A stretch of 32,000 nucleotides of DNA, from assembly GCA_046497275.1 (NCBI GenBank), contig JAWOFX010000079.1, forward strand, positions 1 through 32,000, in the 5' to 3' direction. Below the pieces are notes generated by a model. It saw only the letters and a list, made by a program, of their open reading frames with translations. It had not been told where the DNA came from and did no database searches. A program made the position numbers and the translations under genes. Origin of the DNA: Promethearchaeia archaeon (GTDB taxonomy: Archaea; Asgardarchaeota; Lokiarchaeia; Sigyniarchaeales; SOKP01). This document shows, piece after piece, positions 1-32,000 of this stretch (positions are counted from its first letter, which is position 1; the number at the start of each line of letters is the position of its first letter).

Positions 1-303
1 TAATTGTTTTCCTTTAGGATCATTTTCTACAGCTTTATTAAATTCTCCTAAAACGGATTTATAATCCTGACCATCATCATATTTTTCTAAAACTAAAACA
101 ATTATCAATTCTTTATGTTCATTATAGAAAGAGATTGAATTCCAATTTTCTTCTTCATTAATAATATACGATTCTGTAAAATTATGAGAAATTTGGATCT
201 GTTGAACTATATTCTCAGATAGTTCTAAATCTTCTGGATATTTCATTTTAACTGTCCCTCCCTCAACTAAATCCCAAGAGATGAGGGCAACTCCTTTAAC
301 CAT
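1..303 (-). CDS. Hypothetical protein, N-terminal part only (runs off the window start); possible uDENN/longin-like fold
   Basis: Not in the ORF track. Translated by hand from ATG at 303: 101 open codons, MVKGVALISWDLVEGGTVKMKYPEDLELSENIVQQIQISHNF...NSISFYNEHKELIIVLVLEKYDDGQDY. The 'W/F-D-x-x-x-G-x5-YP' start resembles uDENN/longin N-termini (inference). Confidence 0.75.
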   Translation of the reverse strand, partial: MVKGVALISWDLVEGGTVKMKYPEDLELSENIVQQIQISHNFTESYIINEEENWNSISFYNEHKELIIVLVLEKYDDGQDYKSVLGEFNKAVENDPKGKQL

Positions 304-509
304 ATTATTATTCCTATCCTATAAAGTGCTTTATATCGCTTCCTAAAAATACATTAAATAATTTAGCTTAATAAATTTATTTTTATTGATAGTTGTGATT
401 TATTATATCGCAAAATAAAAAGCAATAATGAGAAAAATAGTAGATCAAATCTTCATACAAATCTAAGAAATGTTTATAATAAAAATTGATAATTAATTAG
501 AGTTTGATT

Positions 510-779
510 ATGTCTCAGGTATATTATGTGTATATTCTTGAAACACGGTCTAAAAAGGGAAAGAAAATGTATTATACAGGTTACACTAATGATCTCTATC
601 GTAGATTGGATGAACATAGAAATGATAGGGGGGCTAAATTTACGAGGGGTAAAGAGATTGAACTTAGTTATTTTGAATCCTACACAGATAGAAAGGAAGC
701 AATAAATAGAGAATTAGAAATTAAATCACTTACAAAGAAAGAAAAAGAAAACTTAATTAATAATTTTCAAAAGAGTTGA
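510..779 (+). CDS. GIY-YIG nuclease family protein (UPF0213-like)
   Basis: YYVYIL...YYTGYTNDLYRRLDEH...GAKFTRG...E pattern of small GIY-YIG proteins. ATG at 510 preferred over TTG at 504. Confidence 0.85.
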   Translation: MSQVYYVYILETRSKKGKKMYYTGYTNDLYRRLDEHRNDRGAKFTRGKEIELSYFESYTDRKEAINRELEIKSLTKKEKENLINNFQKS

Positions 780-1588
780 TTTTTTTGGAATTTATCAATA
801 ATTTTTTAATCTGTTTAACAGGTTTACCTGCTTCTGGAAAAACCACATTTGCTAAATTACTAAAAAAAAATATTATGGAGCAACAAAATAAGTTTGAAGT
901 AAAGATAATTGATCCAGATGTAATAAGGTCTGTAGTAAGTGAAGGAACATTCGATCCCGAAAAGGAGAGTCTTGTAAGGAAACAAAATTTAAAAGATATA
1001 GAAAAAAACCTTAAAAAGAAAAAAATAGTGATTAGTGACGATATAAATTATTATACGAGTATGAGACATGAGCTAAAACAAATTTCTCAAAAGCTTGGCG
1101 TTTGCTTTTTTATGATATATATATCTACTCCTTTAGAAATATGCCTTGAATGGAATGAAAAAAGAGGCAAACCTATTCCTAATCGAGTAATTTTGAATAT
1201 ATCCGAAAAGTTTGATACCTTTGAAAAATATAAATGGGAAACCCCCAATTTGATCCTTGATTTATCAAAAGTTGAAAACCTAGACCCAATTGTAAGAAAA
1301 TTTCTAGATTATATAGCACAACAACTGAAATTAATTTCCAAAAAGCGAAAAAAAGAGAAATCAAACAAAACGACTAAAAAAGAATATAAGGAATTATTAG
1401 ATTCGCTTACAAGATCCTTAGCAAGTGATCTATTAAAAACTGCAGTTTCTAAAGATCAGAAAAAGAAAATTCTCAAGAAAAGGAAGGAATTTCTAAAAGA
1501 GAATTTGGATAAAGAATTAACTAAAGAAGAGATTAAGCAGAAATTTCGCAAAATCTTAAATCAAACTCTGAATATTGGAAACATTTAG
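776..1588 (+). CDS. pstK: O-phosphoseryl-tRNA(Sec) kinase (PSTK; Kti12/PSTK family)
   Basis: P-loop LTGLPASGKTTFA, D-x-IR (DPDVIR), DDINYYTSMRHEL, WNEKRGKPIP and YKWETP motifs plus a helical C-terminal domain, as in archaeal PSTK. TTG start overlaps the upstream TGA (TTGA at 776-779). Confidence 0.85.
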   Translation: MIFLEFINNFLICLTGLPASGKTTFAKLLKKNIMEQQNKFEVKIIDPDVIRSVVSEGTFDPEKESLVRKQNLKDIEKNLKKKKIVISDDINYYTSMRHELKQISQKLGVCFFMIYISTPLEICLEWNEKRGKPIPNRVILNISEKFDTFEKYKWETPNLILDLSKVENLDPIVRKFLDYIAQQLKLISKKRKKEKSNKTTKKEYKELLDSLTRSLASDLLKTAVSKDQKKKILKKRKEFLKENLDKELTKEEIKQKFRKILNQTLNIGNI

Positions 1589-1706
1589 TCCGTATTCTTA
1601 TAGAATTTTATAAACCATAACGGTAAAGAAAATAAACCATAATTACTTTTAAAATCTTGAAGTATTTTTATTTTTTAAAAATTTTAAAAAAAATTTATAG
1701 AATAAA

Positions 1707-3971
1707 ATGGAAACTACAAAATTACGTATTGAAAGATTAGATAAGGAAAGGAGCGGACGCTCTCTATGTTATATGGATCAAGAGGCTATGAAAAATTTGG
1801 GATTAAGTACGGGCGATATCATAGAAATTAAAGGCAAGAAAAAAACAGCGGGAATTGCAGTTGCTAGTCCTATGGATAAAGAAACGCAAATAATTCGATT
1901 AGACGGGATTATGAGATTGAATAGCGGAGCAACGATTGGTGAATTTGTGGAAGTACAACCTGCAAAAGTATATGATGCAGACGAGATCATTTTAACTCCC
2001 ACCAGACCAAATATCGATTTAAAAAGGCAAGCTGAAGCAATAAAAGGAAAGCTTATTGATAAACCTGTTGTTTTAGGTGATATTGTTGATGTTTATGGGA
2101 GTTTTATTAAAGAAAATGATTCAGAAAATCCTATGAATGAATTAATGAAGATGTTTCCATTTAAAATGGGAGGTAAAAAAAGACCTACCATTGGAAATTT
2201 AAGATTAATAGTGGAAAATACAAAACCTTCTGGAGAGATAGTCAAGATCAGCAGAGACACTCAGATTAAAATTAATAAAAGAGTTGCAGTATTAAATGTT
2301 TCTGGCGGGGTAGTGACTTATGATGATGTTGGAGGATTGACAGAACAGATTCAGAGGATAAGAGAGATGGTAGAATTGCCATTGAAACATCCAGAATTAT
2401 TCCACAGATTAAACATTGATCCTCCGAAGGGAGTATTATTTCATGGAACTTCCGGAACTGGAAAAACATTAATGGCTAAAGCAGTATCTCAAGAATCTAA
2501 TGCTCATTTTATAACGATTAATGGTCCGGAAATTATGTCAAAATTTTATGGGGCTAGTGAAGAAAGATTACGGGATATATTCAGAGAAGCAGAAGCTAAA
2601 TCTCCATCAATTATTTTCATTGATGAAATTGATTCAATTGCTCCAAAAAGAGTTGATACTTCTGGAGAGGTTGAAAGACGAGTGGTTTCTCAATTACTTT
2701 CATTACTTGATGGGCTTAGAGGCAGAGGAGAAGTTATAGTAATCGGTGCAACTAATCGATTGAATGCTTTAGATGAAGCGTTAAGAAGACCCGGCAGATT
2801 TGATAGAGAAATTGAATTTAGAGTCCCTAATTCAAAGGGTAGAAAAGAGATTTTTCAAATTCACACAAGAGGCATGCCATTAGAGTTAGATGTTGATTTA
2901 GAGAGATATTCTGAAATTACTCATGGATTTGTTGGAGCAGATATAATGGCTGTGTGCAGAGAGGCCGCTATGTTTGCTCTGAGAAGAATCTTACCCAAAA
3001 TTAACTTAGATGAGCCAATTCCAAGTGATATAATTCAAAAATTGAAAATTAAAAATCAAGATTTCATGCAAGCAATTAATATGGTTGAACCATCAGCTAT
3101 GCGAGAAGTTTTGGTTGATGTACCCGATGTCGGTTGGGATGATATTGGTGGATTAAATGAAGTCAAACAAGAACTAAAAGAGGCTGTTGAATGGCCCTTA
3201 ACGTATCCGAAGTTATTTGAACGTGCTGGAATTAGACAATTAAATGGGATCCTTCTTTTTGGTCCTCCTGGATGTGGGAAAACATTGTTAGCAAAAGCTA
3301 TCGCTAATGAGAGTGAATGCAATTTTATATCTGTAAAAGGACCAGAAATTTACTCTAAATGGGTTGGAGAAAGCGAAAAAGCAGTGAGAGATATTTTCAG
3401 GAAGGCACGTCAAGCAGCACCTTCTATTATTTATTTTGATGAAATTGACGCGATTACTTCTGGAAGAGGTGAAACTGAAAGCACACGTACTTTTGCATCA
3501 ATAGTAAACCAAATACTTGTAGAAATGGACGGAATTGAAAATAGGAAAGGAATTATTACCATCGCTAGTACAAATCGTCCTGATATAGTAGACCCCGCAT
3601 TTTTAAGACCAGGAAGATTCGACCGATTAATTTATGTTGAAGCACCTGATAAAGATGGAAGATTGAAGATTTTAGAAGTCCATACTAAAAACATGCCTTT
3701 AGCTGAGGATATATCATTAGAACGCATTGCGAATTTAACTGACGGATATAGTGGAGCAGATATAGAAAATCTATGTCGAGAAGCAGGTATGGAAGCAATT
3801 AGAGAAAAAATGGATGATTTAGATCAAATTGAATTCAAACACTTTGAAAAAGCTCTCTCCAAAATAAAATCGACCTTACCAATAGAGATCATTGATAAAT
3901 ATGAAAAAATGGCGAAGAAAATTACAGAATCTAGAAATATACGTGAGCCCTCCGCAGATTTATATAAATAA
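1707..3971 (+). CDS. cdc48: Cdc48/VCP/p97-type double AAA+ ATPase
   Basis: N-domain ([11 protein letters not shown]), D1 Walker A GTSGTGKT and Walker [10 protein letters not shown]2 Walker A GPPGCGKT and Walker B IIYFDEID, two SRH motifs ([16 protein letters not shown]), C-terminal DLYK. Confidence 0.97.
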
Positions 3972-4063
3972 AAATTCGTTTCTATTTCCTTATTTACAAT
4001 CATTTTCATTAAAATTTTTGTCTTTTCACTATTTTTCTAACAATCTATCTATTAGTTAAAGTT

Positions 4064-5395
4064 TTAACCAATAAATCTACCTCTATCATCTCTTTTTCTC
4101 TTTTCTACTATAATTTTCATTGCCTTTGAATTTTTCTCTCTTCCGCATATTGGACACCATGTTCCTTCAGGTTTTGAAGGTTTGCCTCTAATGTCATTTG
4201 GGGCAGCACACCAATAATATTCATGTTTATTGCAGTACCATTTTAAAGGGACAGTTTCTCCAAAATAATTCTCTGACAATAATTTACCGTTCCTTTTGAT
4301 TGCTAAATTTCTCAATTCATTTAACTTATCTGGTTCCGAAAGTTTAAATCTTCGCCAATCAATCTTTTCATCTTGTTCAGGAGGAAATATTCCTTTTTCT
4401 TTACATTTATCTCTAATATATTGTTCCATTTCATTAATTTTTATTTTATATAATTTTCCATCTTTAAATTCATATCCAACTTCTATTAAAATTATACCTT
4501 CTTTTTTACAATTAGATCTTTTATAATTATCTATTTTTTTGCGTTTTTCAAATATTTCAGGATCATTATTATGAAAAAACTTATGAAATTTGTAATGCTG
4601 GATTCCATGTCTTTCAAAAGCTATTTTTAAATCTTTATTATAACCATCAAGATGTAAATCATGATTTCTAAGCCAAGGGAGATTATGTTCTTTTGGAAAT
4701 TCGACACCGAATATTGCTTCAAAAAAAGTACGGCATATTTTTTCCTGTCTTCCTTCAGCACATTCGGGACACCATGTTCCGTTAGGGCGAGAAGGTTTGC
4801 CCATTATATCGTAAGGTCTTGCTTTCCAAATATGTCCACATGATCCGCACTTCCATGTATGAATTTTGAGAACTCCTTTGAACGCCTTGGATAAAAATTC
4901 TCCTCCTCCAGGTTTAGAATTTGCTAATTCTTGCATATAACTAACATCATATTTCCTAAGATTTTTTCGCATTGATTTATTTCCACATTCTGGGCACCAC
5001 GAACCTTTTTTAGAGGGATAATCTTTAATATTACTTGGTTTCGCTTCCCATTCACATCCACATAAATCACATTTCCATCTATGTCGTTTTGTCATGCCAT
5101 AAAATTCATCAGATAATAATTCTCCTCCTCTTTCTTTTGCCAATTCTTTGAAGTAATTAAACAAAACGCTATTTTGCTTCATATTACAATAAGGACAATT
5201 AAAAGTACCTCTCTTGATTTTTTGCATTATATTGGCTCTGTAATCTTTCCATTTTTTACCGCACGAATTACATTGAAATTCTAAATTAGACAAATTATTG
5301 ATGTATTTATTTGAAATAAGAGATATATTCCTTTTCTCGGCAAGATTTCTAAGCTGGTTTAAATAATAATTTTTATCCTTAATCTGAGATTTCAT
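4064..5395 (-). CDS. Multi-zinc-ribbon (treble-clef-like) repeat protein with a Vsr/DUF559-like PD-(D/E)XK endonuclease domain
   Basis: Four ~55-aa repeats LA-x-x-R/K-x-G-x-LLS...W-x-C-x2/3-(C/H)...W...WCP-x-C, three before and one after a LDGYNKDLKIAFERHGIQHY...D-x-x-K...IILIEV core. Confidence 0.75.
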   Translation of the reverse strand: MKSQIKDKNYYLNQLRNLAEKRNISLISNKYINNLSNLEFQCNSCGKKWKDYRANIMQKIKRGTFNCPYCNMKQNSVLFNYFKELAKERGGELLSDEFYGMTKRHRWKCDLCGCEWEAKPSNIKDYPSKKGSWCPECGNKSMRKNLRKYDVSYMQELANSKPGGGEFLSKAFKGVLKIHTWKCGSCGHIWKARPYDIMGKPSRPNGTWCPECAEGRQEKICRTFFEAIFGVEFPKEHNLPWLRNHDLHLDGYNKDLKIAFERHGIQHYKFHKFFHNNDPEIFEKRKKIDNYKRSNCKKEGIILIEVGYEFKDGKLYKIKINEMEQYIRDKCKEKGIFPPEQDEKIDWRRFKLSEPDKLNELRNLAIKRNGKLLSENYFGETVPLKWYCNKHEYYWCAAPNDIRGKPSKPEGTWCPICGREKNSKAMKIIVEKRKRDDRGRFIG

Positions 5396-5475
5396 AATTT
5401 CGATTAATGGATTTTAGCTATATTTTATCTTAAAAAATAATATTATATTTCTAAACGTAAAGAGGTTGAGGATTT

Positions 5476-5513
5476 AATGAATTTTTTTAACTAGTATAGT
5501 ATGAAAATTCATT
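5476..5513. repeat. Perfect 10-bp inverted repeat with 18-nt spacer (possible terminator or operator)
   Basis: AATGAATTTT (5476-5485) / AAAATTCATT (5504-5513), between the aminotransferase stop and the nuclease start. Confidence 0.4.
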
Positions 5514-5598
5514 TAATATTCCAATATGGATGATAAATAATGCTATAGAATCCCCTTTAATGGGTTTCAAAAAATCAAATACTCTTGTTATATTCTAA

Positions 5599-6762
5599 CT
5601 ATAGATTAGACACAAAATCCTCGATTCTATCCATTGCTTCCTTTAATTTTTCCATCTCAGTCGCATAGGAAATTCTTAATTTATCTTCCGAATATGAGCC
5701 AAAAATGTTTCCAGGAACGATTGCCACTCCTTTTTCCCTCATGATTCGTTCTGAAAATTCCTGACTCGTCATATTGAATTTCTTTATAGAAGGCATTATA
5801 TAAAAAGCACCTCGTGGTTTTATCACGTCAAAACCAATCTCTTTTAATCGCCTAAAACTCAAATCTCTTCGAGCTTTAAAAGTTTCCAATATATCATCGA
5901 AAAATTTGTTGTCCATTTTTAATGCCTCAATAAATCCATATTGAGCAGCATGATTAGTTCCTGCCACTGTATATTGATGATACTTTTCCATAAGCTCGAT
6001 TATATCTGCTCTTGCAACCGCATAACCCAAACGAAACCCAGTTGCAGAATATAATTTTGACATTGCATTTAATGTAATTGTACGTTCAAACATCTCGTCT
6101 ATAGATGCTGGACTGAGAAATTGCATTCCATCATAGAGATAATTTTCATAAACCTCATCTGAAATAAGATACAGATCATTTTCTAGAACAATTTGTACTA
6201 ATTCTTCGATTTCATCCCTCGTCATTGCATAGCCTGTTGGATTATTAGGAGAATTAATTAAGATTGCTTTTGTTTTTTGGTTTATTGCATTTCTAATAGC
6301 TGGAAAGTCGGGGCTGAAATCATCCTTCCGCTTTATCTCACGGACCTTTACCCCATAAAATGGACCAAGATAATAATACGAAATGAAATTCGGTGAATGC
6401 AATATAAACTCATCTCCAGGATTAAATATCGAGGCGAAGGTCAGAGCGAGTGCTTGACTGCCACCATTTGATACAATTATATTTTCTTTCCAATCTACAT
6501 TAATATGATTAAAATCACGCAATTTCTTCTCTATTTGCTGTAATAATTCTGGCACTCCTCTTGTAGGAGCATAATGTGTGATATTTTTGTCTAATGCATC
6601 TTTATTAGCCTTTATGATTGGTTCGGGAGTATCAAAATCTGGTTGCCCGATACCGAGACTGATTACATCAGAACGACCAGCCGCTAGATCGAATAACTCT
6701 CGTATCTTCGACTTCGGGGTTTTTTCTTTAAGAATTCTTGATAATTCTTTCATATTAAGCAC
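5599..6762 (-). CDS. PLP-dependent aminotransferase class I/II (aspartate aminotransferase-like)
   Basis: GQPDF, NSPNNPTG, SDEVYE and NAMSKLYSATGFRLG (PLP lysine). The real start may be ATG at 6753. Confidence 0.93.
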   Translation of the reverse strand: MLNMKELSRILKEKTPKSKIRELFDLAAGRSDVISLGIGQPDFDTPEPIIKANKDALDKNITHYAPTRGVPELLQQIEKKLRDFNHINVDWKENIIVSNGGSQALALTFASIFNPGDEFILHSPNFISYYYLGPFYGVKVREIKRKDDFSPDFPAIRNAINQKTKAILINSPNNPTGYAMTRDEIEELVQIVLENDLYLISDEVYENYLYDGMQFLSPASIDEMFERTITLNAMSKLYSATGFRLGYAVARADIIELMEKYHQYTVAGTNHAAQYGFIEALKMDNKFFDDILETFKARRDLSFRRLKEIGFDVIKPRGAFYIMPSIKKFNMTSQEFSERIMREKGVAIVPGNIFGSYSEDKLRISYATEMEKLKEAMDRIEDFVSNL

Positions 6763-6952
6763 TAAAACCTTACTGATTATGGTTATTCTTTATTATGATA
6801 GATTCAATATAAGGAATCGCATAATACTATATGTTTAGATAATCCTAAAATTAAGAGACTGAAACTTATAAATTACACTTATTTCATTAAATAATCTTCA
6901 AAAATACAATCAATACATCTAAAAAGAGAATTATAATAAAATTTAGAGGAGT

Positions 6953-7504
6953 TTAAATAATCTCCCCATAATTTCTGAGAATTTGTCGCACAAGGTTCTG
7001 AAAAGCTTGCTCAACATTATCACCATATTTTGCACTTGTTTCGATGTAATCACACGCATTTATTTCATTGGCAAGATGTTGCCCCTCCTCAGTTGGAACG
7101 ATTCGCTGATCCTCTAAATCAATCTTATTCGCAATTAAGATGTATGCTCCTTCATCTTTTACATATTTTTTAAAATCTGATAACCATTTATTAGTGATTT
7201 CAGAAAAAGTATTATGACGGGTTACATCATAGACTAATAATGCCCCAACACAACCTTGAAAATACATACTTCGAATTACATTATATTTTTCCTGACCAGC
7301 AAGGTCCCAGACAATCAATCGAATTTTTGCGTTTATATCCTTTAAGGTAACATCCTTTCGTATAATGTTACTTCCAAGTGTGGGCTTATAATCCTCAGAA
7401 AATGAGCCTTCTGCATATCGGTTAATCAGACTTGTTTTTCCGACCGCTGCTTCTCCTAACAGTACTAATTTAAACACATATTCTTTTAAATCCTCTGGCG
7501 CCAT
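6953..7504 (-). CDS. Rab-like small GTPase
   Basis: G1 GEAAVGKTS, G2 YKPTLG, G3 WDLAGQE, G4 ANKID, G5 ETSAK. Rab-like YFQGC/LVYDVT segments. No C-terminal Cys prenylation motif (ends NYGEII). Confidence 0.95.
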   Translation of the reverse strand: MAPEDLKEYVFKLVLLGEAAVGKTSLINRYAEGSFSEDYKPTLGSNIIRKDVTLKDINAKIRLIVWDLAGQEKYNVIRSMYFQGCVGALLVYDVTRHNTFSEITNKWLSDFKKYVKDEGAYILIANKIDLEDQRIVPTEEGQHLANEINACDYIETSAKYGDNVEQAFQNLVRQILRNYGEII

Positions 7505-7545
7505 ATTAAATAATCCTCAGATCAATATTTATATTTATTTTTATT

Positions 7546-8112
7546 TTATTTAATTCTTTTCTCAATATTTAAGGTTATAATAAAAGTATTATGATTGGGA
7601 TTTTGGGTATTTTCCGGAGGCGTTTCGTAAACTACCCTTTCCCCTGAAGTTAGTGTTTTTTCGAGGGTATGCACTAAAAATCCTTTAAATAAATCGCAGG
7701 GAATGCCTATTTCAGAACAGAAAACACAATTTATGATTTGAATTTTAAATAGAGTGTCAGAGTGTTCAATAATTCGCACGTTCCAATTTGTATCAATTAA
7801 TTCAGTAATTTCTTCAACACTTTCTTGGAAACTTTTTCCAAAGGGAAAGAGATAAAAAGAAAATTTTCGACCAATTTCAAAGAGGAGGTCTTTAGATTCG
7901 AATAAGAGACAATTTTGAGCCGCAATAATTTTTTTAAAAGAAAAGAAATCAATCCTATGATCTGGATTTATATCTCTTTGATCTTTTAACTCAAGCAACC
8001 CAGCTTCTCGTAAGATGGATTTCATCCCATCATAATCGAGAGTATCGAGATATGCCTGCAAAAGTGCGGTTACCACTCTATTTTTAACGAAACCCTTGTA
8101 ATCCCCTATCAT
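7546..8112 (-). CDS. V4R-domain (HNOX/Bet3-like fold) protein
   Basis: NR...YLDTL...G-x-x-SILREAGL N-terminus, IGRKF motif and NCVFC...PCDLFKGFL Cys cluster typical of V4R proteins. Confidence 0.65.
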   Translation of the reverse strand: MIGDYKGFVKNRVVTALLQAYLDTLDYDGMKSILREAGLLELKDQRDINPDHRIDFFSFKKIIAAQNCLLFESKDLLFEIGRKFSFYLFPFGKSFQESVEEITELIDTNWNVRIIEHSDTLFKIQIINCVFCSEIGIPCDLFKGFLVHTLEKTLTSGERVVYETPPENTQNPNHNTFIITLNIEKRIK

Positions 8113-8146
8113 AAATAACTACTGCCTAATATTCTTTACATATAGT

Positions 8147-8575
8147 TTATAAATCAAGAAGAGACAGGTTGAATCTTGGATCGTGAATTCTTTTAATAGT
8201 TTCCTTTGTTTCGTAAATATATACCTCTCCTGTGACTGAAACAATGCTAGGTTGCCCTAAATGACCTCCAATTATACTATAGTCTTGTCGTGCCACCATA
8301 AAATGCATATGAACGATAGGATCTCCATCTTTGTAAGCAACATTACCCATGCAACTAACTAATTCTACTGGTTCATCGATAGTTTTTAATTGATATTCAT
8401 TTGTCTCAATGTTGAAATAGCCAACTGTGAATTTTTTAAGAGCCCCGATTGCATTTATTGACCCAGATTTGATCTTATATTTTTTCACTAGCTCTGTGAT
8501 TGCGTCAATTAGATCTTCATCAGGCATAACTCGGCTAACGATTACTCTCGTAGCTTTTGATTCAATGCTCTTCAT
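8147..8575 (-). CDS. PPC/DUF296 domain protein
   Basis: R-x-x-PDEDL, GSINAIGAL, ELVSCMGNV, HMH...IIGGHL motifs. Confidence 0.9.
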   Translation of the reverse strand: MKSIESKATRVIVSRVMPDEDLIDAITELVKKYKIKSGSINAIGALKKFTVGYFNIETNEYQLKTIDEPVELVSCMGNVAYKDGDPIVHMHFMVARQDYSIIGGHLGQPSIVSVTGEVYIYETKETIKRIHDPRFNLSLLDL

Positions 8576-8749
8576 AGTTATATCATAATAGTTATATTAT
8601 AAAAAATCTAGTTAATAAGAATTGAGGACTTCTTTAAAATTATTGTATTATGAGCTAGAAAGTTCGAAAATATATTTACTAAAAAGCGAAGAAAAATTAA
8701 GATAATCAATTAATTAAAATTTTAAAAAGAGAAATAAGAAGAAAGAATA

Positions 8750-10819
8750 ATGTCGAAAGAAAGGATTAAAAGCCAAGTTTGGAGGGACTTTGGTGCATTA
8801 AATGAAGAGGAAATAGACCAGAAAGCTCGTGAATTATTGGGGATGATGTCATTGGAAGAGAAAGCACACCAGATGTCGGGCGATGATTCTTTATTACATG
8901 GAATTGGGATGGCAATTCATTATAATAAGTATCCAATTCCCGCCGGTGTTGATAAGAAATTAAATATTCCCGGAGTTTTATTCGCAGATGGTCCGCGCGG
9001 GGTAGTATTGAATAATTCTACTTGCTTTCCTGTTTCAATGGCAAGAGGTGCAACTTGGGATAAGGATTTAGAAGAGAGAATTGGAAATATAATAGGAATA
9101 GAAGCAAAAGCACAAGGAGCCAATTTCTTTGGAGGTGTATGTATTAATCTTTTGAGACATCCTGCATGGGGGAGAGCACAAGAAACATATGGAGAGGATT
9201 CATATCTTTTAGGTGAACTGGGATCTGCTTTAGTAAAAGGAACTCAAAACCATATAATGGCATGTGCGAAACATTATGCGTGCAATAGCATGGAAAACGC
9301 AAGATTCAAGGTGAATGTAAAAATAGATGAAAGAACGCTTAGAGAAGTATATTTATCTCATTTTAAAAAGTGTGTAGATCAAGAGGTGGCGTCTATAATG
9401 AATGCGTATAATCGAGTAAATGGGAGATATTGTGGTCATAATCCTCATTTAATTAGAGAGATTTTAAAGAAGGATTGGGGATTTAAAGGATTTGTTATAA
9501 CAGATTTCCTTTTAGGTATACGTGATGGCAAAAAAGCAATTAAGGCAGGAATAGATATTGAAATGCCTTTCCACTGGAGAATGAAGGCGAAAAAGATAGT
9601 AGAATGGGTAAAAAATGGCGAGATCGCTGAGGAATTAGTTGATGAAGCAGTATTACGCATTTTGAGACAAAAGATAAAATTCTCAAAAGAGCAAAATCCC
9701 CAATATTATAACATTGATAAAGTTGCATCAAAAGATCATACTAATGTAGCCTTGGAAGCTGCGCGAAAGAGTATTGTGCTTTTAAAAAATGAGAAAAATA
9801 TTCTCCCATTAGATAAAAGTAAAATTAAAAATATTGCGATAATAGGAAAGTTAGCAAAGAAAGAAAATCTAGGAGATAAGGGCAGTAGTAGAGTGTATCC
9901 TTCCTATACCGTGACCCCATATGAAGCTCTTGAAAGAGTAGCAGAAAATTATTTTAACCTTTCATACTCATCAGGTAAAAAGAAGGAGAAAGCTCAAGAA
10001 ATAGCTAGTAAGGCGGATGTTGCTATAATTTTTGTAGGATATACTGATAAAAACGAAGGGGAATACGTCTTTTCTAAAGGTGGGGATAGAGATGTTTTAA
10101 CTTTAAATCCTGAAGACGAGGAGTTAATTCTGTCAGTTGCTGAAGTGAATGAAAAATGTATTGTAGTAATGGAGGGAGGAAGTTCAATTATAACAGAATC
10201 TTGGAGGAGTCATATTCCAGCGATCTTGATGGCATGGTATTCTGGGATGGAAGGAGGGACTGCTATAACTGAAATATTATTTGGTAAAATTAATCCTTCT
10301 GGTAAGCTTCCAGTTGTTTTTCCAAAATCCCAAGATCAGCTGCCATTTTTTGATAAAAAAGCCAAAGAAATTGAATACGGATATTATCATGGATATAAAT
10401 TGATGGATAAAGAAGGATACGAACCTGCGTTCGCATTCGGATTTGGTTTAAGCTATAATACATATTCTTATTCAAATCTAAAGATCACTCCAGATAGAAT
10501 TAAGAAAGGAGATTCTACAAATATCAGCATTGATGTAAAGAATAATGGAGAATATGCAGGAGAGGAAATAGTTCAGGTGTATGTAGGATATAAGAATTCT
10601 ATCGTGGATCGTCCTGTAAAGGAACTTAAAGGCTTTGAAAGAGTGAAACTAAATCCGAGAGAGAAAAAAACCATCAAAATAGATCTAGATTCAAATGATT
10701 TAGCCTATTATAGTATCGATAAAAGCAAATGGATAATTGAAGATTTAACGTATAATGTTTTTGTTGGACCTTCCTCTGAGGATCAAAAGCTAGTTAAAAC
10801 TTCATTTGTAATTGAATAA
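8750..10819 (+). CDS. Glycoside hydrolase family 3 (beta-glucosidase-like) with C-terminal Fn3-like domain
   Basis: DGPRGV, GRAQETYGED, AKHYACN, VITDF (nucleophile Asp), SIVLLKN, PSGKLP, FGFGLSY, KELKGF motifs. Confidence 0.95.
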   Translation: MSKERIKSQVWRDFGALNEEEIDQKARELLGMMSLEEKAHQMSGDDSLLHGIGMAIHYNKYPIPAGVDKKLNIPGVLFADGPRGVVLNNSTCFPVSMARGATWDKDLEERIGNIIGIEAKAQGANFFGGVCINLLRHPAWGRAQETYGEDSYLLGELGSALVKGTQNHIMACAKHYACNSMENARFKVNVKIDERTLREVYLSHFKKCVDQEVASIMNAYNRVNGRYCGHNPHLIREILKKDWGFKGFVITDFLLGIRDGKKAIKAGIDIEMPFHWRMKAKKIVEWVKNGEIAEELVDEAVLRILRQKIKFSKEQNPQYYNIDKVASKDHTNVALEAARKSIVLLKNEKNILPLDKSKIKNIAIIGKLAKKENLGDKGSSRVYPSYTVTPYEALERVAENYFNLSYSSGKKKEKAQEIASKADVAIIFVGYTDKNEGEYVFSKGGDRDVLTLNPEDEELILSVAEVNEKCIVVMEGGSSIITESWRSHIPAILMAWYSGMEGGTAITEILFGKINPSGKLPVVFPKSQDQLPFFDKKAKEIEYGYYHGYKLMDKEGYEPAFAFGFGLSYNTYSYSNLKITPDRIKKGDSTNISIDVKNNGEYAGEEIVQVYVGYKNSIVDRPVKELKGFERVKLNPREKKTIKIDLDSNDLAYYSIDKSKWIIEDLTYNVFVGPSSEDQKLVKTSFVIE

Positions 10820-10825
10820 AAAACC

Positions 10826-10835
10826 TTTGTTTTTT
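10826..10835 (+). terminator. Candidate archaeal oligo-T terminator of the GH3 gene
   Basis: TTTGTTTTTT 7 nt after the stop codon, in a convergent intergenic gap. Weak evidence in an AT-rich genome. Confidence 0.3.
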
Positions 10836-10860
10836 AATTCAAATTATATTATTCTCATTT

Positions 10861-11559
10861 TTATTTCTCTATTGAGTAATTTACTGCTGCTTCTGCATGA
10901 ATAGTCATTGTATCAAATAAATATATATCAATATCACTTTGTTTAATTAATAAAGGTATTTCAGTACATCCAAGAATTATTCCTTCTGCTCCTCTCTTAA
11001 TAAGATTTTCAATAACCTCTAAATATTTCTTTTTGGAAGACTCTTTTATTTCTCCAACACATAATTCCTTGAAAATAACATCATTAATCATTTCTATATC
11101 TTCTTGAGATTCAGGGATGATTACATCTAAATCATATTTTCGTTTTAATCGCCCTTTATAGAAGTCTTGTTCCATAGTGTATTTAGTTCCTAACAACCCA
11201 ACTTTTTTTAAATTCTTTTCTTTTATCTTTTCTGCTGTTGAATCAGCTATATGGATTAGCGGGATATCTATGCTATTCTGTACATCTTCAGCCATTATAT
11301 GCATTGTATTCGTACAGATTAAAATCATCTCTGCACCCGCTTTCTCAAGTGTTTGAGCACATTCTATCATTTTTTGAGTTAAATCATCCCAATTCCCTGC
11401 GCTTTGCATTTTCTCAATTTCTTCAAAATCCAGAGAATACATTATAATCTTACCCGAATGGAGACCCCCTACTCTTTTTTTTATGCTTTCATTAATTATT
11501 CTATAATATTCAAGGGAGGATTCCCAACTCATACCTCCAATCAAACCAATTATTTTCAT
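10861..11559 (-). CDS. Aspartate/glutamate racemase family (YgeA/RacX-like amino-acid racemase)
   Basis: IGLIGGMSWESS, CTNTMH, LLGT-x-x-TME and ILGCTEIPLL motifs. Confidence 0.92.
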   Translation of the reverse strand: MKIIGLIGGMSWESSLEYYRIINESIKKRVGGLHSGKIIMYSLDFEEIEKMQSAGNWDDLTQKMIECAQTLEKAGAEMILICTNTMHIMAEDVQNSIDIPLIHIADSTAEKIKEKNLKKVGLLGTKYTMEQDFYKGRLKRKYDLDVIIPESQEDIEMINDVIFKELCVGEIKESSKKKYLEVIENLIKRGAEGIILGCTEIPLLIKQSDIDIYLFDTMTIHAEAAVNYSIEK

Positions 11560-11610
11560 TTTATCTTATCTCTCCTCTTTTACTTCAATTCTTTAAATTA
11601 TGAAAGATCT

Positions 11611-11931
11611 TTATATTCCTTCGCACCATAGATCTTTTATCACTTTATCTTTTAATATTGGTTCTACTTTAAAATCTTCTTCTACTTGTGTTAAACATGC
11701 TAAGCATGACTTATCATTGACCCTAACTAAACATCTCCTACAAAACCCTAATCTGCAATTGATAAAAAAAGCGATACTAGGGTCCAGATTCTCTCTTACA
11801 TACATTAGACAATCTTGTACACTCATAGCCCCATTTAAAGGAATTTCATAAGTTTCAAAATAAGGTTCCTTATCTTCATATGGATCATATCTAAAACATT
11901 TCATTTTTATTTTTTTTCTGTTAATTTCCAT
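11611..11931 (-). CDS. Stand-alone 2Fe-2S protein (N-terminal domain of SdhB/FrdB only)
   Basis: FRYDP, C-x4-C-x2-C...C (CRLGFCRRC...LAC) and VIKDL. Ends at 106 aa with no 4Fe-4S/3Fe-4S domain. Confidence 0.85.
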   Translation of the reverse strand: MEINRKKIKMKCFRYDPYEDKEPYFETYEIPLNGAMSVQDCLMYVRENLDPSIAFFINCRLGFCRRCLVRVNDKSCLACLTQVEEDFKVEPILKDKVIKDLWCEGI

Positions 11932-11937
11932 TTTATG

Positions 11938-11943
11938 ATCACC
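11938..11943 (-). promoter_or_regulatory. Shine-Dalgarno-like GGTGAT for the 2Fe-2S gene
   Basis: Minus strand reads TAA-GGTGAT-CATAAA-ATG, immediately after the flavoprotein stop. Confidence 0.55.
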
Positions 11944-13767
11944 TTAATCTTTCTTTAAGGAAGCTGTCGCAACTCCAATAGCTTCTTGATAAGTTAGTTT
12001 GCCACTTGGCAATGGGATTTTAGTCGTTATAGGATCTTCAAATTTAATATCAATTTCTGCATCTTTCTTTTTTAAAACAATATTTTTTAGCCAATTATCA
12101 TTATCTGTGAGGGTGATATCTTTTCGATAGAATTCTCCACGACTCTCTTCTCTTAATAAAGAAGCTTTTGTTGATAAATATAAACATGTAATCATATTAC
12201 GTAATTCAATCGATCTTACCCATTCAAAATTTAATTTTTTCGATTTTGAAGAGCTAACATAAACTCTTTCGATTTCGTTATCTAACAAGTCTTCTAAATC
12301 TTTGATCCCTTTTTCTAAATTTTTACCATCTTTTATAAGACCAACCTTTTTTCCTGATATTTCATGTACTTTCTCTTGTAATTGATTAGGTGAAATCCCT
12401 TTTTCTCTTTTAAGCGGTCTATTTATTCTTTTTATTATATCCTCGACTTGGGCAAAATTGATATCTGTTTGATCATTAGATTTCACATATTTAGGAGCTA
12501 TTTCACCCGCAATTTTTCCTTGAACTCCCGCTTCAGTACACGCTGATGCAACTCTTACTGCCCCCCATAATCCTCCTGAGCATTCCCCTGCTGCATATAA
12601 ACCCGAAATGTTAGTTTCTGTATTTTCATTTATTCTAATACCTCCTCCCATATAATGAGCTCCATTGCCTACTTCAACATCTTCAGTTTTTAATTTTTCT
12701 AATAGTTCTGGTAAAAGCTGAGTAAATTCATAACGAGTGTCTTTCATTTCGTTTTTAATTCTGTGGTTCGCCATTTTAATTAACATATCAATAAAACGTT
12801 CTCTTGTATGTTTTATAGAAAAGAATATTCCTCCATGAGGTCCATCACGACCTTCTTCTATTTCTAATTGTGAGGCTATAGAAACAATTTCTTTAGTACT
12901 CTGCTCCAGGTTTTCAGGATCGTATTTCTCCATAAACCTTTCTTCTTTGTTGTTTAATAACTTAATCGTTTTATCAAAGGGTTCTATCTCGCTTATTATA
13001 TACAAAATGATGCTCCCTCTATCTTTAGGGGGCCACACCATTGTAATTGGGCAAAATTGTACCATTTCCATTGAGATTAATTCTGCTCCAGCTCTATATG
13101 CCATGGCAATTCCATCTCCAGTTAGATCTTCTGGTCCAGTATTGAATGGATATGCTCTGTGCCAACCGCCCGTAGCCATTATCACTGCTTTGCATTTAAT
13201 GAGTATAATCTCTCCTGTAGTAATTTTTAATGCGAGTGCGCCTGCTATCGTTCCATTACTCACTAATAAATCTATAACCATCGTATCCTCTAAAATTGGG
13301 ATTTCGAGTTCCTTAATCTTTTTTCGAATCGCATTAACCCATGAAATTCCCGAACTTAAAATTCCTCGTGCCATCTCTTCTGTATGAGCAGATTCATAAC
13401 TATGTATTCTCATTCCCCAATTCATCAAATCTTCCATAGCTTTAGGGGCATATTCAACGTATTTTTCCATCATCTTTTGATTCCCCAGATATAAACCTTC
13501 TCTTATAAGGGTTTCAAAAAATAGATCAGGACTGTCCCGATCATCTCCTTCAAATCCTAAAGCTTTAGCTGATAATCCGTCAACATTAAAATCCGCACCA
13601 GCCATCTGAGAAGCTCCACATTGCCCAATCTTTCCTTTGGTCACAATCAATATGTCTACATCAGACTTTGAAGCTTCTATAGCTGCGTGTCCACCAGCAC
13701 CTTCACTTCCAATGATTAATAATTCAGTAGTTATAGTCTCATCATATAAATTTTCATTTTTTCCCAT
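11944..13767 (-). CDS. SdhA/FrdA/NadB-family FAD-binding oxidoreductase
   Basis: LLIIGSEGAG FAD motif, ATGG, TGDG-x-AMAYRAGA, ME-x-VQF, HYMGGG, GLYAAGEC, REESRG. Lacks the His for covalent FAD. Confidence 0.88.
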   Translation of the reverse strand: MGKNENLYDETITTELLIIGSEGAGGHAAIEASKSDVDILIVTKGKIGQCGASQMAGADFNVDGLSAKALGFEGDDRDSPDLFFETLIREGLYLGNQKMMEKYVEYAPKAMEDLMNWGMRIHSYESAHTEEMARGILSSGISWVNAIRKKIKELEIPILEDTMVIDLLVSNGTIAGALALKITTGEIILIKCKAVIMATGGWHRAYPFNTGPEDLTGDGIAMAYRAGAELISMEMVQFCPITMVWPPKDRGSIILYIISEIEPFDKTIKLLNNKEERFMEKYDPENLEQSTKEIVSIASQLEIEEGRDGPHGGIFFSIKHTRERFIDMLIKMANHRIKNEMKDTRYEFTQLLPELLEKLKTEDVEVGNGAHYMGGGIRINENTETNISGLYAAGECSGGLWGAVRVASACTEAGVQGKIAGEIAPKYVKSNDQTDINFAQVEDIIKRINRPLKREKGISPNQLQEKVHEISGKKVGLIKDGKNLEKGIKDLEDLLDNEIERVYVSSSKSKKLNFEWVRSIELRNMITCLYLSTKASLLREESRGEFYRKDITLTDNDNWLKNIVLKKKDAEIDIKFEDPITTKIPLPSGKLTYQEAIGVATASLKKD

Positions 13768-13787
13768 TTCAATTCCACTATTAATAT

Positions 13788-14336
13788 TTACTCCTTTTTA
13801 GTTATATATCTAAAATGACATATCTTATCTCCTAACATCATCCTCTCGGGAAGTTCGAGTGTAAGATCAGGATTATAACCATTTAAAATTGCTTGATCAA
13901 CATATTGACAATAAATTTTGCCGTATTCTTCTAAATTCCACTCTTTACATGCGTTACAAAATACACAATCTCTTATAATAAGTTCTAGGTTCCCATCAAC
14001 TATTTTTGGTCTATATTTTAAAATACTTCGACTGTCCAAATCACCATATATGAAAAAATTTTTGAGATTCAATTCTTTCCCTAAGGATTTTACTAAATCT
14101 GCTATTCTTCGACCTCGTTCTTCACCATATTTTTTAACTGCCGTTTCCATTACTTTCCTACCTTCCTCTCCAAATTTATTAATAGTCTCAAGAGCAATAA
14201 TACTAAAAAACTGTGCAAACATCCCGAAGAAATGTGTTTTATATGTATCTCCAACCTCACTTTGCCCTTTCAAAATGTCCATTAAATCTTCATTTGTAAA
14301 TCCTTTAGAATTGTTTGAAATTTTAATCGCATCCAA
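13788..14336 (-). CDS. L-2-amino-thiazoline-4-carboxylate hydrolase-like (V4R/HNOX clan) protein
   Basis: FGEEG...A-x-x-x-YG-x-ERG, C-x-x-C-x-x-x-x-x-W...G-x-x-YC-x-x-D...G-x-NP...G-x-x-x-C-x-F pattern. TTG start. Confidence 0.7.
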   Translation of the reverse strand: MDAIKISNNSKGFTNEDLMDILKGQSEVGDTYKTHFFGMFAQFFSIIALETINKFGEEGRKVMETAVKKYGEERGRRIADLVKSLGKELNLKNFFIYGDLDSRSILKYRPKIVDGNLELIIRDCVFCNACKEWNLEEYGKIYCQYVDQAILNGYNPDLTLELPERMMLGDKICHFRYITKKE

Positions 14337-14453
14337 AATTTAATTTAATTTTACAATCTAATGTAGGATTCTAAAATTTATAAATATAAAATAAACGTCT
14401 TTTTTTTTAAGGCAAAAAAATTTTTTATTAGAAATTATTATAATTTATTAAGA

Positions 14454-15383
14454 ATGACAGAGATAGTGGAAATTTCTGGAGTCAAATTACATCTCTCTGA
14501 TCCGACAGATGTTCAATTAGAGTGGGTTGGAAATGAAGATTTAATTAACCAAATGAAAGCAGCATGGTTAATAGTGGATGAAGAGGATTTATCACTGACT
14601 CCAAGAATTCTTGGGAAACCGGGAGTTGGTAAAACTACTTTAGGTTATGCAACCGGTAAAAGACTTGGAAAAGATGTATATATATTTCAATGTACTATGG
14701 ACACTCGACCCGAAGATCTTCTTATAAGTCCTGTGATCGCATCGGATAAGTCAATAAAATATGTTGCAAGTTCATTAGTTTCAGCGATGATAAAGGGAGG
14801 AGCATGTCTATTAGATGAGGGAAATAGAATGAGTGAAAAAAGCTGGGCATCTTTAGCACCTCTGATGGATAAAAGAAGATATATTGAAAGTATTATAGCA
14901 GGTATCAGAGTTTATGCTCATCCTGATTTTCGTCTATGCGTAACTATGAACAATGATGCCAGCACGTATGAAGTGCCAGAATATATCCAAAGTAGGTTGC
15001 AACCAAAAATAGTTGTAGATTTCCCAAATAGAACTGATGAGTTAAAAATACTAAAATACAATCTTCCATTTAGCTCGGAAGAAATCTTAAATTATTGTGT
15101 AGATTTTTTACAAAATGCGCACAATCATGAAGAGAGTTATGTCGTGAGAGATGGGATGCATATTGTTCAATATTACATGAAACAGAGAGTCTTAAAAGGA
15201 TTTAATAAGAATGAATTAGATAAAAATCAATTTAAAATTGCTATTTCTAAAATTCTTGAAGCTCATGCCATTAGATACTGTCCAGAAAACTATGAAAAAT
15301 TTCTTGAAGAAAGCCAAAATAAGCCAATAAAAGAATTTTTTGATGAGAGTGATTTTGATTCTGATATGTTTAGAATGGATTAA
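14454..15383 (+). CDS. MoxR-family (CbbQ/NirQ/dynein-related) AAA+ ATPase
   Basis: Walker A GKPGVGKT, QCT-x-D-x-x-x-EDL, Walker B LLDEGNR, HPDFRLCVTMN, SRL. Confidence 0.88.
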   Translation: MTEIVEISGVKLHLSDPTDVQLEWVGNEDLINQMKAAWLIVDEEDLSLTPRILGKPGVGKTTLGYATGKRLGKDVYIFQCTMDTRPEDLLISPVIASDKSIKYVASSLVSAMIKGGACLLDEGNRMSEKSWASLAPLMDKRRYIESIIAGIRVYAHPDFRLCVTMNNDASTYEVPEYIQSRLQPKIVVDFPNRTDELKILKYNLPFSSEEILNYCVDFLQNAHNHEESYVVRDGMHIVQYYMKQRVLKGFNKNELDKNQFKIAISKILEAHAIRYCPENYEKFLEESQNKPIKEFFDESDFDSDMFRMD

Positions 15384-15443
15384 AGAATTTTTTAAATTTT
15401 ATTTAAAGTAAAAAAAGCTCGTTAAAAAAAATAAAGAATTATT

Positions 15444-17429
15444 ATGGAAAACCTTCCATTTATTAAATTTAAAAATCTCTATGTTATTCCAACTTTTCAT
15501 TTTAGAATAGAGTTTGCCAAGTTTGTCAAGGAAGCTTTCTATAAAATTTATCCTGATATAATTGCTGTAGAATTACCCGGAAATATTAAAGAAGAAGTAA
15601 TTGAAGCCGTTGACAGACTTCCTTATTTATCTTTAATTGGTTATGCGGATACTCTACAATCAAAAAAATTGAATTTTATTCCAATAGATCCGGGAGATTC
15701 TATTATCGAGGCAATACGTATTGGACATGAACATGATATAGAAGTTGAATTTATTGACTTTTCTGTTAAAGAATACCAACCTGAAAGTTTGATATTGCCA
15801 GATGATTATGCTCTAAATAAAGTTGACTTCCAAGAATTTTATAATATTGTCTATCATAATTTTAAGCGAGAGATTAAAAAAAAGAAAGAAAAATTGAGAG
15901 AATCGATAAAATTCAAAGAGTATATCCTTAATGAAGAAGAAAGAGAATATGATAATATTGAAATTGACATTTTAAGAGAACAATATATGGCATCTTATCT
16001 CTTAGAAATAATGCCTATGTACCATAGAATTGTATTTATTTGTGGAATGGCACATTGGGAGGGAATTAAATTTTATTTAGAAAATCCTTTCCTTGTGAGT
16101 GATGTGGATATTAACATCATTCCCCAGAAATATGTCAAAATATATAATATTCGTGGCTCAGATGCTCGTTTTTTATTGAAAGAATTACCATATCACACGA
16201 ATAAATGGTTAAGTTTTAGAAGCGACCTAGCAAAAACCATTTTTAATGGAATTAATACTCCGGAAGAATTGGATAATTTAATCGGGAATTTCGATAAAAA
16301 CAAGCATATTGAAGAAATATTATTAAAATCAAAAGAAAGATATCAAAAAGAATTTAAAGAATTTATAGATTTACATAAGCTAAAAACTCTCTTTCAATAC
16401 ACGAGAAATTTAGCCATTATCGAGGATCGCTTATTACCTAATCTTTTTCATCTAATTAGCGCTTCGAAAAATGTGGTTGATGATGATTATGCGTGGAAGG
16501 TTCTGGAAACTGCAACCTACTATCCTTATGATGATAAAAGCGAGAATTATGATAGTTTAAAATTAACAGGGGAAGCTGGATATGATCCTGATGGTCGATA
16601 TATTAAATTAAGAAGATCGCAACCTTATTATAGTCAAGAGCACAAAGAGATCCCATTAGATAAGAAACCAAAAGAAAAATATCCTGGAGAGTGGAGAGAT
16701 GAATGGGAAGAAGGAAAATGGAATATTGTTTCCTATCCTCCAGAAGATAAATTAGAGGAGGAGTATTTTGCCTTCATTAGAAAAAAGGCTATTAAGAATT
16801 TACAAGATCAAAGAATTAATATTGAAGAATTCAAATCAAGTATTAAGGATGGAATTGCAATTAAAGAAACGATACGGGAATGGGGGATCAAACAAAAAAT
16901 ATATGTGAAAAACGAACAGCAAATCCAAGGGAAGGTGGATACATTAATTGTTATTTTTGATGAAGATGAAAATGATCCTGAGAAATATCCATATAAGTTA
17001 ACATGGTGGGCAGAACATGACAAGGAGAGCAACATGGCATTTTATGCTACTAATCCTGGAGAATATCTAATCGGACCAGGTATATCTCACGTTGAAGTTG
17101 GTGGACTCTTATCTATATATCCACCGATCTATATCACCCAGGTATTTGAATCTTACAGTGATTATCTCTATAAAGATGTGAGAAATAAAGCAGAAAGGCT
17201 TCTCAAAACAGGAATCCTTTATTCACGAGAAAAACACATTGTTTATGTGGCTGAAAAACCTCCGCGAAAATATTTCTATTCTTTGGCGGGAGTTAAACAT
17301 CGAAATCTAGTCTATATTCCCTTAGATCACTTCTCTCAAGAATCCTTGAAAACAATAAAACATATACACATTCTCGCAGGGAAGAATAAAAGAAAAATAG
17401 CACCTAAATACATTTTCTTGGATAAATAG
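15444..17429 (+). CDS. Conserved hypothetical MoxR partner with TraB/GumN(TIKI)-like N-terminal domain
   Basis: P-x-x-H...PDIIAVELP...RE-x-x-MA...VFICGMAHW motif order. Lies 60 bp downstream of the MoxR gene on the same strand. Confidence 0.6.
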   Translation: MENLPFIKFKNLYVIPTFHFRIEFAKFVKEAFYKIYPDIIAVELPGNIKEEVIEAVDRLPYLSLIGYADTLQSKKLNFIPIDPGDSIIEAIRIGHEHDIEVEFIDFSVKEYQPESLILPDDYALNKVDFQEFYNIVYHNFKREIKKKKEKLRESIKFKEYILNEEEREYDNIEIDILREQYMASYLLEIMPMYHRIVFICGMAHWEGIKFYLENPFLVSDVDINIIPQKYVKIYNIRGSDARFLLKELPYHTNKWLSFRSDLAKTIFNGINTPEELDNLIGNFDKNKHIEEILLKSKERYQKEFKEFIDLHKLKTLFQYTRNLAIIEDRLLPNLFHLISASKNVVDDDYAWKVLETATYYPYDDKSENYDSLKLTGEAGYDPDGRYIKLRRSQPYYSQEHKEIPLDKKPKEKYPGEWRDEWEEGKWNIVSYPPEDKLEEEYFAFIRKKAIKNLQDQRINIEEFKSSIKDGIAIKETIREWGIKQKIYVKNEQQIQGKVDTLIVIFDEDENDPEKYPYKLTWWAEHDKESNMAFYATNPGEYLIGPGISHVEVGGLLSIYPPIYITQVFESYSDYLYKDVRNKAERLLKTGILYSREKHIVYVAEKPPRKYFYSLAGVKHRNLVYIPLDHFSQESLKTIKHIHILAGKNKRKIAPKYIFLDK

Positions 17430-17474
17430 CTATGAAATTCAAAAATGTAGTGAAAAAATGAAAGAAAAATAAAA

Positions 17475-19175
17475 TTATTCTTCAATTGAATCTAAATAAG
17501 ATTCGATTTTACCTTGGATAACCTCTGGTTTTTCTGCTTCTTCATCTTGCAAAGCAAGTTTTCTTTCGATCCCTTCTCTATGAATTGTATTCATCGCACA
17601 GAAAGGTATTTCAAGAACCTTATCGGAATTGTCTGGATCTATGACTCCGTAATGCACCAAACAACGTTGGACTCTGTCAAGGTCAAAATTATAGGCATCT
17701 TGGAAATGCATCGCTCCAATCATTAAATTCTTTGTATGAAGAAAATACCCCGCTGAGTCTAAACTTGGATTTAAGACTAATCGGGCAAAGGCTTGGTATG
17801 TTTTACTGGTGAATATTTTCTGAGGATTTTTCACGTATCGTGCGAGTCCAGCGAAGAAATAGGCTTTCATTGATTGACGATATCCTATATCGCTCATCTC
17901 ATCTACAAAATTTCCTACCTTTTCGGCTACAATTCCATATTTAGATAAATCAAAACCCTTAAAGATACCAGTCGGTCTCGGAACATCCTTATCATGTACC
18001 ATATCATAAACTTTATTCGCCCACTTGATTAACCCTTCTACATCGAAAAAGTTTTCTATCGGCTCGTATTCGTTCTTCTCATTTACGACACAAATAGTCG
18101 CAAATCCGCAATCCTTATGACTGAGCATCGCCCATTCTGGTTTATTATCAAACCACGCAAGGAGTTTTGTTAATTTTCCCGTCGTTGCAAGTGGATAAAA
18201 ACGATTCACAGCTCCATTTGTATGCTCATTTATTGCCACTTTCAAATCAGAGGTGGTATATCGTAGATCCATTAATTCCTCAAAACTAATTCTCCCACAA
18301 AGAGAAACTGGTTGGAACACAATCCCAGATATAACATCCGCATTATCTTTCCCATAATCTAAAATATTACCTATTTCATGATCATTCACACCATTCGCAA
18401 TTACTGGAACAAGCATAACGCCATATTGTCCAACTTCACGACAATTCTCTATAACTTTTTTCTTAAGAGGCCAAAGATTCACCCCTCTAATTTTTTTCCA
18501 CGTCTCAGGGTCATCCGTGGCATCAAATTGTAAATAGACTGCATCCATGCCTGCATCATGAAGTTTTCTCGTATACTCCAATGATTTACCCATTCGTACT
18601 CCATTCGTGGAAACCATTACCTCAATAAAACCTAATTCTTTTGCTGTTCGAATAATTTCTGGAAGATCATCTCGTATAGTCGGCTCTCCTCCCGCTAATT
18701 GGAGCATAGGGGCAGGATGAGGTTTCATTGAGCGAAAATGCTTCATGATCTGGACTATCTGGTCAAAGGTTGGCTCTACTATGTATCCCTTAGCGCTGGC
18801 ATTCGCGAAGCATATTGGACACGCTAAATTACACCGATTCGTCACATCGATTAAGCAGATACATGGAGCGGACTTATGATTCTCACAAACACCACAATCG
18901 TATGGACAACCATTTTTGGTTGGTTTGATCCCTGATGAAACATACACAGGTTTTGTCGTATTACGGTCAATTGAGCCCATCTTATCAGTAAACTCTTGAG
19001 CCCATTTATATTCATCTGGATCAATCGATATTTTATCTTTAAACTCGCCGTGGTCTTTACATTCCTTTCGCATCATTACCCAATTTGTTTTAGGATCTAC
19101 ATATATTTCTGCTTCTATTTGCTTTAAGCATTCTGGGCAAATTGATGTAGTGCTTTTGATAATTTCCTCCGTCAT
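17475..19175 (-). CDS. tes: Tetraether lipid synthase (Tes / GDGT-MAS) radical SAM enzyme
   Basis: N-terminal CPEC...C-x-x-HG metal site, CPYDCGVCENH auxiliary cluster, CNLACPIC SAM cluster, GGEPT, YLQFD, FQPVS and C-terminal SH-x-x-C / MHF-x-DAYNFD-x-x-R-x-x-RC-x-x-HY / PFC motifs, matching the methanogen enzyme as I recall it. Confidence 0.85.
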   Translation of the reverse strand: MTEEIIKSTTSICPECLKQIEAEIYVDPKTNWVMMRKECKDHGEFKDKISIDPDEYKWAQEFTDKMGSIDRNTTKPVYVSSGIKPTKNGCPYDCGVCENHKSAPCICLIDVTNRCNLACPICFANASAKGYIVEPTFDQIVQIMKHFRSMKPHPAPMLQLAGGEPTIRDDLPEIIRTAKELGFIEVMVSTNGVRMGKSLEYTRKLHDAGMDAVYLQFDATDDPETWKKIRGVNLWPLKKKVIENCREVGQYGVMLVPVIANGVNDHEIGNILDYGKDNADVISGIVFQPVSLCGRISFEELMDLRYTTSDLKVAINEHTNGAVNRFYPLATTGKLTKLLAWFDNKPEWAMLSHKDCGFATICVVNEKNEYEPIENFFDVEGLIKWANKVYDMVHDKDVPRPTGIFKGFDLSKYGIVAEKVGNFVDEMSDIGYRQSMKAYFFAGLARYVKNPQKIFTSKTYQAFARLVLNPSLDSAGYFLHTKNLMIGAMHFQDAYNFDLDRVQRCLVHYGVIDPDNSDKVLEIPFCAMNTIHREGIERKLALQDEEAEKPEVIQGKIESYLDSIEE

Positions 19176-19629
19176 TCTTATAACTCCGTAATTTTTAATT
19201 TTAAAAATTATTGAAAATTATTGATTAGAATTCTTAATATTTTACGCTTGATCAAATAAGTTCCTATTTAACCAAGAAAGTATTTTAATTATTTAGATTC
19301 TTAGCAAATAAATATTTTTCAATACAATTAATAATATTAATTAAATTAGAATTTTCTCTGAAATTATTTTAAAAATGATTTAAAATAATATAAATTTCTT
19401 CACATGAAAGATTAAAGATTTTTAAATAACAAGAATAGATATAATGGAAATAAATTTTTTAGTTCGCCTCTCCCAACAGTATTTTTTCCTTTATCTTACC
19501 TCAAATAAAATAGTGTATTTTTATCAATACTTAACCCCAATATAATTGAATTGTTCTCGTATTCATAGAATTAAGAAAATTTAGTGAGTGTTATTTTTAA
19601 ATTTCAAAATTATATTAATAATCATAGAA

Positions 19630-20733
19630 ATGACTGAATTTCGAGTAAATAAATTTATTACTCTTAGATTAGAGGGAAAAGAAACAGTCATATATGTTAA
19701 GAAAGAGCGTTTTCGACAGTGCAAATATTTATTCTTAATTGATCCAAGAAACACGGTCGATAACGATATTAATTCTATTGATGAAGCGGCGGAATCTTTT
19801 GAAAAGAAAATGGAGGGAGAGAATTTTACCTTGGATGAATTAGGACTTACTTCTGAGGATGTGTTTTGGGGACATTGCTCCAACCTCCAAGCGTGGGCGG
19901 AGAATGGGTATGATACACGGCTTATTCACTCTAATTTAGCATTCCCGCTGCTGAGGGTGCTGGCAGAGAAAGGGGACCCGCAAGCGAGAAAAGTTTTTAA
20001 AGAAGAAATCGCGCGACGCTTCTTAGAAGGGTCAATAACTACGAAAATTTTTCTTATGAATGAGGGTTTTCTTGATATCCTAACTATAGAAGAACTAGAA
20101 AGCATCATTCCGTCTAATATCATTTCTAAAATAAAATCTCTTAAGAATTTAATCGGAAAACGATTAAAAATGAAGAGTGACATAAGGGGAGTGGGACGAG
20201 AGTTAAATGCATACTCCTATGAGGAGGGTTATATCACAGGGATGAAATTTAGCTGTAAGACATTGGACAAATTCCCCGAAATTTTGAGAAAATTTTCTGA
20301 GCTTAAGATGCTTGAGATGGCATTGAAAAAAATAGAAGTGATTCCTGAATGGATTAATGAACTAAAGAAATTGAAAACGCTGAATTTAAGCTCTAATGCG
20401 ATTAGAAAAATACCCGACTTGAGCCTGCCAGAGTTGGAAACGCTTAGATTATCCTACAACCAACTGGAAACCATAGACTTTAGTGGGAGCGATTTGCCCA
20501 TACTAATGGAACTATATCTAAGTGATAATAGAATACACACAATTAAAGGATTAAAAAACCTAAAAAAACTTAAGATGCTAAGTATATGGCGAAATCAAAT
20601 CAATGATCTTCCCAATGATTTATTGAAATTACCTAAATTATTTGAAATAAGAATTAATAATTTAAATCCTATTAAAATTGACGAAGATAGTGTAGCTAAA
20701 GAATTAAAAAAAAAAGGAGTAGAGATTTATTAG
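19630..20733 (+). CDS. Lokiarchaeal-type leucine-rich repeat protein
   Basis: N-terminal EFRVNKFITLRLE...FWGHCSNLQAWAENGYDTRLIHSNLAFPLL domain plus ~5-6 LxxLxLxxN repeats. ATG at 19630 preferred over GTG at 19588. Confidence 0.85.
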   Translation: MTEFRVNKFITLRLEGKETVIYVKKERFRQCKYLFLIDPRNTVDNDINSIDEAAESFEKKMEGENFTLDELGLTSEDVFWGHCSNLQAWAENGYDTRLIHSNLAFPLLRVLAEKGDPQARKVFKEEIARRFLEGSITTKIFLMNEGFLDILTIEELESIIPSNIISKIKSLKNLIGKRLKMKSDIRGVGRELNAYSYEEGYITGMKFSCKTLDKFPEILRKFSELKMLEMALKKIEVIPEWINELKKLKTLNLSSNAIRKIPDLSLPELETLRLSYNQLETIDFSGSDLPILMELYLSDNRIHTIKGLKNLKKLKMLSIWRNQINDLPNDLLKLPKLFEIRINNLNPIKIDEDSVAKELKKKGVEIY

Positions 20734-20984
20734 AAAATTATTATTACAACGAAACTGATAGGTATGGATTTCCATCTTGACCAAGAGAAATTAGATAATT
20801 AATTTTTTTACTTGAATCTAATTGCTTTTTCTAAGAAATTATAAAGTCAGTCAAAATACCTTTTAAAGTGAGTTGTTTTTCACTATTAATTTAAAATTTT
20901 TTATTGATATTTTTTATAATTCGTGAATTTAAAAAGTACTATTTTTGGAGCATATTTTTTGGAGTGTTATTATAATGAAAAGGT

Positions 20985-21126
20985 GGCTCTCAGCCACAGA
21001 GACCTAAAGACAAGGTCAAAAATGAAATAGGGGGAGAAGACAAATCATCTCAGCGTTAAGCCGAGACACTAAGTGTATACTCTACACTAACCAAAAGACA
21101 AAAATCCAGGGTGTGAACTGAGAGCC
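20985..21126. ncRNA. Unclassified structured non-coding element (candidate ncRNA or MITE)
   Basis: 142 bp with 63 G+C (44%), versus 12 G+C in the 100 bp at 21141-21240. Terminal IR GGCTCTCAG/CTGAGAGCC, three internal hairpins, AAGACAA three times, no plausible ORF. Confidence 0.45.
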
Positions 21127-21304
21127 GTTTATATACGCCCTATTTATTTTTTTAAATTGGTATATCTATTTTATTAATATATGAAAATTTTTGCCTATCA
21201 CTATTTTTATTAATATAATTATAAACTTGTTAGATATTTATATTTATTGAAAGATTATCTGGATTACCCTTTTTATAGAAATATATTACCTATTGACTAA
21301 TAAA

Positions 21305-21703
21305 ATGAACGAATCGAATACAAAAAAAGAAGAAAAAGAATTAAAAATTGATATTGGATGTGGTGTATTTATTATAATTGGATTTATCGCATCTTGGATT
21401 AATATGGTAATAATATATGATGCGCAGGGCACCAGTATTCATCCCCAATTGAAAATATTCACGTATTTTACGATTATTTTCACGACGATTTTACCTACTG
21501 TTGGTATTGGGTTGATAAATAGGTTCTGGGGATATGCTTATATCTTGGGATTTGCGATGGCCGGTATTCCTTTTATCTTCATAGTTGATTTATTTATTGG
21601 GGCCTATACATTTGCCACTACAATGTTTATTTTTATTATTTTATGGATAATTTTTTGGAAAGCCTGGAGGAGCCTTAAGTCAATTAAGACAGTCCAAAAC
21701 TGA
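21305..21703 (+). CDS. Hypothetical membrane protein (~4 TM)
   Basis: Four hydrophobic segments with a basic C-terminal tail. ATG at 21305 or TTG at 21293. Confidence 0.8.
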   Translation: MNESNTKKEEKELKIDIGCGVFIIIGFIASWINMVIIYDAQGTSIHPQLKIFTYFTIIFTTILPTVGIGLINRFWGYAYILGFAMAGIPFIFIVDLFIGAYTFATTMFIFIILWIIFWKAWRSLKSIKTVQN

Positions 21704-21773
21704 TTTTAGAAAATGAGAATTCATAACGTTAAAAACCTATCAAAGAGAATCTAAAAATAAGACAAAAAAATAA

Positions 21774-22229
21774 TTATGTTAATAATTCAACTTCTTCGAA
21801 TATAACAGCATTAACTTTCTCAATAGATAAAAAGGCTCGTTTAATCTCCTCGATATCTTCCGTATCTAGATCATCGCCATTCACATAGGTTTCATAATAA
21901 CAATCGCTTAATTCATAACATAATCCAGTAGTGTGAAGCACTTCCTTACTCAAGTTTAATTCGCGCAACACGCTTGAAATTCCTTTGACTAAGTTTGGAG
22001 AAAATTCTTCCAATTTGATGAGGATTTTCTTAATGTTATTGGTCTTAGTTGGAAAGCAACTTATTTTTACAACATCTTCTCGAGAAATAAAAATGAGTAA
22101 GTAAAATGGGGCATCCATTACTTCATCTTTTATTTCATTCGAAAAGATCACATTCGACTGTAATTGGTCTTTGTCAATTATTAAACCAACAGAAATTTTA
22201 TTTTTCGGTGTGTCTTTCTCAGAGTTCAT
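21774..22229 (-). CDS. Hypothetical protein, possible C-terminal ACT-like domain
   Basis: 151-aa ORF. The C-terminal half has a beta-alpha-beta-beta-alpha-beta hydrophobic pattern (KILIKL / LVKGISSVLREL / VLHTTG / YYETYV / IEEIKRAF / VIFEEV). Fold is inferred. Confidence 0.6.
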   Translation of the reverse strand: MNSEKDTPKNKISVGLIIDKDQLQSNVIFSNEIKDEVMDAPFYLLIFISREDVVKISCFPTKTNNIKKILIKLEEFSPNLVKGISSVLRELNLSKEVLHTTGLCYELSDCYYETYVNGDDLDTEDIEEIKRAFLSIEKVNAVIFEEVELLT

Positions 22230-22485
22230 TTTTATCGAATAAAATATGATAATTAAGTAATATAAAGAAATCGATATAATTTTAATTTATTTTTTGATCT
22301 ATTATTAATCTTTTCTTTTTCTTTTTGATTTTATTGGAAATTGAAATCCTAAAGTTTTAGTAAATCTCGACTATAATATCACGGTAACATAAAAGTAATA
22401 TTCATGTTTTTTATCAAATTTTCTTTTCATTATTTAAAAAATAAGATTAATCTTTTCATCTCATTATAAGGGAGTTCAAATTAAG

Positions 22486-23004
22486 ATGGTATTTAAAAAA
22501 GAACCAATGGATCGATATCGTTCATACGGATTCGAAATGAAGGATTGGGATAATTTAGACTGGAATAAAAATCGATTTCATGCGATATATTTTATAGATT
22601 ATTTAACGGGCTCATTATTATTAGGGAATAAGTATTCAAATCAATCAAAAATATGTGAAGCAAACGAAGATTTAATAAGTAGTTTTTTAAATGCCATAAA
22701 TCTTTTTATTAATGAATTAAACCAAAATGATGATGATGAGGAAGAGATAAGAGAAATCAATTTCAAGGATTCTCGAATTCTCTATGAACGAAGAGGTCGA
22801 TTGATGGTAATAGGAATATCGAAAAAAACTAATCTTGTTATTGAGAGGACAATTCTTCAGAATTTACTCAATGATTTTTACGAGCGTTTCGAGTATAAGA
22901 TAACACATTTTAATGGTGTGATAGATCAAGAAATTCTAGGCTACAAAAAGTTCTTAAATAACCTGGATCACTATATTTTTAGTTACGATGAATTTAATCT
23001 ATAG
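22486..23004 (+). CDS. Longin-like domain protein
   Basis: AIYFID-x-x-TG-x-LL...EDLISSFLNAI-x-x-F-x-x-E...I-x-EI-x-F-x-D-x-RILYE...L-x-x-L-x-x-x-F-x-x-RF pattern, as in Asgard longin/sigma-adaptin-like proteins. Confidence 0.7.
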   Translation: MVFKKEPMDRYRSYGFEMKDWDNLDWNKNRFHAIYFIDYLTGSLLLGNKYSNQSKICEANEDLISSFLNAINLFINELNQNDDDEEEIREINFKDSRILYERRGRLMVIGISKKTNLVIERTILQNLLNDFYERFEYKITHFNGVIDQEILGYKKFLNNLDHYIFSYDEFNL

Positions 23005-23047
23005 TTTAATCTGCCCTGTTTATTTAAGTTAACAAAAAAAGCCCGAA

Positions 23048-23839
23048 TTATTTTATTCCAATAGGCTCCTCTTCGGGAATAGATTCCATCAAACTTAACA
23101 CAGTCAATTTCAAATTTAACATTTCGTAAACTTCAGTCCAGAGTTTTTCACACTCATTAGGATCTCCATTTAGACCACACTGGGTAATAAGTGAATCGAA
23201 TTTATTTTTCAAATCTTCTTTAAGAGTGTCTTGCCGATTTAAAGAAATATGTTGAGTTTCTAACCATCTGTCGATTGATTTTTTAATGTTAATTTCCTCC
23301 TCATTATTGAGCATATAAGTGACTTCAACTTCATCATATCCTTCTATCTTTTTGATGTACTCTTCATCTTGGTACATAGGTTTTATGAGCAAACCTAAAT
23401 TTATGATAAGAGGTTGAAGCTGAAGTTTTCCCAGGGAATCCGTTAAAACATCTAAGACTCTTTCTTTTTGGGAAAGTTTTGAATAATTAATATACTCTTG
23501 GATAAACCGCATCAAGGTATTTTTGATAAGTAATTGTTCAAAATCGTGAATAGTCTCATTGTTATACTCAAAGGATTTTTTGAGGGTAATAAAAAGAGAT
23601 TTCATAAAGGGTTTGATATCCTTAAACATTGCAAAATGATATACAAAATTCAGAACTTTTTCAAGAGTTTTGAGCTTAAACTCTTCTGGTTTAGACCATT
23701 CACTTGTGATGGATTCCAAGTCTTTATTATTCTCCGGAATCGAGAGAAACCGTTTTATTTGATCAAATTTGAAAGTTAAATCTGCATCCATCATACTTTT
23801 AATGAATTTAAATATTATTAAATCTTTGTGAATTATCAC
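23048..23839 (-). CDS. Hypothetical all-alpha protein
   Basis: 263-aa ORF filling an otherwise empty gap. No motif recognised; the start may be at the downstream MM. Confidence 0.75.
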   Translation of the reverse strand: MIIHKDLIIFKFIKSMMDADLTFKFDQIKRFLSIPENNKDLESITSEWSKPEEFKLKTLEKVLNFVYHFAMFKDIKPFMKSLFITLKKSFEYNNETIHDFEQLLIKNTLMRFIQEYINYSKLSQKERVLDVLTDSLGKLQLQPLIINLGLLIKPMYQDEEYIKKIEGYDEVEVTYMLNNEEEINIKKSIDRWLETQHISLNRQDTLKEDLKNKFDSLITQCGLNGDPNECEKLWTEVYEMLNLKLTVLSLMESIPEEEPIGIK

Positions 23840-23936
23840 AAAATAATGTTTCGATTATGATAAAATTATGTCGGAGATGCGAGTTTTCAATAGAGAAATG
23901 AGTGAAAAATAGACATTTTATCTATAAAAAAAAGAG

Positions 23937-25274
23937 TTAAAATACTGCTGGTGTAAGGGCTTTAGAACCATGTATTTTTGAGGATATTAAGAACCAAACT
24001 AATTTTAAGGATGATATGGGTACTAAATCCAGAGCAGAAACACCAGAAAGTTTAAATAGAGCTGTAGCAGTCTCTGCTAAATTATTGCAGTTATGAGAAA
24101 AATGAACCTTTTTCTTACCAAATGCGTCTCTTAATTTCTCTCCCACTTCGTCAATTGCACAAAATCCAGCAACTAATCCCTTTTCGTAGCCTTCTGATTT
24201 TAACTGCTCAATAATATTTGCATCATGTCCCTTACCCATAATAATAAAGAATCCTCCTTTGAATTTTTTAGGAAAATCATAAGCAAGTACTTGAAGCAAA
24301 GCTAATGGGTTATTTTGACAACCTTCTCGACATAATAACTCTGTTCCTTTTACTATTTTTACATCTTTAGGAAATCTCTGCAGCAGGTCCCAGTCATATT
24401 TTTGATTATATTGATCTAAATCTTTTCCAATTACCTCAATTTGGTTTAAATCGCCCTCTCCAAGACCTCTTTTAGATGCGATTCTTAAATGGGAAACTTC
24501 ATCAGTTGAAAGACCAAATATACGAGCACCTACTACATCGACAGCTAATGTATCTGTACCTCCTATCAAAATATTAAAATCAATAACTAATTCGTCTTCG
24601 AAAACAGTTGGCGGATAATGCCCATGTATTGTGCCTTCAGTACCATCAATTATTGTAGCATCTGGTTTAATATATTCATAAACATCAACGAGTTTTGAGT
24701 GGAGATTGTAATTATGATCCTTTCCTCTATCAGCATGTTGGGGAAACCCCCACTGATTCTTTATACCAAGAGTGACCACGGCCATTGAATGAGTTTTAAG
24801 TTTAGGTAAATCAATATAAGTAATAGAATCACGATTATCTATAATATCAACCACCGTTTCTGGTAGGCGAAACTCTTTCAAGATATAGCCTTTAGGATCA
24901 TTACCTACGGAATTCTTTCCTTTAAAGGTGAAAGTTTTTGTTTTCTCTTCATCAAGGTAAATTGGAGTAGCTCCCGTCGATTTACATACCTCTTTATAAC
25001 CATTTATTTCGAAAACTATCCTTGTAGCATTTGACTGAGTGGAATTTTCCATCACATACACTTCAGCATCTTTTTCAATAAAATATTCAACTACAGCTTT
25101 CAATACATCTGGCGATGTATAACAATGAGGTTTGAAATCGATACCATTAGGTTTAATATAGACTCTATTAGAACTTTTGAGAAGTGAACCACTTGATTTT
25201 TCAAGTTTTTCTAAAATCAAGAACACAGTATTTTTAATTCCATCTTTTATATCTTCTATATAAACTTGTGTCAT
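23937..25274 (-). CDS. DUF362-domain (probable Fe-S) protein
   Basis: V-x-IKPN...T-x-P-x-VL, PKLKTH, TLGIKN-x-x-G, IIDG-x-x-G, D-x-x-AVD motifs, with a Cys-containing C-terminal extension. Confidence 0.85.
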   Translation of the reverse strand: MTQVYIEDIKDGIKNTVFLILEKLEKSSGSLLKSSNRVYIKPNGIDFKPHCYTSPDVLKAVVEYFIEKDAEVYVMENSTQSNATRIVFEINGYKEVCKSTGATPIYLDEEKTKTFTFKGKNSVGNDPKGYILKEFRLPETVVDIIDNRDSITYIDLPKLKTHSMAVVTLGIKNQWGFPQHADRGKDHNYNLHSKLVDVYEYIKPDATIIDGTEGTIHGHYPPTVFEDELVIDFNILIGGTDTLAVDVVGARIFGLSTDEVSHLRIASKRGLGEGDLNQIEVIGKDLDQYNQKYDWDLLQRFPKDVKIVKGTELLCREGCQNNPLALLQVLAYDFPKKFKGGFFIIMGKGHDANIIEQLKSEGYEKGLVAGFCAIDEVGEKLRDAFGKKKVHFSHNCNNLAETATALFKLSGVSALDLVPISSLKLVWFLISSKIHGSKALTPAVF

Positions 25275-25585
25275 TTAACTCACATTATAATTATCTTATA
25301 TTGCAATATTATTTTTGGTTTTCTGGTATAAATAAGTTGTTAAGACTTATATTTCTCATCACTAATATTAATCGTTATTTCCATGAAAACAGTTCTGAAT
25401 TTAAGATTAGTATTAAACGGATTAAACTGTTGAGATAATATAATCGTTTTCACTGAATAGAATCATTAATAAAATCAGTTATTTTATGACTATAGTAGTA
25501 AATGTTTAAATATAACTTCAAACATTATTTAAAGAGAAAGATAATCTTTCTGAAAAAATAACTCTTAATAAAAAAGGTGGATATT

Positions 25586-25864
25586 ATGGGAAAAACATTT
25601 GGCATCATATCGCTTATATTGGCATTAATAGCCTTAATTCTTGGATGGTTAATAATTTGGTTCGTACCCTATGGTGGGATAATAACCTATAGTTTATGTG
25701 GTGTCGCAGTCGTTTTGGGTATTGTTGGGATCGTTGTAGATGATTCTAAAGGATTAGGCATAGCTGGGTTAATTTTAGGAATCATAGCTTTTATAGTTAA
25801 TTTTCTGATGGTTTTCTTTTTGCTGGCGTTTATTTTAACTATGCTCGGTATGTCGATGACATAA
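25586..25864 (+). CDS. Small membrane protein (DUF4190-like), paralogue 1
   Basis: 92 aa, 3 TM, DDSKGLGIAGLILG. The SD-like AGGTGG upstream favours ATG at 25586. Confidence 0.8.
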   Translation: MGKTFGIISLILALIALILGWLIIWFVPYGGIITYSLCGVAVVLGIVGIVVDDSKGLGIAGLILGIIAFIVNFLMVFFLLAFILTMLGMSMT

Positions 25865-26134
25865 AATATAAAAATTAAATTTCTCCTTTTTTTTATTTTA
25901 TTGAATTCGTAACTTAGTATTTCACTAAGAACCATTCTTTTTTTCATCCTAATATGAGGGATAGCTATATTTAGAGATGATGATTTTCACAGAATATAAC
26001 GTTTATTTCACGGATTATTTTCATTACTATTTAGATCATGATTAAAAAGGAAAGTTTAAATTTGTTCATCCCTAATATCACTAAACTTATCTAAAAATTT
26101 AAAATAAGTTTAATTAAACTTAAAAGTGGAAATT

Positions 26135-26413
26135 ATGGGAAGAACTTTTGGAATCATTTCCTTTATAGCGGGATTAATCGCTTTTAGCGCTGGATGGGCA
26201 TTAACTTGGTTTCTTAGCCCTTGGGGTAAATATTTTCCTTATGTTTTTAGTATTCTTGCTATAGTGTTTGGAATTTTAGGAATTGTTAAAGAGGACTCAA
26301 AAGGATTAGCGATAGCAGGATTAGTATTAGGAACAATTGCATTAGTTGTGGCTATTGTTCTTGCGCTTTTCGTAGAAGGTGTAATTGCTGGATTTATTGA
26401 CGCTATTACATAA
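26135..26413 (+). CDS. Small membrane protein (DUF4190-like), paralogue 2
   Basis: 92 aa, 3 TM, EDSKGLAIAGLVLG. Colinear with paralogue 1. Confidence 0.8.
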   Translation: MGRTFGIISFIAGLIAFSAGWALTWFLSPWGKYFPYVFSILAIVFGILGIVKEDSKGLAIAGLVLGTIALVVAIVLALFVEGVIAGFIDAIT

Positions 26414-26477
26414 TAAATTCTCTATTTATAATTTAGAAATTCTTTTTTTTTTTTAATATTTTCATAACTTTCTTATT

Positions 26478-26501
26478 TTATGTTATATTTCATAAACATA
26501 A
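26478..26501. promoter_or_regulatory. Candidate PadR operator (inverted repeat)
   Basis: TTATGTT-N10-AACATAA (core ATGT-N12-ACAT) about 70 bp upstream of the PadR gene. Confidence 0.35.
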
Positions 26502-26573
26502 TATATCTATATTGGGAATATTTTAAATACTTAATAAAGAATTTTCATATCAATACGAGGAATAAAGCGTTTT

Positions 26574-27146
26574 ATGAAGGATGATGTAGAAAAGACGGCG
26601 CGGATTTTAGGGGAACAAATGAAAAATGGATATGTAAGTCACCTTATATTGTTAATTTTAAAGAAAAACCCCTCTCACGGGTATAAAATTGTCCAAGAAA
26701 TTGAAAAGAGATCATTTGGAATGTGGAACCCCTCCACTTCAACTATTTACCGTGTTCTGGAGTCCTTGGAAAAGAAAAACCTCATTGAAGTGTTAAAAGA
26801 AGAGGAAGAAGGAAGACAGAAAAGAATTTACGAGATAACTGCAGAAGGAGAAAAAACTCTTGAAATATTAATCGAAACTTATGAAAAAATGCAAGAAGCG
26901 ATGAAAAGAATGATTTTCTCAAGCGTGAAATTAACGGGGGACATGGATTTGAGTAAATTAAAAGATTTTCTTCCATATAAGAATCCAATTTTCGGTATTG
27001 AATCTCTTGAAAATGAGAATGATAAAATTAAAACACTTGAAATTAAAAAAAAAATGATGGAACTAAGGATAGAAGAAATAGAACGTGGAATGAAAAATAT
27101 TGATATTGAAATTGATAGATTAAAAAATAGAGCAAAAAATAAATAG
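26574..27146 (+). CDS. PadR-family transcriptional regulator with C-terminal coiled coil
   Basis: LIL-x-x-L-x-x-x-PSHGYKI...STIYRVL-x-x-LE-x-x-NLI...KRIYEIT-x-EG. Confidence 0.92.
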   Translation: MKDDVEKTARILGEQMKNGYVSHLILLILKKNPSHGYKIVQEIEKRSFGMWNPSTSTIYRVLESLEKKNLIEVLKEEEEGRQKRIYEITAEGEKTLEILIETYEKMQEAMKRMIFSSVKLTGDMDLSKLKDFLPYKNPIFGIESLENENDKIKTLEIKKKMMELRIEEIERGMKNIDIEIDRLKNRAKNK

Positions 27147-27161
27147 AAGGTCTAAAAAATT

Positions 27162-28499
27162 TTGACTGAAAATGTAATTGAAGTTCGGAATCTGACTAAA
27201 GTTTATGAAGAAGGAGATGTGTTAGCTGTTGATGATATCAGCTTTAACATTAAAAAAGGAGAGATTTTTGCGCTACTTGGACCGAACGGAGCGGGTAAAA
27301 CGACCACGATCTCAATGTTGGCTACATTATTGAGACCAACTGAGGGAGAAGCAATTGTCAACTCTCACAAGATCCAAGAGGAACCCGATATGATAAGAAA
27401 AAGTATTGGAGTTGTATTTCAAGAACCCTCTTTAGATGGAGATATGACTGGGTGGGAAAATCTCGAACTACATGCGGTATTATATGGTATGCCGAAAAAA
27501 GAGAGGAGAGAAAAAATACGAGAAGTTTTAGAGCTAGTTAGTTTAAATGATAAAGCAGATATGTATGTTAAGAATTATTCCGGAGGAATGAAACGAAGAT
27601 TAGAAATAGCTAGAGGATTAATACATACTCCCAGGGTTTTATTTTTGGATGAACCAACATTAGGGTTAGACCCTCAAACACGTAGAAAAATCTGGGAGAA
27701 AATTATAGAGCTAAATTCAGGAGAACTGAATATGACTATCTTGATCACAACTCATTATATGGAGGAAGCTGATGAGCTTGCGGATAGGATCTGTATAATG
27801 GATCATGGGAAAATCATCGCCTTGGACACTTCTGAAAATCTAAAAAGACAATTATCAGGAGATATTATCGAGATTGTTTTTGAAGAGGTTGAAAATTTTT
27901 CAAAAATTCCAAAGATTATATCTGAATTAAAAAATATTGAAGGGGTAAAGGATATTACGATGGGAACAAAACATGAAAATACTCAAGGTTCTGAAATTCC
28001 ATTGAAAATGCCACCGGGTATGAAAAATGTTAATCCAGAGATTATACGAAAAAGAATGAATGACATTCTTTCCGACCCAGAAAAATTCCTAAAAGCAACT
28101 CAAAAATTTCCAATGGCGGTCCAAATGTTTGAGAAAGCGCCATATGAAGCGAAAGAGAGAGTAGCAAATCAATTTAAAAATTCAGAGCTTATCGATGAAT
28201 TACCTCCAGCAATTAAAGATGTTGTAAAAAAGATACTTTCTGGAGAATACAAAAAAGAAGAACAGATGAAAGAACCTGGCTTAACAATTTCATGTGAGAA
28301 TGGAGGAAGATTAATTTCCGATATAGTTCAAAAGATAAACGAAATCAATTCTATTAAAATTAAAACAATCCATATGCATAATCCAACTTTAGAAGATGTA
28401 TTCTTATTTTACACTGGAAAACAAATTCGAAAAGAATCTTCAGACAGAATGGAAGGTATTAAGAATCATATTAAAATGAGGCAGTTGAGACAAAAATGA
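27162..28499 (+). CDS. DrrA-type ABC exporter ATP-binding subunit with ~105-aa insertion
   Basis: GPNGAGKTT, YSGGMKRR, FLDEPT, TTHYMEEA and C-terminal PTLEDVFL-x-x-TG. Confidence 0.93.
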   Translation: MTENVIEVRNLTKVYEEGDVLAVDDISFNIKKGEIFALLGPNGAGKTTTISMLATLLRPTEGEAIVNSHKIQEEPDMIRKSIGVVFQEPSLDGDMTGWENLELHAVLYGMPKKERREKIREVLELVSLNDKADMYVKNYSGGMKRRLEIARGLIHTPRVLFLDEPTLGLDPQTRRKIWEKIIELNSGELNMTILITTHYMEEADELADRICIMDHGKIIALDTSENLKRQLSGDIIEIVFEEVENFSKIPKIISELKNIEGVKDITMGTKHENTQGSEIPLKMPPGMKNVNPEIIRKRMNDILSDPEKFLKATQKFPMAVQMFEKAPYEAKERVANQFKNSELIDELPPAIKDVVKKILSGEYKKEEQMKEPGLTISCENGGRLISDIVQKINEINSIKIKTIHMHNPTLEDVFLFYTGKQIRKESSDRMEGIKNHIKMRQLRQK

Positions 28500-29302
28500 G
28501 TCGAAAAGTTTCAAATTATGTAAAAATTGAAGGAAGCTTAAGATGGGAGTCTATTTGGTATTTAGCAAAAAGAGAACTATTAGCGTATGTAAGAAATAAA
28601 ACAAGAATAATTACATCTATAGCCCAGTCTGTATTATTTCTTTTTGTTTTTGGTTTAGGGGGTTTTAATACTCAAACCCCTATTATTAATGGTGTGGAAG
28701 TTAGCTCTTTAGCATTCACTGCTTCGGGTATTGCGGCAATGGCAGTATTATTTAGTGGAGTATTCGGCGGATTGGGAATAATTAGAGATAAGCTTTTTGG
28801 ATTTATGAATGAACTTCTTGTTGCACCCGTAAGCCGTCGAACTTTAATGATAGGAAAGACATTAGGAGTCGCATTGCAAACATTAGTTCAATTTATGTTA
28901 ATTACGATATTGAGTGCCTCTCTCGGATTCTATGGATATGATTTTAATGTAATATGGAGAGTTATAGCAACAATACCAGCAGGGCTTTTATTTTCATTAG
29001 GAGTGGTGGGGATTGGAATGACAGTTAGTACACGATTAACAGATTTTCAAGGTTTTGGTTTAATCCAAACCTTCTTGATCATGCCTATGTTTTGGTTGTC
29101 TGGTGCTTTAATTTTATTCCCCGAAGAATTTAGAATAATAATGATGTTGAATCCCATCTCTTATGGCGTTGATATCTTTCGATTTATATTATTAGGAGTT
29201 TCTGTTTTTCCATTCTGGCTTGATTTATTAGTTTTGACTGGATTTGGAGTGTTGTTAATTTCAATAGGAGCCTACTCTTTTTCAAGAATGGAAATAAATT
29301 AA
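28496..29302 (+). CDS. ABC-2 type exporter permease
   Basis: ~6 TM, REL-x-x-x-x-R, ELLVAPVSR, NPISYGVD motifs. ATGA overlap with the ATPase stop. Confidence 0.93.
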   Translation: MSRKVSNYVKIEGSLRWESIWYLAKRELLAYVRNKTRIITSIAQSVLFLFVFGLGGFNTQTPIINGVEVSSLAFTASGIAAMAVLFSGVFGGLGIIRDKLFGFMNELLVAPVSRRTLMIGKTLGVALQTLVQFMLITILSASLGFYGYDFNVIWRVIATIPAGLLFSLGVVGIGMTVSTRLTDFQGFGLIQTFLIMPMFWLSGALILFPEEFRIIMMLNPISYGVDIFRFILLGVSVFPFWLDLLVLTGFGVLLISIGAYSFSRMEIN

Positions 29303-29406
29303 TTTTATAGAAAAAAATTTATTTTTATCCTTATTTTGTTTTTGAATTTTATCAGTAAATCTAAATTTAGTACTATCTATAAATACTTAAGAAAATTTTT
29401 ATTTTT

Positions 29407-30192
29407 TTGGTGAGGACTTTTCCGTATTTTACATATTTAAAGAAAAAGATATATTATAAAATTAATAACTCGAAGAAAGATGGGGCAATTATTTTCATTC
29501 ATGGGTCTGGTGAGCATTCTTTTGTATGGGACTATCAAATCAAGGATTTAGATGTTGATTTAAATCTTATCGCCATAGATCTCCCTTCTCACGGGAAATC
29601 AGATGAATACGATGACTTAAATCTTAATACATATGTGGAAGTAGTAAGACAACTTATAGATGTACTGCAATTAAAGGGAATAACTTTATGCGGACACTCT
29701 TTAGGTGGAGCAATCGCACAACAATATTATTTAAAGTATCGAGATAATGTAAAGGGTTTAATATTATGCTCAACAGGAGCTAAACTTCGCGTACTTCCCG
29801 TAATTCTTGAGAATACACTACATAATTTTGACACATTCCTTAATAATATACCCATTGGAGCATTCTATAGAAAAACTAAAGAAAAAATAAAAAAATCATA
29901 TGTGGAAGAAGTTTCTAAAATTGAACCGAAAGTCGTTCACACCGATTTTAAAATATGTGATAATTTCGATGTAATAGATAAAGTAGGATCTATAGATGTT
30001 CCGTGTTTAATAGTAGTTGGAGATGCTGATAAATTAACTCCAGTTAAATATTCCGAATTTTTCAATAAAAACATAGAAGATTCCACTCTAAAGATTATAG
30101 AGAAAGCGGGACATTCAGTAATGATTGAGAAACCAGATAAAGTAAATAATGCTATTAAAACTTTTATTAAGAATAAAATTAGCGATAACTAA
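29407..30192 (+). CDS. Alpha/beta-fold hydrolase
   Basis: FIHGSG, DLPSHG, nucleophile elbow GHSLGG, GDADKLTP (Asp), AGH (His). Confidence 0.92.
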   Translation: MVRTFPYFTYLKKKIYYKINNSKKDGAIIFIHGSGEHSFVWDYQIKDLDVDLNLIAIDLPSHGKSDEYDDLNLNTYVEVVRQLIDVLQLKGITLCGHSLGGAIAQQYYLKYRDNVKGLILCSTGAKLRVLPVILENTLHNFDTFLNNIPIGAFYRKTKEKIKKSYVEEVSKIEPKVVHTDFKICDNFDVIDKVGSIDVPCLIVVGDADKLTPVKYSEFFNKNIEDSTLKIIEKAGHSVMIEKPDKVNNAIKTFIKNKISDN

Positions 30193-30195
30193 ATA

Positions 30196-30993
30196 ATGCC
30201 ACGAATCTACACATATGGTCCTTTTAAATCCAGAAGATTAGGTTTATCTTTAGGAGTTGATATTTTACCTAAGTGTAAAAAATGTAGCTACAATTGTGTA
30301 TATTGTGAACTTGGAATTACTAAACCTAATCAATTAGTATCTCCTGAATACAAGATGAATATAGAACCTAAGAATAGTTTCCAGAAAGAATTAAGCTCAA
30401 TTTTAAAATATATTAAAAATTTAGATTCAATAACTTTTGGATACACAGGAGAACCTACTCTAAATAAAAATTTAGATGAGTTTTTTAAAATCGCAAAAAT
30501 TGTTAGAAATAGGATCAATTGGAAAAAAAGGATACCAAAATTAACACTTTTCACAAATTCAAGTACTCTTTACCAAAAAGAAGTAAGAGATAAAGTGAAG
30601 GATTTCGATTTGATTTTAACCAAATTAGATGCGGCTAATCAAGAAGATTTTTTGAGTACTAACCGACCGCATAAAGAGGTCCCTTCAATAGATGAAATAA
30701 TAAACTCAATTGCGAAACTAAAATCGGAATTATCCCATCATCATAAACTCGCGATTCAATGTCTATTATACGAATCATATAACAAAGAATTTATATCAAA
30801 TAAAAACAAAAGAAATTTGGAGAATTTAGCTGAAGCAATTAACATAATAAATCCAGATATTGTCCAGTTATACTCTATTGCCCGAATACCAGCAGAATAT
30901 TATGTATATGCTCTTGGTGAGGAAAAGCTTAAAGAAATTTCAAATATGTTAAAAAGGAAAATACCTAGTTCAGTAAAAATTGATTATTATTAA
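30196..30993 (+). CDS. Radical SAM Fe-S oxidoreductase (COG0731-like)
   Basis: YGP-x-x-SRRLG-x-SLG-x-D, CSYNCVYC, TF-x-x-x-GEPTL, TNSS, KLDA motifs. Confidence 0.88.
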   Translation: MPRIYTYGPFKSRRLGLSLGVDILPKCKKCSYNCVYCELGITKPNQLVSPEYKMNIEPKNSFQKELSSILKYIKNLDSITFGYTGEPTLNKNLDEFFKIAKIVRNRINWKKRIPKLTLFTNSSTLYQKEVRDKVKDFDLILTKLDAANQEDFLSTNRPHKEVPSIDEIINSIAKLKSELSHHHKLAIQCLLYESYNKEFISNKNKRNLENLAEAINIINPDIVQLYSIARIPAEYYVYALGEEKLKEISNMLKRKIPSSVKIDYY

Positions 30994-31025
30994 ATAATTA
31001 AAAATTTTATTGATATACACAGAAA

Positions 31026-31031
31026 AGGTGA
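31026..31031 (+). promoter_or_regulatory. Shine-Dalgarno-like AGGTGA for the ROK kinase
   Basis: AGGTGA ends 4 nt before ATG 31036. Confidence 0.55.
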
Positions 31032-31035
31032 AAAA

Positions 31036-32000
31036 ATGGCTGAAAAATATATTGGGGGATGTGATATAGGAGGAACATGGGTTAGGGTGTCATTGACTAC
31101 CATTGATTTGGAGAAGGAAAATTTTTTTATTAAAAAAGAAAAAACGATTAAAAAGAACAAAAACTCTATAAGCACCCAAGTATGCAGACTCTTACAAGAT
31201 TTATTGAATAAAAAGGGTTTAGATAGAAGTGTGTTACTTGGAATTGGTTTAGCATCTGCGGGTCCGCTTGATATTAGAGAAGGAACGGTATTTAATAATG
31301 CTAATTTAGGATTTCGAGAAATTCCGTTAAAAAAACCAATAGAGAATAAATTTCCAGATATTCCCTTTTATTTAATCAATGATTGCAATGCTGCAGTCCT
31401 CGGAGTTCACTTTTTCGAAGCAAAAGAAATTGAAAAAGAGAATCTGGTCTATATCACGATGTCAACAGGTATAGGAGGAGGTGTCATTTGTAATGGTCTT
31501 CTTCTATTGGGAAAAGATGGAAATGCTGCAGAAATTGGGCATGCTAAAGTGGTACCAAATAGTAGATACCAATGTAATTGTGGAGCCTATGGCTGCTGGG
31601 AAGCATATAGTTCTGGAACAGCAGTAAAAAAGAGAGCTTTAGATTATCTAGAGCAAGAAAAATTAAACGGAGATGTGTTATTAAACCTTGTTAATGGAAA
31701 AAAATCTAAAATAACCGCTAAAGAAGTATTTGAAGCTGCAAGGAAAGGAGACGAATTGTCCATAAAGCTAGTAAATGATTGTGTCTTTTATTCCAAAATA
31801 GGAGTAGGCTTAATCAATAACTTTTATGACAGCCAGAGCATATATTTTGGTGGAGCAATGATGAATGACAAAGATCAAATAATCCCTCCTCTCAGAGAGG
31901 CATTTGAAAATGATGCTATAAAGTTTACAATAAATCATCCACCCAAAATTAAAATTAGTAAATATAGAGATCAAATTGGCATACGAGGGGCTTTAGCATT
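31036..32000 (+). CDS. ROK-family sugar kinase (glucokinase-like), 3'-truncated by the window end
   Basis: Not in the ORF track. Hand translation gives DIGGT, GLASAGPLD, NDCNAA, STGIGGG, GNAAEIGH and the zinc motif CNCGAYGCWE. Confidence 0.92.
   Translation, partial: MAEKYIGGCDIGGTWVRVSLTTIDLEKENFFIKKEKTIKKNKNSISTQVCRLLQDLLNKKGLDRSVLLGIGLASAGPLDIREGTVFNNANLGFREIPLKKPIENKFPDIPFYLINDCNAAVLGVHFFEAKEIEKENLVYITMSTGIGGGVICNGLLLLGKDGNAAEIGHAKVVPNSRYQCNCGAYGCWEAYSSGTAVKKRALDYLEQEKLNGDVLLNLVNGKKSKITAKEVFEAARKGDELSIKLVNDCVFYSKIGVGLINNFYDSQSIYFGGAMMNDKDQIIPPLREAFENDAIKFTINHPPKIKISKYRDQIGIRGALA

Follow-up and report, generated by a model that had tools for sequence, protein, structure and literature searches.

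The window analysed here, a stretch of 32,000 nucleotides from a Lokiarchaeia genome, contains a compact GC-rich island (20985–21126) that lies between a gene for an LRR protein (19588–20733, plus strand) and one for a small membrane protein. The GC content of the island is 44.4% versus 12% at 21141–21240; the 100 bp preceding it have 17% and the whole window 31.6%. No open reading frame of at least 40 aa covers the island. It is closed by an inverted repeat, GGCTCTCAG (20985–20993) and CTGAGAGCC (21118–21126), which is extended inwards by CACA (20995–20998) and TGTG (21112–21115), and it encloses three hairpins: GACCT/AGGTC, TCTCAGC/GCCGAGA and AGTGTA/TACACT (see Table 1 for coordinates). Additionally, the motif AAGACAA occurs at 21007, 21037 and 21095 (and six times across the whole window), a competing hairpin, GTGGCT/AGCCAC, spans 20983–20997, and the dinucleotide GT flanks the island on both sides. 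The GC contrast with 21141–21240, the closing repeat, the hairpins, the three AAGACAA sites and the GT flanks had been picked out in an earlier, sequence-only reading of the window, and each was reproduced from the sequence. Folding was compared with dinucleotide shuffles for both strands: the plus strand of the island folds with −39.5 kcal/mol (z −2.86) and the minus strand with −49.1 kcal/mol (z −4.91), the latter energy being equalled by none of 200 shuffles.

The island is a genuine gene for a structured small RNA, and this RNA is a member of an undescribed Lokiarchaeia family. A cmscan search of Rfam 15, whose families include 5S rRNA, Y_RNA, C/D and H/ACA sRNAs, ribozymes and HEARO, with E-values up to 10 gave no match on the element, and no match at gathering score anywhere in the window; ARAGORN recognizes neither a tRNA nor a tmRNA in the element, and a literature search returned no description of such an RNA. 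The sequence-only reading had put forward a non-coding RNA without a catalogued family, and the Rfam scan bears this out. The homologues that it left to be looked for do exist, both as paralogues in the same genome and as copies in relatives, and they include a syntenic copy and covarying helices. In the host genome itself, BLAST finds two further loci, with exact matches limited to 28 nt and 22 nt, so that there are three copies in all, each containing the identical 22-mer CCCUGGAUUUUUGUCUUUUGGU. Their closing helices are GGCTCTCAG/CTGAGAGCC in the window copy, GGCTCCTGT/ACAGGAGCC on contig C137 and CCTTGCT/AGCAAGG on contig C25, and all three have one architecture. Our model R2 likewise gives exactly three significant matches in this genome (E-values 2e-21, 2e-17 and 4e-15), the next best match having an E-value of 0.14. 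A weak match to the model within the window (16609–16704) is a partial look-alike that we judged to be noise.

Approximately 110 copies of the family were collected from relatives; a covariance model was built from 30 copies of the main type (type A), and 101 copies were aligned to it. The layout of the family comprises a covarying closing helix (P1), two hairpins, an unpaired pyrimidine-rich tract and the 22-mer CCCUGGAUUUUUGUCUUUUGGU. In the alignment of 101 copies, standard pairs occupy 92.2% of the cells; the figure falls to 65.7% for shuffles and does not exceed 55% for slid partners. Moreover, all 23 of 23 pairs have changed on both sides, in 529 cells, including all 12 pairs of P1, and the observed covariation score was reached by no shuffle. 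Fitting the alignment to the model introduces some bias towards the structure; the margin is nonetheless large. What is conserved is the unpaired segments, the helices varying freely as long as pairing is maintained. Besides type A there are a type B, which does not have the GACCU hairpin, and some shorter forms, and the invariant block is common to all of them. The type-B copies (L003:1440–1490, L046, L044 and L060) have one more hairpin, GACAG...CUGUC, which separates the TTTAAATA box from P1; they are found at a fixed distance of ~200 nt after a conserved gene of ~90 aa.

Table 1. Anatomy of the window copy, with the minus strand taken as the RNA, and of its divergent neighbour
Feature	Coordinates	Strand	Basis
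Small RNA gene core, from closing helix through 3' tail, ~149 nt	20980–21128	−	Match to model R2, 85.8 bits, E 2e-21; fold z −4.91
P1, 5' strand: GGCUCUCAG plus CACA extension past a bulge	21112–21126	−	Coordinates confirmed; P1 covaries (101 members)
Invariant single-stranded block	21087–21111	−	22-mer at 21090–21111 is CCCUGGAUUUUUGUCUUUUGGU on the RNA and includes AUUUUUG
P2 hairpin AGUGUA/UACACU, immediately 3' of the invariant block	21072–21088	−	Six covarying pairs; wobble pairs 33 minus versus 4 plus
P2a, optional extra hairpin	21048–21066	−	Some members only; perfect stem in same-genus orthologue L047
Unpaired pyrimidine-rich tract, includes UCUUCUCCCCCUAU	21018–21047	−	Alignments
P3 hairpin GACCU/AGGUC	21001–21017	−	Five covarying pairs, 96.9% paired
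P1, 3' strand	20985–20998	−	Covariation and confirmed coordinates
3' tail ACC-UUUU, likely oligo-U terminator	20977–20984	−	NCC-then-U tails commonest in the family
Upstream leader and promoter region	21127–21200	−	Promoter placed at family level
Divergent neighbour, small membrane protein of 132 aa	21305–21703	+	Single copy; syntenic partner in ~57 genomes

The family alignment also separates those elements of the island that belong to the family from those that do not. The family consensus of the pyrimidine-rich tract includes GCCCUCCUCCCCCUAU; read by eye from the alignments, the sequence of this tract differs among paralogues and apparently is still pyrimidine-rich. The sequence-only reading had drawn attention to AAGACAA as a triplet: the copy at 21095 indeed falls within a conserved block, but the other two, judged by eye, lie outside the conserved blocks. 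Nor did its suggestion that GTGGCT/AGCCAC might compete with the closing stem as in a switch survive the comparison, as this hairpin is seen in the window copy and its same-genus orthologue, but the 3' ends of the 101 members fold no better than shuffles (mean z −0.16).

The family is nearly universal within one taxonomic family of Lokiarchaeia. Of 36 genomes from the taxonomic family of the host, 35 contain the 22-mer with no more than 3 mismatches, in 1–12 copies each, the reversed control giving ~0, and model R2 matches 79 of the 81 genomes of this family (f1). In the rest of the order, the model matches 3 of 14 genomes of the sister family (f2) and none of the 5 genomes of f3 and f4; in a phylum-wide sample, it matches all 25 f1 genomes and yields 1 weak match among the other 125. 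The f2 matches are true, diverged homologues, with the same junction, UGAUUUCGC motif and tail. This f2 variant has an invariant 18-mer of its own, ATTTTGTCTTTTTGGATG, which recurs without mismatch in several f2 genomes, including three closed ones; the single-contig genomes G044, G050 and G055 carry the variant. The core common to f1 and f2 is UUUUGUCUUUU(U)GG, and outside the order the frequency of this short core motif is at control level. That each lineage has its own frozen block suggests co-evolution with a partner.

In ~57 genomes, which represent every f1 genus, one copy of the RNA gene lies 180–550 nt from a homologue of the 132-aa membrane protein, always divergently, as counted by pairing the coordinates of the RNA matches with those of the membrane-protein homologues; the window copy is the one so paired. 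The membrane protein belongs to no Pfam family, and 70 of the 81 related genomes encode it exactly once. By sequence reading it is a four-helix protein, and the clusters nearest to it in the ESM Atlas, for which no function is given, come from Promethearchaeota. On the other side, the RNA gene is faced by the convergent LRR-protein gene; L053, L057 and L114 also have neighbours that encode LRR proteins. Overall, convergence with the downstream gene is seen for 42 of 100 copies, that in the window among them, and supports a stand-alone gene. In 15 of the collected loci, a gene encoding a radical SAM protein (Zn_ribbon_HMPTM plus Radical_SAM; e.g. L030:1819–3021) is found co-oriented 211–609 nt downstream of the syntenic RNA; there is no such co-oriented gene downstream of the RNA in the host genome of the window. 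This pair of domains also occurs in an enzyme associated with the synthesis of archaeal tetraether lipids. The type-B copies have conserved neighbours of their own. No transposase, integrase or reverse transcriptase recurs beside the ~110 copies, and seven neighbour proteins scanned against Pfam were LRR, radical SAM, PadR and VWA proteins and proteins without a family. Given the fixed neighbours, the copies are old, stably placed paralogous genes, not mobile DNA.

Very probably, the small RNA gene is read from the minus strand (21128 to 20980). The sequence-only reading had favoured this strand on account of G·U pairs, and two lines of evidence from the family now agree with it. Across the helices, there are 131 wobble pairs on the minus strand versus 54 on the plus strand (p = 1e-8), the bias in P2, the hairpin beside the block, having p = 1e-6; in P2a, the window copy differs from L047 by one base, which makes a G·U pair in minus sense and A/C in plus sense. 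Furthermore, a TTTAAAT(A) box in minus orientation is concentrated 81–90 nt 5' of the block, where 21 of 106 copies have it versus at most 4 in other bins, and it is also seen in type-B copies with unrelated neighbours; its position would place the start site ~37 nt before P1, with an A-rich leader. In the opposite case, a plus-strand RNA would expose GGGGGAGGAGGG, a tract rich in purines, and its invariant block would be rich in A. The plus-strand fold also beats its shuffles, in most copies the plus strand has T-runs immediately after the element (seen as an A5 peak just upstream in minus sense), and the syntenic copies have a gene following on that strand. We nonetheless regard a plus-strand RNA as distinctly unlikely, given the wobble bias, the far better minus-strand fold, and the fixed TTTAAATA box on the minus-strand 5' side, an orientation that is the commoner one (25 versus 16). 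The terminators are no guide to the strand: T5 runs are most frequent directly past P1 in minus sense, and T-runs flank the element in a sense that suits either strand.

Parts of the stretch are present in eight salt-lake metatranscriptome runs from two studies. In the four runs that were compared with the locus, contigs covering 21071–21113 have word depths of 814, 310, 2245, 1575 and 1200, and those of the neighbouring mRNA have word depths of 2–25. The loose ends of the RNA contigs match other members of the family, for example L119, rather than the window copy, and hence the abundance is that of the family core. The family core is thus very abundant in the RNA libraries, from contigs that miss the unique part of the window copy and give neither strand nor ends.

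How such an RNA might act is suggested by its layout. Our preferred model, in which we place as much trust as doubt, is that the small RNA is the product of a stand-alone gene and works in trans as an RNA–protein particle with a protein handle; both the role in trans and the protein partner are what we infer. In this model, a promoter box precedes the closing helix by ~65–70 nt, and an NCC-oligo-U tail forms the end of the gene. The RNA is predicted to form a three-way junction made up of the closing helix P1 and two hairpins, and this junction would expose two long unpaired segments: the invariant U/G-rich block and the pyrimidine-rich tract that varies among paralogues. The invariant block may serve as the handle for a dedicated protein, with the CU-rich tract presumably being the working surface, whether by base pairing with mRNA segments that are purine-rich (Shine-Dalgarno-like) or by docking a pyrimidine-binding factor.

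From its sequence, the leading, if tentative, candidate for the protein partner of the handle is an Sm-like archaeal protein, because the block holds AUUUUUG plus a second U-tract (in the order AUUUUUG, GUC, second U-tract), and AUUUUUG is the archetypal Sm/Hfq ligand. The host genome has four genes for LSM-domain proteins (loci L154–L157), and a sequence of Sm-site type, GGAUUUUUGUCUUUUGG, occupies an unpaired part of the consensus, with P1 on one side and P2 on the other. Counting against an Sm handle, the 22 invariant bases exceed what an Sm ring alone would need. Regardless of the identity of the partner, the identical block heads the structurally different subtypes A and B as well as the shorter forms, and it is without a genomic counterpart, the sites in the host genome that could pair with the whole block, wobble allowed, numbering 16 versus 18 in the reversed control; a protein handle therefore fits better than a long antisense. 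The CU-rich tract is similar to an anti-Shine-Dalgarno sequence, and a Shine-Dalgarno signal is seen in a subset of the host's genes, with G enriched and GGAGG and GGTGA peaking at −15 to −6 before ATG; the 16S rRNA of the assembly is a 5' fragment at a contig end (C106, positions 4–828), the 3' end of which is unreadable. Some paralogues have lost the C's of the tract, and in the f2 variant the C-run is itself part of a small hairpin; not all members, then, can function by anti-Shine-Dalgarno pairing. Moreover, when the CU tracts and the block were scanned for duplexes with 3048 start regions across the genome, pairing was not enriched relative to coding controls or to a shuffled query.

The invariant block might instead be a base-pairing seed for A/C-rich or purine-rich mRNA sites. 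There is precedent in GcvB, which pairs with mRNA through a G/U-rich seed, and the seeds of sRNAs are often single-stranded and invariant, as this block is; in 9 of 17 syntenic loci, the best duplex with the mRNA of the neighbouring membrane protein falls at its start codon, and a 21-nt perfect complement of the block is found within a viral ORF in two IMG/VR contigs. The pairing with the neighbouring mRNA is, however, weak (mean z −0.7 over the 17 loci, and +0.39 for the window copy), start regions are not enriched for pairing, the host genome holds neither a full-length nor a wobble-tolerant target above control, and the viral match, being to an A-rich 20-mer in a very large collection, may be chance; a seed function is consequently unlikely. 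In the viral contigs (L160:276–296 and L158:6071–6091), the complement is located inside an ORF of 736 aa, two ORFs upstream of a gene for a Clp protease, which is taken to be of the prohead-protease type; it could be a chance occurrence in A-rich, low-complexity coding sequence, or a true target or decoy. A type I toxin–antitoxin pair was rejected, as the pairing with the neighbouring mRNA is not significant and the protein, at 132 aa versus less than ~60 aa for such toxins, is a conserved single-copy one. A reading in cis, by which P1 and the U-tract would control read-through into a co-oriented downstream gene in the manner of a leader or riboswitch, draws on the radical SAM gene at the 15 loci and on the likeness of a three-way junction with conserved joining strands to an aptamer; it is very unlikely in view of the 42 of 100 copies, the window copy among them, that face a convergent gene, which rejects a cis leader for all copies, and also of the unrelated downstream genes of the paralogues, the long gaps and the T-run that ends most copies.

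Two further readings concern mobility at the DNA level. The sequence-only reading had entertained a MITE, with GT as its target-site duplication, and a related possibility is an orphan transposon guide RNA of the IS110 bridge-RNA type; in favour of either are the terminal inverted repeat, the GT on both flanks and the presence of several copies per genome. Both are now contradicted, and jointly barely credible: there are no dispersed full-length copies, those in the genome being alike over 22–28 nt only; their terminal helices differ and covary; the position is the same, syntenic one in ~57 genomes and across genera; no DEDD recombinase recurs among the ORFs flanking ~110 copies; and GT, which is not repeated at the other copies, is part of a conserved AAAGGTG flank. 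Rather less easily dismissed, if still quite improbable, is that the invariant block doubles as a DNA site at which mobile elements recombine or integrate, much as integrases use tRNA genes as integration sites. Partial or orphan copies in the relatives G023 and G016 (L012, L102 and L034) end exactly at the edges of the block, L012 retaining only the 5' strand of P1 and the block, and L102 only the block and the remainder, so that the block may be a point of recombination. Many copies are located at the end of a contig, as is one true member in an IMG/VR contig. On the other hand, no integrase or transposase recurs among the neighbours (including the seven proteins scanned against Pfam), the partial copies do not make matching left and right halves, and contig ends are expected of any multi-copy sequence.

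Returning to the RNA–protein particle, the small RNA can be compared with several known classes. It resembles the Hfq/Sm-associated sRNAs of bacteria and archaea in having an internal, single-stranded U-tract of AUUUUUG type beside a hairpin, a stem leading into a 3' oligo-U tail, a variable segment that is exposed and might be a seed, several sibling copies per genome and Sm-like genes in the same genome; the RNA differs from them in its conserved block of 22–25 nt, much longer than the footprint of an Sm ring, in the three-way junction closed by its 5' and 3' ends, and in that no targets were found. Y RNAs (the partners of Ro60; Y_RNA and YrlA in Rfam) are ~100–150 nt long and occur as several abundant paralogues; a long stem joins their 5' and 3' ends, the internal loop is rich in pyrimidines, and the tail is oligo-U. 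The present family is like them in its length, end-pairing stem, pyrimidine-rich segment, oligo-U tail and abundant paralogues, but it matches neither Y_RNA nor YrlA at E-values up to 10, and membership was rejected because the TROVE domain of Ro (PF05731) is absent from the host genome, which is 98.9% complete, in a search that found its positive controls. A search of the same genome for La domains gave no match, its positive controls being likewise silent. With the GC-rich archaeal sRNAs HgcC, HgcE, HgcF and HgcG, the element has in common that it is a GC-rich structured island in an AT-rich spacer; that class, however, is set by its route of discovery (screens of GC content) and not by homology, and there is no Rfam match here. 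Finally, the Sm site of U7 snRNA is AAUUUGUCUAG, and like the Sm-class snRNAs of eukaryotes, of which U7 is an example, the RNA has a U-rich Sm-type site, with UUUGUCU, between a paired region and a hairpin; it is also small, abundant and, as proposed here, particle-bound, and the host belongs to the archaeal lineage nearest to eukaryotes. Unlike those snRNAs, it has no spliceosomal or histone-processing context, and the resemblance, which is in a short motif and not in demonstrable homology, is a lead only.

Very little is known of the non-coding RNAs of Asgard archaea. The family described here is near-universal in one family of Lokiarchaeia, with a variant in the sister family, and it is multi-copy and abundant, with a fixed locus and 22 invariant bases; its near-universality, abundance, fixed locus and invariant bases are the usual marks of a core rather than an accessory RNA. 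U1, U2, U4, U5 and U7 are different RNAs with one common protein handle. It is a doubtful but consequential reading that the invariant block is a true Sm site, and that the family and its f2 variant form a class of small RNPs defined by that site, a prokaryotic counterpart of the Sm-class snRNPs and conceivably their forerunner. If so, structurally different Asgard RNAs would share one protein handle, and, should the partner prove to be Sm-like, the family would offer a testable model of Sm-type RNPs before eukaryotes.
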